The position numbers were made by a program, and so were the translations under genes. Positions 1-64,000 of a stretch of 64,000 nucleotides of DNA are shown here, piece by piece. The DNA lies in IMG/VR virus record IMGVR_UViG_3300027847_001705; one strand, given 5' to 3'. Positions within the stretch are counted from its first letter, which is position 1. Every line of letters begins with the position of its first letter. This DNA is from a virus. The notes beneath the pieces were generated by a model. That model made no database searches. It saw only the letters and a program-made list of their open reading frames with translations, and was not told where the DNA came from.

Positions 1-524
1 AGTTCCTTTAAGGGATTATTTAAAAGCCAATTATATTGTTTTGAATTAGAAGTTTTGGGAATTTCAATTCGCCCTCTAAATTTACCAGATGTAGACTCTT
101 CAACTTCATGAAGTAAACCTTCTTTGCTAAAGAATTCATAATCTAACATTAATCTATGACTCGTTTGGGGATCACACATTCTACATGCCAGATTGCATTT
201 ATTAGAAAAAATGAAATCAACTACATCTAATTTTCCTCTGGGAATAGTATCATCATTATGGATTCTGAAAGATTCTATACCTCTTTCTTCCATATCCCAA
301 CAAGTTTTACAAAATGGATGTTTTTTATTATTAGATAAAGCTTCACGTAATTCTTTAAATTGTTTTGAATTAAAAGCTTCTTCGGGGGTAAGATCTGTCT
401 CTTCCCATTCCATTGGATCTTCCCAATCAGGGCGCGACATATTACAACAAGGATGAAACCATTTAATTTTGTCTCCATCCCAATCTCTAATTGTAATTTG
501 TTTAAAGGGATAACTACATAACAT
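1..524 (-). CDS. Radical SAM protein, N-terminal part (truncated by window edge; absent from ORF track)
   Basis: Manual translation from ATG at 524: MLCSYPFKQ...HPCC...CKTCWDMEERGIESFR...SNKCNLACRMCDP, containing the CxxxCxxC radical SAM motif; paralogous to 61225..62604. Confidence 0.85.
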   Translation of the reverse strand, partial: MLCSYPFKQITIRDWDGDKIKWFHPCCNMSRPDWEDPMEWEETDLTPEEAFNSKQFKELREALSNNKKHPFCKTCWDMEERGIESFRIHNDDTIPRGKLDVVDFIFSNKCNLACRMCDPQTSHRLMLDYEFFSKEGLLHEVEESTSGKFRGRIEIPKTSNSKQYNWLLNNPLKE

Positions 525-1318
525 TATTCTACATTAAAATCATCACTCGCGAAGCCGGCTTCCCAACCAAACTTTTTAATTTCAGTAGGATCAGCACAAG
601 TTTCTTCGCTCTCGCCAGTTACATTTTTAAAATCAATTGAATCGATATCAAAATCTTTCGGTGCATGTTCTTTAGCAAAATCATAAACAGATTTTGGTGT
701 TCCATATCCGATATCAAAAACTTTAGGAAAAAATTTCCATACGGAAGTTTCTGTCATAAGTAAATATATAGCTTTTACACAATCTTTTACATATAACCAA
801 TCTCTCGTGTGAGTTGTTAAATAATTAATATTTCCTTCTTGTAATTGTCTATAAAACATATCAGGCCGCGATCGCGGTCCCCATACTGTAAAGAATCTCA
901 TTCCTATAGCATTAGTTGGCGCCATAACTTCACAGGCACCTTTTGTCATTGCGTAAGGACTTTTCATATCCGAAACAGAAGAACTCGATGCATATAAGAT
1001 TTTAGAATTTTTATAAGTATCAAAGATACGTTTTGTTCCCTTAATATTTACTTTATAATATTCTTTTAAATATTTTGGATCCCAACTATTACGAACACCG
1101 GCTTTCGCGGCTAAATGAACCACAACATCAGCATCAACATGGGGTAAGGGGTCTGTAGTGATGTCACAATCAGAGTGAGGAACTTCGCGATCTTCCCAAC
1201 CTAATCCCGAACAATTATCAATACCGTAAACATCATGGCCCTCTTCAGATAAAAAATTATATAAATGATGGCCAATAAATCCTTTGACTCCGGTTATTAA
1301 TATTTTCATTATAACCAT
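524..1318 (-). CDS. NAD-dependent epimerase/dehydratase (extended SDR)
   Basis: GVKGFIG Rossmann motif, HLAA, YASSSSV, catalytic YxxxK (YAMTK), RFFTVWGP. Confidence 0.9.
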   Translation of the reverse strand: MVIMKILITGVKGFIGHHLYNFLSEEGHDVYGIDNCSGLGWEDREVPHSDCDITTDPLPHVDADVVVHLAAKAGVRNSWDPKYLKEYYKVNIKGTKRIFDTYKNSKILYASSSSVSDMKSPYAMTKGACEVMAPTNAIGMRFFTVWGPRSRPDMFYRQLQEGNINYLTTHTRDWLYVKDCVKAIYLLMTETSVWKFFPKVFDIGYGTPKSVYDFAKEHAPKDFDIDSIDFKNVTGESEETCADPTEIKKFGWEAGFASDDFNVE

Positions 1319-1953
1319 TCCTTTAATGTTGTTTCAAGTAATCTCCAATAATCAAAAGATTTCTCTTCAAAAATTTGAGGTTCTTCATTCTCAACTGCTA
1401 TTACTATAACAATATTATTTATTGGGATTTTAGTTCTTTCTTCAAACATTATTGAATAAGCTGTTGCCTGAAGGAAATATTCTTCAACCCATTCTCTTTT
1501 TTTATATTTTCCTGAAGTCTTCCAATCTAAAATTGCTTTTTGGCCTTTCCAATCGGCAACACAATCGCAACGGCCAGCAACTCCCAATTGTTTACTCCAT
1601 AGTGGAATTTCAATGCCAGCAATATTATCAAGATTATTATCTAAGTGAGGTTTGATAGCATAGAACATCTCTTGAACATTTGGTTGAGAATCTTCAAAAT
1701 AATTTTCTTTATTTGAAATATAATTTTCTACAACTTTGTGTACTTTTGTTCCACGACGAGTGGCTTGAGTTGTTATTTTGTTGGCTTCTTCTTCGCCAAT
1801 TCTAGCTCTCCACTCTTTAAAGAATTGAGCTTTTTTTCTACCTAATACTGTTGTAATGGATGGAAAGGATCCGTCGGGAGTTTGATAAACTCTGGATCCA
1901 TTTGTGGTGGTGGCATTTAATTCTTCAAATTCAAGTTCTACATGATCAAACAT
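1309..1953 (-). CDS. PD-(D/E)xK exonuclease (Cas4/lambda-exo-like, common in T4-like phages)
   Basis: PSITTVL, RGTKVH, AGRCDCV, ILDWKTS, QATAY motifs. Confidence 0.85.
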   Translation of the reverse strand: MFDHVELEFEELNATTTNGSRVYQTPDGSFPSITTVLGRKKAQFFKEWRARIGEEEANKITTQATRRGTKVHKVVENYISNKENYFEDSQPNVQEMFYAIKPHLDNNLDNIAGIEIPLWSKQLGVAGRCDCVADWKGQKAILDWKTSGKYKKREWVEEYFLQATAYSIMFEERTKIPINNIVIVIAVENEEPQIFEEKSFDYWRLLETTLKEWL

Positions 1954-2209
1954 TCATCTTACTTCCCGGATAATTCCTTTTCATTTGTTTCAGGTGATCT
2001 GTAAAAGCTTCATCGGGTTTTTTTCGATGGCCCTTAGCAGTTGTACCTGAAATATTATCATAAACAAACATCGGGCATGCGACTTTCATTTTTATCTTCC
2101 CATTGCATTCAGGACATTGGCTTTCCAAAGGCTCATTCCTTCTTGCAATAGGAAAAATATCTTCAAATTCAAAATCACATTCCTCACATTCATAATCATA
2201 TGTTGGCAT
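1946..2209 (-). CDS. FmdB-family zinc-ribbon protein
   Basis: MPTYDYECEEC...CPEC N-terminus. Confidence 0.8.
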   Translation of the reverse strand: MPTYDYECEECDFEFEDIFPIARRNEPLESQCPECNGKIKMKVACPMFVYDNISGTTAKGHRKKPDEAFTDHLKQMKRNYPGSKMNV

Positions 2210-2212
2210 AAT

Positions 2213-2833
2213 CTACCTATAAAATATATGCGTATCTATTTGCACTGTTTTTTTCTTAAGGAGCGCCCATCTAGGGCTGTCAATATAATCAGCATGGTAA
2301 TGTGTTGCTCCATCTGTTATATCTCTTAAATCATTAGCATTTTTATAATAGTAATTTGCTAAATCTTGAACCTTCTGCCAAGTTGGCCCTGGATATGGAC
2401 TATCATATCTTCCGTCACAATACCAACTGAATTGGCATCGATCTCGTTTAGGAAAACCATTTGCATGATGTATTCCTTCATAAATTACATTACAATAAGA
2501 ATTAGGAAAATACCTACTACTTACTCTATTATGAGTCACATGAGCAACTGCTAATTTTCCCGCTGTACTTTCAACAGCAGCTTCAAAATATATATTTAAA
2601 GCTAGACAAGATATTTCATCTTGATCTACGGATATTAGTGTAGTCGGATCTATTGTTTGAGATCGTGGACCCATGGGTATTAATTTTTTCTTTTCTGGTC
2701 CATGGAATATTACATGCGCATCGCGAGGTAAATTTATTTTCGCTGCTAGAGCATCTGATTCCTGGATAATTATTTTTACTGGGTAAGTAATTACTACTAC
2801 TACCGCCATAACAAAAACTATAAAAAATTTCAT
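2213..2833 (-). CDS. SleB-like cell wall hydrolase with N-terminal signal/anchor
   Basis: CLALNIYFEA, VAHVTHNRV, CQFSWYC, GATHYHA, HIFY motifs. Confidence 0.9.
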   Translation of the reverse strand: MKFFIVFVMAVVVVITYPVKIIIQESDALAAKINLPRDAHVIFHGPEKKKLIPMGPRSQTIDPTTLISVDQDEISCLALNIYFEAAVESTAGKLAVAHVTHNRVSSRYFPNSYCNVIYEGIHHANGFPKRDRCQFSWYCDGRYDSPYPGPTWQKVQDLANYYYKNANDLRDITDGATHYHADYIDSPRWALLKKKTVQIDTHIFYR

Positions 2834-2888
2834 ATAATCCTTGATTAGAAGTTAGAAAATCACACTTCCATAATTATTATAATAAATT

Positions 2889-3344
2889 TTATGTATTGCT
2901 GGTTTGCATAGGTGGTATAAGATGGGGAAAAGTCTCACTTACGAGCTTATAAGTTAAACCGCGAATACCGAGATCTTTCTTCTTCATGTTTACAAGATAC
3001 TCAGCTTCTTTTGGTGTTAAACTCTCTAACATTGTTATGTACATTGTCTCTCTTCTAGCTGGTTCGATGGTATTTCCTGTGCAAAAAGTTACACCCCCCG
3101 GACCTTCAACAAAATATCTTAATTTGCGAATTTGTCCGTAAAGCAGTGTTGAACCCGGATCTTCTGCACCGGCGTTAAAAGGAGGTTTTCCCTCAGGTAA
3201 CAAAAACTTTACATCTGGATGAAATGTATACCACAATAAGTTTTCCAAATGGTCAGTGTGATTTTGTTTGAGTAAATCCCCTCTTTCTTTTTGACTCTTT
3301 GCTTTGTCTACCAATTCCAATAATTGCATTAATGATAAAGCCAT
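2889..3344 (-). CDS. Conserved T4-like hypothetical protein
   Basis: Intact 151-aa ORF (FLLPEGKPPF, LESLTPKEA) next to rnh; family resemblance recalled, not searched. Confidence 0.6.
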   Translation of the reverse strand: MALSLMQLLELVDKAKSQKERGDLLKQNHTDHLENLLWYTFHPDVKFLLPEGKPPFNAGAEDPGSTLLYGQIRKLRYFVEGPGGVTFCTGNTIEPARRETMYITMLESLTPKEAEYLVNMKKKDLGIRGLTYKLVSETFPHLIPPMQTSNT

Positions 3345-3346
3345 AA

Positions 3347-4204
3347 TTAAAACTCCTGTATCGATTCAGTCATATCTTTAAGTCGATGCTTAATAAAATA
3401 ATTGAGCATTCTATCGCGACCCAAATATTGGTCACTTTCATACTTTGTTCTTATATTTATCTCGATTTTATCTGGGATACAACCGAGATCTATTAAAGTC
3501 TCATTGCGTTTAAAGTTTCTTAAAATTTCTCCTTCAAAAGCCTTTTCCGGTACTATATTTAGCCAATCCAGGATCCTCTTCTTCGACATTGGCTTTTGTC
3601 TTAGTCCTTCTACCAAACATGCGTCATTTGAAAGAATATTAGGTATACCGTCGCTTCTATCTCCATTTACTATTAAAGCGCGCAATTGTCCAGCCGGATC
3701 ATCTTCTTTAATAAATTTTTTAGTTCGAGGCGACCATTGAAAAACATTAGGATATTTTTGCAATTGGATAAAATCTTTATCAGAAGAAACTATCAATATA
3801 TTATAATCTCTATGGGAATATTCCTTACAAATAACCCCGATAATATCATCTGCTTCACATCCTTCTAAATTAACTACCCTGTAAGGCATATTTTCTGCTA
3901 TCTCTTCTCGAATATTATCGAGTATTTTAAATAACGCTTGCCAATCTACACCTTGTTTATTTTCTTCTCTTGCTTTCTTTCTATTAGCCTTATAAAATGG
4001 ATAAATTTCTTTGCGCCAATTTTTTCTGCTATCACAACAAAAAACAATATCTTTTCCGAACTTGGTACCAAATTTATTCTTGATCATTTTAATATTATGG
4101 AGAACCATATGCCTCATCGTGGCATCCTCTTTACCTGGTTCAAATTGTTTACGGAATGCCATAAAATTAGCAATTATCATCTGGTTATAATCAATTAGTA
4201 TCAT
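3347..4204 (-). CDS. rnh: T4-type RNase H / 5'-3' exonuclease
   Basis: ILIDYNQ, YKANRK, EADDII, SSDKDFIQL, GDRSDGIPN motifs. Confidence 0.93.
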   Translation of the reverse strand: MILIDYNQMIIANFMAFRKQFEPGKEDATMRHMVLHNIKMIKNKFGTKFGKDIVFCCDSRKNWRKEIYPFYKANRKKAREENKQGVDWQALFKILDNIREEIAENMPYRVVNLEGCEADDIIGVICKEYSHRDYNILIVSSDKDFIQLQKYPNVFQWSPRTKKFIKEDDPAGQLRALIVNGDRSDGIPNILSNDACLVEGLRQKPMSKKRILDWLNIVPEKAFEGEILRNFKRNETLIDLGCIPDKIEINIRTKYESDQYLGRDRMLNYFIKHRLKDMTESIQEF

Positions 4205-4205
4205 A

Positions 4206-4973
4206 TTATTTTTTTAGTTTTTTAATTTTAATCTTCTTTCCCAGTTTTACTTTCTTTTCTTTTTTTGTTGTGATTATTATTTCACATTCTTCTATCATCA
4301 TATCATAAAATTTAATTAATCTATTTTGTAAGGGTTTATTTAAATGACTGTAGGCTTCTGCAAAATCTACATCACCATCTTTGGCTAATTTTATTTCACT
4401 AGCCATTTCTACAATTTCAGATTTTAAATGTTTAGCTACAGGTCTTGAAATCTTATTATGTGTAATAAATTGTTTAAAATTATATTTCTTTTTAAAATTT
4501 TCTTCAAGTTGTTCGTCAACAATATCCTCTATATCATATTTTAATTTTTTTGCAGCTTCTCGAATTCTTTTCTGAATATCTGGTTTTACTTTATCTTTTG
4601 TTTCTACTGCTACCTTACGATGTTCGGCAATCTCTTCTATCTTTTTTAATTTTTGAATAAAAAGATCTTCATATTCTTCTGGTAAACTCTTTAATCCTCT
4701 TAATTTCATTCGCGCAATATAACCAACATGATTTCCAACCTCGATTAAATCTGTGATTTTAAGTTTCCCTGGAGATTTACTTTTTACTTTATTTTTTTTA
4801 TAATATTCTTGAACAAACTCCATACTCTCTTTAAAATCAAAAAATTTATAATACCATCTAAAGGCTTCATGAATTTCAGATTTTAATTTATCGAGAGGCA
4901 AACTATCCCAATCAATAGGATCCGGTTCGTCGCCCATATATTTTGCGTTAATACTTCTTTTCGAAAAAGCCAT
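4206..4973 (-). CDS. Hypothetical protein
   Basis: Intact 255-aa ORF in operon, basic C-terminal tail. Confidence 0.55.
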   Translation of the reverse strand: MAFSKRSINAKYMGDEPDPIDWDSLPLDKLKSEIHEAFRWYYKFFDFKESMEFVQEYYKKNKVKSKSPGKLKITDLIEVGNHVGYIARMKLRGLKSLPEEYEDLFIQKLKKIEEIAEHRKVAVETKDKVKPDIQKRIREAAKKLKYDIEDIVDEQLEENFKKKYNFKQFITHNKISRPVAKHLKSEIVEMASEIKLAKDGDVDFAEAYSHLNKPLQNRLIKFYDMMIEECEIIITTKKEKKVKLGKKIKIKKLKK

Positions 4974-5663
4974 TTAGCTACCTTCGTACTCTCCAAGTGA
5001 TACTTTATGTAATTCTTTTATCTCGCACATAATATAATGCAAGATAATAGACATGATGCCTTCACATTTTTCCATATGATTTAAATTAATATGTATATAA
5101 TTTAAGAGTTTGTCTTTCAAAATTCCCCCACCATATCCTAAAATACCGAAAGTTTCCATTCCGTTTGAATTGGCCCAGTCAACGGCTTCTATAAGATTTT
5201 TACTATTACCACTACCACTAAGAACTAATAACCCATCGCCTCTATTAGCATAAGTTACAAGTTGATGCTTAAATATATTATCATAAGAATCGTCGTTAGA
5301 TGTAGCAGTAATGAAGCCGATATCATTGCAAAGAGATATAGCTTTGATTCTAGGTCTTGAAAGTCCATTTTCAATTGTCCCTTTAGTTAGATCTTGTGCG
5401 AAATGATTGGAATTACATGCACTTCCTCCATTTCCACATATAAAAAATTGTTTTTCGTTTATATATATGTTCCGAATAGCTTTTAATAACTCATCGAGTT
5501 GACCTTCTGAAACTAAATGCAGAGAACTACTTATAGAATTAACATGTGATCTCCATCCGGATCGTTCCTTTAATAATTCTATTTCTGAATTTACTTTAAT
5601 ATCTGGCATATTATTTGATGAAATATTATCTGCCCATTTTACATGTATATTTTTATTTTTCAT
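4974..5663 (-). CDS. gmhA: Phosphoheptose isomerase (SIS domain)
   Basis: CGNGGSACNSNHF, TATSND, LSGSGNSKN motifs. Confidence 0.88.
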   Translation of the reverse strand: MKNKNIHVKWADNISSNNMPDIKVNSEIELLKERSGWRSHVNSISSSLHLVSEGQLDELLKAIRNIYINEKQFFICGNGGSACNSNHFAQDLTKGTIENGLSRPRIKAISLCNDIGFITATSNDDSYDNIFKHQLVTYANRGDGLLVLSGSGNSKNLIEAVDWANSNGMETFGILGYGGGILKDKLLNYIHINLNHMEKCEGIMSIILHYIMCEIKELHKVSLGEYEGS

Positions 5664-6615
5664 TATAAAACACTATTCTTGTTCCCTGATTATCGAATCC
5701 AACATCAAATGTATCTAAAGTTCTATTTTTCATATGTATCTCTTTAGCATGATCTGTCATGAAAAGTATATAGCCACCTCCGCCAGCTCCACATATTTTA
5801 GATCCTGTTACCCAAGAAGCAGAATTTTGCATAATGGCTTTAATTGCATCATTAGTAATTCCTTTGGCCAGAGTGTTTTTAATTTGCATGGATTCATTCA
5901 TGAGTATTCCAAAATCATCGTACTGTCTGAGATCATAATAATCTAAAGCTTCGGTACAAATGTCATATATTTTATTATATTTTTTTATATTTTTTTCAAT
6001 AGAATTTATCTGAGAAATAAGAATTGAAGATGATTGTCTATGCTGGCCAGTATTAACCAGAACAAACTTTCTTTCAAACTCTGCATCATATTGTAATTTT
6101 TTAATTTTTACACTGCCATCTTTAAAAAACCGAAAATGGTTAAAACCGCCGTAACTAACCGCAAATTGATCTTGCTTCCCAATCGGCTTATCTAAGATTT
6201 CAAGCTCAATATGACATGCTAGATGCGCTATATCGGCCTGATTCATTGGAGCCCCGATCCAAGTACTTATAGCATTTATTAGCCCGACCAGAATACTTGA
6301 AGAAGAAGCTAAGCCAGATCCCTCAGAAGGAATATCTGCTAATGTTGTAATTTCGAGACCGGATTTTACATCAAAATATCTAAGAACCTCTCGAATATAT
6401 TCATGTTCAATTTCATCAACATTATCGACAGTTTCTTTTTTAGTATAATTACAAACAAATTGGTCTCGATATAATCTATTTAATATAACATAGGTAGATT
6501 TATCGATAGCAGCATTTATGACTTGACCGCCATCAGGTGCCGTAATATAATATTCTGGAATATCGGTTCCGCCCCCGAAAAAACTAATCCGTAAGGGTGT
6601 TTGACAAACTAACAA
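5653..6615 (-). CDS. hddA: GHMP kinase, D-glycero-D-manno-heptose-7-phosphate kinase type
   Basis: TPLRISFFGGGTD, PSEGSGLASSS, GKQDQF, KICGAGGGGY; adjacent to gmhA. Confidence 0.85.
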   Translation of the reverse strand: MLVCQTPLRISFFGGGTDIPEYYITAPDGGQVINAAIDKSTYVILNRLYRDQFVCNYTKKETVDNVDEIEHEYIREVLRYFDVKSGLEITTLADIPSEGSGLASSSSILVGLINAISTWIGAPMNQADIAHLACHIELEILDKPIGKQDQFAVSYGGFNHFRFFKDGSVKIKKLQYDAEFERKFVLVNTGQHRQSSSILISQINSIEKNIKKYNKIYDICTEALDYYDLRQYDDFGILMNESMQIKNTLAKGITNDAIKAIMQNSASWVTGSKICGAGGGGYILFMTDHAKEIHMKNRTLDTFDVGFDNQGTRIVFYNEK

Positions 6616-7003
6616 TTCTCTTCTTCAGTTCAGTTGATGAATAATGATGAAATCTTTTACAATAATAGAGTTCAATATTTTTTAAGATACATGTATTATA
6701 CCCCGTTATGAATTTATTGTCACGGGAATAATCTTCACCTAAAAATCTAATATTAATTTCTATTGTTTTTAATATATTTTTAAGATCTTTTTCTGATTCA
6801 TAAGGAATAATTTCATCAACATATTTACATCCTTTTAATTGTATGAATCGTTCAAAGACTGACTGTACTAAATCTTTTTTGTGAGCGGGACTAGTGTGAA
6901 GACCAACGATTAAATAATCACAATTTTTCCTCGCTTCTTCTAACATTACAATATGCCCTGCATGTAATAAATCAAAAGCGGATGCTGCAAATCCTTTTTT
7001 CAT
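6584..7003 (-). CDS. Cytidylyltransferase-like nucleotidyltransferase (TagD/RfaE2 family)
   Basis: FDLLHAGH (HxGH), GEDY, YSSTELK motifs. Confidence 0.88.
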   Translation of the reverse strand: MKKGFAASAFDLLHAGHIVMLEEARKNCDYLIVGLHTSPAHKKDLVQSVFERFIQLKGCKYVDEIIPYESEKDLKNILKTIEINIRFLGEDYSRDNKFITGYNTCILKNIELYYCKRFHHYSSTELKKRIVSLSNTLTD

Positions 7004-8019
7004 AAGACCGTTGATATTCTTTCGGCATCTGATTGTTCTTCGAGTTCATCTTCAATATCCATTAATTCAAACATCTCTATCCATTTAGGAGCTCTATAAT
7101 CCCAACTATAATATTTGTCAGCATGTTTTTTGGCCCGGTCTATAATATCTTGTGTTTCATCATCCCAATATGTATCTAATAATTTATCTATTTCATCAGC
7201 AAATCTATAACAATGTTCTATTTCATCTTTAATATAAGGATACATAAATGCATGATCAGAACAAGTCTCTGGTAACGCTCCTAAACTATTTGTAAGCATT
7301 AATGTTCTGGAAGACATTGCTTCCATAGCAGTTCTACAAGAAGTTTCTTCCCATATACATGGATAAGCCCAAATATGCATATCTTTCCATTCTTCTCTTA
7401 AAGGCCTTCCTTTAACAATTTTATGTAAGGTCATATTAGGATTTTTTTCAATATGATCAAATAATTCTCCGTATGGTTGATCGTTTTCTTTCCACCCATA
7501 AATTTGAAAACTTGAATATACATGTAAATGCCAATCATCTCTTTCGAGTTCATGTAAAGCATTACATAATACATGTAAACCTCTTTGAGGTGTAGAAGCA
7601 TAAATTAAATTTATTTTACCTTCTCTAGGTTTTTCATAATGTTCAAATGGAAATATTGCTGTTTTTTGAACTTCACAACGATCCATTGGTAAATCATATT
7701 TTTCTAGAAAAGTATGCATTTGCCAATAACTCGAAAAGATTAATTTCTCAAATTCTTTTGCACCATCTTTATTTTTTAAAAAATCATGTCCGCCACTTCC
7801 ATCTTTTGCTAAATCATGAAACCACCAAATTCTGGGCAAAATAGTTTGAATATTTTCTGGATATAATCTTGATATTATCCATTGATAATCTGTTTTATAT
7901 TTTTTAGGTAAATGCGACCATAATTCTAAGGTTGTTAATTCTGTTCCCCCAAAAGAATTCTTGGCCATATTATTTTCTTTTCTTTGAGGTATTGTTTTAT
8001 CTTTATAAATGTCTTTCAT
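7000..8019 (-). CDS. Glycosyltransferase, GT-B (GT4-like)
   Basis: YASTPQRGL, YPCIWEETSC...MEAM, GALPET motifs. Confidence 0.85.
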   Translation of the reverse strand: MKDIYKDKTIPQRKENNMAKNSFGGTELTTLELWSHLPKKYKTDYQWIISRLYPENIQTILPRIWWFHDLAKDGSGGHDFLKNKDGAKEFEKLIFSSYWQMHTFLEKYDLPMDRCEVQKTAIFPFEHYEKPREGKINLIYASTPQRGLHVLCNALHELERDDWHLHVYSSFQIYGWKENDQPYGELFDHIEKNPNMTLHKIVKGRPLREEWKDMHIWAYPCIWEETSCRTAMEAMSSRTLMLTNSLGALPETCSDHAFMYPYIKDEIEHCYRFADEIDKLLDTYWDDETQDIIDRAKKHADKYYSWDYRAPKWIEMFELMDIEDELEEQSDAERISTVL

Positions 8020-8879
8020 ACGTTGATCTTGAATGTTCTAGGACTGTTTGAAATATGATCTATTAATTCTTTGTGAAAATTTATATTTGCTTCTCTACAT
8101 TCTTCTAAAGAACTTTTATATTGTCTTTGTTCTTTATCTTGAATAGTTTTCCACCAATCAGTTGTCGGGCAATATAAAGGTTTATGTTTTAAACCGTAAA
8201 ATTTAGAACACCAAGGAAAAGCTACAACAACCTTTCCCAAAAGAGTTGCCCAATAAGCACCGTGATAAGAATTTGTAACAACAATATCTCCACTTGCGAT
8301 AAATTCTATTGTTTCTTCAAAATTGATTTCATTGTTTACTTTATGAGGATAATCCCAAGTTTCTGGAGGCATACCATGGACAACATTCATTGGAAGCGAA
8401 GCATGAGTAAAAAATACAATATCATATTTGGTTTCATATTCTTTATCAAAAGCTTCATGCATACAACTCGCACAGGGAACCCATCTTGCAGCTGGTATCG
8501 ATTGATATATATGTGGATGATGATCACGTATGCCCAATAAATCAAATGATCTTATATAACCCGGATACGTTATATTCATTGGCGGTATACATTGTACTTG
8601 TTCATCTAAACAAATATACATATGTTCGCCTAATCCCCATCCATATATTCTATAATTAGAATTTTTTTGATGTCTCAGAACGTGAGACATTGGTCTCATT
8701 TGACCTATGAGTCCTCCACCACCGTAAATGACGTTTTCATGGGGTGGTGCATAATCATATTCTAATTGAAAGATATCTTTTTGATTTCCCGGTAAATCAA
8801 AATACTTTGTGGGGGTACTGTACGAATCACCTATGTTAGTTTCATCTGTCCTAAATATATTGGTAAACTGTAATTCCAT
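8016..8879 (-). CDS. Polysaccharide pyruvyl-transferase-like protein
   Basis: NIGD, IYGGGGL, LGIRD, VVTNSYHGAYWATLLG motifs. Confidence 0.7.
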   Translation of the reverse strand: MELQFTNIFRTDETNIGDSYSTPTKYFDLPGNQKDIFQLEYDYAPPHENVIYGGGGLIGQMRPMSHVLRHQKNSNYRIYGWGLGEHMYICLDEQVQCIPPMNITYPGYIRSFDLLGIRDHHPHIYQSIPAARWVPCASCMHEAFDKEYETKYDIVFFTHASLPMNVVHGMPPETWDYPHKVNNEINFEETIEFIASGDIVVTNSYHGAYWATLLGKVVVAFPWCSKFYGLKHKPLYCPTTDWWKTIQDKEQRQYKSSLEECREANINFHKELIDHISNSPRTFKINV

Positions 8880-8893
8880 AGAAAGGTATATTC

Positions 8894-9280
8894 ATGCAAG
8901 ATTTAAATGATTTTGGTTTTAGTACTGTGAGTGAACAAGAATTTACTTCGGCTGCTAAAGAACCTGAAGAGAAAGTAGTTACTGCTGCGGTAGAAAAAGC
9001 CAAAGCTGGACAAATAAAAGAAGTTGAGGGAACTGTAAATAAAATTTGGAGTTTGCTGGACTATCATTATGAAGATATTGATAAGCATAAAGAAAAATTA
9101 AATAAAGAATTCAGTAGGTGTATGAAAGAAGTAGAAGATTTAATTGTACCTCTGCTAAATAATTTAGCAAAATCTTCCACTAATGAATACATATATTGGC
9201 CTGGTAGGCGGGAAATTTTAGAAACACAGATTGAGAAAATTACTGCACATACTCGAGATGTAAATATATTCACTGAGTAA
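8894..9280 (+). CDS. Conserved T4-like hypothetical protein
   Basis: DFGFS start and PLLNNL...EYIYWP motif; upstream AAGG; one of the few + strand genes. Confidence 0.65.
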   Translation: MQDLNDFGFSTVSEQEFTSAAKEPEEKVVTAAVEKAKAGQIKEVEGTVNKIWSLLDYHYEDIDKHKEKLNKEFSRCMKEVEDLIVPLLNNLAKSSTNEYIYWPGRREILETQIEKITAHTRDVNIFTE

Positions 9281-9809
9281 CTCCGTATTTACAAAGATAG
9301 TAAGAATCAACAATATCGGTTGCAGGGTTGCCATTTTCTTGAACTAATTCAAAATTATCCGGCTCTGCCTTCCATGATTCTAGCATAGCTTCTTTATTAG
9401 AATTTCCCTTACCTGTTGCGAACTTCTTAATAACAGTTGGAGGAACTGTTTCATAGCGGAAACCATTCTGTTTTAATTTTAATTTCAAAATACCAACATT
9501 TTCCGCGATGTTAAAAACTCTGCCGGTAGACCCATAAGAATAATCTTCTAGTATAACTTTCTCAACTCTACCATTATGCCAACGTAATGCTTCTATGGTC
9601 CAATCAGCTAAAAAAATATACTTATCTATTAATTTTAAATCTTTTGGTAACTTATAACAATTTACATTTTGAAGGGTGGCCCACCGAGGCCTCCACTTAT
9701 CCAAAGCAAAAAAACTAAAATTACAATCAATAGGATTAATTGTTCCATCTTTTTTAAATATACAAATACATGGGCTGGTTGTAGAATAATCTATTCCTGC
9801 GCAAATCAA
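9270..9809 (-). CDS. RuvC-like (RNase H fold) resolvase/nuclease
   Basis: GIDYS, ILEDYSY, PTVIKKFATGKGNSNK, DIVDS acidic motifs. Confidence 0.8.
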   Translation of the reverse strand: MICAGIDYSTTSPCICIFKKDGTINPIDCNFSFFALDKWRPRWATLQNVNCYKLPKDLKLIDKYIFLADWTIEALRWHNGRVEKVILEDYSYGSTGRVFNIAENVGILKLKLKQNGFRYETVPPTVIKKFATGKGNSNKEAMLESWKAEPDNFELVQENGNPATDIVDSYYLCKYGVTQ

Positions 9810-10274
9810 TTAAAATCCTAACTGTTGTAATTCTCTTATGCTATCTTTTGCAGATGTATGTAATATCGCAATGCCACCTTTGGATTTCCATTCAGCTACG
9901 TTTGATTCAGAATCATCGATTAAAATATTCGGTGATAAATTTTCTTCAACAGCATAATATTGTTTTTCTCTCTGAAAAACACAATGAATCCTTACGGGGA
10001 ATAATTTATAATGTTTAAAAATCCATTGCATTTTTTGTATGCGACATTCTGGAAAACCAGAGTCGTTAGGGATCGCGGTCAAAACATGCCAATCAAATTG
10101 CCCGGAAATATGATTTATTAATTCATCTGCATCAGGCATTTTGGGAAGAGAAAAGAAAAAATCTTCGGGGAGAAGTTCCCATCTGTTTGCCCATTCTTTT
10201 TTAGTATTAAATTTGTCAATGATGGGTTTATCAAAATCTGATAAAACACCATCCATATCAATAAAAACTTTCAT
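9810..10274 (-). CDS. HAD-family 5'(3')-deoxyribonucleotidase
   Basis: DMDGVLSDF, ILIDD, W...GG..ILH motifs. Confidence 0.88.
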   Translation of the reverse strand: MKVFIDMDGVLSDFDKPIIDKFNTKKEWANRWELLPEDFFFSLPKMPDADELINHISGQFDWHVLTAIPNDSGFPECRIQKMQWIFKHYKLFPVRIHCVFQREKQYYAVEENLSPNILIDDSESNVAEWKSKGGIAILHTSAKDSIRELQQLGF

Positions 10275-10276
10275 AA

Positions 10277-10489
10277 TTAATCGTATATAAAATTCATTTC
10301 GCCTTCAAGGCCCACTTTTTCTTTATATGCTTTATCAAGAATATCTTCTAACCAGAGTTTGCCTGTAAAAGCAGGCGCATTCTCAATATCTTTCCACAAC
10401 TCTTGGATTGCGGGAACACCTAATGATTCAGTATGTTTTTCAAGAACCTTAACACACTCATCAACATATTTTTCAAATGTTGTTTTCAT
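10277..10489 (-). CDS. Hypothetical protein
   Basis: 70-aa ORF in operon. Confidence 0.5.
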   Translation of the reverse strand: MKTTFEKYVDECVKVLEKHTESLGVPAIQELWKDIENAPAFTGKLWLEDILDKAYKEKVGLEGEMNFIYD

Positions 10490-10538
10490 AATACCCTCTA
10501 TTATACATCATTAATAAGTAAATTTCAACAAAAAAATT

Positions 10539-12500
10539 TTAAATCAAATCTACAACTTCACATCCACCGGGACTTGCACAAGCTTGTGTTTGTGCTCCGG
10601 CTGTATGGTCTTCTTTTTCATAATCACTTAATTTATCCCAATTTACATTTTTGGGCATTTTTAATAATAATTCTTTATACTGTTCTTCATCGCAATCTTG
10701 GTAAGGAGCTTGTTTATATGTATGTTCACTGAATGGTAAAAATGAAATGCCGCTAATAGAATCAAAATTATCCCAAACCCATGAACCTACCATCATCCAT
10801 TCGTGTTCCTTAACCGATATTGTAATAGATGGTTTATGCTCACACCAATGATCTTGATATACTTTCCACAATTCTAATTGATCTATAGCTGTCATATCGG
10901 TTCTACATATAGCCCCTTTTGGGCTTTTTTGTGGAAAAGAAAATACTGCAGTATGTTCTGGTTTTGTTATATCAGGTTCATTCGGAAACTTAGCTTCTTT
11001 CATAAACTTACATAAAGGATCTTTATTATCGGCTCGTACAGTTCGTATATAATAGGGATTATGACGAGCATGAATACCACTAGCACTATCAACGAGCTGA
11101 GAAACAGTTCCACTCGGTTTGACACAAGTAACTGCTGCCGATCTTGGGATCCCCAGTTTTTCAGCCCACTCTTTATTTGTTTCGATAGCGACATTTCGGA
11201 GTTCCTCTAAAAGTTTACCGGTTTTTAACATTCCCCTTTTTCCATTTGTTAATTCATTATCCATTATTCCGGTAAGCGATACTCCCAGAAGTCGTTCTTC
11301 TTCGCAATTTCTGGCCCATTCTTTTGTAAGATATTTGAAGTTAGTGAGAGTTGATTGGAACGTTCCAAGTATGGTTGCATTGCGCACTTTATCTTTGAGA
11401 CATTGGCGAGTGTCCCGTCCTCGGACAACGACTTCAGATAAGTTGCAAAATTCCCGTGACCGTAAAATGATCTCGCTGCATGGATTTGTGCCAAAGTCCT
11501 CTCTGGGATCTCTTCTTCTAATAAATCCTCCATGTTCATCTTGTTCCCTTTCATTTAATTTTTGTACTTGTCGACTAGCTGAATCTCCATTATATATTCC
11601 CCGTTCTCCAGATTTTGAATCATAAAGAGATAACCATTCTCTCATAAAAGTACCGGCATCTGGTTTTTCTTTATAATTGACAGAATTGTTTGCTAAAGCA
11701 CGCTGTACATTAATTTTATACCATTCCCCATGTTTTGCAAATCTCATTTCGCGATCATTAAGATCACTAAGACTAATAAGCGCGCTCCTTCGAACGCCTC
11801 CTACAACAACTACTTCCGCAGTCTTACAAATAATATCATGACATTCAATTGGTTTAAGTTGTCTTCCTGCGGCATTTGAAATTATCCCTGTTACAAAATT
11901 AAATAAATCTACTAATGGTTCGGGGCCAGAAGCTCTACCCCCAAAAGTTTTCAAAGGCATGCCTGCAGCTCTTACCTTGCTCATATCCCATTTAGGCTTT
12001 TGACCTTGATATAATAATGAGACTAATTCCTTATAAGCTTTACACCAACCCAATTTACTATCTGCAACTACTATGGTGGTATCTGTTGGAAAAAATTCTT
12101 CTGCGATAATTGGCATTTGATTTGTATATTTTTCTTCAACAGAAAAACCAACTCCTGTTCCATTCATTAAAACATACATAATTTCATCAAACGTTCTTTG
12201 ATTATCACATTTTAAATATGAACAATTATACCCAGCAACATTTTCTTTTTTGAGAGGTTCGCCAGCCGTCATTAAACATCTCATAGATGGCATAACTTCT
12301 AAATTTAGAACCGCTTCTTCTAATTCTTTTCTTACCTCATCAGAAAAATCATAATTACATTTTTCTTTTAAATCTTCTTTAAAAAAATCAAAATATCTTC
12401 CAATTGTTTCGGACCATTTTTCTCTTCTTTCTTCATCATACCTCCATCTCGCATATCTTGAAAGATGTATAAATGATTGATATTCTGTGGGTAAGTTCAT
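10539..12500 (-). CDS. nrdJ: Class II (adenosylcobalamin-dependent) ribonucleotide reductase
   Basis: PSMR, NCS, GTGVGFS, GGVRRSA, TNPCSEI, CVKPSGTVSQL, W.EHKPSITI; no small subunit adjacent. Confidence 0.92.
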   Translation of the reverse strand: MNLPTEYQSFIHLSRYARWRYDEERREKWSETIGRYFDFFKEDLKEKCNYDFSDEVRKELEEAVLNLEVMPSMRCLMTAGEPLKKENVAGYNCSYLKCDNQRTFDEIMYVLMNGTGVGFSVEEKYTNQMPIIAEEFFPTDTTIVVADSKLGWCKAYKELVSLLYQGQKPKWDMSKVRAAGMPLKTFGGRASGPEPLVDLFNFVTGIISNAAGRQLKPIECHDIICKTAEVVVVGGVRRSALISLSDLNDREMRFAKHGEWYKINVQRALANNSVNYKEKPDAGTFMREWLSLYDSKSGERGIYNGDSASRQVQKLNEREQDEHGGFIRRRDPREDFGTNPCSEIILRSREFCNLSEVVVRGRDTRQCLKDKVRNATILGTFQSTLTNFKYLTKEWARNCEEERLLGVSLTGIMDNELTNGKRGMLKTGKLLEELRNVAIETNKEWAEKLGIPRSAAVTCVKPSGTVSQLVDSASGIHARHNPYYIRTVRADNKDPLCKFMKEAKFPNEPDITKPEHTAVFSFPQKSPKGAICRTDMTAIDQLELWKVYQDHWCEHKPSITISVKEHEWMMVGSWVWDNFDSISGISFLPFSEHTYKQAPYQDCDEEQYKELLLKMPKNVNWDKLSDYEKEDHTAGAQTQACASPGGCEVVDLI

Positions 12501-12514
12501 TCATTTTCCTTGTG

Positions 12515-13300
12515 TTAAATTTTTTCTAGGAATTCTTTTTGTTCTCGATTTGATAAACCCTCAAGGGCAAATGCTTTGCTGTCTGATAATTCATACTTTA
12601 TTACTTCCATTTCTTGTTTAGAAAATGTTACAGCATCTTTACTATAATCTTCAAATGCTTCACAACATAAAGGAAATTCGGGTTTGATTAATTGATACAT
12701 TGCTGTAGCATAATCCTGAGTTTCTTTCTGCGTATGATTATCCATTCTTAATTTACAAAAATGAAAAAAATTATGTAAATCTATTTTCCAAATAACCTCA
12801 GTATAATTACCCACCGGTAGCACAGAGCGAGCCAATTCTCGAGCCAAATCAAGTTCTAATAAATTGTGATAGGAGTGAATAGCATTATCATATATGCGAT
12901 TAAATTCGAATTTAACAAGACCTTTTTGCTCAATCTCTTCACCTCTACCCTGATTGTTTTGGGTTGATTGTTTTTGTATATCATCGTCATGAGGAACGTA
13001 AAAGTCTTCACTCATCAACGAATATCGTCCTGAATATTCATTTAAATTCGCCGTCCGATGCCGAATTATTTGTCTCATAACAAAAATGGGTAATTTTAAA
13101 TAGAATTTTACTTCACACATTTCAAAAGGAGATGTGTGTTTATGCCTCATTAAATATCGAATTAAATTACGGGTCTCACTAACTTTTTTTGTACCTTTGC
13201 CGTAACTTATTCGGGCGGCATCGACTATATCTTCATCACTTCCCATAATATCTAATAATCTAACTAGTCCATCTTCATGAACTTTCACTTCTTCATTCAT
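12515..13300 (-). CDS. thyX: Flavin-dependent thymidylate synthase
   Basis: AARISY, HTSPFE, RHRTANLNEYSGRY signature; start placed at the ATGA overlap with primase stop. Confidence 0.95.
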   Translation of the reverse strand: MNEEVKVHEDGLVRLLDIMGSDEDIVDAARISYGKGTKKVSETRNLIRYLMRHKHTSPFEMCEVKFYLKLPIFVMRQIIRHRTANLNEYSGRYSLMSEDFYVPHDDDIQKQSTQNNQGRGEEIEQKGLVKFEFNRIYDNAIHSYHNLLELDLARELARSVLPVGNYTEVIWKIDLHNFFHFCKLRMDNHTQKETQDYATAMYQLIKPEFPLCCEAFEDYSKDAVTFSKQEMEVIKYELSDSKAFALEGLSNREQKEFLEKI

Positions 13301-14295
13301 GATCTTTTCCACTGGTTAAATTTTATTCTTGCGGGAAGGCCGCGATAAGTATTCATATTTATTATATCAATAATTTCCAAAATATCCATTTCACCCACGA
13401 CCATATCATTAATATCTTTAAATTTAACTGTGTCTGGCCATATGCAAACCGCGAAACCTTTTTTAATAGATTTTTCTATTTTAAATACAATTTCTTTATT
13501 TCTTGGTTCATTATCATATACAAAAACAACGTTCTTAGCATAAAACATACTAACATCATCCAAATCGCTGCCGGCCATGGCAAGAGAATTTGGAAGAAAC
13601 ATGCTATCAAACGGTCCTTCAACAATGTATATTAATTCATCTTCTTTTATTTTATCTAATCCGAATATTTTTGTAGCGCTCTTATCTATTTTAATAGTAA
13701 AATATCTTAATGTATTATTTTCTAAACTTCTACCCTGAGCAGCAATTAGTTTTCGATCTTTACTAAAAAATGGAATAATTATTCTGGGATCATTTGCTTT
13801 TAATCGCGCAGCTAATTCTACATCATATTTACTCACCCAACTTTTAAAACAATCTGCAAAGTACATATCACTATAGCGATCTTTGGGCAACATTCTTACA
13901 TCACAAAATTTTACGGCTGGATGATCTGGATCCAAATCAATTAATTTTGGCGCATCTATTTTTGTAAAAACCGGTTTTCTAAAAATAGGAATTTTTTCTT
14001 GATAAACTGGAGTACCGTTTTCTTCTTTATAATTTTCAAATGAATATTGTCTTGATAAAGTAGGATCTATTTTGTCTAATAAAAATTTTAACGATCCGCC
14101 GGCTCCGCAATTATGACATTTAAAAATTAAGTTATTTTTTTTATTAAAAAGATAACCTCTTGCTTTAAATTGATTTTTTTGAGAATCTCCACATATTGGA
14201 CATCTAAAATTATATAAGTCTCTGGATTTTCGGGCAAAACGAGATAAACGGGAAGAAAGCAAATTAGTATACTTGTGGTCGATATATAGACTCAT
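13297..14295 (-). CDS. 61: DNA primase (T4 gp61)
   Basis: CPICGDS...CHNC zinc finger, IIIPF, QGR, VEGPFDS, DNEPRN, KDIND. Confidence 0.95.
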   Translation of the reverse strand: MSLYIDHKYTNLLSSRLSRFARKSRDLYNFRCPICGDSQKNQFKARGYLFNKKNNLIFKCHNCGAGGSLKFLLDKIDPTLSRQYSFENYKEENGTPVYQEKIPIFRKPVFTKIDAPKLIDLDPDHPAVKFCDVRMLPKDRYSDMYFADCFKSWVSKYDVELAARLKANDPRIIIPFFSKDRKLIAAQGRSLENNTLRYFTIKIDKSATKIFGLDKIKEDELIYIVEGPFDSMFLPNSLAMAGSDLDDVSMFYAKNVVFVYDNEPRNKEIVFKIEKSIKKGFAVCIWPDTVKFKDINDMVVGEMDILEIIDIINMNTYRGLPARIKFNQWKRS

Positions 14296-14330
14296 TGTGC
14301 TCTATATTTTAGAGTTTAATTTAATAATAT

Positions 14331-14359
14331 ATTATAGTATGATTTAAAAGAAATGTCAA
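14331..14359 (-). promoter_or_regulatory. Consensus sigma70 promoter for the primase-thyX-nrdJ operon
   Basis: TTGACA-17 nt-TATAAT read on minus strand. Confidence 0.85.
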
Positions 14360-14362
14360 GAT

Positions 14363-14389
14363 AAAAAAAGGGACCAGTGGTCCCTTTTT
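14363..14389. terminator. Intrinsic (probably bidirectional) terminator
   Basis: AAAAAGGGACCA-G-TGGTCCCTTTTT inverted repeat with T runs on both strands. Confidence 0.85.
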
Positions 14390-14406
14390 ACTCGCTGTGG
14401 ATTTTA

Positions 14407-14742
14407 TTAAGAATTTTTAAACATTCTTATAATTTTTATGATTTCTACGCCAGCATTAATTGCTTCTTCAACTACTACGTCAAGATCATCTGTTAGATCT
14501 TGTAATTCAAATTCATCTTTAGCAAATTGAATTAATTCTTCGAATTCAGTATCATCTAAATCTTGTAATTCAACTAAAACATCTTCAACATGATCCATAG
14601 ATGATCCTAATCTTTTCAAAGGATCAATAAACTTTTTTGCATCCGACCATCCAATATCACCTGCTTCCATTGCAGTAACAGATGCTTCACTTAATGCGAA
14701 AACGAAAGCCAATACATCTTTCGTTTCTTGTACTCCTGCCAT
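14407..14742 (-). CDS. Hypothetical acidic protein
   Basis: 111-aa ORF with AAGG SD. Confidence 0.55.
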   Translation of the reverse strand: MAGVQETKDVLAFVFALSEASVTAMEAGDIGWSDAKKFIDPLKRLGSSMDHVEDVLVELQDLDDTEFEELIQFAKDEFELQDLTDDLDVVVEEAINAGVEIIKIIRMFKNS

Positions 14743-14753
14743 AATATACCTTT

Positions 14754-15446
14754 CTAAATGTTATGATTGGGATGGGAAGGAAAAATTCTTCTTTGTTCCC
14801 TAATTCCCATAGGTTCAAGTCTTTTTAAAACTTCCCCTTTCCTCTTCTTTTTTCTTACGGGTGGATCATCGCCTGCTTCAGCACTTCCAGCTATTCCACC
14901 TGCGGCCATGGCATTAGCAGGAGCATCTTCTTTAACTTCCTTATGTTTAAGAAAATCTTTAACCATTTGAAGATCCATATCATGTAATTTTTTCCAATTC
15001 GGATCATCAACCCATTTAATACCAGATTCACGGTCAGCTTCCATGTCGCCTTCTGCTAGAAAATCTCCTTCTCCCCACTCTTGGAGTATATCTTCATATA
15101 AATTTGAAAACTTTTCTTCCAATACTTTTTCATCTGCTAATATTTTTAGATTTTTTTCTTCGCGAAGAAGTAACAAGGCTGCGGCATAGGTAGCAATTGT
15201 TGTTTTTCCAAAAGGTATCTTACCTAACAATTTCTTCAAATTGAAGATAAGAGTGTCCATCATAGTATAGGCATTTCTTTGTTCTATAGTAGTAAAGTCT
15301 CTTTTTTTAATGAGGACTTTACCATTCTTATCAATAATACCCAGCTTATAAGCATCTGTTTTTTCAAATCTGGTAACTAATCGTTTAAGGAAGGAAAATA
15401 GAAAATATAATTCTGAACCCTGTATTAGCACATTTTTTAGACCCAT
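14754..15446 (-). CDS. Conserved T4-like late hypothetical protein
   Basis: AYKLGIIDKNGKVL...AAALLLLRE and EDAPAN motifs. Confidence 0.6.
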   Translation of the reverse strand: MGLKNVLIQGSELYFLFSFLKRLVTRFEKTDAYKLGIIDKNGKVLIKKRDFTTIEQRNAYTMMDTLIFNLKKLLGKIPFGKTTIATYAAALLLLREEKNLKILADEKVLEEKFSNLYEDILQEWGEGDFLAEGDMEADRESGIKWVDDPNWKKLHDMDLQMVKDFLKHKEVKEDAPANAMAAGGIAGSAEAGDDPPVRKKKRKGEVLKRLEPMGIREQRRIFPSHPNHNI

Positions 15447-15453
15447 GAAAATC

Positions 15454-15846
15454 CTATAACCGTCTTAATTGCTTTACTACGTGTTGATCTAGTGTTATAT
15501 CACTTTCTCTGATATTTGCACCTTTTATGCTGCGAACAACTTTTGGCATTCTTTTTAAATATATTAAAAAAGGTTTTAACACATGCCAACTATTTTCATC
15601 AATTTTATAAAATAATATTCGGGTCGCAGCTTCGTTCTCGAATAAATTATATATCATAATCAAGTGGTTAAGAATTAATCTTTGTTTTAATTCATGAGTT
15701 GTTAGATAATGATTTAAAAGCCTTTTTAAATATTTAAACCTTTTCATATCATCTCTATAATCCTCAGTACCGATACATTGAGGATTATCGTAAAACTTCA
15801 TGCAATATAATTCTATATTATCTTCATTTATATCATCAAAATTCAC
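15454..15846 (-). CDS. Conserved T4-like hypothetical protein
   Basis: YDNPQC...DDMKRFKYLKRL, RLILNHLI motifs. Confidence 0.65.
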   Translation of the reverse strand: MNFDDINEDNIELYCMKFYDNPQCIGTEDYRDDMKRFKYLKRLLNHYLTTHELKQRLILNHLIMIYNLFENEAATRILFYKIDENSWHVLKPFLIYLKRMPKVVRSIKGANIRESDITLDQHVVKQLRRL

Positions 15847-16076
15847 TTTTTCACTTTTTTCACTTTTGAACTTTCAATCACATTATTAGTTTCAGTTTCT
15901 TTATTTTCAATCATACTTAAATAATGATTCGAAACTTGAATTGCACCGTCAAGAGAAGAAAGCGTCCGATCTAATTGTTTAATTTCGTCAGACGCTTGAT
16001 CTAATCTTGTTTGAACTTGGACTCTATCTTTTTGTAAGAATTCCAATTGTTTTACAATTTCACTTTTATCTATCAT
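15843..16076 (-). CDS. Small coiled-coil protein
   Basis: Heptad pattern; resembles 17768..18007. Confidence 0.55.
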   Translation of the reverse strand: MIDKSEIVKQLEFLQKDRVQVQTRLDQASDEIKQLDRTLSSLDGAIQVSNHYLSMIENKETETNNVIESSKVKKVKK

Positions 16077-16101
16077 AATAAATCCATAAATTAAATATTA
16101 A

Positions 16102-16821
16102 TTACGAAACATTGTCCCAAAGTAAAAGATATTTGGTCAGGCCAGATACACATACTTTTATAGCACCGTTTGCAGGACCGGTATTTGTACTAACAGTATT
16201 TTCACCGGTAGTTAAAAATGGTCCAACATTAGCACCAGCTGCGGCACTATAACCACCTCCTGGAGTAGCATCCCAAGCAAAGGCAACATTTTGTGAAGTT
16301 CCCGTTAATGTACTTTGTACATCAAACTTAATGAATGCTGTAGGACTCGCGCTAGGTGAAGCTACGGTATTGGCATGAGATAAAATCATGACATATGAGT
16401 TACCAGAATCGGCACTATCCCATGTATTTAAATCAAGTGTACCTCTTATAGCAGATGTTTCTGCAACAAAGGCAACATTAGCATCATGTATAAAAACTTT
16501 TGAGGCGGCAGCCGTTAAAGTTCCAACATTAGCTTGAGTTGCTCCTGTACCTTTTGCATCAACAGTAATTTGTGATGTGGTAATATTATCAAAAACATCG
16601 GTAGATGAAGGAGTAATATTGGCAGTGTGTGTGGTTTTGTGAACTATTTCCTCAGTGGCTGCTGCTGTACCAGTAACGGTATGAGTAACATTTGCTAAGA
16701 AATCTTTAACTGTGAGTTTTTTGTTCACAGGTGATCCGCTCGGATCATCGATAATATGAAGTAAATCTTCGGACGCCGCTTCTGACGCGGGCGTTAACGC
16801 GGTTATTTTCTTATCAGCCAT
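16102..16821 (-). CDS. Virion fibre/decoration-like structural protein
   Basis: Thr/Ala/Val-rich; MADKKITAL...[10 protein letters not shown]...NKK N-terminus; strong SD. Confidence 0.6.
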
Positions 16822-16830
16822 TTTTCTCCT

Positions 16831-16905
16831 TGCTGGCTTTTGCAGTGGGACTCACCACCAGTTAAAATCATGCTGAGAATCGCTCTTGCGAAGGGTCTTT
16901 CTCAG
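16831..16905 (-). ncRNA. Candidate structured 5' leader RNA
   Basis: CUGAGAA/UUCUCAG stem with inner UCGC/GCGA hairpin, then a CUGGU/GCCAG stem next to the SD. Confidence 0.4.
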
Positions 16906-16917
16906 ACATCCAAATAT

Positions 16918-17760
16918 TTATGATACCAAACCTAAGCGTTCTAATTCATCTATAATGTCCGCGGCTGTTGTTGCCCCGGCAATAAAAGTAGAATTAGCTG
17001 CAACGGGAGCTGTACCATAAAATCCAACTATATCGGTCGCGCTACCTATTTGTACGCCACCTCTAAATCTCATTACTGTAGTATTAGCTGAAATATACAT
17101 ATCTTTTTCGACACCATCTTCGAGTGCCATATCTATACCAGATTCTAATTGCATATTTCCGGTTTCAGAAAAGTTACTAGTAAAAGAACCATTATCTGGA
17201 ACGCTATCTTCTATTAATAGACTGCCTTGAAAATCTATTCTTGATTCTATCAAACCAACAATTTGCCATCGGTCAGTTATCTTGTGTCCGGTAACTGTAT
17301 CAAATTTAATACTAACGCCATTGGCAAGGGCTTGATCAGTTCCATCAATATCAACAGTTGATGCACCTGTTGAAGTATCTCCATCTCTCCACCATTTAAA
17401 AGTGTCATTGGCGGTTATGGAAGTACCATCAATTTCAACATGCCATACTGAATTTTCTTCTAAATCAAAGGTTCCTAAAATAACTTTTAAATCATCTACT
17501 TCACCTTTTATTATTTCAGGCTGTAAAGCTGTTTTAGAATTTCTTAAATTTATATCTCTGGCAACATTTGTATCAGCGCGAGATTGAATTTTATTAGCAA
17601 CACTTCTTGTAGTTTTATCCGTAGATAAAGCTGATAATAAATTATCTAATCTTATCTTTTTATTAACCGGATTCCCAATTGGATCATCTACTATGATTAA
17701 TAAATCTTCGGAGGTAGGAGATTCATGGGTATTCAGTGCTGGAATTGATTTATCTGCCAT
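16918..17760 (-). CDS. Virion fibre/decoration-like structural protein (paralogue of 16102..16821)
   Basis: MADKSIPAL...EDLLIIVDDP...NKK N-terminus; beta-rich body. Confidence 0.6.
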   Translation of the reverse strand: MADKSIPALNTHESPTSEDLLIIVDDPIGNPVNKKIRLDNLLSALSTDKTTRSVANKIQSRADTNVARDINLRNSKTALQPEIIKGEVDDLKVILGTFDLEENSVWHVEIDGTSITANDTFKWWRDGDTSTGASTVDIDGTDQALANGVSIKFDTVTGHKITDRWQIVGLIESRIDFQGSLLIEDSVPDNGSFTSNFSETGNMQLESGIDMALEDGVEKDMYISANTTVMRFRGGVQIGSATDIVGFYGTAPVAANSTFIAGATTAADIIDELERLGLVS

Positions 17761-17767
17761 TTATTTC

Positions 17768-18007
17768 TCAAAAATTTTCTGTTTCAAGTTCTTTCAGTTC
17801 AGGTACTTCAACGTCCACGGATTCGGCTGTCGTTAAAATATCATCGCAAGCACTAATTGCACCCGCGTAAGCTTGTATATTAGCTTTTATTTTCTCAATT
17901 TCTCGGAGCTGCACCGAAAGCCGATTTTCGAGCTCGGCTTTCGCTGCGACATGTTGATTGCGTTTTTCAACAATTGTGCTCACATTTATATTTTCAATAT
18001 ATTCCAT
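17768..18007 (-). CDS. Small coiled-coil protein
   Basis: Heptad pattern ending GAI...L. Confidence 0.55.
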   Translation of the reverse strand: MEYIENINVSTIVEKRNQHVAAKAELENRLSVQLREIEKIKANIQAYAGAISACDDILTTAESVDVEVPELKELETENF

Positions 18008-18022
18008 AATTTAATTTAATAT

Positions 18023-18592
18023 TTATGTTATGGTTAACGTTTGTGCTGTTAAACCTGAAAGTACCAACAAAGCAACTGTTGTTCCATCGGTTGTATCTTT
18101 CATTGTACCACTATTTAGTACGACATTAGATCCGCCTAATGTAAGAACATCGCCTGTTACGACTGTCTGAGCCGCAACTGAAAAGGTAAGTCTGTTTGTT
18201 CCTGTTCCTGATGCATATACAGCAACGTGTGGTCCACGACCAGAACCAGCTCCCTCGTTACCATTTGCAATGGAAACTGAAGGTGCTCCGGTAACTGTCA
18301 CTCTTTCATCGTAAGTAACCTGAACGGATACTGCTTTTGATCCGCCTGTGATTGCTGCAGCAGTAAATCTCATTGATGTAATAGATGGTGCTGCAAGTGT
18401 TGTACCGAGACCGCCCATGGCAACTAAAATTTCGGGGGATGCTGAAGCGTTTTTACTCGCTTTAGTATTAATAGCCCACCCTTGATCAGTCGCAAAGACG
18501 TCTTGTTTGTTATATGTAGCACCTTCTGTAGTACCTATGTATTTTGGTTTTTGCGCCTGTGTACCGGCAGCTGCTTTTCCCCATAAAGGCAT
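18023..18592 (-). CDS. Virion structural protein with Ig-like C-terminal domain
   Basis: MPLWG start, Gly/Thr/Ala-rich, YASGTGTNRLTF Ig-like strand; TATAAATA upstream. Confidence 0.6.
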   Translation of the reverse strand: MPLWGKAAAGTQAQKPKYIGTTEGATYNKQDVFATDQGWAINTKASKNASASPEILVAMGGLGTTLAAPSITSMRFTAAAITGGSKAVSVQVTYDERVTVTGAPSVSIANGNEGAGSGRGPHVAVYASGTGTNRLTFSVAAQTVVTGDVLTLGGSNVVLNSGTMKDTTDGTTVALLVLSGLTAQTLTIT

Positions 18593-18615
18593 TATGTCTC
18601 CTTGTTTGTTTAAAA

Positions 18616-18623
18616 TATTTATA
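18616..18623 (-). promoter_or_regulatory. T4-type late promoter
   Basis: TATAAATA 24 nt upstream of a structural gene start. Confidence 0.7.
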
Positions 18624-19362
18624 ACAACTTTTTAAATTCGCGTATAGAAATATTATCTATATTAGAAATCTCTTTATTAAAACATTGTTCTTCCTGAACA
18701 TGTATAAAATCAACTTCAGGAAAATAATCAGTAAACATTACTTCAAAATTTTGAATCCACCCTGCTGCTTTCACCGGTAATGCATAACTAGGGGCATAGC
18801 AGTCTGTGTCTTTATATATATTGTTTACTTTTCCATTATTTATGTTAAAATCAAAACCCATTAAATAAACCTTGTCGGGTTTTTCATTCTCACAACACAA
18901 CCAGGTTGCAAGAGGTCCTGAATCTAACAAAGGTATATGTTTAAAATCATCTACTACGTTTATCTTATCTTCTTCTGTTATCCATGTGAACCAATAGCAA
19001 GGATTTGTTTGTAAATCCATTGTATGTGTATCATCGTGAAAAACTCTACTAATTTCTTGGCCGTAATGAGCGAATTTAAAATCTGTTTTTTTATTCTCTA
19101 TTACTTTTATTCCGGGCTCTAACGTTGACCGAAAAACAGGATACATATCAGGATCCAGTAACTGAAAATTCCTAAACCAACATTGATTTAATTTAGGATA
19201 TTGTGATTCCACCAACTCATGTAACATTTTATTATCAATACATATAAGATTGGTTGGTGTCCAATCCCTATACATCGCATTGCATCCATATGTTGTATGA
19301 TCTAATAACAAATTAAGGTCAAAATCTTTACGACTTTCACCATTCCCAATCACTATAAACAT
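18619..19362 (-). CDS. Hypothetical protein with Rossmann-like N-terminus (MptE/GT29-like)
   Basis: VIGNGESR, YGCNA, SG..A, YLMGFD motifs. Confidence 0.55.
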   Translation of the reverse strand: MFIVIGNGESRKDFDLNLLLDHTTYGCNAMYRDWTPTNLICIDNKMLHELVESQYPKLNQCWFRNFQLLDPDMYPVFRSTLEPGIKVIENKKTDFKFAHYGQEISRVFHDDTHTMDLQTNPCYWFTWITEEDKINVVDDFKHIPLLDSGPLATWLCCENEKPDKVYLMGFDFNINNGKVNNIYKDTDCYAPSYALPVKAAGWIQNFEVMFTDYFPEVDFIHVQEEQCFNKEISNIDNISIREFKKLL

Positions 19363-19371
19363 ATTTGATTG

Positions 19372-22281
19372 TTATGCAGCCGAATTTTCCTTAGTTCCCA
19401 TAGGCTCTGCTGGTTTGGGTGAAGCATATGTAAAATGCCCTGCTTTATCCCTAGTAATTGTTCCTGCTTCTGCCATATCGTCCAACAATTTTTGTACTTT
19501 TGCTGGGCTACATCTTAATGTTCTGGCAATAGTTGAAGCTGAGGCGGGTTCATCGGAAACAGCAAATTCAGCGCCAACTGGTTCACCATCAATACTAGCA
19601 TAAGAACTTCGGAACAATTCTAAAACTTGATCTTGTAACGAAGTATCTTCATTTGTTTCAGATATTTTGTTCTTAAATTTTCGAACAAATGCTACTCCTG
19701 TACTTTCTTTCATTTTCTCCTGTTCTGGTTCCATTTTTATTTTATTATTAATTTTACCATTTTCTTTTACTTTGGATTCATCTTCATCATCTTCTTTCTT
19801 CATTGCTTTAGAAACTGCTTTCCTTTTTTTATGTAAAAATTTATCAGAATCATCTGCATCACCATCATTATCAATATCTTTATCTTTGCGATTTTTAAAC
19901 TTCTTTTGAACAGCATCCGGTTGAACAGCATCTAATCCTTCGCCATCATCATCCTTATCATTCTTATTAGTTTCTTTAGTTATTATCGGTTCTACTGGTT
20001 GCCTCTTACCTAGAATTTCTTTGGCTTTTTCATAAGCTAATTTTTTAATTTTTTCTTTAAAAATTCTACGTCTGGCATCAATTCTTTCAGTGGTATGTTC
20101 TTCGTCTCCTTCAATCATTTGACCGACTGGTTCATAACTACCGGCCATGGCACCGAGAGCTGAACCAACAGCACCCATTACTTTTCCTTTTGTAGAGGTC
20201 GCCACAGCTTTTTTCATGGAAGGATCATCTGATAACCTTGCCTGAGCCAGTTTCTTTCTGGCTCTTTCTTTGCCTTCCGCATCCATTCTTTTCTGTTGGG
20301 CTTTATCTGCGGTTGATGCAGTGGCACCTCGTTGTTGATCGGCTTTAGTTTGAACTCCGGCAGTCTTTTGAGTTTGAGCGGCAGCTGAAGCTTTTTGATC
20401 TTTTACGGCTTTATCTGAAATTCGATCTGCATCTGATCTCACAGTCCGAACTCCGGCAGTTTTGACTGCTTGTGAGGGCCCGCGCGCGAGATCCTTTACG
20501 CCCCTCTTTACAGCGGATCCAATTTTTTTCAATAGGCCCGGTTTTTGTTTAGCTTTCAGTTCTACTGATCTTTCTTTCTCTGACTCAATATCATCTAAAT
20601 TATCCTGATGTGTCTGCATTGCATCGTTTTTACGTACCAGTTTATCTTTTTTGTTTTGTGTTCTGCCAGCTGCCGTCATGAAGTTCGGTAATTCTGCTAA
20701 CACTTCCTCATCTTCTAATTGATTTACAAAAGACGCGAATGAAGTTTGTTCATCTTCATTAAGAGAATTATACATTTCGATGACTTCGTCAACAACTCTT
20801 TCGGTTATATCTGAATCATCCGTAATCATTTGACCGCAAGCTTTTTCTAAATCTTCTAATTCACATTCATCTGCTAATTTTTGAACTTCGGGTGAAGGAG
20901 CATCAATTGTTCCCATTTTAGTAGCATAAGCAAGAGAAACTAATCTGCGCTCTGTATTTTTAATTAACCTCTCGCCAATTTCTCCCCATGTTAATTCATG
21001 ATATTTTTTATACATCCCTTCAAGAATAAATTTATGAGAAGGAATTTCGCATTCATCATATTGCTCTGTTTTCATTTTTTTCATAACCGAATTAGCAACT
21101 TTTTGATCGGTCATTAATACCATCAAAACACTTTGTCGTGCTTCTTCTGACATCTTATCTAGATAAGGTGCTAATTTATCATAATCTTTTTTAGATACTA
21201 ACGAAGCAGCTCCTTCGATTGAGAGTCTATCTTTTCCTCTAACGGCTTTGGCTAATTCTTTAATTTGTTTAGCTATTCCTTTTGATGTAGGTAATTCTTT
21301 TGATTCTATTTCCATTTCTAGATCACACCACCCACAATGTTCTTCAATATCATGATAATTATTAATTACCCTTTTAGCCCATTCCATATTTGTTACTGTA
21401 TCTTGTTTCTTGGAAAAATCTGGCTCTTCTATTCCTTTAATCTTCTTCTTCAAATTGTCATCCCTGTAATCTTTTTTATTCTCGCTTTTTTTCTGCTTCA
21501 GTCTTTTTTCATCAACTGGCATCCAACTTTCTTTTTTAGCGTACCAGTCGTCCTTTCTCCTCTCTTGGTCGCTTTTTGGAGCCGGCAATGAAACTTTTTT
21601 CTTTACAGGTGCTTTTTTGTGCATTTGAGGATTTGCGTCTTTGTGAGCTGCATAAGCATCATCTCCTTTATACCAGGCAGCCTTGACATCATCTTGATAA
21701 TCTTCCGATGCCTGAAATGCCGCGGCGAATTTATTGCCTTGTTTCTCTCTCTTTGCTGCCAACTCACCTTCTCTTTTCCTTGGTGTGGGGTTGTCGACAA
21801 CCCTCTTCTTTTGTGCGTCTCTTGCGTCTGCTGCTTTATTATAGGCTGTGTTTCTTGCGCGTTGTAACAGTTCTTTCGAAACTTCGTTGACATCATTCTG
21901 CTTCTTTGACATCTGGGACATCGCCGTGTCGTGTGCTGCAGGATTGCTAGCAATAGAAAATTTCCTTACTCCGCCTTGCTGAGTTTGAAGTTGTTTTTTC
22001 TTTGCTGCCGCGGCTGCTTTTACTCGTGCTATAGCTGGATCCATTGCTTCATCTGCATCTACAGCCTTAGTAATTGCTTTTCTTTTCTTATGTAAAAACT
22101 TATCAGAATTGTCTTCATCTCCATCAGCGTCTATATCAACATGATCATCATCTGAACGATCTTTCCAATCTTGTTTAACTGCATCTTTGTCTACAGGAGC
22201 GAGTTTTTTCTCTCTGATCATTCTAACATCTTCTGCGGTTACCGCGCTCCATTTTGCGGGATAATATTTTGACCAGTCCAT
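19372..22281 (-). CDS. Large low-complexity, highly charged protein; likely internal head protein precursor
   Basis: 969 aa, K/A/D/E-rich; internal DIDxDGDxDxSDKFLHKKRKA repeat; many hydrophobic-x-E sites. Confidence 0.6.
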   Translation of the reverse strand: MDWSKYYPAKWSAVTAEDVRMIREKKLAPVDKDAVKQDWKDRSDDDHVDIDADGDEDNSDKFLHKKRKAITKAVDADEAMDPAIARVKAAAAAKKKQLQTQQGGVRKFSIASNPAAHDTAMSQMSKKQNDVNEVSKELLQRARNTAYNKAADARDAQKKRVVDNPTPRKREGELAAKREKQGNKFAAAFQASEDYQDDVKAAWYKGDDAYAAHKDANPQMHKKAPVKKKVSLPAPKSDQERRKDDWYAKKESWMPVDEKRLKQKKSENKKDYRDDNLKKKIKGIEEPDFSKKQDTVTNMEWAKRVINNYHDIEEHCGWCDLEMEIESKELPTSKGIAKQIKELAKAVRGKDRLSIEGAASLVSKKDYDKLAPYLDKMSEEARQSVLMVLMTDQKVANSVMKKMKTEQYDECEIPSHKFILEGMYKKYHELTWGEIGERLIKNTERRLVSLAYATKMGTIDAPSPEVQKLADECELEDLEKACGQMITDDSDITERVVDEVIEMYNSLNEDEQTSFASFVNQLEDEEVLAELPNFMTAAGRTQNKKDKLVRKNDAMQTHQDNLDDIESEKERSVELKAKQKPGLLKKIGSAVKRGVKDLARGPSQAVKTAGVRTVRSDADRISDKAVKDQKASAAAQTQKTAGVQTKADQQRGATASTADKAQQKRMDAEGKERARKKLAQARLSDDPSMKKAVATSTKGKVMGAVGSALGAMAGSYEPVGQMIEGDEEHTTERIDARRRIFKEKIKKLAYEKAKEILGKRQPVEPIITKETNKNDKDDDGEGLDAVQPDAVQKKFKNRKDKDIDNDGDADDSDKFLHKKRKAVSKAMKKEDDEDESKVKENGKINNKIKMEPEQEKMKESTGVAFVRKFKNKISETNEDTSLQDQVLELFRSSYASIDGEPVGAEFAVSDEPASASTIARTLRCSPAKVQKLLDDMAEAGTITRDKAGHFTYASPKPAEPMGTKENSAA
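19804..22203 (-). repeat. Internal repeat of about 45 aa (copies at 22063-22203 and 19804-19935)
   Basis: LAPVDKDAVKQDWKDR..DIDADGDEDNSDKFLHKKRKAITKA vs LDAVQPDAVQKKFKNR..DIDNDGDADDSDKFLHKKRKAVSKA. Confidence 0.85.
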
Positions 22282-23675
22282 CAGTTGCTCCTACTTGCAA
22301 TTATTTTCGAAAGAATTTTATTATGTCTTTCGGTTTGATTTAATCTTTTTTTATCTTGTTCGAGTTTAAACTCCTCTTCGGGAGTCAAATTCACAATATA
22401 TTGTCTATATTTATCTGTTCCTAATTCTAACTGTCTACCTTCGGAAGTTCGATTCTTATTCCATTCTTTTAAACCGAGAAGTTTTTGCAATTTATTACTA
22501 ACTGGATCTTTAAAGTCAACTTCATCTACAGGAAGAATATCTACCATTTCTTGTAAATATGTAAAATCTGTCTTATTAAAATCAACCATCCCGGACCCTT
22601 CATCTAATATTGTTATATAATCAGATGTCTTTTTAATAAGTCCTCTTAATGCTGAAAGTTCCCAAAGTTTTACTTTTTCCGTTATTAATTCATACCTTCC
22701 AAAAAATTCTTGACATTCTTTTAAACATCCTTTAATATAGGATATTTCTTGATAATTATATGGTAAAGATTTTATATAGTTAAATATTGTAGCGGCTCTC
22801 TTATCTACACAAAATGTCTCTCCTTCAAATTCAACATGTTCCATCCATAAACTCTCTTTAACATCATCATCGGGCATGGGTGGATACTTCACTGGACGCA
22901 TTTTGGGCATATTAGCAGAAATAAAACTATCCGCGGCCTTTTTTTGTTGTTTTGGGGTTGTGGCCTTGTTTTTTCTTGGTGGTAAACTCTGCGGCCGTTT
23001 TATGCTCGTATTAAGCACTTCCGTAGTACTAAGTTTTTCTTTTATTTGTTTTTCCATTACACTGAGTTTCATTTGTTTTCTTAATAATTGATATAAACTT
23101 CTACTGTCTCTTTCACTTAAAGTATCGGGTAAACCCGTTTTAAACGCTTCGAAATCGCCGTCTATAGCGAGAGATCTTAATTTAGATGCAGACATACCAG
23201 TCGCATCATCAGCATCAGGATCTCTTTCTCCTGCACTTTCTATATCTATTTTTTTAAAATCATAAAAACCATGCGGCTTATCTTTAACGCCGTTATATTG
23301 AGTCAAGAGTTTTTTAAAGTCATTTATTCTATCACTTCCAACAACCATAATGATTTGTTTATATCCTTCATCGTGCAATAAAGAAGCAACTTTCAAAACA
23401 TCTCCAGGCTGCTCCTTGGAATATTTAAAAATATTTTGGCCTCTTGGCTTAAACATTTTCTTCATCCATTTGACTTTATTTTTATAGTCTAATGGATTTT
23501 TTTTCGAATCTTGTGAGGAACTTAAAAAAACAAATGCATCGGCCCGACTTCGAGAAGCCGCTGTTACAATTTTATTAACTAAAATCTCATGCCCGGTTGT
23601 GGGCGGATTAAACCGTCCAAATGTAAATATAGCAGTTTTTAACGTTCCTTCACGTAATTCGATGAATGTTGTCAT
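22281..23675 (-). CDS. HIGH-superfamily nucleotidyltransferase (cytidylyltransferase/NMNAT-like) with long C-terminal extension
   Basis: FGRFNPPTTGH, VVGSDR, SAGERDPD, GMSASKLR motifs. Confidence 0.85.
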   Translation of the reverse strand: MTTFIELREGTLKTAIFTFGRFNPPTTGHEILVNKIVTAASRSRADAFVFLSSSQDSKKNPLDYKNKVKWMKKMFKPRGQNIFKYSKEQPGDVLKVASLLHDEGYKQIIMVVGSDRINDFKKLLTQYNGVKDKPHGFYDFKKIDIESAGERDPDADDATGMSASKLRSLAIDGDFEAFKTGLPDTLSERDSRSLYQLLRKQMKLSVMEKQIKEKLSTTEVLNTSIKRPQSLPPRKNKATTPKQQKKAADSFISANMPKMRPVKYPPMPDDDVKESLWMEHVEFEGETFCVDKRAATIFNYIKSLPYNYQEISYIKGCLKECQEFFGRYELITEKVKLWELSALRGLIKKTSDYITILDEGSGMVDFNKTDFTYLQEMVDILPVDEVDFKDPVSNKLQKLLGLKEWNKNRTSEGRQLELGTDKYRQYIVNLTPEEEFKLEQDKKRLNQTERHNKILSKIIASRSN

Positions 23676-23920
23676 TTATCCTCTTTATCCTCTTCTCCGG
23701 GTCTTACAATTTTGTGTTCCGCTTCTTTTTGAACCATTGACATGTAGGTATTTTGAACAGATTTATTTGCGTTCTGTTCTGACATATCCCGAATTTGTTC
23801 CTTAGTATATTTAAACCCTTTAGACTTTTTATCTACAATTCTTTTTACAGAATTTGCTAGATCGGTATAATCATCGTTTGAGAAAGGGCTCTCTCCGAAA
23901 TAATTATGTTTATCAGCCAT
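23672..23920 (-). CDS. Hypothetical protein
   Basis: 82-aa ORF with AGGAG SD. Confidence 0.5.
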   Translation of the reverse strand: MADKHNYFGESPFSNDDYTDLANSVKRIVDKKSKGFKYTKEQIRDMSEQNANKSVQNTYMSMVQKEAEHKIVRPGEEDKEDK

Positions 23921-23956
23921 TATATTCTTCTCCTAATTTATAATTTAAAAATCGAA

Positions 23957-24223
23957 TTACCAGTTTTCGCGATCTACTCTTGCGTCCGATCCTTCTTCTA
24001 TTGCATTAAGCATATCTTTTAGCATTGGAGGAACTCTTCCCAGTTTGTGTCCCCTGCCAAATTTTTCCATATACTCTTCATAAATCTGGGCTAATTTATT
24101 TTTGGGCCTCGCCGGTGCAGCCTCGATACATTCTCTCAAAGCGTCTGTTATTTTTACTGACCATTGAGAACCTTCTTTCAATGCTTCAGTTTCTTTTGTA
24201 AAAATGGGTCTCATTGGTCCCAC
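23957..24223 (-). CDS. Hypothetical protein
   Basis: 88-aa ORF overlapping the upstream stop. Confidence 0.5.
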   Translation of the reverse strand: MGPMRPIFTKETEALKEGSQWSVKITDALRECIEAAPARPKNKLAQIYEEYMEKFGRGHKLGRVPPMLKDMLNAIEEGSDARVDRENW

Positions 24224-25443
24224 TCCTTTTCTGCGGTGAAATTTATTCTACTAAATTCCATCCTGTTAACTAATTTTAAACCTTTTTGATTATCAAAAGT
24301 ATCTATAGCAACAAAACCTTCTGGTTTAGTTACTCTATACCCTGAAGGGGTTTTTATAAAAGTATTTGTTATTCCTTTTACTTCTTCTAATTTTTCAACT
24401 ATAAAAAGTTTGATATTATTTATTAATGATATTAATCGAAATATGATCTCTATTTGATCCATGGAACCATTTAAAGTTTTCATATATCCATCAACAGTCA
24501 TTTGTTTTCTTTGCCTACCTCTTTCAGACTTTAACTTCCCAACTTCGTTCTGCATTTTATTCTCAATCCACTTAACACAATCTTTTGCCGATCTTTTATA
24601 GTTATCAACAAATTCACCTTCTCTAACTTTTGTGTTCATGAATGTTTTAATGTGCGTTCTAATAATATTATCTTTTGATATATTATCTAAAAATCTTCCA
24701 TTAATTTTATTAAAATCTTTTCCTAATTCAGAAAGCATTCCGGTTACTTTGGTGGTATCTGCTTGAGTAAATGTTGCAGATCCACTTAAATCGGTAAAAT
24801 CTGCATTTACGGCCCAAACATCCCTATGAGAAGACCATAAATTTATATCTGCTCCAAACTCTGCTTTAAGATCATTTAAATCATCCGCACCGGCTGTTTT
24901 ATATGTTGTATGAAAAACAATCCCGACTTTGGCAGTAATAATTTTTTTAGCTAATTCAGTATTTAATGGTACAGCATATGTTATAGTGTTAGGAGTAAAA
25001 GTAACATACTTTTCTTTATCAATTGTTTTAATTTTTTTATCTTTATTATCTGTCCAAAGAACATCTCCGTGAAATATATTTCCTGGTATATTTAATTTGG
25101 GCAAATGTTCTAAAAGAGCAGACATTTTTGGATGTAAAGGTCCGCCACCAAAATGTTCATCTACATCTGATTGTGTAAAGCAAGGTTTCCTCATTGATTT
25201 ATAATCAACGAAAAATTTTCCATTAGGATGAATTCCTGCTACCGCCGCCGGAGCGCCATCCCATTTAACTGTAACATTAACTGCTTCTTTATTATTTCCT
25301 GCTAACATATCTCTTAGCGATCTCAGAAAATTAATAGCACCTCTAGTACCATTAACTCCTCCATTCAACACCTCGTCTTCGAGATGTTCCATATGAAGAT
25401 TCTTACCCGATGCTTCTACGAGAAACTGTTTATAAGATTTCAT
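24211..25443 (-). CDS. Ligase/capping-enzyme-fold nucleotidyltransferase with capsid-targeting-like N-terminus
   Basis: MKSYKQFLVE start; KWDG, FHGDVL, EGFV and LKLV motifs in ligase order. Confidence 0.65.
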   Translation of the reverse strand: MKSYKQFLVEASGKNLHMEHLEDEVLNGGVNGTRGAINFLRSLRDMLAGNNKEAVNVTVKWDGAPAAVAGIHPNGKFFVDYKSMRKPCFTQSDVDEHFGGGPLHPKMSALLEHLPKLNIPGNIFHGDVLWTDNKDKKIKTIDKEKYVTFTPNTITYAVPLNTELAKKIITAKVGIVFHTTYKTAGADDLNDLKAEFGADINLWSSHRDVWAVNADFTDLSGSATFTQADTTKVTGMLSELGKDFNKINGRFLDNISKDNIIRTHIKTFMNTKVREGEFVDNYKRSAKDCVKWIENKMQNEVGKLKSERGRQRKQMTVDGYMKTLNGSMDQIEIIFRLISLINNIKLFIVEKLEEVKGITNTFIKTPSGYRVTKPEGFVAIDTFDNQKGLKLVNRMEFSRINFTAEKEWDQ

Positions 25444-26969
25444 GATAAGTGCTTCTTAATTGCAACTGATAGTTCTGAGCGATTACCTGCGTTTGGTTTT
25501 CCTGATATAATATTGGGTAATTTGAGCCTCTTCCAATTCGTAAAATCAGAAAATGTTCTCAGTTTGCCGTCTTCCGGAGCTTTATCTCTCAAATAGGAAT
25601 TTATAGTATCTTTTAAAGATGTATTCTTATCTGTTGCTTTCTTATATTTTTTCTCTGCACCTTTGGGATCATACCTATCGGCTGTTAAAGCATTCGCGAA
25701 TACATCGCCCAGGATATCACCGTATCCTGATTCCCCTTTAACCAATTTTGCCGGTTCAAATTTTTCTACTTTTAATCTTGGTACAAAATTTCCATAACCG
25801 CCTTCTTTCCAATTTAAAGCCCAGTCATAATCAATCTTAACCTTGCCGGCAACATTAAGATAATCTATGCCAGTTTTAAATGCATATGCTTTTAAGTTTA
25901 TTGGATTATAATATAAAATAATATCATGATTTTCTTTCTTTGCATATGCATTCATACCGTTCGCAACCCAAATATGCATAAACGTATTAGGCTCTGTCAC
26001 GCACATATTACCTTCTATGTAAATAGCATCATCAAATTTAATTCCACCATCCATTCCTTGGCATGCAGTACACACTTTTTTCCACATATCCGCAATTTGA
26101 GTAACAGAGGCGCCATATTCGTGCAACCTTATTGATGCTTCATTCATTGCCGCTGAAAATTTTTCTTTCTTTATAACTCCACCGCCCCTAGATGAATCAA
26201 CTACTCCCAATCCAACATTATCGGGAACTTTTTTGGAACGCGTTGTTTTTTTCCAAAAGTCATCAAAGACTTTCTTTCCATCTCTGAATCCATCTTTTTT
26301 ACCAAATGCTGCACCACTGCCCTTTTTTGCTTCTGGATCATCCGATTCTAAATCTTTACCGCCTTTTTTTAATTCGATAACACCTGGTGTGCCGGCGACT
26401 CCACCTTCAAACCAAACATCACCTTTTCCATCTTTACCTTTACGCCCACTAGGATGGTTTAAAATTAAAAAAATCTCACCGCCACCCATATTTCTTTTAT
26501 CTATTTGGGGTTCCCAATTAACAAACCAATTATAAAACGCTGAATTATTAATTATAGGATTAGAATCTATAATATATTCTTTGCTACCAATATTAGTTTC
26601 GCCTTCTAGAGCTTTAGTTACTATAGCTTTCGCATCAACTAATTTTCCGCCTATTAATTTGTTTATAAAATCTAACTTTTCTTCTACTTTTGCATTTATT
26701 TTAATAATTTTTGACATCAGAGCTTCTTTAGCCACTTCTACTTTACCTGTTGTCATGCCCCTATTATCAAATAATTGACTGATTCTCGCTTCCATATTGG
26801 GAACAAATACTGCTTCGTATGCTCTATCAATAGTCGCCTGAGGAGATTGCTTTAAAATTCTCAAAAGAGGAGCCAGTTCTGGAGCATTAAGATTTCTTAG
26901 ATCTTTTTCCAGAAGAAGCTCTATTATATGTTCGGCAGATTCAGTCATAAAATTTTTATATGTTTTCAT
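25440..26969 (-). CDS. Probable PD-(D/E)xK nuclease-like protein with capsid-targeting-like N-terminus
   Basis: MKTYKNFMTE start; GGGE...KGD...IELK motif. Confidence 0.5.
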   Translation of the reverse strand: MKTYKNFMTESAEHIIELLLEKDLRNLNAPELAPLLRILKQSPQATIDRAYEAVFVPNMEARISQLFDNRGMTTGKVEVAKEALMSKIIKINAKVEEKLDFINKLIGGKLVDAKAIVTKALEGETNIGSKEYIIDSNPIINNSAFYNWFVNWEPQIDKRNMGGGEIFLILNHPSGRKGKDGKGDVWFEGGVAGTPGVIELKKGGKDLESDDPEAKKGSGAAFGKKDGFRDGKKVFDDFWKKTTRSKKVPDNVGLGVVDSSRGGGVIKKEKFSAAMNEASIRLHEYGASVTQIADMWKKVCTACQGMDGGIKFDDAIYIEGNMCVTEPNTFMHIWVANGMNAYAKKENHDIILYYNPINLKAYAFKTGIDYLNVAGKVKIDYDWALNWKEGGYGNFVPRLKVEKFEPAKLVKGESGYGDILGDVFANALTADRYDPKGAEKKYKKATDKNTSLKDTINSYLRDKAPEDGKLRTFSDFTNWKRLKLPNIISGKPNAGNRSELSVAIKKHLS

Positions 26970-27002
26970 ATTAATTTTTTCAGTGAAAAGATTTATATGT
27001 TT

Positions 27003-27245
27003 TCAAAGTGATTTCCCCTCCCAGGAACCTTTTGCCCATTTATCCATAGTCTTCTGAATATCTTTAGCTAGGGCTTTAACCGACTTAGCATCAGCTGAAT
27101 CCATTTCAGCAGCATTACGAGCCCATCTCGCTATTCTATTTGCACGCGAAGCAACTTCTTCCATACTTTTCACTGCCAATTTACTTATAGCAGCTTCCTC
27201 TAGAACTTCCTTAACTGCTTCATGCAGGTCTTGAATTTTTTCCAT
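27003..27245 (-). CDS. Hypothetical helical protein
   Basis: 80-aa ORF with SD. Confidence 0.5.
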   Translation of the reverse strand: MEKIQDLHEAVKEVLEEAAISKLAVKSMEEVASRANRIARWARNAAEMDSADAKSVKALAKDIQKTMDKWAKGSWEGKSL

Positions 27246-27273
27246 GTTTTCCCTTCAAAATAGTAGTATAATC

Positions 27274-27909
27274 TTATTTATTGTTTTTAAGATACTCATA
27301 TTTCTTTTCGGTAAGATGTATGAATTGTTTAAAAATATTTTGTTCTTTTATTGTAGAATATCTCATAAAAGCTTCACAACTTGTTTTTGGCTTATCGTGG
27401 AGATACATATCAAAGGCGAGTTCAGAACTATACGCATCTATTTCAAATGGGTTTGAAAAATAATCATCATATGCGGGTTGCGCGGTTTGTTGATCATCAA
27501 ATTGTAAAGAATGTGTTAATTCATGAATGTAGGTGAGAGTAAATTGTTGTCTATATTTTTCCCAAGCAGATTCTGGCACAAATAATTGCTGTGTATATAA
27601 TTCTGGTGATAAATTAATTGTTATTTCTAATTCTGATTCTGAAAAATGTTCTTCGGGAACATTAGCAGCTCCATCGAAAGTCATTTCATATAAAGCATGA
27701 CCCAAATCTTTTCGTATATTAACATAGCAAGAAAATCCTAGTTCATCTTCTAATATTTCTTCCGTTCTATTAGCACATTCATGCCAAAGCTTAATATAAC
27801 GATTTGTTTTTGTATTATATGAATTTTCAAATTCTTTAAAAGCTAAATCTATACATCCTAATGAATCTTTAATAAATTCTAATCCATTTGGAGTGGCGGC
27901 ATCATTCAT
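27274..27909 (-). CDS. Zincin-like metallopeptidase
   Basis: YIHELTHSLQ (HExxH) and downstream PFEIDAY; start moved to the ATG adjoining the helicase stop. Confidence 0.65.
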   Translation of the reverse strand: MNDAATPNGLEFIKDSLGCIDLAFKEFENSYNTKTNRYIKLWHECANRTEEILEDELGFSCYVNIRKDLGHALYEMTFDGAANVPEEHFSESELEITINLSPELYTQQLFVPESAWEKYRQQFTLTYIHELTHSLQFDDQQTAQPAYDDYFSNPFEIDAYSSELAFDMYLHDKPKTSCEAFMRYSTIKEQNIFKQFIHLTEKKYEYLKNNK

Positions 27910-29311
27910 ATTGAAAATTCCCGAAATCAGCTTTATTTCTGTGTCTATTATCGGTGGAGATATCAAACAATGGTTCATCATCTTGTCCGCTGTCCGATAT
28001 ATCTTCTTGAGCTTTTTGGTCGACATCATAAAGTCTCATTTTACTTCTATCTACTCCAATAATAAACTTTCTATAAGATGTAGGATCATTATATCTGTTT
28101 TTCAATTGTTTTACAAGCATTTGATTTAATTCTTCCATTTCTTCAGAAGATATAAGTGCGAACATAAAGTCAGCGGTTGCTGGTAAACCAAAACTCTCAG
28201 ATGTATCTTCTAAACCAATATCTGTACTTGTAAACCCTGATCTGGTTGTTTGTGTTGCAGACATAATCGGAACATTATATTCTACAGCTAAGCCCCTTAA
28301 TTCTTCAGCAATAGATTTAATATATGTGTATGAATTAACATTGGCTCCTGCCTTTATTCTAGAAGATGTACAAATGTTTAAATAATCTATGAATATTATA
28401 TCGGGAACAAAATTACGTTTCAAGTTTAATTCACCTAATAAATTTTTAAAATGCATTGCGCCGGCAGATGCAGTAGGATATTCTTTAATAATTATTTTAC
28501 CATTGGTTTTTCCTTTGAGTTTATCTATTTTCTTTTTATACATATCTCTAGGAATTTCTTCTAATTGACTCATAGGAATATCTAAAAGATTCGCATCAAT
28601 TCTTTCAGCGATCCTTTCTTCCGCCATCTCCATGGTGATGTAAAGAACATTTTTATTAATAGAAAGACAACTAGCGGCTTGATGACACATGAATAAAGAT
28701 TTACCAACTCCAGTTCCTGCTAAACAAATATTTAAAGTCTTCTTAGGTAAACCCCCTTTTGTAATTTTATTAAACAACTCGAGATCGAATTCAAGTTTTT
28801 CTTCTACTCTATGATAAAAATCAAATCTTTTGTCCGCGTCGTCAATAAAATCGTGTCCTACATGAGGATCAAAAGAAACAGCTAAAGCTTCTGATAAAAC
28901 GGTGGGAATTGCTCCTTTAGATAAATGAGTCTTTTCATTACCTTCAAGAATTGCGATAGCATTCACTACAGCATTATATATTGCTTTATCTTGACAAAAT
29001 GTTTCTGATTGTTCTAAAAGCCAGGGTGTGATGTCTTTAGAATCACTAGGCTTTTCTAAAGTATTAATTATTTCACTAGATTTAGTATATTCTGATTCAT
29101 GTATACCATCTAATTGATCTAAATCTATTAATAAACTTTGTTTGGTTGGTAGGTCATTATGCTTTAAAATATATTCTTGAATTAATTTGAAAACTATTTT
29201 TTCCGGAGGATCTTCAAAATATTCAGATTTTACGTAAGGAACAACTTTCCTCGTAAAATTTTCATTATGTATTAAATGTGATAGTATCAGCTGTTCTATC
29301 CGTGGCATCAT
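27902..29311 (-). CDS. 41: Replicative DNA helicase (T4 gp41)
   Basis: AGTGVGKS Walker A, ITMEMAEE, IIIKEYPT, IDYLNI, SATQTTR, SESFGLPATAD, QLKNRY. Confidence 0.96.
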   Translation of the reverse strand: MMPRIEQLILSHLIHNENFTRKVVPYVKSEYFEDPPEKIVFKLIQEYILKHNDLPTKQSLLIDLDQLDGIHESEYTKSSEIINTLEKPSDSKDITPWLLEQSETFCQDKAIYNAVVNAIAILEGNEKTHLSKGAIPTVLSEALAVSFDPHVGHDFIDDADKRFDFYHRVEEKLEFDLELFNKITKGGLPKKTLNICLAGTGVGKSLFMCHQAASCLSINKNVLYITMEMAEERIAERIDANLLDIPMSQLEEIPRDMYKKKIDKLKGKTNGKIIIKEYPTASAGAMHFKNLLGELNLKRNFVPDIIFIDYLNICTSSRIKAGANVNSYTYIKSIAEELRGLAVEYNVPIMSATQTTRSGFTSTDIGLEDTSESFGLPATADFMFALISSEEMEELNQMLVKQLKNRYNDPTSYRKFIIGVDRSKMRLYDVDQKAQEDISDSGQDDEPLFDISTDNRHRNKADFGNFQYE

Positions 29312-29660
29312 TTGTTTTTACTCCTTCCTTTTCACTCTCTTCTTTATATCTGTCCCATAATAATTTAACTAAAATTTCTCCAATCATATATTCAAATTCT
29401 ACACCTTCTTCATCAGAATGTTCTACTCCCTGTAATTCTGGTGGAACAAGAATAACATCGTATTCATATTTCGCATTACTTTCTCCCATTTCATCCGGTG
29501 GAGCAACTTGAAACTTACCATATTTTATAACAGTTCCTTTAAAAGGGCCCGTGTTTAATTCAACACACATTTGAGAAACATCTTCGATATGTTCCGGATG
29601 AGGAACTAAATTAAAATAACTATTAATTCTATCGTAATCTTTTTTTGTTAATTCATTCAT
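29265..29660 (-). CDS. Hypothetical protein upstream of gene 41
   Basis: 131-aa ORF. Confidence 0.55.
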   Translation of the reverse strand: MNELTKKDYDRINSYFNLVPHPEHIEDVSQMCVELNTGPFKGTVIKYGKFQVAPPDEMGESNAKYEYDVILVPPELQGVEHSDEEGVEFEYMIGEILVKLLWDRYKEESEKEGVKTNDATDRTADTITFNT

Positions 29661-29665
29661 TCTTT

Positions 29666-29875
29666 TTACCAGCCCGTTATCTCTGTTCGATTATCTTCTA
29701 GAGGAATCCATTGCATTGTTTCTTCTTCGCCAGTCCACCTAGCAGATACTATTGGATAAGTTCCCCAGGCTCTTTCCACAGCAGCTTCTCCCCCTCGACA
29801 TATTTTTTTTGTTCCATCTTCAAACGTTAATTCCACTACTTTAACTTTCTCTATTATCATATTATCAGTCGACAT
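29666..29875 (-). CDS. Hypothetical protein
   Basis: 69-aa ORF. Confidence 0.45.
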   Translation of the reverse strand: MSTDNMIIEKVKVVELTFEDGTKKICRGGEAAVERAWGTYPIVSARWTGEEETMQWIPLEDNRTEITGW

Positions 29876-30191
29876 GTTGTTCTATTCCATGTTGATCTAA
29901 CAAATCATGCATTCGTTGATGTTCGTCCGCCGTGTATTTGTAAAAAAGTACTCCGGTAACAAAACTTCCGATAACAATCCCTTGGACAAATCTATAAATT
30001 GTTTTTCTATTTTTGGCTTTTGTGTCTTCTTCCATTGATTTACCACGTTTATAACCATCATAAAATTTATAAAGGCCATAAGCAACAACAAATCCTCCTA
30101 TAATCCAACTTATAGGATGGTTAACGGTGGCGACAAAACTGCCGCCAAATAGTACGGCAATAAAACCACTAATCCAGCATATAGGACACAT
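29865..30191 (-). CDS. Membrane protein with N-terminal CxxC
   Basis: MCPICW followed by hydrophobic segments. Confidence 0.55.
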   Translation of the reverse strand: MCPICWISGFIAVLFGGSFVATVNHPISWIIGGFVVAYGLYKFYDGYKRGKSMEEDTKAKNRKTIYRFVQGIVIGSFVTGVLFYKYTADEHQRMHDLLDQHGIEQHVD

Positions 30192-30201
30192 ATGTATACT
30201 C

Positions 30202-31272
30202 CTATCTTGCCTCTTTGGGTGCTGATTCTTCTTCTACAGCCAATTCTTCTATTTCCATTTCACCATATAAAAATTCTTTCCCAGCTGCAACGTCTAACTT
30301 GTCTAAAATTTCTTTAGTAAAATACTTGGTAGGATTTTTAAGCATGGTTTTTAGAAAAACCTTTTCTCCATCAGGCATTTCTAATCTGGTAGAAACTTTT
30401 TTAAAGATTCCATACTTCTCTGCTAATTCTGCTAATCCATAATATCTATTCAATCCTTCTTTAAAGGTAAGAAGAACATCTACCATTTTATGTTCTTTTG
30501 TGAGCCTAGATTTATAAGTTCTACAATGAACTATATTACCAATTACTTCAGTACCATCCTTTTCTTTCTTTTTAGATAGAAATACGATACTAGATGCGGC
30601 ATAATGTAAGCCTGTTCCTCCACCCATAATTTTTTGAGGAAATAATGTTCCTATTTGATCGTATGTGTGATTAGTAACAACAAGAGGTACTTTAGCTTTA
30701 CCACCTAATAAAGTTAAAACCCTAAATGTGCCTTTAACCATTTGTGCTCTGGTCATATCCCTGGTCTCTTTACCGTCACTAACATCTTCCATTTCTTTAG
30801 TAGTAGAAAGATTACCTAATGAATCTAAACATATCATCATTGGCGGACGAGACTTGATGGGTTCTTCTAAATGTTTTTCTAGAATTTTAGTTGCTTGTGT
30901 TCTGAATTCTTGAACCGTAGCAACAGGTAGGATAATCATTCGTTTAGAATCGATTCCTCTTGATTCTATCATATCTTTGGTTATGGCAGATTCACTTTCA
31001 AAATATATAACTCCACCAGTAGGATTATCTACGAGAAATTGTCTGACACAACCTAAAACGAAAAAAGTTTTGCCTGTTGAACTTTCTCCGGCAAATGCTG
31101 TAATTTTATTAGATGGTAATCCACCATAGATGCTACCAGACAATTGAGCATTTAAAATATACGATCCGGTATCAATAAAACTTTCTACATCGCCTGCTTC
31201 AACACCATCACTTACTACTGCGCCATATTCATTATTAGCTACTTGTAGCATTTCTCCAAAATAATCACTCAT
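30202..31272 (-). CDS. uvsX: RecA-like recombinase
   Basis: [37 protein letters not shown] motifs. Confidence 0.95.
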
Positions 31273-31304
31273 AAAACCTTTTTCAATTAATCATTATATT
31301 TTTC

Positions 31305-31338
31305 AAAAAAAGGGGGGCAATATTCGGCTCCCCCTTTT
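31305..31338 (-). terminator. Intrinsic terminator
   Basis: G-rich/C-rich stem (GGGGG...CCCCCC) followed by a T run on the minus strand. Confidence 0.8.
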
Positions 31339-31347
31339 GCATGCAAA

Positions 31348-31433
31348 GTGGCGCACACCTAAGCCCAACGCCGAAGCAGGGACAGCAGGATGGCTACGCC
31401 TCGGGGTTTAACCCAAGTCTGCCGATGCGCCAC
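31348..31433 (-). ncRNA. Candidate structured RNA, family unknown
   Basis: 8-bp closing stem GUGGCGCA/UGCGCCAC, GGCAG/CUGCU stem, inner hairpin and C(UUCG)G tetraloop; GC-rich in AT-rich context. Confidence 0.55.
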
Positions 31434-31442
31434 AATTTCTAG

Positions 31443-31664
31443 TTATGACTTGGAATAAATTCCCCAGAGTACCCATATCGCAATTAAACCGACAAAACCT
31501 TCTTGTCCTAATTGTTTTACAAGTGCTACAACAGAACCCACGATATCAATTCCGATAAACGGTAAAGCTGCACCAAAAATAATCTGAAGAACTACGCCAA
31601 GAGCAATAACTGCTAAACCAAGTTCAGTGATGGAACGAATCCATCCAAGTACTTTATCTACCAT
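31443..31664 (-). CDS. Small membrane protein (73 aa)
   Basis: Two or three hydrophobic helices, AAGGAG SD, own transcription unit. Confidence 0.75.
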   Translation of the reverse strand: MVDKVLGWIRSITELGLAVIALGVVLQIIFGAALPFIGIDIVGSVVALVKQLGQEGFVGLIAIWVLWGIYSKS

Positions 31665-31771
31665 ATATTGTTCTCCTTTTATTTTATATTATTCTCTCAC
31701 CACGGTTAAACATAATTTCTGGTAACTCAGCTCATTCCGAACTACCTTACTATGCATATTTATCAAATTCT

Positions 31772-34276
31772 CTATACTAAAAAAGCTTCTAGAGAACTTG
31801 TTTTTTCAGGAGACCATCCAATGACTTTTAATATTTCATTCAAGGGTCCCCTAAAAGACTTTTCAAATTGTTTATCATAATCAATATAATCATGAAGCCC
31901 GAACTCTTCAGGCAAGCCTTCCATCATGGCTATGACACCATCTCTAATAGGATTAGGCTGTTTCAAATAAATAAATTTAATCTTTTCCCCCTCTTGAATA
32001 AGAGGATACTTATTTTGCAATTTATTTTGTTTCAGAAAATGATTATACAAGCGTGTTGCTTTTACATGAACGGGTGTTCCTTTAGCATACAATTTTGTAC
32101 CACCATTATATTTTTCAATTCCCTTAACTGATCTGGGGAATGCAATATTTTCAATAGGTTCTTTTTCGAACTGTTCTCTAAAATCTGCAATGAACTTCTG
32201 TATAGCTTCTTCATCGTGATTGATGATAATATCAAAAGACTTTTTTAATTTATCTCTACAAGATGTGGGAGTTGATGATTTGACAGATTCAATTCCCATA
32301 ACCTTGATTCGTGGGTTCGCATATCTAACTCCTTCGTTATCATGAACATTAAGAATATAATGTTTCTTTCCCGTCCAAATACCTTTATCAGCAATACACT
32401 CTCTTTTCATAAACATCTTCTGACCGTAAGCATTCATATAGCTTGCAAGTTCTGAATATCCGCTATCAATTACTCCTTGAAGTTTTTCCTCACATACTTT
32501 ATCTAAAAAATTTATTACTTTAGTTGTATCCGGATTTTCAGGAAATACTTTTTGAACTAATGCATCTAATGTAATATAGAGGGAATCAGTGTCTGATGCC
32601 AATACATAATCAACCTCTTCTGTTTCTAAAATTTTGTTGAGATAATTATTGACCACAGTTTCTGCCCAGCGAATACTGAGCTGTCCTCCCAATGTAATAG
32701 CTTCTGATATTCTCAAATCAAAAAATCTAAAATACGGATTTCCAAAAGCACCGTAAACACTATTAAGCATTAATTTCATAGCGGTTTGTTTATTACCAAA
32801 TGAATCTGCTTCCTTTTTTAATTTTTCTATCTCGATTGGATCTTTTTCTTTTTCTAATTTTTTCTTAGCCGCGATTTCCTTCTTTTTAAAGATAACTCTA
32901 TTATCATATTTTTCCTGCATTATTCTTGGTAAGAATCCTTGTTCATCTTTTTTGAACCCTTGTCCGTTAGGAGCAATGATAATATCTTTATCATAATATT
33001 TGTTTAAATCAACTTGCTTATTTAATAAAGAATCAACCCGACATGTCTCTGTAACGCCCGTTAAAATAGTATCAGGGCTAACATTGTATTGCATAATTAA
33101 ATGAGGATATAGACTATTTAAATCAAAGCTGACAACCCAATTATGTAGGCCCGCTTGTACTTCTTTTACATATGCTCCAACATATGCGGCATTTTTTATA
33201 TTATCTTTCTTGGGTGGAACTATTATATTTCTATTCATTAAATCATTCGCAAGAATAACTTCCCACATCATCACCATTCCAAATGTGTCTTGATAGTTTA
33301 CCTTTGCTTCATATGCCAAAGCAACCACCATTTCTATCAATTTTTTCTTTTCCTCTAATCGTTCTACGAGCTGCGCATCTTTAATATTATAATCGATAAA
33401 CAGCTGAAAATTTTCTTTATATAATGTATAAAGATTTCCATATTCCTCAAACGATAATTTTCTTTCTCCTAATTCAATAGAAGCAATATAATCTAACCTA
33501 TAACTTTCCGCTGGAGGAGAATTCCTTCTATAAACATCAATATAATCAATAACAGCAATGCCGATGAGATCATGAAAGATTGTTTCTCTGCCTCTAAAAT
33601 TTGTTGTTCTTTCATTAACTATTCTCCATGGAGATAATCTCTTAACATTCTTTTTATCAAATAATCTAGAAATCCTATTAACTAAATATGGGATATCAAA
33701 GCCTTGAATATTCCACCCTGTAATAATATCAGGTGCCAACTTTTCCCAAAAAGAAAGAAATTCTTGAACTAAATGATTTTCATCGGCGCAGTGAAAATAT
33801 TCAACATCTGGATTAGTATTATTATATTCACCACATCCAAATACAAAATATTTTCCTTTTGCTCCAACAGTAACTGCTTGTATTTCTTCTGAGGCAGAAA
33901 TTGGATCCGGAAAACCATGTTCTGAACCAACCTCAATATCAATACTCGCAACTATGAGTTGTGAAAAATCATAATCAATACCTTTGTCTTTGGGAAACTC
34001 TTCGTAAATATAATTATATCTCCAAGCAGTCATTCCATAAATCTGAAAATTTTCTACTCCATCATATTTTCGAATAAATTCTCTTGTTTCTTTAATTGTA
34101 CCGGGCTTAATAGGAGATAATGATTTTCCATCAATAGTTGAATATTTTGATTTTTCGTTGGAAGGAATAAAAACTGTGGGGTGATATTCAATGCGATCAT
34201 CAAAACGTTGGCCGTTTTCATAACCCCTAACTAAAACATGATCACCGATTTGGTGTACGTTTGTATAAAATTTCAT
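31772..34276 (-). CDS. 43: Family B DNA polymerase (T4 gp43)
   Basis: DIEV and YNI.D exonuclease motifs; SFDLNSLYP, KLMLNSVYG, SDTDS polymerase motifs. Confidence 0.97.
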   Translation of the reverse strand: MKFYTNVHQIGDHVLVRGYENGQRFDDRIEYHPTVFIPSNEKSKYSTIDGKSLSPIKPGTIKETREFIRKYDGVENFQIYGMTAWRYNYIYEEFPKDKGIDYDFSQLIVASIDIEVGSEHGFPDPISASEEIQAVTVGAKGKYFVFGCGEYNNTNPDVEYFHCADENHLVQEFLSFWEKLAPDIITGWNIQGFDIPYLVNRISRLFDKKNVKRLSPWRIVNERTTNFRGRETIFHDLIGIAVIDYIDVYRRNSPPAESYRLDYIASIELGERKLSFEEYGNLYTLYKENFQLFIDYNIKDAQLVERLEEKKKLIEMVVALAYEAKVNYQDTFGMVMMWEVILANDLMNRNIIVPPKKDNIKNAAYVGAYVKEVQAGLHNWVVSFDLNSLYPHLIMQYNVSPDTILTGVTETCRVDSLLNKQVDLNKYYDKDIIIAPNGQGFKKDEQGFLPRIMQEKYDNRVIFKKKEIAAKKKLEKEKDPIEIEKLKKEADSFGNKQTAMKLMLNSVYGAFGNPYFRFFDLRISEAITLGGQLSIRWAETVVNNYLNKILETEEVDYVLASDTDSLYITLDALVQKVFPENPDTTKVINFLDKVCEEKLQGVIDSGYSELASYMNAYGQKMFMKRECIADKGIWTGKKHYILNVHDNEGVRYANPRIKVMGIESVKSSTPTSCRDKLKKSFDIIINHDEEAIQKFIADFREQFEKEPIENIAFPRSVKGIEKYNGGTKLYAKGTPVHVKATRLYNHFLKQNKLQNKYPLIQEGEKIKFIYLKQPNPIRDGVIAMMEGLPEEFGLHDYIDYDKQFEKSFRGPLNEILKVIGWSPEKTSSLEAFLV

Positions 34277-34433
34277 TTATCAAAATAATTATATTCCACT
34301 TTGTGTCCATAAGATTTTAATTTCTTATAACACCATAATATATGATCATCAACCCAACTTCTTTTAGTCTTATATGCCCCAATTAAATATAGAAATTGGA
34401 GATATACCAAAAGAGGAAATATTAATAATCGGT

Positions 34434-34931
34434 TCATTGAATCAGCCCATTTTTATATACTGTTTTTCCTTTTACTCTCAGAGCTGTATTAATTTTTCCG
34501 CGATTCTGACCATTTGTTTTAAAAGAGCAGTGGACCCATCCGCTACTAGGTTGACCTTGAGTATAAAATTCTAAAATTAATTGATCAAATTCTAAATTTT
34601 CTTTAATCCAGCACGCTAATTTATAATTACCTATTCTGGAACTTTCAAAATCAGCTGCTTCTCCCCAACAATGTTGACTAGTTTTAGATCCGCCGACTGC
34701 CTTATTCAGAGCCAATCCTCTATAACCACTATTAACTCGAAGTGGTCCAACTTCATTTCTTACCGGTTGTAAAATATGATTTGCAACGTTAGTAAGGTTA
34801 ACTAAAATTTGTGCGGTATCAGGCATATTGGATATTCCCAATCTAGCCGCCGTTGAACTTTTCACAAGTTCGGGAAGAGTAAAATTTTGTGCTACTCTAA
34901 TATCTTCATCTGTATTTAATAAATCTATCAC
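34434..34931 (-). CDS. Peptidase M15A (D-Ala-D-Ala Zn peptidase; candidate endolysin)
   Basis: NSGYR, SQHCWGEAAD, WVHCS motifs; late promoter upstream. Confidence 0.88.
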   Translation of the reverse strand: MIDLLNTDEDIRVAQNFTLPELVKSSTAARLGISNMPDTAQILVNLTNVANHILQPVRNEVGPLRVNSGYRGLALNKAVGGSKTSQHCWGEAADFESSRIGNYKLACWIKENLEFDQLILEFYTQGQPSSGWVHCSFKTNGQNRGKINTALRVKGKTVYKNGLIQ

Positions 34932-34979
34932 TGTATAATCCTAAAAGAGGGTTTGTTATGACCACATTTCTATATAACA

Positions 34980-34987
34980 TATTTATA
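34980..34987 (-). promoter_or_regulatory. T4-type late promoter
   Basis: Intergenic TATAAATA upstream of the M15 peptidase. Confidence 0.7.
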
Positions 34988-35020
34988 ACGCCCCCTCCTG
35001 TATAATTTACGAAAAATAAA

Positions 35021-35464
35021 TTATTTAGTTACAATTGGGATCCGTCTAGATTTCTTATCCTCAGGAACAATTCTTTCTAAGGTGATAATTAACATTCCAC
35101 TGGTCATAACCGCGTCGTTAACTATCATATCATCAGTTAAAGTCCAAGATCTTTTAAATGAGCGCTTAGCAATACCTTGATGAATATAAGATTCATCGGT
35201 TTTCTCTGTTTCACTGCTGACAGTTAATACCCGATCCTCAACATGCACCATAATATCTTTTTCGCTGAGTCCTGCAACTGCTAACTCTATTATATAGTGT
35301 TCTCCATCTCTTTTCAAGTTATAAGGTGGATAACCAGAAGATTGGTTTTGTTGATTACACTCGAAAAGTCTATCAAACATTGTTTCAAATCCAACGGATA
35401 ATCCTAATGCTTGTTCAAATTGTTTGTGGGTGGGGAATACAGAAAGTGCGTTAGTCGTTAACAT
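35021..35464 (-). CDS. hsp20: Small heat shock protein
   Basis: YPPYN, IELAVAG, HQGIAKRSF, GMLII motifs; start set at the ATG after AAGGAGG. Confidence 0.93.
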   Translation of the reverse strand: MLTTNALSVFPTHKQFEQALGLSVGFETMFDRLFECNQQNQSSGYPPYNLKRDGEHYIIELAVAGLSEKDIMVHVEDRVLTVSSETEKTDESYIHQGIAKRSFKRSWTLTDDMIVNDAVMTSGMLIITLERIVPEDKKSRRIPIVTK

Positions 35465-35468
35465 ATGT

Positions 35469-35487
35469 CCTCCTTCTTTAAGCAAAG
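35469..35487 (-). promoter_or_regulatory. ROSE-like RNA thermometer hairpin over the hsp20 SD (candidate)
   Basis: CUUUGCU-UAAAGA-AGGAGG: UUGCU can pair with AGGA leaving a bulged G. Confidence 0.4.
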
Positions 35488-35556
35488 ACGTTTAGTAAAA
35501 CATTAAGAACCCTTACGCAAGCAATTCCTAATGATATGAAAAGAAAAGGTCAAGAA

Positions 35557-35751
35557 TTAATCTCTCCAACCTTCTCCGGCTATTAAATGCCCAAATCTGT
35601 GTTTGAGCACTATCCATATTAAATATAATATGGAATTGGCACTATACACTCCGACCTCGTCGAATTCAATAGTACCTTTTTCGGGATCAGTTAAAACTTC
35701 TTCGTATACTTCTAAGTCGTAACTGTGCCCTAAAACTTTAAATTTACTCAT
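35557..35751 (-). CDS. Conserved small T4-like hypothetical protein
   Basis: VLKHRF.HL..GEGWRD C-terminus. Confidence 0.55.
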   Translation of the reverse strand: MSKFKVLGHSYDLEVYEEVLTDPEKGTIEFDEVGVYSANSILYLIWIVLKHRFGHLIAGEGWRD

Positions 35752-36257
35752 TTGCCAGTACTCCCAAAACCACCTGTTCGGCTGGTTTTTTGTTTAGGAG
35801 GTGAGCTAATTTCTTCAATATTATATTGTTGTAATCTCACAAGTTCGCCCTGAGCAATTCTATCATTGTTATTTATAACAATTGATTGAACGTCTGATAA
35901 GTTTATTACAGGAATCATTAGCGGATCGATATAATCAAAATCGATCACTCCTTCACAATTAATAAAACTCATACCTTGTTTAATCGCTGTACCAGATCTT
36001 GGATGTATTCTTACTGAATATCCCGATGGAATATCTAAAATTATCCCTGTAGGAACTAGGACTCTTTGAAAAGGATGTATTACTATATTCTTATCATGTC
36101 TTTCAATAAATTTTTTCCTATCGTCATTCCAAAATTTACATCCTATTTCAGGAGTATAATATGCATGTATATCAAAACATGCGGAGCCTCGTGTTGAAAA
36201 TGTTGGAAGGGTTACGTCGGGATATAATTTATGAGCTTTCAGACTTAGTGTCGTCAT
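35748..36257 (-). CDS. dut: dUTPase (trimeric)
   Basis: SACFD, PRSG, GVIDFDY, RIAQ, RTGGFGSTG motifs. Confidence 0.95.
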   Translation of the reverse strand: MTTLSLKAHKLYPDVTLPTFSTRGSACFDIHAYYTPEIGCKFWNDDRKKFIERHDKNIVIHPFQRVLVPTGIILDIPSGYSVRIHPRSGTAIKQGMSFINCEGVIDFDYIDPLMIPVINLSDVQSIVINNNDRIAQGELVRLQQYNIEEISSPPKQKTSRTGGFGSTGK

Positions 36258-36657
36258 TTTTTTTATTACCTATATTATATTTCGCAACTAGTTCCCATTC
36301 ATCTTTTTTCTTAAAAGATATAATCTTTAATTGATTAATTGGAACTATGTTATCTTCATCGATTTCATCATTATTAACTTTTTGTACCAGATCCCATTCG
36401 GCTAATAAATTTACTATTGTATTTCGCCTCGCGGCGTCATTATCCGAAAAATTGGAAGGTTTACCGTCCAACATAAACAATTCTTTAAAATGTACAATAT
36501 AATATCTAGCTTGCTTATGAAGAATATGACAAGATTGATATAAAGTCTTATCCTTCTTAGATGCTACACCTATTCTCGTTAATGTTTCTTTTACTTTTAA
36601 AAAATCGTCGGGTTGCTTTAACTTAATTTCAACGAGAGAATCTATCTCTGCGCTCAT
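36229..36657 (-). CDS. regA: Translational repressor RegA
   Basis: DFLKVKETLTRIG, LYQSCHILHKQ, YIVHFKELF motifs. Confidence 0.97.
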   Translation of the reverse strand: MSAEIDSLVEIKLKQPDDFLKVKETLTRIGVASKKDKTLYQSCHILHKQARYYIVHFKELFMLDGKPSNFSDNDAARRNTIVNLLAEWDLVQKVNNDEIDEDNIVPINQLKIISFKKKDEWELVAKYNIGNKKNDDTKSESS

Positions 36658-37054
36658 TGTTCTCCTTCAAACCACCTGTAAATAATTCTTGCCTAAGAGT
36701 ATTCAGATCCTCATCACTGAAGATATCTACAACCTCTCTTGCTTTTTGAAGGCTGTATCCATAATATTCAACAATTAAATCTATGGCTTCATACTTCTCA
36801 GCTTTCAACCATCGACCAAATCTATTCTTGGGTCTGATAATATTTAGCAAATAGTGGTATTGAAGTTTATTATCCAGATGAGTTCTGGTATTCATTTCAT
36901 TGGCTTGAAGGATAGTATCGAAATTAAAGCTTAAAGATCGATTTACCAGAAACGCTTTATATTGTCCTTCTAATTGATTATCATAGTCGTCACTTAGTAT
37001 ATCTTTTTTCTTATAATTAATATCATTTACAAAATCAAACGGATTTATTGCCAT
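36629..37054 (-). CDS. 62: Clamp loader small subunit (gp62)
   Basis: NPFDF, FLVNRSLS, QYHYLLN, YYGYS; position between 44 and regA. Confidence 0.93.
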   Translation of the reverse strand: MAINPFDFVNDINYKKKDILSDDYDNQLEGQYKAFLVNRSLSFNFDTILQANEMNTRTHLDNKLQYHYLLNIIRPKNRFGRWLKAEKYEAIDLIVEYYGYSLQKAREVVDIFSDEDLNTLRQELFTGGLKENNERRDRFSR

Positions 37055-37983
37055 TGGCCTTCTATCATGATCTCAATTAAACATGCTGTAAGATTTATGT
37101 CTTGATCGGCAGCGAATGCACTCTTATATTGATAATCTGCCAATAAAAGAATTATTGGTGGTAATCCTGCTGGCGTCAAATGGTCATGCAAATTATCATA
37201 TAACTTTCTATATACTGTTCTAGCATCTGTATGACTTGTATCAACAACCCATTTACGAACCTTTGTAAAGTTCTTTTCCTTTAATGCATTAATAAGAGCG
37301 TTAAAATCAGAATCGGAAAGTAAACTAAGGATACCGCTATCAATACTTCCGCTGGTGCTATATCGTTGTAATTCATTTAGAGTTCTTCTAAAATCAGGAT
37401 AATATTTCATAATAAGTTCAACAATAACCTTTTCGTTGAACTTTACATTATTTTCATTAAGAATTACTTTAATCCTATCTAATAACTGCTGTGCTATTTT
37501 AGGAGATTCTTTTTTATCTACCTTAAATTCAACTACCGAACATCGAGAATGAATAGGATCGATAATTCTATTAAGATAATTACAAGTAAAAATGAAACTA
37601 CAGTTATCTGCAAATCTTTCAATAAATCCTCTCATTGCGGGCTGAGTAGATTGAGGATTTAAATAATCAGCTTCATCTATAATAACGACTTTACGACCAC
37701 CAATTAAAGAAACGCTACTACAATAATTTTCTAACTTAACTCTTAATAAATCAATACCGGATTCTTGAGAACCATTAATAACCAAATAGTCTAAGCCAAT
37801 CTCTTTACACATTGCTTTCGCAATTGTGGTTTTACCCATGCCGGGACCACCGCATAAAAGAAGATTTGGTATATTGCCTGTAGTCACATAAGATTCAAAC
37901 GGTTCTTTCAAATGATCTGGTAGAATACATTCCGATACTGTTTGAGGCCTATAAGCTTCAACCCATAATATATTTTTTGTCAT
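37045..37983 (-). CDS. 44: Clamp loader large subunit (gp44)
   Basis: WVEAYRP, GGPGMGKT, IIDEAD, FTCN, SRC motifs. Confidence 0.96.
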   Translation of the reverse strand: MTKNILWVEAYRPQTVSECILPDHLKEPFESYVTTGNIPNLLLCGGPGMGKTTIAKAMCKEIGLDYLVINGSQESGIDLLRVKLENYCSSVSLIGGRKVVIIDEADYLNPQSTQPAMRGFIERFADNCSFIFTCNYLNRIIDPIHSRCSVVEFKVDKKESPKIAQQLLDRIKVILNENNVKFNEKVIVELIMKYYPDFRRTLNELQRYSTSGSIDSGILSLLSDSDFNALINALKEKNFTKVRKWVVDTSHTDARTVYRKLYDNLHDHLTPAGLPPIILLLADYQYKSAFAADQDINLTACLIEIMIEGQWQ

Positions 37984-37987
37984 AATT

Positions 37988-38674
37988 TCAAGATGTTTGT
38001 TCAGTTGCAATCCAATATTCTAGATCTCGATCTATATTTTTAAAATGCCCTAATCCTTTGTCTGATATCTTAACATCATAAGACCCCCTCATAAGTTTAA
38101 GATTTTCTATTTTAAAAATCATTTTGAAATTAGAAGTTGAAACTCCTAATTCAACTGCATAACTATCAATAGATGTTTTAGCTTCTATTGCTTGTATTTT
38201 AAGTTTCCCGTCATTTGCTACAACTGCAATTTCTGGGAGACTCATTACCGCTGCTGCTCTCATTATGGAACTAAGATATTTTTCTTCTAATCTAAAAACA
38301 GCTTCTTCAGACGGTAAATTTATATCTTTTGCTAGGATCTTTCTCTCGTTTTCAAATAAACTCATATTTGCAAATTGATATTCAGCTACGGAATCACCTG
38401 CGACGAAATTATTAGCGTCAACACTTGATTGTATTTTTATTGATTTTTCACTGAAATCAAATTGAGGTTCTGCAAATAATGAAAGAACTCCTAAAAATTT
38501 ATTCAAATCATATATAGCAAAATCCTGAGGAAAGCTTTGACCAAGTTTAGCCTTTGCTAAAACGTTTGTTTGTTCACTAACTGTCTTTATCGTATCTCCT
38601 GCTTCAATAATCAAGCTCTGATTAATCTCAGCGAAGTTTTTTAATGTTTCAATAGTATCATTATGTATAATCAT
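37988..38674 (-). CDS. 45: Sliding clamp (gp45)
   Basis: LKNFAEINQS, FAIYDLNKFL, YWIA motifs. Confidence 0.95.
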   Translation of the reverse strand: MIIHNDTIETLKNFAEINQSLIIEAGDTIKTVSEQTNVLAKAKLGQSFPQDFAIYDLNKFLGVLSLFAEPQFDFSEKSIKIQSSVDANNFVAGDSVAEYQFANMSLFENERKILAKDINLPSEEAVFRLEEKYLSSIMRAAAVMSLPEIAVVANDGKLKIQAIEAKTSIDSYAVELGVSTSNFKMIFKIENLKLMRGSYDVKISDKGLGHFKNIDRDLEYWIATEQTS

Positions 38675-38682
38675 TATATTTC

Positions 38683-39714
38683 CTATAGGTGATTAGGACT
38701 CTCCGTATGATCAGGTTTGTCCTTCTTTTTAGAATCCTTCCGTTTTTCTTTGGCAAGAGCTCTTCTGTCTTTTCTGCTCATTCCTTTTGATTCTAATTTC
38801 TTTTTTCGGTCCTCAAGAAAAGGTCGACTTTCAGTATCATATCCATGGGCTGCGTATTCTAAGGCTCCCATATCAGGAAGATTACCATTAAACACATATG
38901 TTCCAATATGTTGTAATTTCATCCAAGGACATAGAAAGGTTTTAATTCCAATTTTATGTGCTAATTGACAGAACATATAATCTTCAGATAGATAACGATC
39001 TGAGTTTTCAGAATTTCCTTCGCCCATCCATTGATCATTATCAATAATGGTATCAAAAAAAGCATGAATATATCTGGAACCATCGAAATGGTCTGATCGA
39101 TTATGATCGGGTTTATATCGAAATTTAGGATAAGCTTTTGCGAATTCATCTAACGCTTCTCTACGTATCATCATAAATCCTGTTCCTATTTCTAATGCTT
39201 CAACTGGCTCAGATAAAGATATTGTTTGAGTTCCACCAGTTGGATTGAAAACAAAATCTCCTGTAAACTTTTCAAGAAGCATAGGATTATCATCAGCTAA
39301 ACCTTTATCAACAGCATTACGAACTTTTTCCCAAGCAATACACTTCTTAGGATATATTCCTCCAACAATTGGTTTAGTTTCATCACATAGAGCAGCTAAT
39401 GTTAAAACATAATTCGGATCGAAACAAATATCTGCATCAATGAACATGAGATGAGTATAATCTGATCTCAAAAATTCATCGACACAATAATTTCGCGCTC
39501 TTGTAATTAGGGATTCGTTAAAAAGATAAAAGAACTTTAAATCTATTTGATATTTGGTAGCGGTGGTTGCTAAGTCGCAACAAGCTTTTGTATACATTCC
39601 ACTACACATGCCCGCATACATTGGTGTAGCAACAAATATTTTTTTCTTTCTTAAATCTGCTATAGGTACTTCAATTTGCATCATTTCCTTTTTCTCATCA
39701 TTAACAAAATACAA
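38683..39714 (-). CDS. GT-A-like glycosyltransferase
   Basis: ATPMY, ESLITRARN, FIDAD (DxD), GTGFMMI, SEDY.FC motifs. Confidence 0.75.
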   Translation of the reverse strand: MYFVNDEKKEMMQIEVPIADLRKKKIFVATPMYAGMCSGMYTKACCDLATTATKYQIDLKFFYLFNESLITRARNYCVDEFLRSDYTHLMFIDADICFDPNYVLTLAALCDETKPIVGGIYPKKCIAWEKVRNAVDKGLADDNPMLLEKFTGDFVFNPTGGTQTISLSEPVEALEIGTGFMMIRREALDEFAKAYPKFRYKPDHNRSDHFDGSRYIHAFFDTIIDNDQWMGEGNSENSDRYLSEDYMFCQLAHKIGIKTFLCPWMKLQHIGTYVFNGNLPDMGALEYAAHGYDTESRPFLEDRKKKLESKGMSRKDRRALAKEKRKDSKKKDKPDHTESPNHL

Positions 39715-39809
39715 AAAACATTATCAACTATTTAATAATTATAGCTGATAATGTAAATAATGTCAAGGATTAAATTATTTTATTTTGTGAATAATGGTTA
39801 TGTAGACAA

Positions 39810-40988
39810 TCAATATGGCATATCTCCCGACGCTTCTGATTCACCTTCACCAGATGCTTCAGGTTCATCAGGAACTGCATTAGGGTCTACTTTAGTCCAG
39901 AGATCCATAAATCCTGTTTTGGTATCATCATCAAACCGGTTGATCGAAAATTCGATCGCTTTTTCTTTATTTTGAAATATCATATAAGAAGTAACAATGT
40001 TTATCAAACGACGAGTAGAAATAATTTCATCTATTCCCCCGTCAGCAAAGGTCCGGCGGATAACATCTGTCCACTGACAAAGATGATTAACAAAGTCTGA
40101 ATCTACAACACCGTGGTTTTTAAGAATTCTAGAAACAATTTTCTTTTCAACGGCGGTAGGGGGATAATCTTGTTCGAATGTAATTGGAAAACGATCAAGA
40201 AAAGCTTCATTAAGAATGTTGGCTCCGATAAACCGGCCATCGTCATTACCCTTACCTTTTGTATTGGCAGTTGCGACAATGTTGAATCCAGCTTCAGGCT
40301 TTACAAGACGATTAATCTTTTTCAAGAAAATACTTCCGCCTTCAAGTACAGGTTGGAGACACATAATCTTATTAGATGCAAGATCAATTTCATCAAGAAG
40401 AAGCAGTGCGCCTCTTTCCATTGCGACAATAACTGGCCCGTCTTCCCAGATGGTTTCCCCGTCTTTTAAAATATAATGACCGAGAAGGTCATCTTCATCT
40501 GTTTCAATTGTAATATTGACACGAATTAATTCGCGCTTTGTACTAGCCGCGGCTTCAAAAACTTCCTTGGTTTTACCCATTCCGGACAAGCCGGTAATAA
40601 AAGAAGGCACGAACATTCCAGATTTAAATATCTGAACTAGTTCTTTGTAATATCCTGCTTTAATATAATTGGGATCTTTTTCTGGAACGAAAGAGATGTT
40701 TTCATCTACTTTCTTGATTGTGGTATCGTGCTGGACGATCTTCACATCTTTAAGCGCTTTCGGTTTGCGATATTTATCTCCCCATTTTGCTACAGGAGCT
40801 GTCATGTTCTTTCCATAATTTGCAATTGAAAACTGATTTCGACCTACTCTAAGTTTTCCCAGAAAATTCTGATTTGGTTCTGGATTACCACTTTCATCAG
40901 CTACTACATTTACTTGTGAACGATCTAAAATCGTTTGTACACCGTGCTTGGATTTCCAAGTTTCTACTAATTCTTCCTTATTCATCAT
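39810..40988 (-). CDS. cobS: MoxR/CobS-like AAA+ ATPase
   Basis: GLSGMGKT, LLLDEID, ATANTKG, AFLDRF, STRRL motifs. Confidence 0.9.
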   Translation of the reverse strand: MMNKEELVETWKSKHGVQTILDRSQVNVVADESGNPEPNQNFLGKLRVGRNQFSIANYGKNMTAPVAKWGDKYRKPKALKDVKIVQHDTTIKKVDENISFVPEKDPNYIKAGYYKELVQIFKSGMFVPSFITGLSGMGKTKEVFEAAASTKRELIRVNITIETDEDDLLGHYILKDGETIWEDGPVIVAMERGALLLLDEIDLASNKIMCLQPVLEGGSIFLKKINRLVKPEAGFNIVATANTKGKGNDDGRFIGANILNEAFLDRFPITFEQDYPPTAVEKKIVSRILKNHGVVDSDFVNHLCQWTDVIRRTFADGGIDEIISTRRLINIVTSYMIFQNKEKAIEFSINRFDDDTKTGFMDLWTKVDPNAVPDEPEASGEGESEASGDMPY

Positions 40989-41069
40989 ATAACCTCTCTC
41001 GTTATTATTATTGTTTGTTTACCGCCATCCCACCCAACTCTTCGCTTCAGCAGTTGTCGCTGGTCTTTT

Positions 41070-41125
41070 TTTATTCTCTATATATATTATACCATTTATA
41101 GCGCAACATGGCAACATATTTGATT
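41070..41125 (-). promoter_or_regulatory. Early sigma70 promoter, repeat copy 1
   Basis: TTGCCA-17-TATAAT; 55 of 56 nt identical to 43984..44039. Confidence 0.85.
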
Positions 41126-41184
41126 ATCAATAATATCAATGTGTTCCTTATAACCAGTTGAAATTGTTGTAAAACAAACTTGCA

Positions 41185-43692
41185 TTAAGCAACCATTTCC
41201 GCAAATCTTTGAAGCATTATCCTTTTTTCTAATTTTCCTTTCTGAAATTTTTTGAATGCCTTAGTCAAAGAAGCTGTTGAATTAACTTTATTAGTATCAA
41301 TATTTATTTCATCCTCCATCAAAACGGAGGCATGTTGTTTGATTACATAAAGTTCATCATATCCATGATCATCTACGATCATGTATCCGTTTCGATTGTA
41401 ATCCGATTTTCTATCTTGCCATTGGTTCCAACCGACCATGCGTCCTGCATCATCAGAAGAAGTTGTAAGAAAAAATCCTAAAACGTTTGAACCAGTCTTA
41501 TATTTAAAATAATTTATAAAATTTTCTGTTTGACGAAATCCATGACAGGCGGTCCATTCAAAAACTTTTTTTGTTTCTTTATCAACCAACCTGATGTTAG
41601 AATCACGAGTTTCAATTCGTTCTGTAAAAAGTTCATCTCCGCTACCTTCTCTTGTCACGAAAGTTTTATGAGATGAATTAGATTCTCCGTCTGAAAGAAT
41701 AATTGTGTTAACAATATCTAAATTATTTTCTCTTTGGAATCTTTTAACATTTACTGAACTTATCATGATTGCATCATTCAAAGGAGTTCCGCAAAGACGA
41801 TGTAGCGGAAAATTAATCGCTCGTGCTATTGAATTCCATTCCCAAGATGTTCGACATCCTTTTTCCACCCCCCAAGTGTCAAAAATTAAAGAAGGGATTG
41901 TATCTTTCGGAATTTTGGTATTTCTACCAGTCATTTTATTTCTATAAATTACTTTATTTTTTCTTTCTTCTAACCAGTACGCATTTGCAAAATCTCTATC
42001 ACATCGAAGTATGGATAAAAGAAGATTTTCACGTTGAGACTTAAATTCCCTACTGGACATTTTATTAGAAAATATTTCAATTAATTGAGTAGATTTATCT
42101 CCTATTGCCAAATCGCCTAATTGTTCTTTATAAGGATGCCCAAAAGTTTCTTTTTCTTTTCCTTCTTCATCAAAACTGTAATCAACAAAAGCATATGCCT
42201 CATGAGCGATATTACATTTCCTGCAGAAATCTATTAATTGAAATAATTGATTCAAAGTTGGAATCATTTTATCACTCATAGAACCTGACCAATCCATTAA
42301 AAAATAAAGTCCGTGACTCTTACCTTCAGGAACAATCGTAATTTTCTTAAAAATATTATCACAATATTTGTACTTATGAATATCTGAAAGAGATATGGCA
42401 CCTGTGTTTGCAGTCATCGACCTTTTATATTCAGCTGCTTTCTTTTTCATTTCAAATTCTTTAACAAGATAATTAACAACTGGTTTATTTTCTTTATCAA
42501 TATATTTCAAATATTCGCGGGCATATCCAAATGCTAATGATTCTTCTCTTTCGGCTTCTGCTTCTCTCTTCGTCTCTATCAAATAATTCCTGCGTTCATC
42601 TATTGCCTCCTGAGTTCTTTTTAAAAGTTCTTTATAATTAATAATCAAATTTTCACTTTTTAAATCAATTGTTGGTGAATTATAATATTTCAAATCTAGT
42701 GCATCTTCATGAACTAGCTGATCCTCATGTTCACGAAAATTCTGATCGGTTAAGGATTTCGGTTCATGTTTCCATTTCCACGGATCATCTTTATACCACT
42801 TATCATATCCTCCTGCTGTTCCGGCACCCAGCTTTTCTCCTTCTTCCTCTTTTTCTTCATCTGATTCAGACTGAGAAGATTCTTGATCTCCATCACCTTC
42901 TTCTTTTTGATCCTCTTCCTGATCTCCATCAGTTCCTTCATTATCACATTTATCTACCGGCTTGTCACAATCATCTTTCTCTGTTTCCTCTTTAGACTGA
43001 TCCTGAAAATCTGTTTCATTAAATTCGTAATCACCTTCTTCATCATCACTATCTTCTTCATCTTCGTCTTCTTGATAATATTGATCCATAAAAGAATCAT
43101 CTGGCTGTGTTTGTTGTTCTTGTTCGTTTTCTTCTGCATAGTCCCAAAGTTCCTTGGTCAGCTGTTCAACATCTTCCCAAGTCTCAAGTTCTGCCATCTT
43201 ATCAACAAATGGTTTCTCTGCTTCGGTGAATTGAACATTCTCCAAGGGACCACCTTTAAAATGAATATTGAGTTTATCAATTAGTGAGGCAGAATTGATA
43301 TCTATATTGTATTGCTTGAGCCCGAAAAAATCTCTATCATGTACCAAGACTTTATATCCCTTGCTCATCGCCTTTCCGGCACCTGCAAACTTTCTTTTGA
43401 TTAATTTTTCGATCCTGGCATCTTCCACAACGTTCAGAAAACCTTTATAATTTGGTCCTTCTTTTGCAATAACCTTGTGCCAACCATTAGCTGGTGTATT
43501 TAAAGCGTGTCCGACTTCGTGACAAACAAACAAGTCATAAACCTCACCTTCCATCTCTTTGAGAATCGGTAAAATTAATGTTCTGCCTTTCGGGTCGAAT
43601 CCGGCGGTTGGAACTTTAGCGTGGCGCACAGTAATATTTTCTGACGCCATGAGTTTTGCTAAAATTCCTTTTTGTTCTATTAATTCAGCCAT
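41185..43692 (-). CDS. CobT-like protein: N-terminal HExxH metallopeptidase-like domain, acidic linker, VWA domain
   Basis: CHEVGH, NVVEDARIE, D/E-rich linker, DWSGSM (MIDAS), GTPLN, LSDGES. Confidence 0.85.
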   Translation of the reverse strand: MAELIEQKGILAKLMASENITVRHAKVPTAGFDPKGRTLILPILKEMEGEVYDLFVCHEVGHALNTPANGWHKVIAKEGPNYKGFLNVVEDARIEKLIKRKFAGAGKAMSKGYKVLVHDRDFFGLKQYNIDINSASLIDKLNIHFKGGPLENVQFTEAEKPFVDKMAELETWEDVEQLTKELWDYAEENEQEQQTQPDDSFMDQYYQEDEDEEDSDDEEGDYEFNETDFQDQSKEETEKDDCDKPVDKCDNEGTDGDQEEDQKEEGDGDQESSQSESDEEKEEEGEKLGAGTAGGYDKWYKDDPWKWKHEPKSLTDQNFREHEDQLVHEDALDLKYYNSPTIDLKSENLIINYKELLKRTQEAIDERRNYLIETKREAEAEREESLAFGYAREYLKYIDKENKPVVNYLVKEFEMKKKAAEYKRSMTANTGAISLSDIHKYKYCDNIFKKITIVPEGKSHGLYFLMDWSGSMSDKMIPTLNQLFQLIDFCRKCNIAHEAYAFVDYSFDEEGKEKETFGHPYKEQLGDLAIGDKSTQLIEIFSNKMSSREFKSQRENLLLSILRCDRDFANAYWLEERKNKVIYRNKMTGRNTKIPKDTIPSLIFDTWGVEKGCRTSWEWNSIARAINFPLHRLCGTPLNDAIMISSVNVKRFQRENNLDIVNTIILSDGESNSSHKTFVTREGSGDELFTERIETRDSNIRLVDKETKKVFEWTACHGFRQTENFINYFKYKTGSNVLGFFLTTSSDDAGRMVGWNQWQDRKSDYNRNGYMIVDDHGYDELYVIKQHASVLMEDEINIDTNKVNSTASLTKAFKKFQKGKLEKRIMLQRFAEMVA

Positions 43693-43699
43693 GTTCCTC

Positions 43700-43945
43700 T
43701 TATACGATGTTAAATCTAGGATCTTCAGTTATATGATCTCCCTCTGCAAGACATGATTTGACCTGATACTTATCTCTAAAGATCTCCATCTTGTTAAAAG
43801 CATCATCAAAGCTTTCTGCCGTCAGATATAAAGGTGATACATATTCCATGGTATCCCAAGTACGCATCCATACCTGATACGTCTGATTTTTAGTCATGTG
43901 CTTTATTTCTTTGGTTGCTTTTGTATTTTTGATTGTGACTGCCAT
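43700..43945 (-). CDS. Early hypothetical protein
   Basis: First ORF after an early promoter. Confidence 0.55.
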   Translation of the reverse strand: MAVTIKNTKATKEIKHMTKNQTYQVWMRTWDTMEYVSPLYLTAESFDDAFNKMEIFRDKYQVKSCLAEGDHITEDPRFNIV

Positions 43946-43983
43946 TATTTCTCTCTCATTTGGTTATGGGATTATTCCCTTTC

Positions 43984-44039
43984 TTTATTCTCTATATATA
44001 TTATACCATTTATAGCGCAACATGTCAACATATTTGATT
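43984..44039 (-). promoter_or_regulatory. Early sigma70 promoter, repeat copy 2
   Basis: Perfect TTGACA-17-TATAAT. Confidence 0.9.
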
Positions 44040-44192
44040 TCTTGTAATATCAAGAGGTTACTAGTACCTTATTGAAATTATTGATAATCTTTTATCATCA
44101 ATGATTGCGACCGGTTACCTGTATCTCATTAAAATCGTTGATAATCTTTTTTGATAAATAATTGAATTGGAGAGAATATTTAATGAATTTTT

Positions 44193-45050
44193 TTGGAAAG
44201 GAACAAACTGACTAGCTTAATTATACCCGCAGATTTTGACAATGCCGTTACCCGTCTTCGTAATTTTTTTCATTCCCGTGGTTTTCTCGAAGTTCACACC
44301 CAAAACAGATTATCCATATTAGCTGCTTGCGAAGATCCTACAACTGTCGCAACATATAATTATAATGACATCATATGGCCTTTACCCCAAACCGGTCAAA
44401 TGTGGTTGGAATACGAGCTATTAAATAATCCGGATTTAAAAGGTGTATTCTGTGTTTCAACATCTTATAGACAAGAACAGAATCCTGTCGAAGGCAGACA
44501 TGAAGTTATATTTCCCATGTTTGAGTTTGAAGCACCTGGTGACTTTCAGGACTTACTTAATATGGAAAGAGATTTAATTTACCACTTAGGTTTCATACCT
44601 CCTGATCGCGTTGCCGAACCATTTCCTGAAAAAAGTTATGGTATGTGGTGTCAGGAATTTGATTGTGAAGAATTAGATCATGAGCACGAACAAATGATAT
44701 CTGATTCTCATCCTTCCGGTGTTGGATTTATAACTCAATTTCCTTATCATACTTCCCCCTTTTGGAATATGAAAAAAGTAGGTGATCTTGCTAACAAATG
44801 TGATGTAATTATGGGTGGCATGGAAACTATCGGTTCCGCTGAAAGGTCTGCTGATCCGGAAGAGATGAGAGAACAGTTTCATACAATTTCCGATGGAGAA
44901 TATGCTGAATTATTATTTAAATTATTCGGCGAAGCGCGAGTAGAAAAAGAATTGAAAGAATTCTTAAGTCATAAATTTTTTCCAAGATATGGTGGTGGAA
45001 TAGGTCTTACCAGACTTATAAGTGCCCTGAATGTAAAATTCGAATTCTGA
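44193..45050 (+). CDS. Class IIb aaRS catalytic-domain-only protein (AsnRS/AspRS paralogue, archaeal-type asparagine synthetase-like)
   Basis: Motif 1 FFHSRGFLEV, PLPQTGQ, motif 2 YRQE...RH...F.MFEFE, motif 3 GGGIGLTRL; no N-terminal OB anticodon-binding domain. Confidence 0.85.
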   Translation: MERNKLTSLIIPADFDNAVTRLRNFFHSRGFLEVHTQNRLSILAACEDPTTVATYNYNDIIWPLPQTGQMWLEYELLNNPDLKGVFCVSTSYRQEQNPVEGRHEVIFPMFEFEAPGDFQDLLNMERDLIYHLGFIPPDRVAEPFPEKSYGMWCQEFDCEELDHEHEQMISDSHPSGVGFITQFPYHTSPFWNMKKVGDLANKCDVIMGGMETIGSAERSADPEEMREQFHTISDGEYAELLFKLFGEARVEKELKEFLSHKFFPRYGGGIGLTRLISALNVKFEF

Positions 45051-45068
45051 TATAATAATACGTGATAC

Positions 45069-45178
45069 TCTGGGGTGGCGAAACAGGAAGACGCGGTACG
45101 TTGTTAGCGTATTATCTTTGGTTTGATCGTATAATCTAGATCAAAGATGTGTTGGTTCGAACCCAACCCCCAGAGCCA
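45069..45178 (+). tRNA. tRNA-Asn(GUU) with a 38-nt variable region
   Basis: Acceptor TCTGGGG/CCCCAGA, G73, encoded CCA; D arm GCG/CGC; anticodon arm GTACG-TTGTTAG-CGTAT; T arm GTTGG-TTCGAAC-CCAAC. Confidence 0.85.
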
Positions 45179-45204
45179 ATTGTAAAAATATATTTATATC
45201 ATTT

Positions 45205-45699
45205 TTAAAAGCGAGAAACATATCGCGAAATGTGATGCACAAACGGAAGTAAGGCAATTGCCATAAAAGTATTTACTCCTGTATGTACAAGAGCTACCTG
45301 CCGCGTAATGCCCGTAGGTAATCCATCGCTCACTAACATTCCTGCTATCCATATAGTTCCTGTTGTTCCCACATTTGCACCTAATATAGCGGCGATTGCA
45401 GACGGTAAGGGTAATGAGCCAGAAGCAACAAGACCAATAACCGCAGTTGTAGTAAGTGATGAAGATTGCCAAAGAAGAGTACATACAATTGCTCCCGAGA
45501 ACATCCAATAAGGATTTCCTAGAAACCATTCAAGTTGTTCTAAATGGCTCATTGATTTCATTCCACCTGTGAACATTTTCAAGCCAATGTAAAATATGAC
45601 AAGACCCAGTAAGGTCTGAAAAACTGGATTATTAAATTCCATATAATTTCCTTTTTTATATTTCCACGAATCATAAAGTTTTCTATCTTTCTTTTTCAT
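45205..45699 (-). CDS. Na+/Pi cotransporter-family protein, single repeat
   Basis: QSSSLTT and GANVGTT motifs; hydrophobic; alternative start at 45642. Confidence 0.8.
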   Translation of the reverse strand: MKKKDRKLYDSWKYKKGNYMEFNNPVFQTLLGLVIFYIGLKMFTGGMKSMSHLEQLEWFLGNPYWMFSGAIVCTLLWQSSSLTTTAVIGLVASGSLPLPSAIAAILGANVGTTGTIWIAGMLVSDGLPTGITRQVALVHTGVNTFMAIALLPFVHHISRYVSRF

Positions 45700-45700
45700 T

Positions 45701-46603
45701 TTATCCTAATGCTTCCTTCAATTCTTTGTTTCCTAAAATATATTCAAATAAAACTTCTCGTTGAGCATCTTCTCCCAAATGCCCTTTATATTTTTTATAC
45801 TCATGATACACTAACCTTCCCGCTTCTAAAGGAGTCACATTAAGAGACGTTGTCCAATGCTCTACTAGCCAATCGTATATTGTTTTAGACCAGTCAACCT
45901 TATCTCTAAGATTTTTTCCTGTTAAAAACTCAGACATAAAAAGAGGAACTTTATCTTTTATCTCTACTACAGATTGATCACTATTAGTAGGCCCATGACT
46001 ATGGGTCGGAACCCACAGCATAGAATAAAAATGTTTAAATAATTTTTTATATAGCGCATTACAATTATAAAAAGTCTCCGCCATTTCATTAAAATAATCA
46101 TTATCGATGAATATATCTAACAAGACTTGAGGCAATTCATATGCATTAAGTTCCATACCTAATTCTTTTATTCGATTCCTAGCATCCCAATGTCCGCCTA
46201 CCATAACGCATTTGCGTTCAACTACATAATTCTTTATGGAAAGAGCTCTTATTTTTTGTTGTTGTAAAATAAAATTATCTCTTCGCTGAGTATTGTACCA
46301 AGAATCAAGTGTCCCATCAGACTTTTTTGAAACTCTATCCAATTGTGTTGGATATAATTGTCGCTGCGTTGTAAATTGGAGAAGCACAACATCAAAGTTT
46401 TCAATAAGACATGTTCTTAAAGCTGACTCCATATTATTTTGACCTCCTCCCGGAGATGCAAATAAATGAACATCATGTTGGGGATAAGCTTTAGCCAATT
46501 CTCTCGGCCAACCCTTCCAAGCGTTAAAACCACCGGATTTTTTTAAAAGTCCTCCTTCGGACAATCCGGAACTATGACTACAACCAATTATTCCAATTTT
46601 CAT
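45701..46603 (-). CDS. SGNH/GDSL-like hypothetical protein
   Basis: IGCSHS motif near N-terminus, late H.G motif. Confidence 0.5.
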   Translation of the reverse strand: MKIGIIGCSHSSGLSEGGLLKKSGGFNAWKGWPRELAKAYPQHDVHLFASPGGGQNNMESALRTCLIENFDVVLLQFTTQRQLYPTQLDRVSKKSDGTLDSWYNTQRRDNFILQQQKIRALSIKNYVVERKCVMVGGHWDARNRIKELGMELNAYELPQVLLDIFIDNDYFNEMAETFYNCNALYKKLFKHFYSMLWVPTHSHGPTNSDQSVVEIKDKVPLFMSEFLTGKNLRDKVDWSKTIYDWLVEHWTTSLNVTPLEAGRLVYHEYKKYKGHLGEDAQREVLFEYILGNKELKEALG

Positions 46604-47057
46604 AATCTTCTAAATGACAATAACTAAAACTATAAAATACTTTTTTATAATGTTCCAGAGTCTTTAAATATTTTTCATATTCTATTTTCCAAAATTGATT
46701 ATCAATATAAAATTGTAAAAAAGGAGTCCAATGACAATTTTTAAAAACGGTTCCCTTTCCATATTTTTTTTTCCTTGTATTATTAAGATTATCTGTAGAA
46801 CATGTTGTTTCTGTTTTATATCCTTCAGCTGAATCATTTGGAAATATTTTAGTCCGTTCAAAACCGGCACTCTTTTGATAATCTTCATATATTAAAAATA
46901 GATATATATCGGGCCCCTCTTCATTAAAAACCTTTCGGATTAAATGTTCTTGATAATCAAATCCATAACTTTTATCATCAAAAATTTTTAAGTTTGATAT
47001 TGAAGGATCAGATAATTTATTCTTCGGCGCTATCATTACATGCGGTAAATCAATCAT
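46578..47057 (-). CDS. Hypothetical protein
   Basis: 159-aa ORF in operon. Confidence 0.5.
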   Translation of the reverse strand: MIDLPHVMIAPKNKLSDPSISNLKIFDDKSYGFDYQEHLIRKVFNEEGPDIYLFLIYEDYQKSAGFERTKIFPNDSAEGYKTETTCSTDNLNNTRKKKYGKGTVFKNCHWTPFLQFYIDNQFWKIEYEKYLKTLEHYKKVFYSFSYCHLEDYENWNNWL

Positions 47058-47119
47058 ATATAAATGGATCTAAATCTTCTTTTTCTTTAACAAATTTATA
47101 TTTAATTCTCAAATAATGT

Positions 47120-48547
47120 TTAAGAATATACGTTGACACCCGTTTTCTTAGTGAAGGCTTTAGCATCTTCTTTGGTGTTGACAATTGGTTCTCCTTTAAT
47201 ATTTAAAGACGTATTTAATAATACTGGACATTTTGTAATATCTTTCCAAATTTGTAATAACGTTTTATGAGGCTCGTGCGTAACTACTTGTAATCTAGAA
47301 GTTCCATCTAAATGAACAACTCCTGGATATTTAATTTTAAATTCTTCCGTTGCTTGAAGAGCACAACTCATATACGGCGAAAAAAATCCTCCATTAAAAT
47401 ATTTTGAAACATCTTCTTCTAATATCATTGGTGCAAAAGGTCTAAAAGGTTCTCTACCTTTTATTTCATTAATTTTATCTTTAATTTTAGGATCTCTTGG
47501 ATCCCCAAATAAAGTTCTATTACCTAAAGCTCTCGGCCCAAATTCACATCTACCATTGGCAACTCCAACCACTCTTTTAATCATTAATTCATCTATTATT
47601 TCTTGAAACGGAAACGGTCCTTGAATATCATAACCAAGATAAGGAGAAGGATCAATGTGGTTTCTTGTTCTTGCCAGAATGCATCCCACAGCAGAACCAG
47701 AGTCACCTGGATTAGATGGAATATGGATACGAGAAAAATAATCTGATAAAAATCTATTGGCACTAACATTTAAAGCACATCCTCCCACAAAAACTATATT
47801 ACCTGTTTCATTTAATTTATGAATACTAACTCTTTTTATTATGTCTCTAAAAATATCTTCATATACCGCTTGGGCGGCAGTAGGAACATCTTCAGGATAA
47901 ACTTCTGGTCTTTTTGTCCATTCTTCTAATTTGAGTAAACCTTTATGCCAGTTCGTTCCATTATTCCAGAGTTCAAATATTCTTTTATAAACTGGCTCAT
48001 ATGGATACATCTGTCGGGCCGCGGCTCCCATCATAATATATTCTTCTTCATTAGGTTTCCATCCAGCATATTGAGTTAATGCTGAATACATCAAACCTAA
48101 AGATTTAGGATATTTCCAATTCCATAACTTCTTTAACTTTTTACCTTTGGCTTTCCATACGGTCAATGTCTCCCATTCTCCTATCGCATCAATAACCAAA
48201 ACCATAGTATTATCAAAGGGAGAAGTATAATAACCATACGCTGCATGAGATAAATGATGTGAAGTATATTTCAGTTTATGATTATAAGGAAACTCTGGTG
48301 GTTTATAAAATGGTTTTTGTCCGGCATACCAACGTCGCGACGTTTTTACAAATGGATTTTCATAAAAATAAACTTTGGATGGTTCCCCATATTCTTCTAA
48401 AACATAATCAAGAAGTTCCTTAGGAATATTTGGATCATTTTTCTTTCTGGAAAATCTTTCCGCATCAGTTGCAAATACTATATCTCCATCATGATATACT
48501 GCTAGAGCACCATCATGTGAACCACAAGTTAATCCCCAATAAATCAT
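47120..48547 (-). CDS. O-carbamoyltransferase (NodU/CmcH/TobZ family)
   Basis: HDGALA, HHLSHA, DAIGE, GGCALN, EFGPRALGNR, RPFAP, HLDGTSR, LNTSLN motifs. Confidence 0.93.
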   Translation of the reverse strand: MIYWGLTCGSHDGALAVYHDGDIVFATDAERFSRKKNDPNIPKELLDYVLEEYGEPSKVYFYENPFVKTSRRWYAGQKPFYKPPEFPYNHKLKYTSHHLSHAAYGYYTSPFDNTMVLVIDAIGEWETLTVWKAKGKKLKKLWNWKYPKSLGLMYSALTQYAGWKPNEEEYIMMGAAARQMYPYEPVYKRIFELWNNGTNWHKGLLKLEEWTKRPEVYPEDVPTAAQAVYEDIFRDIIKRVSIHKLNETGNIVFVGGCALNVSANRFLSDYFSRIHIPSNPGDSGSAVGCILARTRNHIDPSPYLGYDIQGPFPFQEIIDELMIKRVVGVANGRCEFGPRALGNRTLFGDPRDPKIKDKINEIKGREPFRPFAPMILEEDVSKYFNGGFFSPYMSCALQATEEFKIKYPGVVHLDGTSRLQVVTHEPHKTLLQIWKDITKCPVLLNTSLNIKGEPIVNTKEDAKAFTKKTGVNVYS

Positions 48548-49221
48548 ATTAAATTCTTTTCAAAAATTATATCTTCAACACTTTCGTTATTAAACTTCCT
48601 CTTTATATATGTTGATAATATTTCATGATTAGATTCGCAAAAATGATTTGATCTCTGGTCTCTAAATTCAGGATCATAATCATTTATAATTTCACCTCTG
48701 GAAGCATCCATCAATATTATATCGACTATTTCGAATTTATCAATTGCTTGTATTTCAAGGGTTGCATAATTATTACGATTGCGCGATGTAGAAAAATATA
48801 ATACTTTTTCATATTGATCGGACAAAGCTTTTAGAACGCATCTTGCTTTTGTTGCCTTATGATAATCTTTATAGTTGTTATGAAAGTGTTTAACAAATTG
48901 CTTATGTTTATGAACATATTTCATACCAGGTTCAGAAAGCCATTTATCATTTTCCCAATCATGGCCCCACATTACAGCAGCATCATGTCTTGGGGTTTTT
49001 AAAAATTCAAAATGAAATCGGCGAGGTATGGATTCTATAAAAATTATTTTACCAGATCTTTCCGCATGGCCATTAATAAAATTATCTAAAGACCAATCTA
49101 TACTTGATCCAGCTAATCCGTAAATAAAAGTTGGTTCCCCGAGATTATTATACCATCTTTTACTTTGATCTAATTGACCGCTACAAGGATCACAATATGA
49201 ATCACCGAATACGTGTATCAT
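48544..49221 (-). CDS. SGNH/GDSL-like hypothetical protein
   Basis: FGDSY start, GSS, C-terminal NHF. Confidence 0.55.
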   Translation of the reverse strand: MIHVFGDSYCDPCSGQLDQSKRWYNNLGEPTFIYGLAGSSIDWSLDNFINGHAERSGKIIFIESIPRRFHFEFLKTPRHDAAVMWGHDWENDKWLSEPGMKYVHKHKQFVKHFHNNYKDYHKATKARCVLKALSDQYEKVLYFSTSRNRNNYATLEIQAIDKFEIVDIILMDASRGEIINDYDPEFRDQRSNHFCESNHEILSTYIKRKFNNESVEDIIFEKNLI

Positions 49222-49930
49222 GAACTTTAAAGTGTGAGCTATCTTGTTCGTGGTTTCCGGTATTCATATCATATGATAAATCAATACCTGTAAATAAACT
49301 CATACCATCAACAAATGGTTTATTTCTAACATGGAGCCTATAAGACCAATCAGTTCTGGTCCATCTATACATATCCCAATTTTCTTTTTGAGGTGGAGCA
49401 AGATCAAAGATCCATTTCTTATCATTAATATGTATTATATGTAATCTAAATTTGCGCAACGGTACAGATTTATTATATACCTTATGTTGCCAATTACCTA
49501 TTTCTGTAGAAACTGCTGAATAGAATAATTCAGATGGTGGTTTATATATTTTCTCAAATCTTATAGTAGGAAATTCATCTGGATGATATTGGGTTACTAC
49601 ATTATCTTCTTCAACATAAATCGTTGATTTATCGTATTCGCAAACATCTATGCACCAACCTTTTCCTTTAAAAGGATCGCTTCTTATCCATCTTTCTTCA
49701 TTTCGCCATATTACATCGAAAGGTTTAAAAAAATATGCTTGGTCGGGTATACCTAGTTTATTTCTAGGTGGATGTTCTTCATCAAAAACATTATCACTTC
49801 TAAGGTCGGGTATGTTCCAAGAAAAATCAAATAATAATTTTCTGGGTTTATCTTTCCAATAATTATAAGCCGCTTCAGTTAATTCCCAGGTTGATACTGT
49901 GCCGCCTGGACCGCTAAGAAAAATTTCCAT
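49202..49930 (-). CDS. Hypothetical protein
   Basis: 242-aa ORF, Trp/Tyr-rich. Confidence 0.5.
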   Translation of the reverse strand: MEIFLSGPGGTVSTWELTEAAYNYWKDKPRKLLFDFSWNIPDLRSDNVFDEEHPPRNKLGIPDQAYFFKPFDVIWRNEERWIRSDPFKGKGWCIDVCEYDKSTIYVEEDNVVTQYHPDEFPTIRFEKIYKPPSELFYSAVSTEIGNWQHKVYNKSVPLRKFRLHIIHINDKKWIFDLAPPQKENWDMYRWTRTDWSYRLHVRNKPFVDGMSLFTGIDLSYDMNTGNHEQDSSHFKVHDTRIR

Positions 49931-50236
49931 TTAATTTAAAAAATAACTTTCTACATTATCGTCATGACATTCAGGAGACAGTTCTGCCATTTTTTCAATT
50001 ATAGCATGAAGATTATCTACATCTTCATCACCTTGTGGATAAAATTGAGATGATATATATCCATTTTCTTGAAAGTATTGTTTCACTTCTCTAAGCTCAT
50101 GTAATTCGAACACAGTTCTATCCACACACAATTTACCATCTACAATAGAAATAAAAGCTTCTGCGAGCGGGAGTGAGTCATTCATATCTATATTTAGATC
50201 TTTCATTTTTAATTGCCCTATATCTTTGATATTCAT
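49931..50236 (-). CDS. Hypothetical protein (likely start 50185)
   Basis: ORF in operon. Confidence 0.45.
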   Translation of the reverse strand: MNIKDIGQLKMKDLNIDMNDSLPLAEAFISIVDGKLCVDRTVFELHELREVKQYFQENGYISSQFYPQGDEDVDNLHAIIEKMAELSPECHDDNVESYFLN

Positions 50237-50804
50237 TATTTAATATAATCTCATCAACTTTATTTCTATTTAAACCTATTATATTATTTTTAGAAAATTT
50301 TCCCGGATTACCATACCATAATCCGCCTGGCACAACAGTTTGTTTACTTGTTATAATTGTTCCCATTCCAAACATACAATAAGAACCTAGAGTTTGATAT
50401 TGATGAATAACAGTTCCAAAACCTAATTGACATCCTTTCATTATATAAACATGACCACCCAACACTACGTTGTTGGTAAAAGTAACATCATCTTCTATAA
50501 CACAATCATGGCCTACATGAGAAAGAACCATTAAGTAACAATTATTTCCTATGATCGTTTTTTTAGACCATCTAGTAGGTAAATTTATTGTTGTATATTC
50601 TCTAATAATATTATTATCACCTATAATAATTTCTCCAACAGAATCTTCATTTCGATGTTGTGCGTCTGTACCAATACAAACTCCCGGCCCTATTTCATTA
50701 CCAGAACCTATAGAAACTCTTTCCCAATTTATTACTGCTGATTCATGTATCTTATTTCCCTCTCCATCATCATGCCATTGTTGTGTAAATCCATTTAAAC
50801 TCAT
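50178..50804 (-). CDS. LpxA-like hexapeptide-repeat acyltransferase
   Basis: Left-handed beta-helix repeats; IREYTTI, HVGHDC, LGGHV, IHQ motifs. Confidence 0.8.
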   Translation of the reverse strand: MSLNGFTQQWHDDGEGNKIHESAVINWERVSIGSGNEIGPGVCIGTDAQHRNEDSVGEIIIGDNNIIREYTTINLPTRWSKKTIIGNNCYLMVLSHVGHDCVIEDDVTFTNNVVLGGHVYIMKGCQLGFGTVIHQYQTLGSYCMFGMGTIITSKQTVVPGGLWYGNPGKFSKNNIIGLNRNKVDEIILNNEYQRYRAIKNERSKYRYE

Positions 50805-50828
50805 TTCGTTCCTTTTACATATAAGGGT

Positions 50829-51548
50829 TCATATCCAATTTTTTAATAATTCTATGTTAAAACTTTTATTATAAAGTTGTTGTATTTTGGGTATACCATG
50901 AAAATATACGATACTTGTAGTTTTCAAAAGTATCGGGGATTTCATTATATGCATTTTATAACTATGAATTCTATCAGGGAATCCAATATCTATTCTGGGA
51001 ACTTTTCCATCTGCATTAAATAACTTCCTCATCATCGCTAATTCTGATGGTGTATTCCATGGCGGCAAAGTACACTCTTTCAGTACCCATTCTTTTTGGT
51101 TTGTCCAAACATTCCAGATATCATTTACTGTTTTATTACTAACAATACTAATAGCATTACATACTTCATCTTTCTTTATTATTCCTATTCCGGACATTGG
51201 ATCTGTGACAAGACCAACATCTAAAGGGAAAGAAAGAATATCATCTATATTAGAACAAATGATAGTATCCAGACCAATAGTCATTCTACGATTTGTTGTA
51301 ATATCTGGTCTATAAAATTCTGCTAAGAGGGACCAACCTGGAACAGTTGGATCTAAGAAGGGGATTGGTTTAATTGGTTCTTTAAAATTATAATCTTCGT
51401 CAACTAAACAAAACAATTCCCAATCAATTGTGATATTCCTTTTTAACCCCCGATATAATTTATCTACCCATTCAGGGGAATAAATGTCTACTGAATGAGG
51501 CAAGCCTCTTCCGGTTCCTTTAAAGAGACCACATATGATTGAAATCAC
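50829..51548 (-). CDS. Glycosyltransferase-like protein (GT-A)
   Basis: Y.PEWVDKLYRGLKRN, GLDTII, VYFHGIPK motifs. Confidence 0.65.
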   Translation of the reverse strand: MISIICGLFKGTGRGLPHSVDIYSPEWVDKLYRGLKRNITIDWELFCLVDEDYNFKEPIKPIPFLDPTVPGWSLLAEFYRPDITTNRRMTIGLDTIICSNIDDILSFPLDVGLVTDPMSGIGIIKKDEVCNAISIVSNKTVNDIWNVWTNQKEWVLKECTLPPWNTPSELAMMRKLFNADGKVPRIDIGFPDRIHSYKMHIMKSPILLKTTSIVYFHGIPKIQQLYNKSFNIELLKNWI

Positions 51549-51787
51549 GTTCCGTTAAAATGTTCTACTAGATCATTATAATCACCGACAAATTCTCCAT
51601 TTAAAATTATCTGGGGAACTTTTTTACTGTGAGTGACTTGCATTAAATTCCAAAAAAACTTTTTATCGCTATCTATAATTGTATATTTAATACCTTTTTG
51701 ATCTAATAAGTCTTTTGATTTATCACACCAATCACATTCGGGAACTGATTGATGTCTCACTAGAACATTATTTAATTCTATATTCAT
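51545..51787 (-). CDS. nrdC: Glutaredoxin
   Basis: CDWC active site, VPQI, GEFVGDY. Confidence 0.9.
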   Translation of the reverse strand: MNIELNNVLVRHQSVPECDWCDKSKDLLDQKGIKYTIIDSDKKFFWNLMQVTHSKKVPQIILNGEFVGDYNDLVEHFNGT

Positions 51788-51811
51788 TATTTTATACTTC
51801 TTTTATATATA

Positions 51812-51836
51812 AACCCGGACAATATCCGTCCGGGTT
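51812..51836 (-). terminator. Hairpin, likely terminator
   Basis: AACCCGGAC-N7-GTCCGGGTT just after the 51863 stop. Confidence 0.65.
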
Positions 51837-51862
51837 ATACTGTCAACCTGATGAATTGGCTA

Positions 51863-53245
51863 CTAAGAATACATATCTCTCTTCGTCTTTCTTAATCTCT
51901 TATCACGGGAATCTTGGCTTTCGGGCTTGGGCGACTTTTCGCCGGCTGCCGCACTGAATTTTGTGGCTTGTTTCTCTCTCTTCTCTGCCCTCTTCTTCGT
52001 CCACTTTTCCCTTTCTGTACTTCCTCCGTCATGCGCTGCCAAATCATGGTAGTCTTTTTGTTTCTCCATATCTTTGTGAGCTGTACTTGCGGCTCGCTTT
52101 AAAAGATCAGTTGAAAGTTCAGTGACAACACCTTTACGTTGCCCACTTAAATGTGCTGCTACTTGTGCAACGAAAGAATCTTCAGGAAGTTCTACATTTG
52201 AACTTGCTTCACCTGGATCAAAGGAATTTGATACATAGTGACCTTGGTTCTGGTCGTCTGGGTTATCGCGCCAGTCGGTATGTCTCTGCTGATCGCTTTT
52301 CTGACCCATTTTACCTGCAGCCTTTGCGGCACCACCTTTTTTGCTACCCTTCTTGTCAAAGTCTTTTTTATCACGATAGGCATCAAATTTGTCAGTTTGT
52401 CTTTTTCGCTTAGCGTCTGATTGTGCTGTTTTGGTTGTTCCTAGCGTTGGTTTCTGGGAGCTTGGATTATCGCGGATATCATTATAAGCTTTTTGTGATG
52501 CCCTATCAGCAGTTGCTGAACTTATTTCATCGACAGGTTCTACTGCTTCAGTTTTTTTTTCAGGAGGAATACCCTGTCGAACTTGACCATACTTCTTTGC
52601 CATTGCTCGATTTTTAGCTAACGCTTTTTCATTCGCTTCTGGATCACCAGTGACCCCTTCGTTCTTGTTACCGGTGGCTTTATTCACTAATGAACCAACC
52701 GCATTCTTTACTCTTTGTACCGTGGATTTTTTACCTTGCTGCATATGCATATAAGAATCATAACCTTTGGACTGGGCCTCTTTGTGCCTTTCATTGTCTG
52801 CTTCCTTGCGCCTTTTTTGGAATGCATCATCCTTGTCAAAGGCACTCATGTCTTCTTTCTTCATAAACTGAGGCGGAACTTTACCTTTTTTGGGTTTGTC
52901 ATCATCGTCATCGTCATCGTCATCATCTGAATCATCATCCGAATCATCGTCATCTGAATCATCGTCATCTGAATCATCGTCGTCATCATCTTTATCTTTT
53001 CCTTTTAGAAACTGAGGTGGGATTTTTCCTTCATCGGTTTCTTCTTCATCTTCAGCAAATAATGTTTGAGAAATTTTATGCTTTTCTTCTTCAATAGTTT
53101 CGACTACTTTATCTTCAATAATCGAATTAAACTTCTCATTAGCCGCGTGCAACTCACCGGTAAGGATCAACTCTACCAATTCTTCCGCGGGAGCTTTCAC
53201 TGTATTTTCATCATTTAATTCTTCTGTTCCTTCTACTTCCGACAT
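51863..53245 (-). CDS. Internal head/prohead core-like protein (gp67-like N-terminus, Asp tract, basic modules)
   Basis: A...F..I..DK....IEEEK..I...LF N-terminal pattern; poly-Asp tract; twin late promoters upstream. Confidence 0.55.
   Translation of the reverse strand: MSEVEGTEELNDENTVKAPAEELVELILTGELHAANEKFNSIIEDKVVETIEEEKHKISQTLFAEDEEETDEGKIPPQFLKGKDKDDDDDDSDDDDSDDDDSDDDSDDDDDDDDDDKPKKGKVPPQFMKKEDMSAFDKDDAFQKRRKEADNERHKEAQSKGYDSYMHMQQGKKSTVQRVKNAVGSLVNKATGNKNEGVTGDPEANEKALAKNRAMAKKYGQVRQGIPPEKKTEAVEPVDEISSATADRASQKAYNDIRDNPSSQKPTLGTTKTAQSDAKRKRQTDKFDAYRDKKDFDKKGSKKGGAAKAAGKMGQKSDQQRHTDWRDNPDDQNQGHYVSNSFDPGEASSNVELPEDSFVAQVAAHLSGQRKGVVTELSTDLLKRAASTAHKDMEKQKDYHDLAAHDGGSTEREKWTKKRAEKREKQATKFSAAAGEKSPKPESQDSRDKRLRKTKRDMYS
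52860..53030 (-). repeat. Asp/Ser codon microrepeat flanked by duplicated GK(I/V)PPQF motifs
   Basis: DDDDS-type repeats between GKIPPQFLK and GKVPPQFMK. Confidence 0.85.
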
Positions 53246-53284
53246 TGTTACACTCCGTTAAATATTTGTCAGTTATAATCTGGT

Positions 53285-53304
53285 TATTTATAGATATATT
53301 TATA
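53285..53304 (-). promoter_or_regulatory. Tandem T4-type late promoters
   Basis: TATAAATA at 53285-53292 and 53297-53304. Confidence 0.75.
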
Positions 53305-53307
53305 CAT

Positions 53308-53670
53308 TTAGTAATCTACAATTTTATCTGCTATGGGAAACCATGCTTCCGAATTATAAGATTTATCACAAATATACATATCAAAGAAAGGTTTGCCGCC
53401 TATAACAAGAGAATGAAACTTGGCGCCCCATTCCTGTAATTGTTTTTCTGTATCATTATACCAATATTGTGGATCGTTTTTATATGAATCGCCACCTCTA
53501 CCAGACCAATATACAATCTCATGTCCTTGATCATAAAGACTATTTACTATTTGAATTCGATCCGGATATGGTTTCATATCTAGATACGTTAAAGTATCAT
53601 CTTTCTTTTCTTTCCTAACATCTTCACGATTGGTACAAATAGTACCATCTATATCAAAAGCATATCTCAT
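53308..53670 (-). CDS. Small HAD phosphatase
   Basis: FDIDGTI, WSGR, GGKP, YICDKS motifs. Confidence 0.85.
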   Translation of the reverse strand: MRYAFDIDGTICTNREDVRKEKKDDTLTYLDMKPYPDRIQIVNSLYDQGHEIVYWSGRGGDSYKNDPQYWYNDTEKQLQEWGAKFHSLVIGGKPFFDMYICDKSYNSEAWFPIADKIVDY

Positions 53671-54254
53671 GACATTTTCATCTCTTGTACTGTATCACAC
53701 AATCCCAATTTCTTAGCTTGTTCTGCTTCCAGCCAAACATCATGTGGTGGAAGCAACTTTTCACGAATCACCTTTTCAGACAATCCAGTACATTTTTTGT
53801 AATGTGCCAACAACCGCTTTGTAGTTAAATCAAATTCTTTTACTGTCGCAAACAACTCATGTTCTTTTCCAAACGATCCCCACGTATATTGATGAGATAA
53901 AATCGACGTATTTGGTGTAAGAATTCGTTTACCTCTGGTTCCAGTAATAAACATCAACAAACCACACGATGCAATCATCCCCATTCCGATTGTACGTATC
54001 GGAATTTTAGAACCCATCATAACATCTAGAAGAGCAAAACATGCATTCAAATCACCACCAGGAGAACAAATCCCCAAAGTCAATTCTTTGTGTTGTTTTT
54101 CTTTAACAAAATTGGCTGCAATAATCCAATTAATTATTGGACTCATTGTTTCCATTGAGACTTCACCCATGAATATGTGAAACCCTTTTTGAAATAATTC
54201 TGCATCTGGTGCTTCTGTACTTTGTGGCTTTTGCCCCTTTTCCTCATCTGTCAT
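53667..54254 (-). CDS. clpP: ClpP-like ATP-dependent protease subunit
   Basis: CSPGGD, IASCG (catalytic Ser), SHQ (His), DVWLEAEQA..LGLCD. Confidence 0.88.
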   Translation of the reverse strand: MTDEEKGQKPQSTEAPDAELFQKGFHIFMGEVSMETMSPIINWIIAANFVKEKQHKELTLGICSPGGDLNACFALLDVMMGSKIPIRTIGMGMIASCGLLMFITGTRGKRILTPNTSILSHQYTWGSFGKEHELFATVKEFDLTTKRLLAHYKKCTGLSEKVIREKLLPPHDVWLEAEQAKKLGLCDTVQEMKMS

Positions 54255-54430
54255 TTTCTTTTCCTAACTCGCGTAAAGGTTGTCGTCCACCCCCCCTTTG
54301 TTCTTCTCTTTTGATTGGGATCGTGCAGACCTATTACTTGTCCATGATTATCATATCTAATTGTTAAAAAAGTTTCAAATTCATAATCTCTATATAGCAG
54401 CTGAGGTATAATCTTTTTTTCTTTAATTGA
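54251..54430 (-). CDS. 59-codon open frame without ATG start, in frame after the preceding TAA
   Basis: SIKEKKIIPQLLYRDY...RVRKRK; its TGA overlaps the clpP ATG. Confidence 0.35.
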   Translation of the reverse strand, partial: SIKEKKIIPQLLYRDYEFETFLTIRYDNHGQVIGLHDPNQKRRTKGGWTTTFTRVRKRK

Positions 54431-54589
54431 TTACCTTAAAATTTGATAAGGTGGCAATGGTCCATTTTCACTATCGCGTTCTGCTACTGTGGAATATTCA
54501 GTGCATCCACACTGAACGGTTGGCGAACATTCACATGGGTCGCAGCTACAATTGTCTTGTGAATCGCAATGTTCGTTTGTACAAGCCAT
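54431..54589 (-). CDS. Metallothionein-like Cys-rich peptide (52 aa; absent from ORF track)
   Basis: MACTNEHCDSQDNCSCDPCECSPTVQCGC..., 8 Cys and 1 His in 29 aa; AGGAG SD. Confidence 0.7.
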   Translation of the reverse strand: MACTNEHCDSQDNCSCDPCECSPTVQCGCTEYSTVAERDSENGPLPPYQILR

Positions 54590-54605
54590 AATTTTCTCCT
54601 ATATG

Positions 54606-54770
54606 TTAATCCCACAAATCTTTATCCCATTCTTTATTAAAATGTTCGTGGGTAATATGTTTATTAGTTTTCTTTGTTTTTTTACCAGCGTTATCTCTCG
54701 CCCTCATTCTGTAAGCGGCATCTCCACGTTCTAAAAAACTTGGACCGTTCCATATTTCTCTAAAACTCAT
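54606..54770 (-). CDS. Small basic hypothetical protein (54 aa)
   Basis: MSFREIWNG...NKEWDKDLWD; GAGAG SD; TATAAATA at 54788-54795. Confidence 0.5.
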   Translation of the reverse strand: MSFREIWNGPSFLERGDAAYRMRARDNAGKKTKKTNKHITHEHFNKEWDKDLWD

Positions 54771-54790
54771 TTTCTCTCTCACAAAGGTAT

Positions 54791-55024
54791 TTATATATCA
54801 TAACTTCCTTGTCTATGTAATTTTCGTTGATGAGAACACTTAAAACAAAGTTGGCCTGCTCCTTCAACGTAGCCGGCTCTAAAAGTTACATTATCTGTTT
54901 TCTTATATCGAGTAGCTGTTCCACAGCGAACGCAATATTCAGTTTCATCATTTTCTTCAACTAGTTTAAACGGTGCCTGCATAGGCATTCTAGTTGCGGT
55001 TATTTTTTCTTTTTTAATATCCAT
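54791..55024 (-). CDS. Small zinc-ribbon protein
   Basis: CVRC...YVEGAGQLCFKC. Confidence 0.6.
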   Translation of the reverse strand: MDIKKEKITATRMPMQAPFKLVEENDETEYCVRCGTATRYKKTDNVTFRAGYVEGAGQLCFKCSHQRKLHRQGSYDI

Positions 55025-55230
55025 TTCGTTGTACTCCCGTGCTGAATATAATCACATTTTTCGTCTAACTGTTTCATGGCTAAACCAAACGGACAAGGTA
55101 TTTCTGTATGGTAAGCACAAGATGTAATTAACAAAAAAATCACTGCGCCTAATGAAACCCGTGAGGTTGTCCCCAATGTTGTATGATAGCATTGACCCAT
55201 AGAATATATATTAAATTCTTCCATAACCAA
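55000..55230 (-). CDS. Hypothetical protein, possible lipoprotein
   Basis: Hydrophobic stretch ending LITSC; start uncertain. Confidence 0.4.
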   Translation of the reverse strand: MVMEEFNIYSMGQCYHTTLGTTSRVSLGAVIFLLITSCAYHTEIPCPFGLAMKQLDEKCDYIQHGSTTKWILKKKK

Positions 55231-55237
55231 ACTTCAA

Positions 55238-55513
55238 TCATTTATCCTCTTCTGTCAATGGTACACCCCTATAATCAAGAGATTCTTTTTTCATAACAAA
55301 AGATTTTTCTCTCACCATTGATTCAAAAACCTTCCATAATTTTTTCATTCTTGTTTCATGTAATTCGCTTAATCCAATTAAAACATTCGCAATATCATCT
55401 TCTGACATTTTGTCTGGGTCATCCATCATGCGACTAGTTATTGATTCCAGATCATCTTTCGTATTCCAGACTCTCATGATTTCTGCTTCTAGATTAAATC
55501 TATCGTATTCCAT
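55238..55513 (-). CDS. Conserved phage hypothetical protein
   Basis: DRFNLEAEIMRVW..KDDL start. Confidence 0.55.
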   Translation of the reverse strand: MEYDRFNLEAEIMRVWNTKDDLESITSRMMDDPDKMSEDDIANVLIGLSELHETRMKKLWKVFESMVREKSFVMKKESLDYRGVPLTEEDK

Positions 55514-56029
55514 TTAATTCCAAAGTCCGTTATAATATTTTCCGAACAACTTAAATCCTTTAGTTATCCGAGTTTGATATTTTTCCCTACCTTCTACATC
55601 ATATTCACGAGTATGATTTGGGCCATATACCATTTCAAACAGCGGCTCACCGTTGTCATCTTTCTTATCAGGAATCTCTTTAAAATCGACATCATTTTCT
55701 CCTGACGCAAATTCGTCTTCCCAATCTTCCAATTTAGATTGAAACGCGTGGATCATTTCATCCATTACATAATCCCAACGAATAAAATAATGTTTATCAG
55801 ATTCACCACCGTCCCAATGTTCTTTTATTTCTTCTTCTGTTGCCCGAAGAAACTTTGGTACATCTTCATTTTCTACAAAGGGCGCGCCTTGCTTAACTTC
55901 TTTGAGCCTCTTTAGTAGCGGCACAATAATATGTGCAAGTGTCACATCAACGTTCCAAGTATCGTAATCATGTATTTCAATTTTTTCTGCCCTATTTTTT
56001 CTGGCTGGGTTTCCGAGTCTCACAAACAT
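55514..56029 (-). CDS. Conserved phage hypothetical protein
   Basis: YDTWNVD.TLA.II.PLLK, RWDYVMDEMI.AF, GFKLFGKYY.GLW motifs. Confidence 0.6.
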   Translation of the reverse strand: MFVRLGNPARKNRAEKIEIHDYDTWNVDVTLAHIIVPLLKRLKEVKQGAPFVENEDVPKFLRATEEEIKEHWDGGESDKHYFIRWDYVMDEMIHAFQSKLEDWEDEFASGENDVDFKEIPDKKDDNGEPLFEMVYGPNHTREYDVEGREKYQTRITKGFKLFGKYYNGLWN

Positions 56030-56039
56030 ATTTTATTTT

Positions 56040-56252
56040 TTATGGAGGGTATACTAATCCTTTTTCTTCCATCTGAAAATTTAGTTCTTTCCGAACAAGT
56101 TCTAATACTCCTTCTCTGTCTTGTTCATATTTGATCTTGTTTTGGATAAATTGATCTATGTGCCAAACAAGTAATGCCCAATCCATACCTTTATCAGCCG
56201 CCTGAAATAGTTCTTCATCTTCTGGTAAATCAAATTCTAATATTGCTTTCAT
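56040..56252 (-). CDS. Hypothetical protein
   Basis: MKAILEFDLPED start. Confidence 0.55.
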   Translation of the reverse strand: MKAILEFDLPEDEELFQAADKGMDWALLVWHIDQFIQNKIKYEQDREGVLELVRKELNFQMEEKGLVYPP

Positions 56253-56527
56253 AAATTTTTCCCTAAAAGGTCCATTGGATATCCTATGGCTCTTCTCATT
56301 TCCAATTCTTCTGTTTGATCCAAAAAGTTATCTCGTACCTCTTTAAATTGCCAATCAAAATCTTTATCGTATTGATTATCGATCCAACGACAACTTTGAT
56401 TCCAATGTTCCACGCAAAACTTTCCTGGTTGTATATATTTAACCTTAACAATATTCCCAGTTTTTTTAACTAGATTTCTTCCATACCTTGATCTAGGTGT
56501 TAATACTAAAACATCTCCGTTTTTCAT
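56249..56527 (-). CDS. Hypothetical protein
   Basis: 92-aa ORF with ATGA overlaps. Confidence 0.5.
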   Translation of the reverse strand: MKNGDVLVLTPRSRYGRNLVKKTGNIVKVKYIQPGKFCVEHWNQSCRWIDNQYDKDFDWQFKEVRDNFLDQTEELEMRRAIGYPMDLLGKNL

Positions 56528-56817
56528 AGTCCTTCGTTTCTTCCTTTTATGTCGCAGGTTAACCAGACTAAAGATCCTCCGAAATTCTTATACATTCTAG
56601 TTGGGTATATCCGGTGTGCTGGGCGATGTTTTTTCATGTAGTCTTTGTTCGGCTTATTGTCTTGGTGATCTAGAACTTGTATGCCGTAGTTATTGAGCAT
56701 TTTAGTTTCTCCCGCACCATTATCGTAGTAGTTCCAACAAGCTACTTCAGATGAAAATTCTTTATCTATTGTATAAATGACTGGGTTCCATGTCATGACT
56801 ATTGCTATCCATATCAT
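56524..56817 (-). CDS. Hypothetical protein
   Basis: 97-aa ORF. Confidence 0.5.
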   Translation of the reverse strand: MIWIAIVMTWNPVIYTIDKEFSSEVACWNYYDNGAGETKMLNNYGIQVLDHQDNKPNKDYMKKHRPAHRIYPTRMYKNFGGSLVWLTCDIKGRNEGL

Positions 56818-57034
56818 AATATTCTTTCACATGTTTCGATGCTTCATCTGAGGTATCATATAAGAATACTCTTTTTGTTTTCTTTCTCTCAGAATATTCT
56901 TTAGGAGAAATTAGTGAGCTAGCAACTTCTTTCATACCAATACATTCTTCATCAAATTCTGTTACTACATATTTGTGTTTACCAAATTTCTTTTTACCAC
57001 TGCTTTTTAAAATTTGAATGGTTGCGGTTTTCAA
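56762..57034 (-). CDS. Early hypothetical protein
   Basis: TTG start overlapping the upstream TGA; KTATIQIL N-terminus. Confidence 0.45.
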   Translation of the reverse strand: MKTATIQILKSSGKKKFGKHKYVVTEFDEECIGMKEVASSLISPKEYSERKKTKRVFLYDTSDEASKHVKEYYDMDSNSHDMEPSHLYNR

Positions 57035-57309
57035 ATGAAACCCCATAAATGAAATACTTGTTCAAACCAATTATAAGTAAGTGCAGCAGCTATCGGGATA
57101 CACACATGAGCGAAACCTACAGGCCATGTGGTACACATTAAAGCCATTCCGGCATATATTACAACTTCTGGATCGCCGGTGATCATATTCATTTGATAAA
57201 GTATTGGCGGATTAAAAGCTTCAACAACGCCTCCGGTCGCTTCACCCACTTTATGACAAAATAAGCTTGCGTGTTTTTCTACACCTAATAAATCACAACC
57301 GTTTATCAT
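57031..57309 (-). CDS. Hypothetical membrane protein
   Basis: MINGCD start (ATGA overlap); hydrophobic C-terminal half. Confidence 0.5.
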   Translation of the reverse strand: MINGCDLLGVEKHASLFCHKVGEATGGVVEAFNPPILYQMNMITGDPEVVIYAGMALMCTTWPVGFAHVCIPIAAALTYNWFEQVFHLWGFI

Positions 57310-57476
57310 AATGCCCCGAAAAAAATATATTTGTCCATCATCGCCCAAAGATAGTCTGGTAACTCTACCCACCTACAAAAATCTATAAAGTTACTATTAA
57401 CAAAATAATACCACTCTGCGCTAACAAAACTAAAACCGTATCCTAATATAAATCCTAAAAAGATATATTTAAACAT
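57306..57476 (-). CDS. Small membrane/secreted peptide (56 aa)
   Basis: MFKYIFLGFILGYGFSFVSA...; TGA overlaps the next ATG. Confidence 0.5.
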   Translation of the reverse strand: MFKYIFLGFILGYGFSFVSAEWYYFVNSNFIDFCRWVELPDYLWAMMDKYIFFGAL

Positions 57477-57479
57477 AAG

Positions 57480-57575
57480 CTATTTTAAAACTATCCAAGT
57501 CCAGGCTACTATCATAAAGATAAAACCAAGGTAAGCTGCTACACCACCCAAAAAATATAATACATCATAAACCAT
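57480..57575 (-). CDS. Small membrane peptide (31 aa)
   Basis: MVYDVLYFLGGVAAYLGFIFMIVAWTWIVLK; GAGG SD. Confidence 0.45.
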   Translation of the reverse strand: MVYDVLYFLGGVAAYLGFIFMIVAWTWIVLK

Positions 57576-57576
57576 A

Positions 57577-57783
57577 TTACCTCAATCCTGACCAATTCAT
57601 TACTGGGTCACTATACATTTCTTCTTGTTCACGACAGTAATGATAATATCTCATATCCTGTGCATCCAAATCTGCTTGAAACTCTTCTTCGGAAGACGGC
57701 ATATCCTCCATAGGTTCTTCCGCAACCTTTCTTGCTATATTATCTACCATTCCATCACCCCAAAGATAGGTTAAATTACTCAT
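57577..57783 (-). CDS. Hypothetical acidic protein
   Basis: 68-aa ORF. Confidence 0.45.
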   Translation of the reverse strand: MSNLTYLWGDGMVDNIARKVAEEPMEDMPSSEEEFQADLDAQDMRYYHYCREQEEMYSDPVMNWSGLR

Positions 57784-57962
57784 ATTATTTTTGTATTTTT
57801 AATTGTTGTTTGTGCTCTTTCTATTTTTTTCTTTAATAGTTTTTTCTCATCATCATCTTTACTAGATTTTAGATTCTTTTCGTATACAAGAATAGATGCT
57901 TCTGTTCGTTCGATTGCACCTTCTTGGCGCGCGCGCTTTCCGTGTTGTTTCATACTTGACAT
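57780..57962 (-). CDS. Small basic protein
   Basis: 60-aa ORF. Confidence 0.45.
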   Translation of the reverse strand: MSSMKQHGKRARQEGAIERTEASILVYEKNLKSSKDDDEKKLLKKKIERAQTTIKNTKII

Positions 57963-58084
57963 TCTTTTATATGATATGTTAAATCTCTTTCTAATATAGC
58001 AATTCTCTCCATGAGTATTAATATTTGATTTTCCAATCTATCAACTCTGCTAGTATTAGGTTTAAAGGGGTTATCATTTTCCAT
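57950..58084 (-). CDS. Small coiled-coil peptide (44 aa)
   Basis: MENDNPF...RVDRLENQILILMERIAILE. Confidence 0.4.
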   Translation of the reverse strand: MENDNPFKPNTSRVDRLENQILILMERIAILERDLTYHIKECQV

Positions 58085-58085
58085 A

Positions 58086-58517
58086 TTATTTACATCCAAG
58101 CAAGCTGGTGCATTTTTCTTCCGGGGATCTATAATTGAAATGGTCCTTGGGGATCCTAGGATCTCCTGGTTCCATCATCGAATAACAATGTCCACATGGT
58201 TCTTTCCCTTGTCTCTTCAACGTAGCCCTTAGGGAAGCAAGAAAATCCTCTGCTATATCATCGGCTGGATTGTCTGTGTCATGTCTTTCAGGTTCGGACG
58301 AAAATGCCCATGCACCCAAAGTCGCTAAGAAACTGGGTTCTTTCTTTTCCGGCTTTAAGTCAGCTTTAGTTTTAAATAGTGGATCACCATTATCATCCAG
58401 GCTTACAACTACTAGGACTTTTCCGCCAAGCTTTACTTCATCACCTACTTTAAATGTCGCAGCAAAGACACTCGCTCCAAGTGCTGCTGATAAAAATAGT
58501 AAGGTTATTTTTTTCAT
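58086..58517 (-). CDS. Exported hypothetical protein
   Basis: Signal peptide MKKITLLFLSAALGASVFA; CGHC motif. Confidence 0.55.
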   Translation of the reverse strand: MKKITLLFLSAALGASVFAATFKVGDEVKLGGKVLVVVSLDDNGDPLFKTKADLKPEKKEPSFLATLGAWAFSSEPERHDTDNPADDIAEDFLASLRATLKRQGKEPCGHCYSMMEPGDPRIPKDHFNYRSPEEKCTSLLGCK

Positions 58518-58536
58518 GATATTCTCTCTCTATAAT

Positions 58537-58623
58537 TTATATTGTAAACATAACAACTATTGTAAGGTACAATATACCAAATAACAATATAGCTGTTGCG
58601 ATTTCTTCTATCCACATTTTCAT
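58537..58623 (-). CDS. Small membrane peptide (28 aa)
   Basis: MKMWIEEIATAILLFGILYLTIVVMFTI; ATGA overlap. Confidence 0.45.
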   Translation of the reverse strand: MKMWIEEIATAILLFGILYLTIVVMFTI

Positions 58624-58799
58624 ACTATTCCTTCCCATTCTCTTATTGCTCCTCCTGCTTCTGCAAGAGTGTAAAAAAATTCACCACTCATTTCGATCCC
58701 ATCTTCATATCTTCGTACCATGTATTCACCTCTAGTACGAGATCCTAAAACCTTTTCATCTTTTTCTAAAATTTCAATTGTTGCTGTTTTCTTTTTCAT
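58620..58799 (-). CDS. First early gene after promoter (59 aa)
   Basis: MKKKTATIEILEK...; AAGGAG SD. Confidence 0.55.
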   Translation of the reverse strand: MKKKTATIEILEKDEKVLGSRTRGEYMVRRYEDGIEMSGEFFYTLAEAGGAIREWEGIV

Positions 58800-58830
58800 C
58801 CGCTTATTTCTCTCCTTGTTTAGGTTATTA

Positions 58831-58876
58831 TTTTATTCTCTACTTATATTATAACATATCTAGCTCAACATGTCAA
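58831..58876 (-). promoter_or_regulatory. Early sigma70 promoter, copy 3
   Basis: TTGACA-TGTTGAGCTAGATATGT-TATAAT; spacer and AGAGAATAA tail resemble copies 1 and 2. Confidence 0.88.
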
Positions 58877-58969
58877 CGTTTTTGTTTCGCAATAATCTCA
58901 ATAAGTTACCAAGAGTTCGTTGATATCATTGGTAAACAAAATTGAAAATAATTGAAAATAATTGGGCGA

Positions 58970-59503
58970 TCAAACGTTTGTGGTTAAATTTTTAATAGGA
59001 ACCGGAATTTTATCAACAGATCCGGTGATATAATGAAAAAGCAACTGGATTTGATAGATGCCTTCAAAGGTTTCTCGCCAATGTTCATACTTTTTTTCTT
59101 TTTGATCATAGAGTAAAGCATCCCCTACATCGCAATGAATGGGTGAATTGTCGATATATAAAGGCCAAGTAGTCCCTTGATAGCTATCACCGTAAAGGTG
59201 ACCTGTATGTATAGTAATAGAAATTTCGCAAGCATCGGTATCTATGTGTTTGTGTAAGTTGTGACCGTTCTCATAAACAATATAGAACGAATATGATGGA
59301 TGAATCTCTTCTTTAAAATATTTTTGTACTCTATCCTGGAAACTATATAAACAAGCTTCTGCGAATGAATCTTTATAAACACCATGAGTGTCTGGAAGTT
59401 CTTTTCCATATGATTTAAAATTATCAAATCGTTCTCTCAGCGCATAAGTTGTAAAACTTTGACATAAATCTTCACCAAGAAACCCCTTTAATACATGTAG
59501 CAT
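58970..59503 (-). CDS. 2OG-Fe(II) oxygenase
   Basis: SYSFYIVY, HKHID (HxD), HWRE, QLLFHY motifs. Confidence 0.8.
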   Translation of the reverse strand: MLHVLKGFLGEDLCQSFTTYALRERFDNFKSYGKELPDTHGVYKDSFAEACLYSFQDRVQKYFKEEIHPSYSFYIVYENGHNLHKHIDTDACEISITIHTGHLYGDSYQGTTWPLYIDNSPIHCDVGDALLYDQKEKKYEHWRETFEGIYQIQLLFHYITGSVDKIPVPIKNLTTNV

Positions 59504-60198
59504 TCTTTAATCTGTGTTAAATCATTGCAGGGTCTATATAAATCACCTGTCCAAAAATCTCTAAGATCAAAATCATGTCCTTTCCACGGCATTGTTTGAT
59601 TAAAATAACATATGGTAGGAACTTTCATTAATCTAGATAAATGAGCTAAACCACCTTCGGAGCAAATACTAAAAGAACAATTCTTTAATATAGACTGTAC
59701 CAAATAACTATATTGTTCAAAATCATAATCTATATCATATAATGTTCTACCAGCAGATGTTTTGAAACTAGGAATCAAAACAATTTTATATCCCCCTTCT
59801 TTGAGATCTTTAAATAATCTCTGTAAGATATAATGACTTACAACTTTATCTTGATGATGGGGTGAATGTGAATGATGTTTAGTATATAACCATATAGCGC
59901 AAAACTTTTCATCGCAGGAACTATGTAACATTTTAGCAGGCCAATACTCATGGTCCTGTTGACTATATGGAGCTTCTTTTCTTTCTATGAACTCACCGAA
60001 CTCATGTTCAATTAAAGAATTAGGTTTAAAAAGTTTAATAACTCTTTGTACTTGTCTATGTGTGCGTGGTTGTAAATGCCATTTTATAATAGTCGATTCT
60101 TTGGCTTGTTGATATTCATATGATAAATGATTTATTATATCACCAAAACCAGTACCAAATCCCCTATGAGTCCAAAATTTATTAATAATTTTCATCAT
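59488..60198 (-). CDS. GT-B glycosyltransferase-like protein (GT9 heptosyltransferase-like C-terminus)
   Basis: GFGD near N-terminus; ICSEGGLAHLSRLMKVPTI. Confidence 0.55.
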   Translation of the reverse strand: MMKIINKFWTHRGFGTGFGDIINHLSYEYQQAKESTIIKWHLQPRTHRQVQRVIKLFKPNSLIEHEFGEFIERKEAPYSQQDHEYWPAKMLHSSCDEKFCAIWLYTKHHSHSPHHQDKVVSHYILQRLFKDLKEGGYKIVLIPSFKTSAGRTLYDIDYDFEQYSYLVQSILKNCSFSICSEGGLAHLSRLMKVPTICYFNQTMPWKGHDFDLRDFWTGDLYRPCNDLTQIKECYMY

Positions 60199-60736
60199 CT
60201 ACATCAATACATCCCACAATATGTATTCTATCAACCTTTCTCGATAAATTAATCCCTGAGTGATGTACTTCTGTATTCATTAAATGAACTTCACCAGGAG
60301 CTATATGATATACTTCTCTTTTTCCTTCTATATTTTCTATAAGATGAAAACTATTGATATCGCCAGTTAAAGGAATGTGAATTCTCATACCGGGATCAAA
60401 ATGCCATGACAAGCATGCTTTAGGTTTTAATAACATTAATCGCGAACGATGCAATTTTAATTCTTTAAGTAAACTATTAGTATAGATCATTTCCGGAAAT
60501 AATTCAATAGTAAAATCCTTTTCTTTATATCCTGCTCCTTCTAATTCCTTAAACTCTCTGGAACCAAAATAATAATCATTTTCTTTTCCTTCTACTCCCT
60601 GTAACATAATTTGACATATACCATCTGTTTTCCAGTCTTCACCAACAACCTTTATCTCTTCAAGGATTTTATCAACATCAATATCGTGCATAAGGGGCAT
60701 TACGCGATCATCCCCCATGTCTGTTCGTAAAGTCAT
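60182..60736 (-). CDS. Aspartyl/asparaginyl beta-hydroxylase-family 2OG-Fe(II) oxygenase
   Basis: RSRLM, WHFD, RIHIPL, NTEVHHS, RIHIV motifs. Confidence 0.8.
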   Translation of the reverse strand: MTLRTDMGDDRVMPLMHDIDVDKILEEIKVVGEDWKTDGICQIMLQGVEGKENDYYFGSREFKELEGAGYKEKDFTIELFPEMIYTNSLLKELKLHRSRLMLLKPKACLSWHFDPGMRIHIPLTGDINSFHLIENIEGKREVYHIAPGEVHLMNTEVHHSGINLSRKVDRIHIVGCIDVDDENY

Positions 60737-61057
60737 TTATATTTCTTCCGATGTTACCATTAAAGGAAATTGATTTTCTTTTGCATGCATCATTGATTCA
60801 TATACTTTTGTTTCTGCTATCTCAGATGAGTAAATGCCTGCTACACCTTTTCCTTGTTGATGAACATTCAACATTATTGATTCAGCTGCTGCCTCTGAAT
60901 GATTAAAAACCATTTGTAGTAGATATACTACAAATTCCATTGGGGTAAAATTATCATTGTGGAAAACTACTTGATATCTATTCGGAGGTTTCAGCTTTTG
61001 TTTCGGCTTCTTTTCCGTTATCGTCGTTCCCTGATCGTCCAGTTCCCCTGTGTCCAT
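60737..61057 (-). CDS. clpS: ClpS N-degron adaptor
   Basis: P..YQVVFHNDNFTPMEFVV, MLNVHQQGKG, AETK, FPL motifs; 106 aa from ATG 61057. Confidence 0.93.
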   Translation of the reverse strand: MDTGELDDQGTTITEKKPKQKLKPPNRYQVVFHNDNFTPMEFVVYLLQMVFNHSEAAAESIMLNVHQQGKGVAGIYSSEIAETKVYESMMHAKENQFPLMVTSEEI

Positions 61058-61058
61058 T

Positions 61059-61175
61059 TTAGGTTTTATAATATCCGTCTGAAATATAATAGATAAGGGC
61101 ATCAATCAAATCGGGATCACCCCAAGCTGATGCCATCCATATTACTAACAAAACCATAAACAAAAAGCTATACAT
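61059..61175 (-). CDS. Small membrane peptide (38 aa)
   Basis: MYSFLFMVLLVIWMASAWGDPDLIDALIYY. Confidence 0.45.
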   Translation of the reverse strand: MYSFLFMVLLVIWMASAWGDPDLIDALIYYISDGYYKT

Positions 61176-61190
61176 ATTTTTATCTTATTG

Positions 61191-61275
61191 TGGTGGGGAG
61201 AGAAGGAGTCGAACCTTCACAGTCTCAGACGGCTGATTTACAGTCAGTTGGGCTCGCCACGTGCTCAGCCTCCCC
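61191..61275 (-). tRNA. tRNA-Tyr(GUA)
   Basis: GGGGAGG/TCTCCCC acceptor, A73, CCA; anticodon loop CTGTAAA; variable arm GTCT/AGAC; T arm GAAGG-TTCGACT-CCTTC. Confidence 0.93.
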
Positions 61276-62604
61276 ATTAAGCATTTCTACTAACAAAGGA
61301 TCTAAGTAGTCTTTATAACTTTGATCCCTAACTTCATCTAAAATAATTATTTCCGTTTTCATTTTTTTAACATCACTGGTATTATTTTTTAATGCATTTT
61401 GTATTTGGCCAACTAAATTATGAATATTAAATCTATACCACTTTTTATATTCTTTCCCTCTTATAGTTGCATGTACAGTATCAGATTGTGCAACAGTAGC
61501 TATTCCGGATTCAGTAATATCTATAATCCGATCAAGAGCAATCTCTAATAATTCCTTTGGCATATTCCTAATTGATGTTCCTCTATTATCTGGATACATT
61601 TCTGAAAAATGAATATACCAATCAGGAATTTTATAGTGTGCACATTTATTACATATCCATTCTATATAATCAGCAACATTTAAAATATTTAAAGATGACA
61701 ATACCATATTAAAATATTGATGTTTAATATTAGTACATGTACTAAGATAATGATCTAAGCTTTCATTTAATTTTTTCCAATCAGAATTATGCCGGATATA
61801 ATTATATGTTCCATGGGTACCGTCTATACTGAACGTATGTCCTTGCTCTTTGAAATTATTTAATATTTTTGATAATTCGGGAGTGAACTGTGTAGCATTA
61901 GTATGAAACTTTAAAATTGTATTTTTACTTGCTTCCGTTTCGACATATCGTTCTAATACTTTAACTACTCTTCTATCATAAAATGGTTCTCCTCCAGAAG
62001 CTTTTAACATTGTTATCTTGTGTGTATTATTCAATAACCAATCAATAACACTGTTATTATCTTTATCATAGATAACACCTTTTATATCAGGCATTGCATT
62101 ATTACTAGCTTTCATAAAGGAATTATGTAGGCCCTTTGCTTTCATCTTCTCAACGTCTTTACCCAATTGATGAGATGAACCCACATTACACATTCTACAG
62201 GCTAAATTGCACAGGTTAGAAAGGGTTATGTCAAACTCAAACAACCCTTCCTGATTGGGATGAGGTGGATCAGAAGAATCGGAACATTGTCTAAATGATT
62301 CTAAACCATCTTCCTCCATCCTCCAACAAACGGTACATGCTTTATTCTTTATACCATTAGATAAATCATTTCTAAGTTTTTCAAAAGATTCATGATTAAA
62401 TATTTCCTCTGGACTTAAACCTTTTAAAGATCCATGGCCTAACTCATGATGTTTAACGGAACCATCTTCTTCTGAAGTAACGGGATTCATCATCATGCAA
62501 CAAGGAGTTACATTAGTAGGCTCTCTCCCATCTTTAGACCATTTCTTAAAAGTCATGGCATGAAATGGATAATGACAATATGTCGGATGTGTTTTAGGAT
62601 TCAT
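61225..62604 (-). CDS. Radical SAM protein with N-terminal Cys cluster
   Basis: CNLACRMC, GGEPF, FHTNAT, SIDG motifs. Confidence 0.9.
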   Translation of the reverse strand: MNPKTHPTYCHYPFHAMTFKKWSKDGREPTNVTPCCMMMNPVTSEEDGSVKHHELGHGSLKGLSPEEIFNHESFEKLRNDLSNGIKNKACTVCWRMEEDGLESFRQCSDSSDPPHPNQEGLFEFDITLSNLCNLACRMCNVGSSHQLGKDVEKMKAKGLHNSFMKASNNAMPDIKGVIYDKDNNSVIDWLLNNTHKITMLKASGGEPFYDRRVVKVLERYVETEASKNTILKFHTNATQFTPELSKILNNFKEQGHTFSIDGTHGTYNYIRHNSDWKKLNESLDHYLSTCTNIKHQYFNMVLSSLNILNVADYIEWICNKCAHYKIPDWYIHFSEMYPDNRGTSIRNMPKELLEIALDRIIDITESGIATVAQSDTVHATIRGKEYKKWYRFNIHNLVGQIQNALKNNTSDVKKMKTEIIILDEVRDQSYKDYLDPLLVEMLNGEAEHVASPTDCKSAV

Positions 62605-63569
62605 TCAAATAAAATAGAAATAGATTCATTATGATTAATTCTTCTAATTGCTTCTGCAAACATGGGTGCTATTGATAATACCTCTACGCTATTGTTTCCT
62701 CCAGTCGGTGCGGAGAAATTGTGTCTCAATCTCTCTTGCTGAATAGTATCTGTTATTACTAAAGTTGATAAAGCCTCAGACTCTTCCATTTTACGTGCGC
62801 CATTCTCACTTAATACACCATGAGTAATATAAGCCATAACTTCAATAGCACCTTCTTTCTTTAATGCCTCGGCAGCTTTAATAAGTGTATTACCAGTATC
62901 TACAATATCATCTACTATTATACATTTTTTCTTATTCACATTTCCAATAACATTCATCGAAGCAACTTGATTAGCCTGCTCTCTGCGTTTATCGATGATC
63001 GCTATATCTAATTGTAACTTCTTAGCCACCTTTCTTGCTCTGGCAACACCACCTGCATCAGGAGAAACTATAACTCCATTCTTTGCTATTATCATTCGAT
63101 TGGGATGGGTTTCTAAATCATTAACAAACAATGGCATGGCTCCTAAATCATCTACTGGAATATCAAAGAACCCTTGTATCTGACCAGCATGTAAATCCAT
63201 TGTTACTATTCTATTAGCACCTGCCGTCTCTAACATGTTTGCCACTAACCTAGCCGTTATAGGTGTTCTGGAAACGGGCTTTCTATCTTGTCTTGCATAA
63301 CCGAAATAAGGAATCACTGCAGTAATTCTACCAGCTGATGCTCTCTTACAAGCATCCATTAGAATCAATAATTCCATTAAATTATCATTAGCAGGATTAC
63401 TAATACTCTGAATAATGAATACATCCTCACCACGAACATTCTCTTTAATCATACATGAGAGTTCATTGTCTGCAAATTTAATAAGTTCTACTTCACATAA
63501 ATGTTGACCACAATGTTGTGCAATGGATACTGCTAAATTATTATTTGAATTTCCAGCAATCAGTTTCAT
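62601..63569 (-). CDS. prs: Ribose-phosphate pyrophosphokinase
   Basis: FADNE, PYFGYARQDR, DLHAGQIQGFF, VSPDAGG, VDDIVDTGNT, THGVLS motifs. Confidence 0.95.
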   Translation of the reverse strand: MKLIAGNSNNNLAVSIAQHCGQHLCEVELIKFADNELSCMIKENVRGEDVFIIQSISNPANDNLMELLILMDACKRASAGRITAVIPYFGYARQDRKPVSRTPITARLVANMLETAGANRIVTMDLHAGQIQGFFDIPVDDLGAMPLFVNDLETHPNRMIIAKNGVIVSPDAGGVARARKVAKKLQLDIAIIDKRREQANQVASMNVIGNVNKKKCIIVDDIVDTGNTLIKAAEALKKEGAIEVMAYITHGVLSENGARKMEESEALSTLVITDTIQQERLRHNFSAPTGGNNSVEVLSIAPMFAEAIRRINHNESISILFE

Positions 63570-63745
63570 TTAACCTTTACGAATTCAGTTTCATTACCTA
63601 CTTTTTTAGTCTTTATATATCCCTCTGATTCAAGCATTTCTAAAGTTCTATTAGCAACCTTATCTACTGCTATATGCCAAGCAATGCGATATCCCATATA
63701 TGTTCCTACTACATAAACCATTGTAATCCAAATAAAAAATTCCAT
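63566..63745 (-). CDS. Small membrane-anchored protein (59 aa)
   Basis: MEFFIWITMVYVVGTYMGY...; TGA overlaps the prs ATG. Confidence 0.5.
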   Translation of the reverse strand: MEFFIWITMVYVVGTYMGYRIAWHIAVDKVANRTLEMLESEGYIKTKKVGNETEFVKVK

Positions 63746-64000
63746 TATTTCCTCTTCTTATTCCTTTGAATGTCATCCAAATAATCTACACCTTCTTTTA
63801 AATGATCATACGGACCGGATAGCTTCCCTTCATATTTTTTAAGTATATCTTTTCGATGTTGCTTTACGGTCTTTCTTATATTCTGTTTTATTTCTTTTTT
63901 AGTGGGCATTGTGATTGGCTCCCTTATTTTAAAAGCTGAACTGATTTCTGCTTCTATTATTCCTTGAACATAGTCCCAAGAATTATTCTCTACTGATATT
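63745..64000 (-). CDS. Hypothetical protein, C-terminal part (truncated by window edge)
   Basis: Open frame ...EPITMPTKKEIKQNIRK...RNKKRK-stop, TAATG overlap with next gene. Confidence 0.5.
   Translation of the reverse strand, partial: ISVENNSWDYVQGIIEAEISSAFKIREPITMPTKKEIKQNIRKTVKQHRKDILKKYEGKLSGPYDHLKEGVDYLDDIQRNKKRK

Follow-up and report, generated by a model that had tools for sequence, protein, structure and literature searches.

An 86-nt GC-rich element on the minus strand of a phage genome, located between the gp43 and uvsX genes (positions 31,348 to 31,433), is an orphan hairpin: it is real, belongs to no known family and shows no evidence of conservation. It is probably a simple transcript-end hairpin and not a new ribozyme or RNA family. 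We tentatively read it as a recently acquired cis-acting hairpin of a 3' UTR, where it would serve transcript stability or processing, while a functionless insertion is nearly as likely. Positions refer to the window, the whole stretch of 64,000 nucleotides that was analyzed, which comes from a 105-kb IMG/VR virus record (G000) with an estimated completeness of 59% and a G+C content of 33.6%.

Genomic Context

The genes around the element are all on the minus strand and follow the order gp43-type DNA polymerase (31,772 to 34,276, the upstream neighbor), a 73-aa hydrophobic ORF (P0001; 31,443 to 31,664), the element, an intrinsic terminator, the uvsX recombinase gene (30,202 to 31,272, the downstream neighbor) and a gp41-type helicase. 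The element starts 9 nt past the stop codon of the 73-aa ORF and sits in its 3' UTR. IMG/VR contains 228 relatives of this ORF, for which no family was found in Pfam or PHROG. The separate intrinsic terminator reported in the preliminary description is indeed present after the element, at about 31,338 to 31,305 on the minus strand (AAAAGGGGGAGC-loop-GCCCCCC-U7); it folds independently of the element and is common to relatives that lack the latter. The element was itself rejected as an intrinsic terminator: the 86-nt hairpin is followed only by UUU, and the true terminator lies 9 nt further on. A sigma-70-like promoter match on the same strand (31,293 to 31,320; TTGCCC-16-TATAAT, 10/12, a consensus match only) overlaps the terminator upstream of uvsX. 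Relatives with an empty site have TTGATT-N17-TATAAT instead, in a 24-nt stretch absent from the window's phage. Since a consensus scan gave no promoter belonging to the element and a terminator stands downstream, the element must be transcribed together with the 73-aa ORF.

The nearest cultured phages by UvsX were the OM43 myophage Melnitz (69%), Pelagibacter phage HTVC008M (63%) and cyanomyophages (63%), which indicates that the window's phage is an uncultured marine T4-like myovirus of uncertain host. A GC-richer run of genes lies outside the window in the same record (L180, G000:C1:91000-105437). Among its products are a glutamine synthetase-like protein, a 2OG-Fe(II) oxygenase and an AdoMet decarboxylase; photosystem genes were not seen there.

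Composition and Predicted RNA Fold

The sequence, coordinates and strand of the element agreed with the preliminary description, as did its unusual GC-richness. Its G+C content is about 62% in a 34% GC genome, and the best 80-nt window within it reaches 0.64 (genome mean 0.336, sd 0.07), the peak of the whole 105-kb record. The 8-bp closing stem previously noted (GUGGCGCA/UGCGCCAC) was also found and forms a perfect terminal inverted repeat. A small peptide encoded within the element (24 codons in frame from GUG) was considered and rejected: both changes seen in a natural variant are non-synonymous, the composition is foreign and there is no Shine-Dalgarno sequence.

The minimum free energy fold of the minus-strand RNA is a single long imperfect hairpin of 33 pairs (-40.0 kcal/mol), with a 6-nt bulge (CGGCAG), a 4-nt bulge (UCCC), two 1x1 loops and a terminal loop CAUCCU. 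None of 200 dinucleotide shuffles was as stable (z -2.77). When both strands of the genome were scanned, the element gave the most stable 90-nt fold, with the tRNA-Tyr gene region behind it. Most sampled pairs of the hairpin had probabilities of 0.95 to 0.99 (one at 0.63), and those of the closing stem ranged from 0.87 to 1.0. The opposite (plus) strand folded at -29.1 kcal/mol, no better than its shuffles (z -0.47).

Nine of the 33 pairs are G·U, there are no A·C oppositions, and the two 1x1 mismatches are A·G and C·C. If a DNA palindrome decays by transitions, either strand is expected to have about as many A·C as G·U oppositions. On a simple coin-flip view, the probability of the 9:0 asymmetry is about 0.002. 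Together with the strand difference in z, this asymmetry is an argument for pairing that is important, or that originated, in the RNA of the transcribed strand.

The internal architecture previously proposed, a junction containing a GGCAG/CUGCU stem, an inner CUUGGG...CCCGAG hairpin and a UUCG-capped arm, did not hold up. Scored explicitly, it reached -25.8 kcal/mol vs. -40.0 kcal/mol for the long hairpin, and its pairs had a probability below 0.01 at both 37 and 15°C. The local hairpins of that proposal, including the C(UUCG)G cap, do form in growing transcript prefixes according to fold prediction, so they could exist transiently. With only two near-identical variants at hand, comparative analysis does not discriminate between the long hairpin and the junction.

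Comparison With Known RNA Families

At gathering score, Rfam 15 returned nothing relevant at the element in a search of the whole window. At E ≤ 10, with excerpts of 401 and 111 nt, the best score on the element was 10.6 bits, compared with gathering scores of 40 or more, so that no family matched it. The models for hammerhead, twister, pistol, hatchet and HDV-like ribozymes were among those that gave no match, along with all other Rfam 15 families, and the hammerhead core motifs CUGANGA and GAAA are both absent from the sequence. No match to manA RNA (RF01745) was obtained on the element at E ≤ 10. A remnant of manA RNA was rejected as well, as only 10- to 11-nt word matches were found, with no alignable similarity.

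The element had been described as not fitting a tRNA cloverleaf, and both ARAGORN and the Rfam tRNA model concur. A degenerate or unusual tRNA-like gene would be compatible with the length of 86 nt, which fits a class II tRNA, and with the terminal stem of 7 to 8 bp. However, ARAGORN called no tRNA with its bacterial settings, whether default or relaxed (the calls made under very lax or mitochondrial settings were meaningless), the Rfam tRNA model was silent, no T-loop, D-arm or anticodon arm stands in the right place, and there is no CCA or discriminator context. The tRNA-like reading is effectively refuted. We infer that the element is neither a ribozyme nor a tRNA nor a riboswitch.

Distribution and Recent Gain of the Element

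Using UvsX and the 73-aa ORF as anchors, we fetched 160 related loci from IMG/VR. The element was carried by five IMG/VR records of one lineage and one Tara contig. Loci L002 and L003 have an element identical to that of the window, while L005, L006 and the Tara contig (CERL01061182) carry a second variant with two changes, G37U and C53U (variant 2). Its presence in at least six independent assemblies, in two variants, indicates that the element is not an assembly artifact. Three pattern scans of all IMG/VR contigs (5' part, hairpin core and 3' part) recovered only the same locus, in four contigs; an 18-mer match in L086, a high-GC phage, lies within a coding region and was put down to chance. 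One 20-mer scanned against JGI/Tara metagenomes yielded one further contig, with variant 2. There was no match to the element in cultured phage records (blastn, distant mode) and no other copy in the fetched loci or in its own genome (nhmmer and blastn-short), nor did a covariance model (R1) find one in five phage records and 96 loci. The element is present once in the source record and once in a relative with a 100% complete genome of 177 kb (G001).

Sister phages (L093-L098) have ORF proteins 93-95% identical to the 73-aa protein, near-identical DNA flanks and a closely related terminator, and lack the element. Alignment with such empty-site relatives delimits a 94-nt indel on the minus strand (31,345 to 31,438), consisting of AAAUU, the element and UUU. 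The indel lies directly past the stop region and reads ...CATAACTAG|AAATT-86 nt-TTT|GCATGCAAAAGGGGG, vs. ...CATAACTAG|TTATGTAAAAGGGGG in the empty site. Its junctions (AAATT|...|TTTGC, compared with TTATGT in the empty site) leave at most an ambiguous TT, and no clean target-site duplication. Because the ORF has 228 relatives and the insert occurs in the lineage of the window only, a recent insertion (gain) in one narrow lineage appears to be the parsimonious explanation.

Search for the Origin of the Insert

All of GTDB (596 Gb) was scanned with one 20-mer of the hairpin core. The scan returned one exact match, in an Alkalinema MAG (sp. RU_4_3, G005), where the matched 20-nt core is part of a MITE-like palindromic repeat present in at least 20 copies (L172-L179), with GGGTTAAAACCC ends and an arm that reads ...CTGCGCTGCTGCCCCGCCTTGGGTTAAAACCCGAGGCTAATAGCTAAAACCAGCTAAAGCAGG.... 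The element resembles this repeat in its terminal inverted repeats, its hairpin shape, its foreign-looking composition and the identical 20-nt core, but it differs in being single copy, in having no clean target duplication and in flanks that do not align. About one exact 20-mer match is expected by chance in 596 Gb. Among 401 cyanobacterial genomes, weak matches were obtained in 6 at a per-genome E ≤ 0.01, with about 4 expected. The Alkalinema repeat was rejected as the source, since the match count is at chance level, the flanks do not align and the similarity extends over no more than about 20-28 nt. The repeat also gave a weak match to plant miRNA-precursor models, as is usual for long hairpins. 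The multiple dispersed copies that would characterize a MITE were not found for the element: there is one copy each in G000 and G001 and no other locus in IMG/VR (three patterns), JGI metagenomes or GTDB (one 20-mer each, the Alkalinema match being attributed to chance).

Constraint and Recombination at the Locus

The genomes G000 and G001 are 97-100% identical in 100-nt windows from about 31,970 to 30,400, and mostly 99-100%. This near-identical block of about 1.5 kb spans the end of gp43, the small ORF, the hairpin and most of uvsX. The body of gp43 is about 92% identical between the two genomes, with 16% divergence at third codon positions, and the stretch from 29,870 to 30,370 (the 3' end of uvsX and ~500 nt beyond it) has no similarity to G001. 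Such a block in a ~92% background, next to a dissimilar uvsX 3' end, indicates that recombination and gene replacement have probably occurred recently at the locus.

Within the shared block, the 222 nt of the 73-aa ORF are identical, and 2 of the 86 nt of the element differ. By this comparison, the element appears no more conserved than its neighbors and gives no sign of extra constraint. Both changes are from G/C to T and no compensatory change was seen. The variant 2 fold is slightly weaker (-38.1 kcal/mol), as one of the changes breaks a terminal G·U pair. A conserved structured ncRNA family was consequently rejected: there are two variants with two differing positions, neither change is compensatory, and covariance model R1 finds nothing else. 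Because no homologues with compensatory changes were found, the interpretation as an ncRNA family fails for now.

Possible Function

In the mechanism that we tentatively favor, a 94-nt single-copy insert has recently entered the hyperplastic slot between gp43 and uvsX in one lineage, and its transcript belongs to the 3' UTR of the gene for the 73-aa membrane protein. The RNA would fold into a stable imperfect hairpin of about 33 pairs directly upstream of the pre-existing terminator and would act in cis, as a second barrier against 3'-to-5' exonucleases. Alternatively, it could be a double-stranded RNase III-type processing site, cleavage of which would leave a protected 3' end; either action would determine or increase the amount of the upstream message. 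Exonuclease-blocking and RNase III-type hairpins are well known, including the REP hairpins of E. coli, the R sites of phage T7 and lambda sib. Like these, the element is a long stable imperfect sense-strand hairpin between genes and separate from the terminator. Unlike them, it is restricted to one lineage and precedes a terminator at which the transcript already ends, and it bears no sequence relation to any of them. In addition, REPs are multi-copy whereas the element is single copy. RNase III needs roughly two helical turns. A helix of at least about 20 bp, on the transcribed strand and in an untranslated region, can be expected of an RNase III-type or 3' protective hairpin, and the element has 33 predicted pairs in a near-continuous helix, on the sense strand only, a length that would suffice for this enzyme.

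Of the three options offered in the preliminary description (novel ncRNA, ribozyme or 3' stabilizing element), the last is the best fit because of the position in the 3' UTR before the shared terminator, independently of which it folds, and because of the very stable, sense-strand-specific hairpin, the most stable of the genome. The other two are left without support, with Rfam scores of at most 10.6 bits, no promoter of the element's own detected, no homologue beyond one narrow lineage in IMG/VR or in scans of JGI metagenomes and GTDB genomes with one 20-mer each, and zero compensatory changes. Sister phages in which manA RNA or another leader occupies this position also favor a cis-acting hairpin, as they suggest that structured-RNA cargo is tolerated or used in this slot. 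On the other hand, the two variants provide no comparative support and one of their changes destabilizes the fold, the element is not more constrained than the adjacent ORF, and the terminator hairpin already protects the 3' end. Moreover, 228 relatives of the ORF manage without the element, so any benefit would be dispensable. If the hairpin does alter the fate of the transcript, it would represent a natural and very recent case of a phage tuning one small gene through an inserted ready-made RNA hairpin, and the filled and empty sister genomes allow a direct comparison. At present the element is an orphan that lacks comparative support, and it opens no new class.

The nearly as likely explanation is that of a functionless recent insertion, a foreign GC-rich scrap or a hairpin-shaped by-product of mobility or recombination that landed in a hyperplastic region beside a terminator-promoter cassette and is tolerated there as part of a UTR. 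Its occurrence in one narrow lineage and absence from all other relatives of the flanking genes would be in line with this, as would the G+C content of about 62% in a 34% genome, the perfect 8-bp terminal inverted repeats and a conservation no higher than that of the neighbors. Both changes in variant 2, from G/C to T and with a weakened fold, are what is expected for decay under AT pressure. T4-like phages have hyperplastic regions bounded by terminator/promoter cassettes (PeSLs), and the shuffling of the slot among relatives recalls the PeSL-mediated indels described for these phages (PMC4122927). This explanation fits less well with a single copy per genome, including the 100% complete 177-kb relative, with the lack of any other copy in the IMG/VR pattern scans or in the scans of JGI metagenomes and GTDB with one 20-mer each, and with the absence of a clean target-site duplication. 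The asymmetries in G·U vs. A·C oppositions (9:0) and in z-scores also point to pairing at the RNA level and not to a DNA palindrome.

An independent functional RNA released from the message, be it a trans-acting sRNA derived from the 3' UTR, a decoy or anti-defense RNA, or a new self-cleaving or processing motif, is unlikely. The predicted fold is strong and specific to the sense strand, a recognized structured RNA (manA, RF01745) occupies the same slot in related phages, and local hairpins including the C(UUCG)G cap appear in growing transcript prefixes. However, no Rfam family exceeds 10.6 bits, neither the CUGANGA nor the GAAA hammerhead core is present, no promoter for such an RNA was found by consensus scan, the searches gave no homologues and hence no covariation, and the junction fold makes up less than 1% of the ensemble. 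We regard as decidedly improbable the more specific proposal of a newly captured functional RNA cargo of the slot, either a regulatory RNA derived from the 3' UTR or an anti-defense decoy, that would be under selection as RNA and has so far been met in a single young lineage; such selection is suggested by the 9:0 asymmetry of G·U to A·C. A signal acting at the DNA level, such as a cruciform, an initiation site for replication or recombination or a nuclease target, is very unlikely, even though the GC-richness of the inverted repeat, amid AT-rich intergenic sequence and beside replication and recombination genes, might bring one to mind. Indeed, 9 of the 33 pairs are G·U and become A·C mismatches on the other strand, which would make a poor symmetric cruciform; the plus-strand fold is no better than shuffles, and there are relatives entirely without the element.

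Other Cargo of the gp43-uvsX Slot

The element is one more cargo of the gp43-uvsX slot. What follows the 73-aa ORF varies by lineage and includes a plain terminator and then uvsX, manA RNA, a hairpin leader or other genes; most relatives of the ORF go straight into a terminator or another element. Three loci have manA RNA (RF01745, 55-59 bits) after the homologue of the 73-aa ORF, on the plus strand (L156:975-1181, L157:979-1184 and L168:1005-1214), and a fourth (L100:979-1184, plus strand) scored 54.4 bits, just under the gathering score. A strong promoter (TTGACA-N17-TATACT) stands ahead of the manA RNA in the slot. These matches place manA RNA in the gp43-uvsX slot of marine myoviruses that are not cyanophage-like. 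It shares with the element the position directly past the homologue of the 73-aa ORF in related phages and a GC-richness relative to the genome, but at about 190-205 nt it is multi-stemmed with a pseudoknot and has its own promoter here, whereas the element measures 86 nt. The gp43-uvsX slot of these marine T4-like phages thus emerges as a swap-point for structured RNAs, namely manA RNA, other leaders and the hairpin of the element.

The setting also resembles that of the PeSL cassettes of T4-like phages (PMC4122927, PMC2839356): the element is in a hyperplastic region between core genes and adjoins a terminator, followed by a sigma-70-type promoter in relatives, with indels and gene swaps among relatives. 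Unlike a PeSL, the element is neither terminator nor promoter; it is an extra insert 5' of the cassette and exceeds a PeSL stem-loop by far in length and G+C content.

Several empty-site loci have a GC-rich island just past uvsX (L015:1830-2010, L019/L020:3527-3700 and L023:2421-2600). These islands are unrelated to the element, as they lie inside a small ORF (MIVEKVKVVELTLEDGSKMICRGGEEAVLRAWG...) that is missing from the window's phage. In other loci (L106, L115, L144-L151, L167, about 20-110 nt past the ORF stop; L120, L121, L135, L137, L138, L154), we observed a conserved leader hairpin, which gave no Rfam match at E ≤ 1. The leader is accompanied by a terminator. Its hairpin has a GGAAGAC loop, reading G(U)UGGAAGAC, and CUYGGAAGGAGA comes next, where a small MKKLIS... 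ORF has its ribosome-binding site. Such an arrangement may represent a terminator plus a Shine-Dalgarno sequence, or an undescribed cis-regulatory motif.

What the first reader, a model, noticed from the sequence alone, without database searches (positions are those of the whole stretch)
44193..45178. Inverted cassette: anticodon-domain-less AsnRS paralogue paired with an aberrant tRNA-Asn
Seen: against the general minus-strand orientation, a 285-aa class IIb synthetase core lacking the OB anticodon-binding domain ends 18 nt before a tRNA-Asn(GUU) with a giant variable arm; a GATAAATA box lies upstream. Established: archaeal-type AsnRS2 proteins make free Asn from Asp and ammonia; other core-only paralogues (GluQ, EpmA) modify tRNA or protein; SerRS ignores the anticodon and binds a long variable arm; U1-A72 is the GatCAB determinant on tRNA-Asn. 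Inference: a co-evolved orthogonal pair, where the truncated enzyme recognises the arm and charges, amidates or modifies this tRNA, giving host-independent Asn decoding or resistance to anticodon nucleases. This is the best candidate for an undescribed system in the window.
Basis: partly seen in the sequence, partly recalled or inferred. Interest (0 to 1): 0.9.

Follow-up and report, generated by a model that had tools for sequence, protein, structure and literature searches.

The report
Phage AsnRS-like enzyme with tRNA-Asn
A marine T4-like phage carries a two-gene cassette, conserved in hundreds of related phages, that joins a synthetase-like enzyme lacking its tRNA-reading domain to an odd tRNA for asparagine built on a leucine-tRNA body; it probably boosts asparagine supply for late phage protein synthesis, but no one has tested what it does.

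Summary
ORF 44193-45050 (+) is a 285-aa class IIb synthetase core with no anticodon-binding domain. After an 18-nt spacer comes a 110-nt tRNA(GUU) with a roughly 38-nt variable arm and an encoded CCA.

The pairing is not chance:
- 71 of 76 informative IMG/VR loci encoding a relative have this tRNA family just downstream.
- 47 of 50 family tRNAs have the enzyme just upstream.
- P-SSM2, P-SSM5 and P-SSM7 carry both.

The "orthogonal pair recognised through the arm" reading is not supported:
- The variable region runs from 5 to 39 nt, even among close relatives.
- One complete and one 95%-complete phage genome have the tRNA but no enzyme.
- 414 cellular species representatives (CPR bacteria, Midichloriaceae, Dependentiae) have the enzyme at 54-74% identity, and none of the chromosomal loci has this tRNA.

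The tRNA is a tRNA-Leu body remoulded to Asn identity (U1-A72, G73 and GUU are essentially invariant). Position 33 is not U in 23% of sequences, and position 37 is U in 83%.

The enzyme family has no assigned function. It is closest to AsnRS, and it recurs fused or adjacent to pyrD/pyrE/pyrF.

Best guess (0.4): an Asn-supply module made of an asparagine synthetase and a spare tRNA-Asn. Direct action on the tRNA remains open (0.3). First readers of this scan had already flagged the family on other DNA.

The parts
44153..44160 (+). GATAAATA, a T4-type late-promoter-like box about 33 nt upstream of the ORF
   Evidence: Read from the sequence. ATAAATA lies within 150 nt upstream of the gene in 50 of 85 related loci against 4.6% of control windows, mostly 14-48 nt upstream. 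Metatranscriptome contigs begin at 44178-44204. The sigma-70 scan finds nothing convincing on the + strand.
44193..45050 (+). Core-only class IIb aminoacyl-tRNA-synthetase paralogue ('X', 285 aa), AsnRS-like, with motifs 1-3 intact and no anticodon-binding domain
   Evidence: Pfam PF00152 is the only hit. All NCBIfam hits fall far below their cut-offs. The family profile matches AsnRS best in the PDB, at 2e-9. The AF2 model has pLDDT 85. Foldseek and VIA-align rank AsnRS first, Z 25-26. The motif 2 segment S-Y-R-Q-E-Q-N-P-V-E-G-R-H and motif 3 segment G-G-G-I-G-x-T-R are invariant or nearly so in 23 homologues.
45051..45068 (+). 18-nt spacer between the stop codon and the tRNA 5' end
   Evidence: In relatives this distance ranges from -22 nt (ORF and tRNA overlap) to 226 nt.
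45069..45178 (+). tRNA(GUU) with a tRNA-Leu-type body: U1-A72, G73, 3-bp D stem, and encoded CCA at 45176-45178
   Evidence: Rfam tRNA 41.5 bits. Family model R1 76.2 bits. In 53 family sequences the cloverleaf is 99.1% paired and 18 of 20 pairs show compensatory changes. Genuine tRNA-Leu genes are the next-best R1 hits, at 56-62 bits.
45113..45150 (+). Giant variable arm (38 nt between the anticodon and T stems), a 14-bp stem with a bulge
   Evidence: MFE fold. Only the nearest relatives have arms of similar size: L006 39 nt, L011 38 nt, L010 29 nt. Unrelated arm sequences in L113 and L147 also fold as long hairpins.

Best explanation
The locus is a mobile cassette found in marine T4-like phages and probably transcribed late. 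It supplies two components for making Asn-tRNA(Asn).

Part 1, enzyme X, is a catalytic-core-only offshoot of AsnRS. It belongs to a family with no assigned function. It keeps the ATP-binding and Asp/Asn-type amino-acid-binding motifs, so it forms an aminoacyl-adenylate. I infer that, like the two known core-only Asp/Asn-type paralogues (bacterial AsnA and archaeal AS-AR), it makes free asparagine from aspartate, ATP and ammonia.

Part 2 is a tRNA-Leu gene remoulded to Asn identity: the 1-72 pair changed from G-C to U-A, the discriminator from A73 to G73, and the anticodon to GUU. I infer that host enzymes charge it, either AsnRS or non-discriminating AspRS followed by GatCAB.

The two genes are co-transcribed and move as a unit, but each can work without the other. 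The long variable arm is an evolutionarily labile leftover of the tRNA-Leu body, not a recognition handle.

Shown here: the anatomy, the conservation, the linkage, the separability and the lability of the arm. Inferred: the chemistry of X, and who charges the tRNA.
For: Linkage:
- 71 of 76 informative loci have the tRNA downstream.
- 47 of 50 family tRNAs have X upstream.
- Cultured phages P-SSM2, P-SSM5 and P-SSM7 have both.
- The cassette sits in different genomic contexts.
- A seawater metatranscriptome contig bridges the ORF-tRNA junction while the flanks are silent.
- A late-promoter box is enriched about 13-fold upstream.

Separability:
- The tRNA occurs without X in a 195-kb genome rated 100% complete and a 208-kb genome rated 95% complete. 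Something other than X must therefore be able to use it.
- X occurs without the tRNA in 5 phage loci and in all chromosomal loci examined from 414 cellular species.

Asn theme:
- X is closest to AsnRS by profile and by fold.
- Its Q-T-G-Q-M-W-L-E and S-Y-R-Q-E-Q segments align with Q-S-S-Q-L-Y-L-E and S-Y-R-A-E-Q of human AsnRS.
- The model superposes end to end on archaeal asparagine synthetase A (residues 1-281 on 1-274, Z 23.4).
- GUU is present in 65 of 66 unique tRNAs, and U1-A72 and G73 in 63 of 63.

Other points:
- X is very acidic (net charge -21, pI 4.8). That is unusual for a protein that would have to hold a tRNA with its core alone.
- Both known Asp/Asn-type core-only paralogues are asparagine synthetases (own knowledge: Nakatsu 1998; Roy 2003; Blaise 2011).
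- In reduced genomes that have X, GlnA was not found in any of 5 and AsnB in only 1 of 5, while GatB was in all 5. Free Asn could serve there as the amide donor for GatCAB (own knowledge; inference).
Against: 1. About half of the X-bearing cellular genomes examined have no AsnRS: all 5 near-complete ones and about 19 of 40 others. Free Asn cannot enter translation in those genomes.
2. X is fused to dihydroorotate dehydrogenase, fused to OMP decarboxylase, or placed in an X-pyrF-pyrE-pyrD-prs operon. An asparagine synthetase does not explain this.
3. In one large phage clade a small conserved protein, with or without a C2H2 zinc finger, is encoded only between X and the tRNA. In some loci the ORF runs into the tRNA. 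Both hint at a tighter enzyme-RNA relationship.
4. If the tRNA simply decodes, the non-U33 (15 of 66) and U37 (55 of 66) states are unexpected.
5. Membership in the AS-AR and AsnA families fails by sequence.
6. I could not determine whether the hosts have AsnRS.
Confidence: 0.4

Rival explanations
1. X acts directly on tRNA(Asn). As a minimalist synthetase it charges the cassette tRNA, and in cellular carriers the ordinary tRNA-Asn, with Asn or Asp. It would do so by reading the acceptor end (U1-A72, G73). Alternatively it amidates Asp-tRNA(Asn) by AsnA-type chemistry. The zinc-finger mini-protein of some cassettes could supply RNA binding in trans.
For: - Reciprocal linkage above 90% across enzyme divergence down to 57% identity.
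- ORF-tRNA overlaps, and a cassette-specific mini-protein with a C2H2 finger.
- U1-A72 and G73 never vary while every other acceptor pair covaries.
- These marks plus GUU are exactly what the family tRNA shares with bacterial tRNA-Asn.
- X is present in genomes that lack AsnRS.
- X keeps an intact motif 2 loop and is 54-74% identical between phages and distant bacteria. That is unusually constrained.
Against: - There is no anticodon-binding domain, and the protein is strongly acidic.
- X shows no complementarity with AsnRS. At least 6 and probably about 21 of 40 X-positive genomes also have an AsnRS-like gene.
- X is rare in Patescibacteria, found in 2 of 151 sampled genomes.
- The tRNA exists without X in a complete and a 95%-complete phage genome.
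- tRNA-Gln shares U1-A72 and G73 (own knowledge), so the acceptor end alone cannot confer specificity.
- The links to pyrimidine genes remain unexplained.
Confidence: 0.3
2. X is a small-molecule ligase of pyrimidine synthesis. One possibility is an ATP-driven ring closure of N-carbamoyl-aspartate to dihydroorotate, replacing dihydroorotase. Adjacency to the tRNA would then reflect only co-transcription or co-mobility.
For: - There are three arrangement types: a DHODH-X fusion next to OMP decarboxylase (L086-88); an X-OMPdecase fusion next to a PRTase and DHODH (L089); and a Midichloriaceae operon of X, OMPdecase, PRTase, DHO_dh-like and PRPP synthetase behind an amino-acid permease.
- Bandiella and Dependentiae genomes have OMPdecase but no detectable PyrB or multifunctional-type PyrC.
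- Catalytic motifs are intact in the fused forms.
Against: - Three CPR genomes with X have no OMPdecase, PyrB or PyrC at all.
- No PyrB means no carbamoyl-aspartate source in Bandiella.
- It does not explain the 93-94% link to a tRNA carrying Asn identity marks.
- The pocket keeps residues that bind a free alpha-amino group in class IIb enzymes (own knowledge, not tested).
- The three pyr arrangements may descend from a single ancestral module.
- TIGR00856-type PyrC was not searched.
Confidence: 0.12
3. The tRNA's main role is as a spare tRNA-Asn that resists host defences. Its altered anticodon loop (non-U33, U37) and foreign body would escape anticodon nucleases or tRNA-depleting defences. 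X would be only an accompanying gene.
For: - The loop deviates at positions 33 and 37 while GUU is kept.
- Phage tRNAs with anticodon-loop changes have been proposed to evade anticodon nucleases (PMC10264068, and PMC11555353 on retrons; seen in the listing only).
- The tRNA occurs alone in some complete phages.
Against: - It does not explain why X is linked in 94% of cases.
- The window's own tRNA has the canonical U33 and A37.
- No defence system that targets tRNA-Asn is known in these hosts (not tested).
Confidence: 0.08
4. Identity-ambiguous tRNA. With a long arm and G73, host SerRS would charge it, so that Asn codons are partly read as Ser.
For: It has a class II body with G73, and G2-C71 in 23 of 53 sequences. 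SerRS reads the arm rather than the anticodon (own knowledge).
Against: - 10 of 66 family tRNAs have short variable loops.
- 1-72 is U-A rather than G-C.
- Proteome-wide Asn-to-Ser substitution should be harmful.
- It does not explain X.
Confidence: 0.03

Closest known systems
Archaeal asparagine synthetase A (AS-AR / 'AsnRS2', PDB 3P8T)
   Same: A core-only class IIb paralogue of about 290 aa. The model superposes end to end (residues 1-281 on 1-274, Z 23.4, rmsd 2.8). It arose from the Asp/Asn-RS lineage.
   Different: The sequence relation is weak: profile E 7e-4, and NCBIfam NF005055 23 bits against a cut-off of 389. X is closer to AsnRS itself. X often occurs in genomes without AsnRS, whereas AS-AR accompanies AsnRS (own knowledge, Roy 2003). 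AS-AR is not linked to a tRNA gene.
Canonical AsnRS (for example PDB 1X54, 2XTI, 8TC8)
   Same: Best hits by sequence profile and by structure. Motif 2 and the Q-x-G-Q-x-x-x-E segment resemble AsnRS.
   Different: X has no anticodon-binding OB domain or hinge. Identity is 22-25%. The asnS models score 25-28 bits against cut-offs of 343-414.
E. coli AsnA (PDB 11AS/12AS)
   Same: A class II core used for ammonia-dependent Asn synthesis, with no tRNA domain. Z 20.5.
   Different: Only 13% identity. It is a separate, older offshoot.
EpmA/GenX (PDB 3A5Y) and GluQ-RS
   Same: Synthetase cores without anticodon-binding domains that transfer an activated amino acid to a macromolecule, EF-P or Q34 of tRNA-Asp respectively. 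GenX gives Z 22.4.
   Different: EpmA models score 17-19 bits against cut-offs of 264-287. X has an Asp/Asn-type S-A-E-R segment rather than the Lys-type (inference). GluQ-RS is a class I enzyme.
Bacterial class II tRNA-Leu
   Same: The same D arm (3-bp stem, G-Y-G-A-A-A..G-G-Y-A-A-A-C-R-C layout) and the same start and end of the variable arm. Genuine tRNA-Leu genes score 56-62 bits on the family model. The P-SSM7 tRNA is 77% identical to a tRNA-Leu(CAA) of a huge phage.
   Different: 1-72 is U-A rather than G-C, 73 is G rather than A, and the anticodon is GUU. Some members have lost the arm.
Phage tRNAs with anticodon-loop mutations (van den Berg et al. 2023, PMC10264068)
   Same: A phage-borne tRNA whose anticodon loop departs from the host-type consensus.
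   Different: This tRNA is tied to a specific enzyme gene, and its whole body has been swapped. Pyrimidine-37 and non-U33 are more extreme departures.

Membership tests
Asparaginyl-tRNA synthetase (AsnRS) | Class IIb catalytic core with motifs 1-3 | tested here: met
   PF00152 at E 9e-18. The motifs are invariant in 23 homologues. Fold Z is 25-26 against AsnRS.
Asparaginyl-tRNA synthetase (AsnRS) | N-terminal OB-fold anticodon-binding domain | tested here: not met
   The 285-aa protein aligns only to the catalytic domain (residues 116-417 of 1X54). The Pfam core covers residues 18-279.
Asparaginyl-tRNA synthetase (AsnRS) | Scores above the curated asnS models | tested here: not met
   NF003037 scores 27.7 bits against 414, and TIGR00457 scores 25.1 against 342.6.
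Asparaginyl-tRNA synthetase (AsnRS) | Charges tRNA-Asn with Asn | not testable with these tools
   This needs an aminoacylation assay.
Archaeal asparagine synthetase A (AS-AR) | Core-only architecture of about 290 aa | tested here: met
   VIA-align aligns residues 1-281 to 1-274 of 3P8T, Z 23.4.
Archaeal asparagine synthetase A (AS-AR) | Sequence membership (NF005055 / NF005053) | tested here: not met
   23 bits against 389, and 18 bits against 322. The profile hit to 3P8T is E 7e-4.
Archaeal asparagine synthetase A (AS-AR) | Occurs together with AsnRS, which uses the free Asn | tested here: inconclusive
   Five of 5 near-complete X genomes lack asnS. Of 40 others, 6 have asnS above the cut-off, about 15 have a full-length match of 200-273 bits, and about 19 have none.
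Archaeal asparagine synthetase A (AS-AR) | Makes Asn from Asp, ATP and NH3 | not testable with these tools
   This needs an enzyme assay or complementation.
EpmA/GenX | Sequence membership | tested here: not met
   TIGR00462 scores 17.3 bits against 286.9, and NF006828 scores 18.9 against 264.
Bacterial tRNA-Asn | GUU anticodon, G73 and U1-A72 | tested here: met
   Present in the window's tRNA. Family counts are GUU 65 of 66, U1-A72 63 of 63 and G73 63 of 63. The role of U1-A72 for GatCAB is from PMC1635274.
Bacterial tRNA-Asn | Class I body (4-bp D stem, 4-5-nt variable loop), U33 and purine 37 | tested here: not met
   The D stem has 3 bp and the variable region is 38 nt here. In the family, position 33 is not U in 15 of 66 and position 37 is U in 55 of 66. 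The window's own copy has U33 and A37.
Class II tRNA-Leu | Leu-type D arm and long variable arm | tested here: met
   tRNA-Leu genes are the next-best hits of the family model, at 56-62 bits.
Class II tRNA-Leu | A73 discriminator and a Leu anticodon | tested here: not met
   G73 and GUU are essentially invariant.
Obligate (orthogonal) synthetase-tRNA pair | Neither partner occurs without the other | tested here: not met
   The tRNA occurs without X in genomes rated 100% and 95% complete. X occurs without the tRNA in 5 phage loci and in the CPR and Rickettsiales loci among 414 cellular species.
Obligate (orthogonal) synthetase-tRNA pair | A conserved special tRNA element, the long arm, serves as the handle | tested here: not met
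   The variable region is 5-39 nt. Enzymes that are 81-88% identical are paired with arms of 7, 20, 29, 38 and 39 nt.

The most novel reading that the evidence does not exclude
X, the cassette tRNA and, in some phages, a small zinc-finger protein form a self-contained system in which a synthetase core with no anticodon-reading domain acts directly on a tRNA-Leu-shaped tRNA carrying only the acceptor and anticodon marks of tRNA-Asn. X would either charge it or amidate Asp on it. This would give the phage a route to Asn-tRNA that does not depend on host AsnRS or on host AspRS with GatCAB. In cellular carriers the same enzyme would act on ordinary tRNA-Asn.
Probability: 0.3. Interest if true: 0.85.

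Novelty: new variant of a known kind. Interest (0 to 1): 0.68.

Why it matters
Core-only synthetase paralogues have repeatedly turned out to have unexpected functions, as with AsnA, AS-AR, EpmA, GluQ-RS and HisZ. This family is large: at least 671 clusters at 50% identity, at least 593 IMG/VR stretches and 414 prokaryotic species. NCBI names it only "amino acid--tRNA ligase-related protein". It is present in cultured Prochlorococcus phages and is transcribed in the sea, so it can be tested directly.

Its near-obligate genetic link to a tRNA whose body has been swapped from Leu to Asn identity is a natural case of tRNA remoulding. That tRNA also keeps GUU while relaxing the near-universal U33 and purine-37. 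It is therefore relevant to three questions: how tRNA identity evolves, how minimal synthetase-tRNA pairs might be engineered, and how phages tune translation or nitrogen metabolism in nutrient-poor oceans.

The independent link to pyrD, pyrE and pyrF opens a second question, about nucleotide metabolism in reduced genomes.

Tried and rejected
1. Arm as handle: rejected, because arm length is labile among near-identical enzymes.
2. X replaces AsnRS (phyletic complementarity): no pattern. X is in 2 of 151 Patescibacteria sampled, and it co-occurs with AsnRS-like genes in about half of carriers.
3. X belongs to a complete de novo pyrimidine pathway in every carrier: rejected. CPR carriers lack OMPdecase, PyrB and PyrC.
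4. Divergent family members (33-40% identity, L090-L095) and huge-phage loci (L004, L005) have no family tRNA even with filters off. Several divergent members have lost the motif 2 arginine.
5. Of the 13 pattern hits without X, 10 were not family tRNAs. They were Leu-type D arms in 115-140-nt RNAs or other tRNAs.
6. Literature: nine full-text searches found no functional description. Sullivan 2010 lists the gene only as "tRNA ligase", T4-GC 194.
7. Host AsnRS status could not be determined.
8. Arm covariation within the window's own subclade could not be assessed, because the copies are too similar.
9. No protein-protein complex job was run.
Full report
**What is there.** The window is part of a 105-kb IMG/VR virus record. 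It is AT-rich, at 33.9% GC. It encodes a T4-type DNA polymerase, a ribonucleotide reductase, and CobS- and CobT-like proteins. Its polymerase is about 49% identical to those of cyanomyophages.

Apart from three that overlap minus-strand genes or their ends, all long ORFs lie on the minus strand, except 44193-45050. That ORF, which I call X, encodes 285 aa. Its only Pfam domain is the class II Asp/Lys/Asn synthetase core. All curated NCBIfam models (AspRS, LysRS, AsnRS, archaeal asparagine synthetase A, EpmA) match only weakly and in part, at 17-35 bits against cut-offs of 264-1026.

Eighteen bases after the stop codon, Rfam finds a tRNA at 45069-45175. It scores 41.5 bits against a gathering score of 29, has anticodon GUU and carries a 35-nt insertion in the variable region. 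CCA is encoded next. ARAGORN misses the gene. The minimum-energy fold is a cloverleaf with a 14-bp bulged variable stem.

**The pairing is real and conserved.** Relatives of X at 61% identity are the "tRNA ligase" genes of Prochlorococcus phages P-SSM2, P-SSM5 and P-SSM7. Each is followed within 7-10 nt by an 85-86-nt tRNA-Asn. In the current P-SSM2 record the tRNA annotation is displaced.

IMG/VR holds at least 593 stretches that encode relatives. I built a covariance model, R1, from 53 distinct downstream tRNAs. In those sequences the cloverleaf is 99.1% paired, and 18 of 20 pairs show compensatory changes.

Forward test. Of the 80 loci fetched, 71 have a family tRNA downstream on the same strand, at distances from -22 to 226 nt. 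Four are cut too short to tell. Five have none within about 3 kb. That is 71 of 76, or 93%.

Reverse test. A pattern scan for the tRNA's D arm plus GUU gave 79 loci. Sixty of them had at least 1.1 kb upstream, and 47 of those have X immediately upstream. Of the 13 without X, only 3 are true family tRNAs by R1. That gives 47 of 50, or 94%. The 47 were accepted on the pattern match plus X, and were not each rescored with R1.

Among 50,697 deposited phage records, the tRNA family is found only in the same three cultured phages that have X.

The cassette sits in different neighbourhoods in different phages. In P-SSM7 it lies between gp23 and gp3, in P-SSM2 it lies elsewhere, and here it is inverted next to cobT. 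It therefore moves as a unit.

**Expression.** ATAAATA, the core of the T4-type late promoter, lies within 150 nt upstream of X in 50 of 85 loci, against 4.6% of control windows. Here it is GATAAATA at 44153-44160.

The stretch is present almost in full in at least 14 marine DNA runs from many studies. In four seawater metatranscriptomes, contigs cover 44178-45151 while both flanks are essentially empty. One contig, from a relative with 11 differences over 361 nt, bridges the ORF-tRNA junction. Contigs cannot prove transcript ends, but this fits co-transcription.

**What the tRNA is.** In 66 distinct family sequences, GUU is present in 65 (one is GUC). U1-A72 and G73 are present in all 63 complete copies, while every other acceptor pair covaries.

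The body is that of a bacterial tRNA-Leu. It has the same 3-bp D stem and D-loop layout. Genuine tRNA-Leu genes are the next-best hits of the family model, at 56-62 bits against no more than 45 for other tRNAs. The P-SSM7 tRNA is 77% identical to a tRNA-Leu(CAA) of a 735-kb phage. The simplest history is a phage tRNA-Leu remoulded at three places: the 1-72 pair, position 73 and the anticodon.

U1-A72 is the determinant that lets bacterial GatCAB amidate Asp-tRNA(Asn) (PMC1635274). GUU plus G73 is the identity set of AsnRS and AspRS (own knowledge).

Two features are odd for a decoding tRNA. Position 33 is C or A in 15 of 66 sequences, and position 37 is U in 55 of 66. The window's own copy is one of the few with the canonical U33 and A37.

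**The arm is not a conserved handle.** The region between the anticodon and T stems ranges from 5 to 39 nt, and ten distinct tRNAs have an ordinary 5-7-nt loop. Within the window's own subclade the arms are 7 nt (L008), 29 nt (L010), 38 nt (window, L011) and 39 nt (L006), with enzymes 82-88% identical, and L009 at 81% has 20 nt. Other giant arms (L113, L147) have unrelated sequences that also fold as hairpins. The arm expands and contracts freely while the enzyme hardly changes.

**Neither partner needs the other.** A 195-kb phage genome with terminal repeats, rated 100% complete, and a 208-kb genome rated 95% complete carry a family tRNA but no X anywhere. In the other direction, X is not confined to phages. 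A scan of one genome per prokaryotic species found 414 species with relatives at 54-74% identity. Some of these are marine MAG contigs that look like mis-binned phage. The rest are mostly Patescibacteria (CPR), plus Dependentiae, Midichloriaceae such as Candidatus Bandiella, and assorted Proteobacteria.

Several of these are complete chromosomes with housekeeping neighbours, such as Dus upstream and the DNA polymerase III gamma/tau subunit downstream. None of these chromosomal loci has the special tRNA. Only six marine MAG contigs do, and they look like mis-binned phage.

In a maximum-likelihood tree the tRNA-linked genes form two supported marine-phage clades (SH-aLRT 97 and 96), apart from the cellular group. 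NCBI names the cellular proteins "amino acid--tRNA ligase-related protein", and some are mislabelled as transposase. The family is well separated from canonical synthetases. Only 671 clusters in 1.84 billion representatives reach E 1e-3, and 170 reach 1e-30.

**What X is like.**
- A profile of 23 homologues matches AsnRS best in the PDB (Brugia 2e-9, human 2e-8). Eukaryote/archaeal-type AspRS comes next, then LysRS. The archaeal asparagine synthetase A reaches only 7e-4.
- The AlphaFold model has pLDDT 85. Foldseek ranks P. horikoshii and human AsnRS first.
- VIA-align gives AsnRS Z 25-26, yeast AspRS 23.7, archaeal AS-A 23.4 (aligned end to end), GenX 22.4 and E. coli AsnA 20.5.
- Fold alone therefore cannot choose between a tRNA-charging enzyme and a tRNA-independent one.
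- Motif 2 with its arginine, motif 3 and an S-A-E-R segment are invariant. The segments aligned with human AsnRS resemble the Asn-type rather than the Asp- or Lys-type signature. The assignment of these residues to substrate contacts rests on my own knowledge and is only a lead.
- X is strongly acidic, with net charge -21 and pI 4.8. The medians are -19 for phage copies and -11 for cellular ones.

**Clues from cellular carriers.** Five near-complete X-bearing genomes all lack asnS and glnS, and all have gatB. GlnA was not found in any of them, and only one has AsnB.

X does not replace AsnRS. It is in only 2 of 151 sampled Patescibacteria. Of 40 further carriers, 6 have asnS above the cut-off, about 15 have a full-length match of 200-273 bits, and about 19 have none.

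**An unexpected second association.** X is fused to dihydroorotate dehydrogenase in contigs that also encode OMP decarboxylase. It is fused to OMP decarboxylase next to a phosphoribosyltransferase and DHODH in another contig. In Midichloriaceae it heads an operon of X, OMPdecase, PRTase, a DHO_dh-like gene and PRPP synthetase, downstream of an amino-acid permease. The fused forms keep all catalytic motifs.

Bandiella and Dependentiae have no detectable PyrB or multifunctional-type PyrC. The CPR carriers have no pyrimidine genes at all. I cannot reconcile this association with the tRNA link. It stays unexplained.

**A third cassette component in relatives.** In the large clade that contains the window, many loci encode a 35-77-aa protein between X and the tRNA. 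It has a conserved I-P-I-Y-K-N-G-x-G-I-H module and/or a C2H2 zinc finger. The finger scores 24 bits on Pfam zf-C2H2, just under the cut-off. In the 176 sequences screened, these motifs occur nowhere else.

The window lacks this protein. In other loci the X reading frame runs 18 nt into the tRNA and stops in the D loop.

**Weighing the explanations.** The facts that any explanation must meet are these:
- Reciprocal linkage above 90%.
- Clear separability of the two genes.
- Asn identity marks on a foreign tRNA body.
- A labile variable arm.
- An AsnRS-like active site.
- Carriers both with and without AsnRS.
- The links to pyrimidine genes.

I commit, at 0.4, to an Asn-supply module. X would be a third, independent AsnRS-derived asparagine synthetase, and the tRNA an extra acceptor charged by host enzymes. 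Both would be expressed late, when an AT-rich genome is translated at full rate (Asn is 5.4% of codons here, 84% of them AAT).

In favour are the precedent of AsnA and AS-AR, the tRNA-only phages, the acidity of X and the shared Asn theme. Against are the carriers without AsnRS, the pyr fusions, the zinc-finger insert and the non-canonical anticodon loop.

Direct action of X on the tRNA (0.3) explains the tight linkage and the invariant acceptor end better. It has to overcome the missing anticodon domain and the acidity of X.

A pyrimidine-pathway ligase (0.12) explains the fusions and nothing else.

Its mechanism (arm recognition, orthogonality) is not.

**Novelty.** Nine full-text searches found no functional description. 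The gene appears only as "tRNA ligase", T4-GC 194, in a table of sporadic cyanophage genes (PMC3037559). First readers of this scan had already flagged the same family on other DNA, including the ORF-tRNA overlap and the C2H2 insert. I verified both here.

Noticed in passing
L013:3846-4076, and between the enzyme and the tRNA in L008, L009, L019-L025, L029-L037, L040, L042, L044, L059 and L152: A small conserved protein is encoded only between X and the tRNA. It has an I-P-I-Y-K-N-G-x-G-I-H..L-Q-R-Q module and/or a C2H2 zinc finger (Pfam zf-C2H2, 24 bits against a cut-off of 25.2). It is absent from the window. It could be an RNA-binding accessory of the cassette.
   Followed up: partly
L086-L088 (P0123), L089 (P0153), and L112/L127/L134/L140/L141: X is fused to dihydroorotate dehydrogenase or to OMP decarboxylase. 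In Midichloriaceae it heads an operon of X, OMPdecase, PRTase, a DHO_dh-like gene and PRPP synthetase behind an amino-acid permease. These genomes have no detectable PyrB or multifunctional-type PyrC. This unexplained link to pyrimidine metabolism deserves its own study.
   Followed up: partly
L012, L026, L046 (overlap -18 nt), L047 (-5 nt), L077 (-22 nt): The enzyme ORF runs into the 5' part of the tRNA. In the -18 cases the protein ends with C-G-V-A-K encoded by the acceptor and D stem, and the stop codon lies in the D loop. tRNA processing would therefore cut the mRNA inside its coding end.
   Followed up: partly
window 44000-44028 (- strand): A perfect sigma-70-type promoter (TTGACA, 17-nt spacer with TG, TATAAT; 12 of 12 matches) points away from the cassette towards the minus-strand gene at 43700-43945.
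   Followed up: no
window 44081-44093 and 44138-44150: The 13-mer TTGATAATCTTTT occurs twice, 57 nt apart, within a longer imperfect direct repeat just upstream of the late-promoter box. It may be a regulatory site.
   Followed up: no
window 44183-44215: An ATG with a good Shine-Dalgarno sequence (GGAGAG 9 nt upstream) opens a 10-codon frame that is one base out of register with X, across a run of seven T. The start of X (TTG at 44193) is therefore uncertain. Some homologues have an N-terminal extension resembling this short peptide.
   Followed up: partly
window 61191-61275 (- strand): This is the only other tRNA in the window, a tRNA-Tyr(GUA). It is also a class II tRNA.
   Followed up: no
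L053:3868-3963: One family member has anticodon GUC (Asp) instead of GUU. It keeps U1-A72, G73 and a 27-nt variable region.
   Followed up: no
L232:7418-7540, L233:5061-5183, L209:4119-4258, L245:4737-4858, L243:1987-2110, L200:9139-9253: tRNA-like genes of 115-140 nt have a Leu-type D arm and a large insertion after the anticodon-stem region. Their nature was not resolved.
   Followed up: no
L243:2652-2735: A second, different long-arm tRNA(GUU) carries U1-A72, G73 and a canonical U-U-G-U-U-A-A loop, but a different D arm. It lies in a 73-kb viral contig with no X nearby.
   Followed up: no
L144, L104 and about 12 other CPR loci: In Patescibacteria, X lies just downstream of a dihydrouridine synthase (Dus) gene. 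A tRNA-Gln gene lies 1-3 kb downstream, past the DNA polymerase III gamma/tau gene. This may be no more than conserved gene order.
   Followed up: partly
L001 (NC_006883.2): In the current P-SSM2 record the tRNA-Asn feature (PSSM2_199) is annotated about 2 kb away from the actual tRNA. The tRNA lies at record positions 162083-162168, right after the 'tRNA ligase' gene.
   Followed up: yes

Follow-up and report, generated by a model that had tools for sequence, protein, structure and literature searches.

A conserved, long-armed tRNA-Asn gene coupled to an AsnRS-like ligase gene without an anticodon-binding domain in a marine T4-like phage and its relatives

Textbooks confine long variable arms to the tRNAs for Leu, Ser, Tyr and Sec, and every known class IIb aminoacyl-tRNA synthetase, to our knowledge, uses an OB domain to read the anticodon. 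Two adjoining genes of a marine phage depart from both rules. One specifies a tRNA-Asn with a 14-bp stem in its variable region, the other an AsnRS-like ligase reduced to a catalytic core, and the locus raises the question of whether the first is a genuine tRNA, what its arm represents, and whether the second charges it. A sequence-only reading of the tRNA gene had offered three interpretations, namely a new tRNA architecture, an excisable insert or a tRNA-mimic decoy. The analysis described here identifies a real, conserved, long-armed tRNA-Asn that is physically coupled to the anticodon-domain-less AsnRS-like ligase. The module is found in one of the ocean's most abundant virus groups, including cultured Prochlorococcus phages.

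The DNA analyzed, referred to below as the window, is a stretch of 64,000 nucleotides belonging to a 105-kb virus record (IMG/VR IMGVR_UViG_3300027847_001705; ~59% complete, 33.6% GC). Its source is a marine T4-like myophage with distant DNA similarity to pelagiphage HTVC008M and to cyanomyophages.

Structure and authenticity of the tRNA gene

The features of the locus are collected in Table 1. Re-reading of the letters and a full-length match to the Rfam tRNA model RF00005 (local search, 41.5 bits, E 1.6e-7, model positions 1-71; gathering score 29 bits) bear out the earlier description of intact canonical arms, an encoded CCA and the anticodon GUU. Relative to the RF00005 alignment the gene carries a 35-nt insertion in the variable region, and the family covariance model, R1, scores it at 82.3 bits. 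The MFE fold is a cloverleaf with a long hairpin (z = -2.8 vs shuffles) and reproduces the 14-bp variable stem, with one bulge and the loop CGTATA, that had been read in 45113-45150. The D arm was also correctly read as the 3-bp, type II kind; its GCG/CGC stem is tRNA-Leu-like. U8 and G9 sit between the acceptor stem and the D arm, and both U33 and A37 are canonical in this copy. Of the searches that the sequence-only reading had proposed, ARAGORN at default settings missed the gene, calling only a tRNA-Tyr in the whole window, whereas the covariance searches (local Rfam and R1) recovered it. Rfam run on the whole window with gathering filters also missed it.

Table 1. Features of the ligase-tRNA locus (window coordinates).
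Feature	Coordinates	Strand	Evidence or remark
Ligase gene: 285-aa class IIb aminoacyl-tRNA-synthetase catalytic core, no anticodon-binding domain	44193-45050	+	PF00152, E 9.4e-18
tRNA-Asn(GUU), type II-like, 110 nt including encoded CCA	45069-45178	+	Rfam RF00005, family covariance model R1, MFE cloverleaf
Acceptor stem, 5' strand	45069-45075	+	Pairs with 45168-45174; 7 bp, U1-A72
D arm: 3-bp stem GCG/CGC, 11-nt loop	45078-45094	+	tRNA-Leu-like
Anticodon arm: 5-bp stem, 7-nt loop UUGUUAG	45096-45112	+	Anticodon GUU at 45103-45105
Variable arm: 14 bp, one bulged U, loop CGUAUA	45114-45148	+	Variable region 45113-45150
T arm GUUGG / UUCGAAC / CCAAC	45151-45167	+	
Acceptor stem, 3' strand, with G73 (45175) and encoded CCA (45176-45178)	45168-45178	+	

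The molecule falls between established tRNA types. Its 38-nt variable region, with a stem-loop, exceeds the 10 nt above which a tRNA is type II, and its 3-bp D stem agrees with that class, but the anticodon is GUU and not that of a Leu, Ser or Tyr (in bacteria) or Sec isotype. The identity of tRNA-Asn is set by GUU and G73 for AsnRS and by U1-A72 for the GatCAB route. All of these bacterial tRNA-Asn marks are present, but the accompanying body, with a 4-bp D stem and a 4-5-nt variable loop, is not. Bacterial type I tRNA-Asn, represented by that of a Saccharibacteria genome (G003) and by a second, canonical 76-nt tRNA-Asn(GUU) of the same phage genome, 178 nt past the end of the window, shares GUU, U1-A72, G73, the T arm and the 7-nt anticodon loop with the long-armed gene. 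It differs in having a GCUC/GAGC D stem of 4 bp and a 5-nt variable loop; in the window tRNA the D stem has 3 bp, the D loop 11 nt and the variable region 38 nt.

Type II tRNA-Leu, on the other hand, has nearly the same D arm and carries its variable hairpin at the same junctions. The D arm of the window tRNA is identical to that of phage tRNA-Leu at 16-17 of 20 positions, compared with 11 of 20 for canonical tRNA-Asn; for the family the figures are 16-18 and 11-13 of 20. With R1, the tRNA-Leu genes found in a 735-kb phage score 56-68 bits, but the tRNA-Asn genes of that phage are not matched; nor is the canonical 76-nt tRNA-Asn of the source genome, even at E<=10. In T5, AKFV33 and SPC35 the top-scoring R1 matches are tRNA-Ser, and the loci retrieved contained no long-armed tRNA-Asn. 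A family with a Leu-type body and Asn marks at both ends is thus defined by its D arm and by the behavior of R1. The window tRNA differs from tRNA-Leu in its GUU anticodon, in G73 in place of A73, which LeuRS requires, and in U1-A72 in place of G1-C72. The arm also differs in length, reaching 14-15 bp in the tRNA-Asn family but 4-5 bp among the recovered tRNA-Leu genes of phages, the usual tRNA-Leu range being 3-7 bp. The body (3-bp D stem, long D loop and variable arm) probably derives from a type II tRNA of the tRNA-Leu type.

An assembly artefact, a possibility raised with the original description, is ruled out by an independent marine metagenome of 2011, in which a 732-nt contig matches 44738-45469 with zero differences, and by homologues in many related loci. 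The ligase-tRNA stretch is also represented, at >=92% of sampled words, in ~14 marine metagenome runs from ~12 studies. Metatranscriptome contigs without differences cover the ligase CDS, and a 361-nt RNA-library contig from a related strain spans 44791-45151, that is, CDS, spacer and tRNA through the arm. This contig, for which contaminating DNA is a possible source, fits co-transcription of ligase and tRNA with the arm kept in the primary transcript; contigs from RNA libraries cannot reveal mature RNA ends. It is probable that the tRNA is co-transcribed with the ligase gene, which ends 18 nt upstream.

Conservation and length of the variable arm

An alignment of 52 distinct tRNA relatives folds as a cloverleaf plus variable stem, with 99.4% of cells paired. 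Compensatory changes are present in 21 of the 24 pairs, a number reached by none of 500 shuffles and by no slid register. They include six of the seven acceptor-stem pairs, U1-A72 being present in all 52 relatives, and all four modelled pairs at the base of the variable helix, where 98.3% of cells are paired. U1-A72, G73, U8, G9, G18G19, G34U35U36 (52/52) and most of the T loop are invariant across the family, and CCA is encoded by 36 of the 52 sequences. The idea of a tRNA-mimic decoy is disfavored by the invariance of GUU, U1-A72, G73, the T loop and G18G19, and by the 3' CCA and the dedicated ligase-like neighbor. A blastn search with an 86-nt relative against an isolate-phage collection returned no match.

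The length of the arm is far less constrained than its pairing. Across the relatives the variable region can be as short as 5 nt or as long as 39 nt, its stem having 0, 3-8, 10-11 or 14-15 bp, and the window tRNA is the extreme of a length continuum. The longest arms belong to the window and to two viral loci, L001 and L006, which share the 110-111-nt form and whose ligases are 83-88% identical to that of the window. Two further loci, L112 (110 nt) and L147 (104 nt), have comparably long arms with sequences unrelated to that of the window, and arm expansion therefore happened several times. Conservation of the arm in relatives, which had been named as decisive for the original proposal, thus holds for the helix, which is kept and covaries, though its length varies between 0 and 15 bp. 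The suggestion of a new tRNA architecture stands for the family, a conserved and covarying Leu-bodied tRNA-Asn(GUU) of which the window copy is the longest-armed member.

Alternatively, the long hairpin could be an intron-like or small palindromic mobile insert, either removed from the transcript or marking a degrading gene, with the 110-nt form being non-functional. In favor of this, the arm is AT-rich and far longer than in standard type II tRNAs, and the long-arm sequences of the window, L112 and L147 are unrelated. However, there is no second copy of the palindrome in the 105-kb genome, and arm lengths are continuous from 13 to 39 nt, always helical and always at the same junction, whose nucleotides are tRNA-Leu-like and whose position is canonical. 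The 110-111-nt form has been kept in L001 and L006, the relatives with ligases 83-88% identical to that of the window. Contigs from DNA and RNA libraries are collinear through the arm, although contigs do not bear on a mature spliced form, and the known tRNA introns of bacteria and phages are group I elements in the anticodon loop. The excisable insert of the earlier reading is not borne out by this evidence, and such an origin for the hairpin is very improbable.

The residues flanking the anticodon are variable in the relatives. Position 37 is U in 44 of the 52, and position 33 is a nucleotide other than U in 12. These oddities are unusual for a decoding tRNA; they are a feature of the relatives, from which the window copy differs.

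The ligase family and its linkage to the tRNA

The upstream neighbor of the tRNA, on which the sequence-only reading did not draw, is central to the interpretation. This gene encodes the AsnRS-like "tRNA ligase" known as T4-GC194 in cyanophages P-SSM2 and P-SSM7. Only 17 residues precede its core, compared with 135-186 in bacterial AsnRS, AspRS and LysRS (135-140 in AsnRS). All NCBIfam matches are far under cut-off: 25-28 bits against 342-414 for the AsnRS models TIGR00457 and NF003037 (25 against 342.6 for TIGR00457), 23 and 18 bits against 389 and 322 for the asparagine synthetase models NF005055 and NF005053, and 17 bits against 287 for the EpmA/GenX model TIGR00462, which places the protein outside that family. 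An AF2 model of high confidence (pLDDT 94.5) aligns best with AsnRS (Z 27.4/26.9), followed by archaeal-type AspRS (26.5), archaeal Asn synthetase A (24.1) and GenX (23.6). Profile comparison with the PDB gives the same order, with E-values of 1.5e-16, 9e-15, 7.6e-8 and 1e-4, respectively.

The active site is likewise AsnRS-like. The pocket sequence PQTGQMWLE matches SQSGQLYLE of AsnRS and is without the Lys of AspRS (PQSPQLYKQ). In motif 2 the ligase shares RH and E with AsnRS, where AspRS has DRQ and D. The GSAER motif is of the Asp/AsnRS type, unlike the xxxELN of LysRS. All 83 homologues have an intact motif 2 (YRxE...GRH...FPMFEFE) and an intact GSAER, and a strict pattern for motif 3, GGGIGxTR, fits 68 of them. 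A small tree places the family in a separate, long-branched clade that groups with AsnRS against AspRS plus LysRS (support 91/83, subject to a long-branch caveat). In sequence, then, the ligase has class II motifs 1-3 of AsnRS and an Asn-type pocket, and the OB domain is absent.

The ligase is common in viruses, with at least 593 relatives in IMG/VR and >8000 clusters at 90% identity in a protein collection. Linkage was assessed in 83 loci, comprising 80 viral contigs, P-SSM2, P-SSM7 and the window. In 74 of them a tRNA-Asn(GUU) lies directly downstream of the ligase; the gap has a median of 9 nt and runs from -18 to 226. Among the remaining nine loci, four end within ~220 nt of the ligase gene; five viral loci, and the 735-kb phage, have the ligase without an adjoining tRNA. 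By crude neighbor clustering the pair is flanked by ~44 upstream and ~40 downstream gene families in at least 49 combinations, and these widely differing flanks indicate that the two genes move as one module. Among the flanking genes of the examined loci, no defence or toxin gene is consistently linked.

The ligase gene occurs in the cultured Prochlorococcus phages P-SSM2 (gp198), P-SSM5 and P-SSM7 (gp129). In P-SSM2 and P-SSM7 it forms a homologous two-gene module, with a protein 61-62% identical to that of the window and a tRNA of 85-86 nt, whose arm is one third as long as that of the window. The GenBank records name the pair only as "tRNA ligase" and "tRNA-Asn." Inspection of the P-SSM2 record shows that the module tRNA is the sole tRNA of the 252-kb genome, in agreement with the single tRNA given in the published genome table (PMC3037559, Table 1). 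Sullivan et al. (2010) list the ligase merely among sporadic host-like genes and do not discuss its architecture or missing domain. The literature was searched for phages with a type II tRNA-Asn or with an AsnRS that lacks the anticodon domain, and no paper on either turned up; the genes are annotated in GenBank, but a published description of the pair was not found.

Comparison of the ligase tree with the tRNAs bears on whether the enzyme reads the arm. Short-loop and long-arm tRNAs are interleaved among near-identical enzymes, and neighboring ligases have variable regions as different as 7 and 20 nt (L003 and L004; L016 and L017) or 22 and 7 nt (L008 and L019). With near-identical enzymes accompanied by tRNAs with and without a variable stem, the arm is not a required recognition element and, judged from these sequences, is probably not what the ligase reads. 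Class II synthetases approach the tRNA from the variable-loop side, and the ligase has no domain there, which may explain why an arm would be tolerated; the arm may also hinder host enzymes that bear such a domain. The arm is best read as a tolerated, fast-evolving expansion, in which the helix is kept while length and sequence are free, rather than as a strict identity element.

When prokaryotes were scanned, with each species represented by one genome, 414 ligase-family stretches were recovered, 54-74% identical among the 80 listed. The genomes concerned are mostly Patescibacteria, Dependentiae and Midichloriaceae and include complete chromosomes; NCBI names these homologues "amino acid--tRNA ligase-related protein." A long-armed tRNA adjoins the ligase in only six contigs, all from marine MAGs, which probably represent phage DNA caught up in the binning. 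In the five ligase-bearing cellular genomes checked, asnS stays below cut-off and gatB is present. Of 301 sampled Patescibacteria, six have the ligase, 34 have asnS and none has both; chance alone would leave the two sets without overlap in roughly half of cases, and the distribution is therefore uninformative on function. The ligase-bearing Saccharibacteria genome G003 has a normal tRNA-Asn. In another genome with the ligase, a complete one from Patescibacteria (G004), ARAGORN with introns and a lowered threshold, our own scan and Rfam found no credible tRNA-Asn.

The size and domain content of the protein raise the alternative that the ligase is a tRNA-independent asparagine synthetase resembling the archaeal enzyme (AS-AR), and that the tRNA is charged by the host, either by AsnRS or in two steps, first by a non-discriminating AspRS and then by GatCAB, which acts through U1-A72. 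In that case the genes would form an asparagine supply module whose products never meet. Ligase and AS-AR are of similar size (285 vs ~294 aa), neither has an anticodon-binding domain, their folds are similar (Z 24.1), and the profile matches 3p8t at 7.6e-8. Host AspRS/AsnRS and GatCAB are known to read GUU and U1-A72, and the pairing of near-identical enzymes with very different arms is as expected if the tRNA were never bound. Against this, AsnRS cores match better in structure and, by nine orders of magnitude, in profile, and the pocket is AsnRS-like, without the Lys with which AspRS holds the aspartate side chain. An asparagine synthetase would have no user for its product in a cell without AsnRS, and in the five cellular genomes checked, which are without a canonical AsnRS, free asparagine would find no enzyme to charge it; this mildly favors a charging function. 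The close coupling of the genes, which sometimes overlap and recur together across all those contexts, would be unusual for genes that are merely useful to one another, and the Leu-like D arm and long variable arm would be expected to hinder GatCAB and class IIb enzymes with an anticodon domain. An asparagine synthetase is on this evidence an unlikely identity for the ligase.

A candidate charging pair and its relation to known systems

The explanation that accounts best for the locus, and which we consider on balance probable, is that the phage brings both partners of a charging reaction, an AsnRS-like ligase blind to the anticodon and the Leu-bodied tRNA-Asn that it charges, giving a supply of Asn-tRNA that would be independent of the host. 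It builds on the observed gene structure, conservation, covariation, linkage in many contexts, intact motifs and AsnRS-like pocket. From these we infer that the 285-aa product would charge the adjoining tRNA, that the amino acid would be asparagine, and that the product would be used on the ribosome. With no anticodon-binding domain, and thus without the means by which canonical class IIb enzymes read the anticodon, the ligase would have to recognize the acceptor end (U1-A72, G73 and CCA). A long arm could be accommodated, since the ligase has no N-terminal domain toward the variable loop, and the drift of the stem between 0 and 15 bp would be explained. The pair could supply Asn-tRNA for the abundant AAU and AAC codons (AAT makes up 5.1% of codons in the source genome), bypassing host AsnRS or the route through non-discriminating AspRS and GatCAB.

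Several observations count against a charging pair. Hundreds of bacterial genomes, most of them from Patescibacteria, have the ligase gene with no tRNA beside it; the size-matched archaeal paralogue is a tRNA-independent asparagine synthetase, with a Z gap of only ~3; near-identical enzymes accompany differing arms; and U37 and non-U33 residues recur in the anticodon loops of relatives. Moreover, with a canonical tRNA-Asn(GUU) in the same genome, decoding capacity alone does not explain the long-armed gene.

The last two points also suggest a non-translational or defensive role, in which the tRNA is a nuclease-resistant replacement or a decoy for host tRNA-Asn attacked by anticodon nucleases, or the ligase modifies some acceptor, be it this tRNA or a different one. 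Changes in the anticodon loop allow phage tRNAs to escape such nucleases (PMC10264068), and the variable, atypical flanks of the invariant GUU resemble these changes. The genome also carries the second, canonical tRNA-Asn, and the truncated synthetase paralogues GluQ-RS and EpmA have been recruited for non-canonical transfers. However, a nuclease-resistant tRNA would still be translational, and to that extent this proposal overlaps with the charging pair. The L-shape, the CCA end and the elements contacted by EF-Tu and the ribosome are all conserved, the window copy has canonical U33 and A37, and the pocket is of the Asx type and not the Lys type of EpmA. The lack of a consistently linked defence or toxin gene also argues against it. 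Such a role appears more unlikely still than an asparagine synthetase.

Returning to the charging pair, a more specific form of it may be put forward, tentatively, as a possibility. The two genes could constitute a natural, anticodon-blind pair insulated from the host, in which the ligase would read the acceptor end only, while the Leu-type body and arm would exclude host AspRS/AsnRS and GatCAB, and perhaps anticodon nucleases. An anticodon-blind ligase would leave the anticodon free to change, and one relative, L050, already carries anticodon GUC with an unchanged ligase pocket.

Should the ligase indeed charge the tRNA, class IIb would gain a synthetase that functions with no anticodon-binding domain, and the pair would represent both a viral, host-independent route to Asn-tRNA and a natural candidate for an orthogonal pair. 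If the pair is also insulated, it would amount to a new type of viral translation module, already widespread, and genetic-code engineering would have an orthogonal pair ready for use. Charging of the tRNA would also clarify the role of the unnamed ligase-related protein in Patescibacteria and intracellular bacteria. The question is open to a direct test in cultures of Prochlorococcus NATL strains with P-SSM2 or P-SSM7.

Among known enzymes, canonical AsnRS is closest to the ligase, sharing its core fold (Z 27.4, rmsd 2.2 Å over 250 residues), motifs 1-3, and the pocket signature QxGQxxLE with RH...E...E. It differs in its N-terminal OB anticodon-binding domain, of which the ligase has none, and the two are only 21-26% identical. 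Archaeal Asn synthetase A (AS-AR, PRK06462; 3p8t, 3reu, 1nnh) is, like the ligase, a stand-alone core of ~290 aa, but is a weaker match than true AsnRS (7.6e-8 vs 1.5e-16), and we know of no link between AS-AR and any tRNA gene. In the principle proposed here, the phage pair would resemble SerRS-tRNASer, AlaRS-tRNAAla and PylRS-tRNAPyl. These three synthetases ignore the anticodon and recognize features of the acceptor or body. SerRS recognizes the long variable arm as part of its tRNA, whereas the phage ligase, as its pairing with short-loop tRNAs suggests, does not need one.

A second tRNA-Asn and the surroundings of the cassette

Outside the window, the phage genome encodes a canonical tRNA-Asn (Table), in which U1-A72, G73 and CCA are all present. 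Two tRNA-Asn genes that share an anticodon but differ in body are therefore present in this phage.

Plus-strand units are very few in the window, and the ligase-tRNA cassette is among them. A perfect σ70 consensus promoter lies on the minus strand, directed at a minus-strand ORF (43700-43945) and away from the ligase gene. On the other side, a Na+/Pi-cotransporter family ORF converges on the long-armed tRNA; its PF02690 match spans one repeat only, and the ORF is possibly a fragment or a minimal version of an auxiliary gene for phosphate transport.

Table. Locations of the features discussed in this part
Feature	Location	Strand	Details
tRNA-Asn(GUU), canonical type I, 76 nt	G000:C1:91907-91982 (phage contig), 178-253 nt past window right end	-	Rfam 67.8 bits
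Sigma-70 consensus promoter	window 44000-44028	-	TTGACA, 17 nt, TG-TATAAT
164-aa ORF, Na+/Pi-cotransporter family	window 45205-45699	-	PF02690, E 2e-15
Long-armed tRNA relative, anticodon GUC	L050:3868-3966	+	loop CUGUCGA
tRNA with giant variable arm, 110 nt	L112:2832-2941		12-bp AT-rich stem; marine MAG contig
tRNA with giant variable arm, 104 nt	L147:2851-2954		12-bp AT-rich stem; marine MAG contig
Ligase of same family, no anticodon domain	G004 446084-446917		Patescibacteria chromosome, complete (721,362 bp); loci L175-L211

The ligase family in Patescibacteria and distant members

The Patescibacteria chromosome G004 has 36 contiguous tRNA genes, on which ARAGORN and Rfam agree, and neither program found a tRNA-Asn among them. 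With its intron option, ARAGORN proposed two extra intron-containing candidates, a tRNA-Arg (194-nt intron) and a tRNA-Thr (314-nt intron); the genome may also have a tRNA-Asn that is interrupted by a larger intron. The 3' half of tRNA-Gln(CUG) is duplicated at about 326,035-326,100, in what looks like an attachment-site scar. In seven cellular (Patescibacteria) loci (L100, L109, L120, L131, L136, L140 and L144), the ligase gene is followed by a tRNA-Gln(UUG) at a distance of 0.15-1.9 kb.

In some distant ligase-family proteins (P0179, P0247 and P0207) the GRH and the Arg residues of motifs 2 and 3 have been lost; these proteins are probably catalytically dead paralogues.

Variable arms and anticodon loops of other tRNAs

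Giant variable arms also occur at two further loci, L112 and L147. Their arm sequences are unrelated to that of the window tRNA, and these arms are independent of the window's. The contigs are assigned to Bacteroidetes and Legionellales MAGs and look like phage DNA.

One relative of the long-armed tRNA, at L050, bears GUC, while its sister loci L041 and L051 retain GUU; the AsnRS-like pocket of the adjoining ligase is unchanged. GUC may reflect a switch of anticodon in a system that does not read it, or sequence variation confined to one contig.

Among the 52 distinct family tRNAs aligned, 44 have U37, G37 marks short-loop forms, and A37 is confined to the window copy and a single further sequence. 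Twelve of the 52 carry C or A at position 33, all of them relatives of the window copy, as are those with U37, in which t6A37 could not form. U37 and a base other than U at position 33 are each rare among decoding tRNAs.
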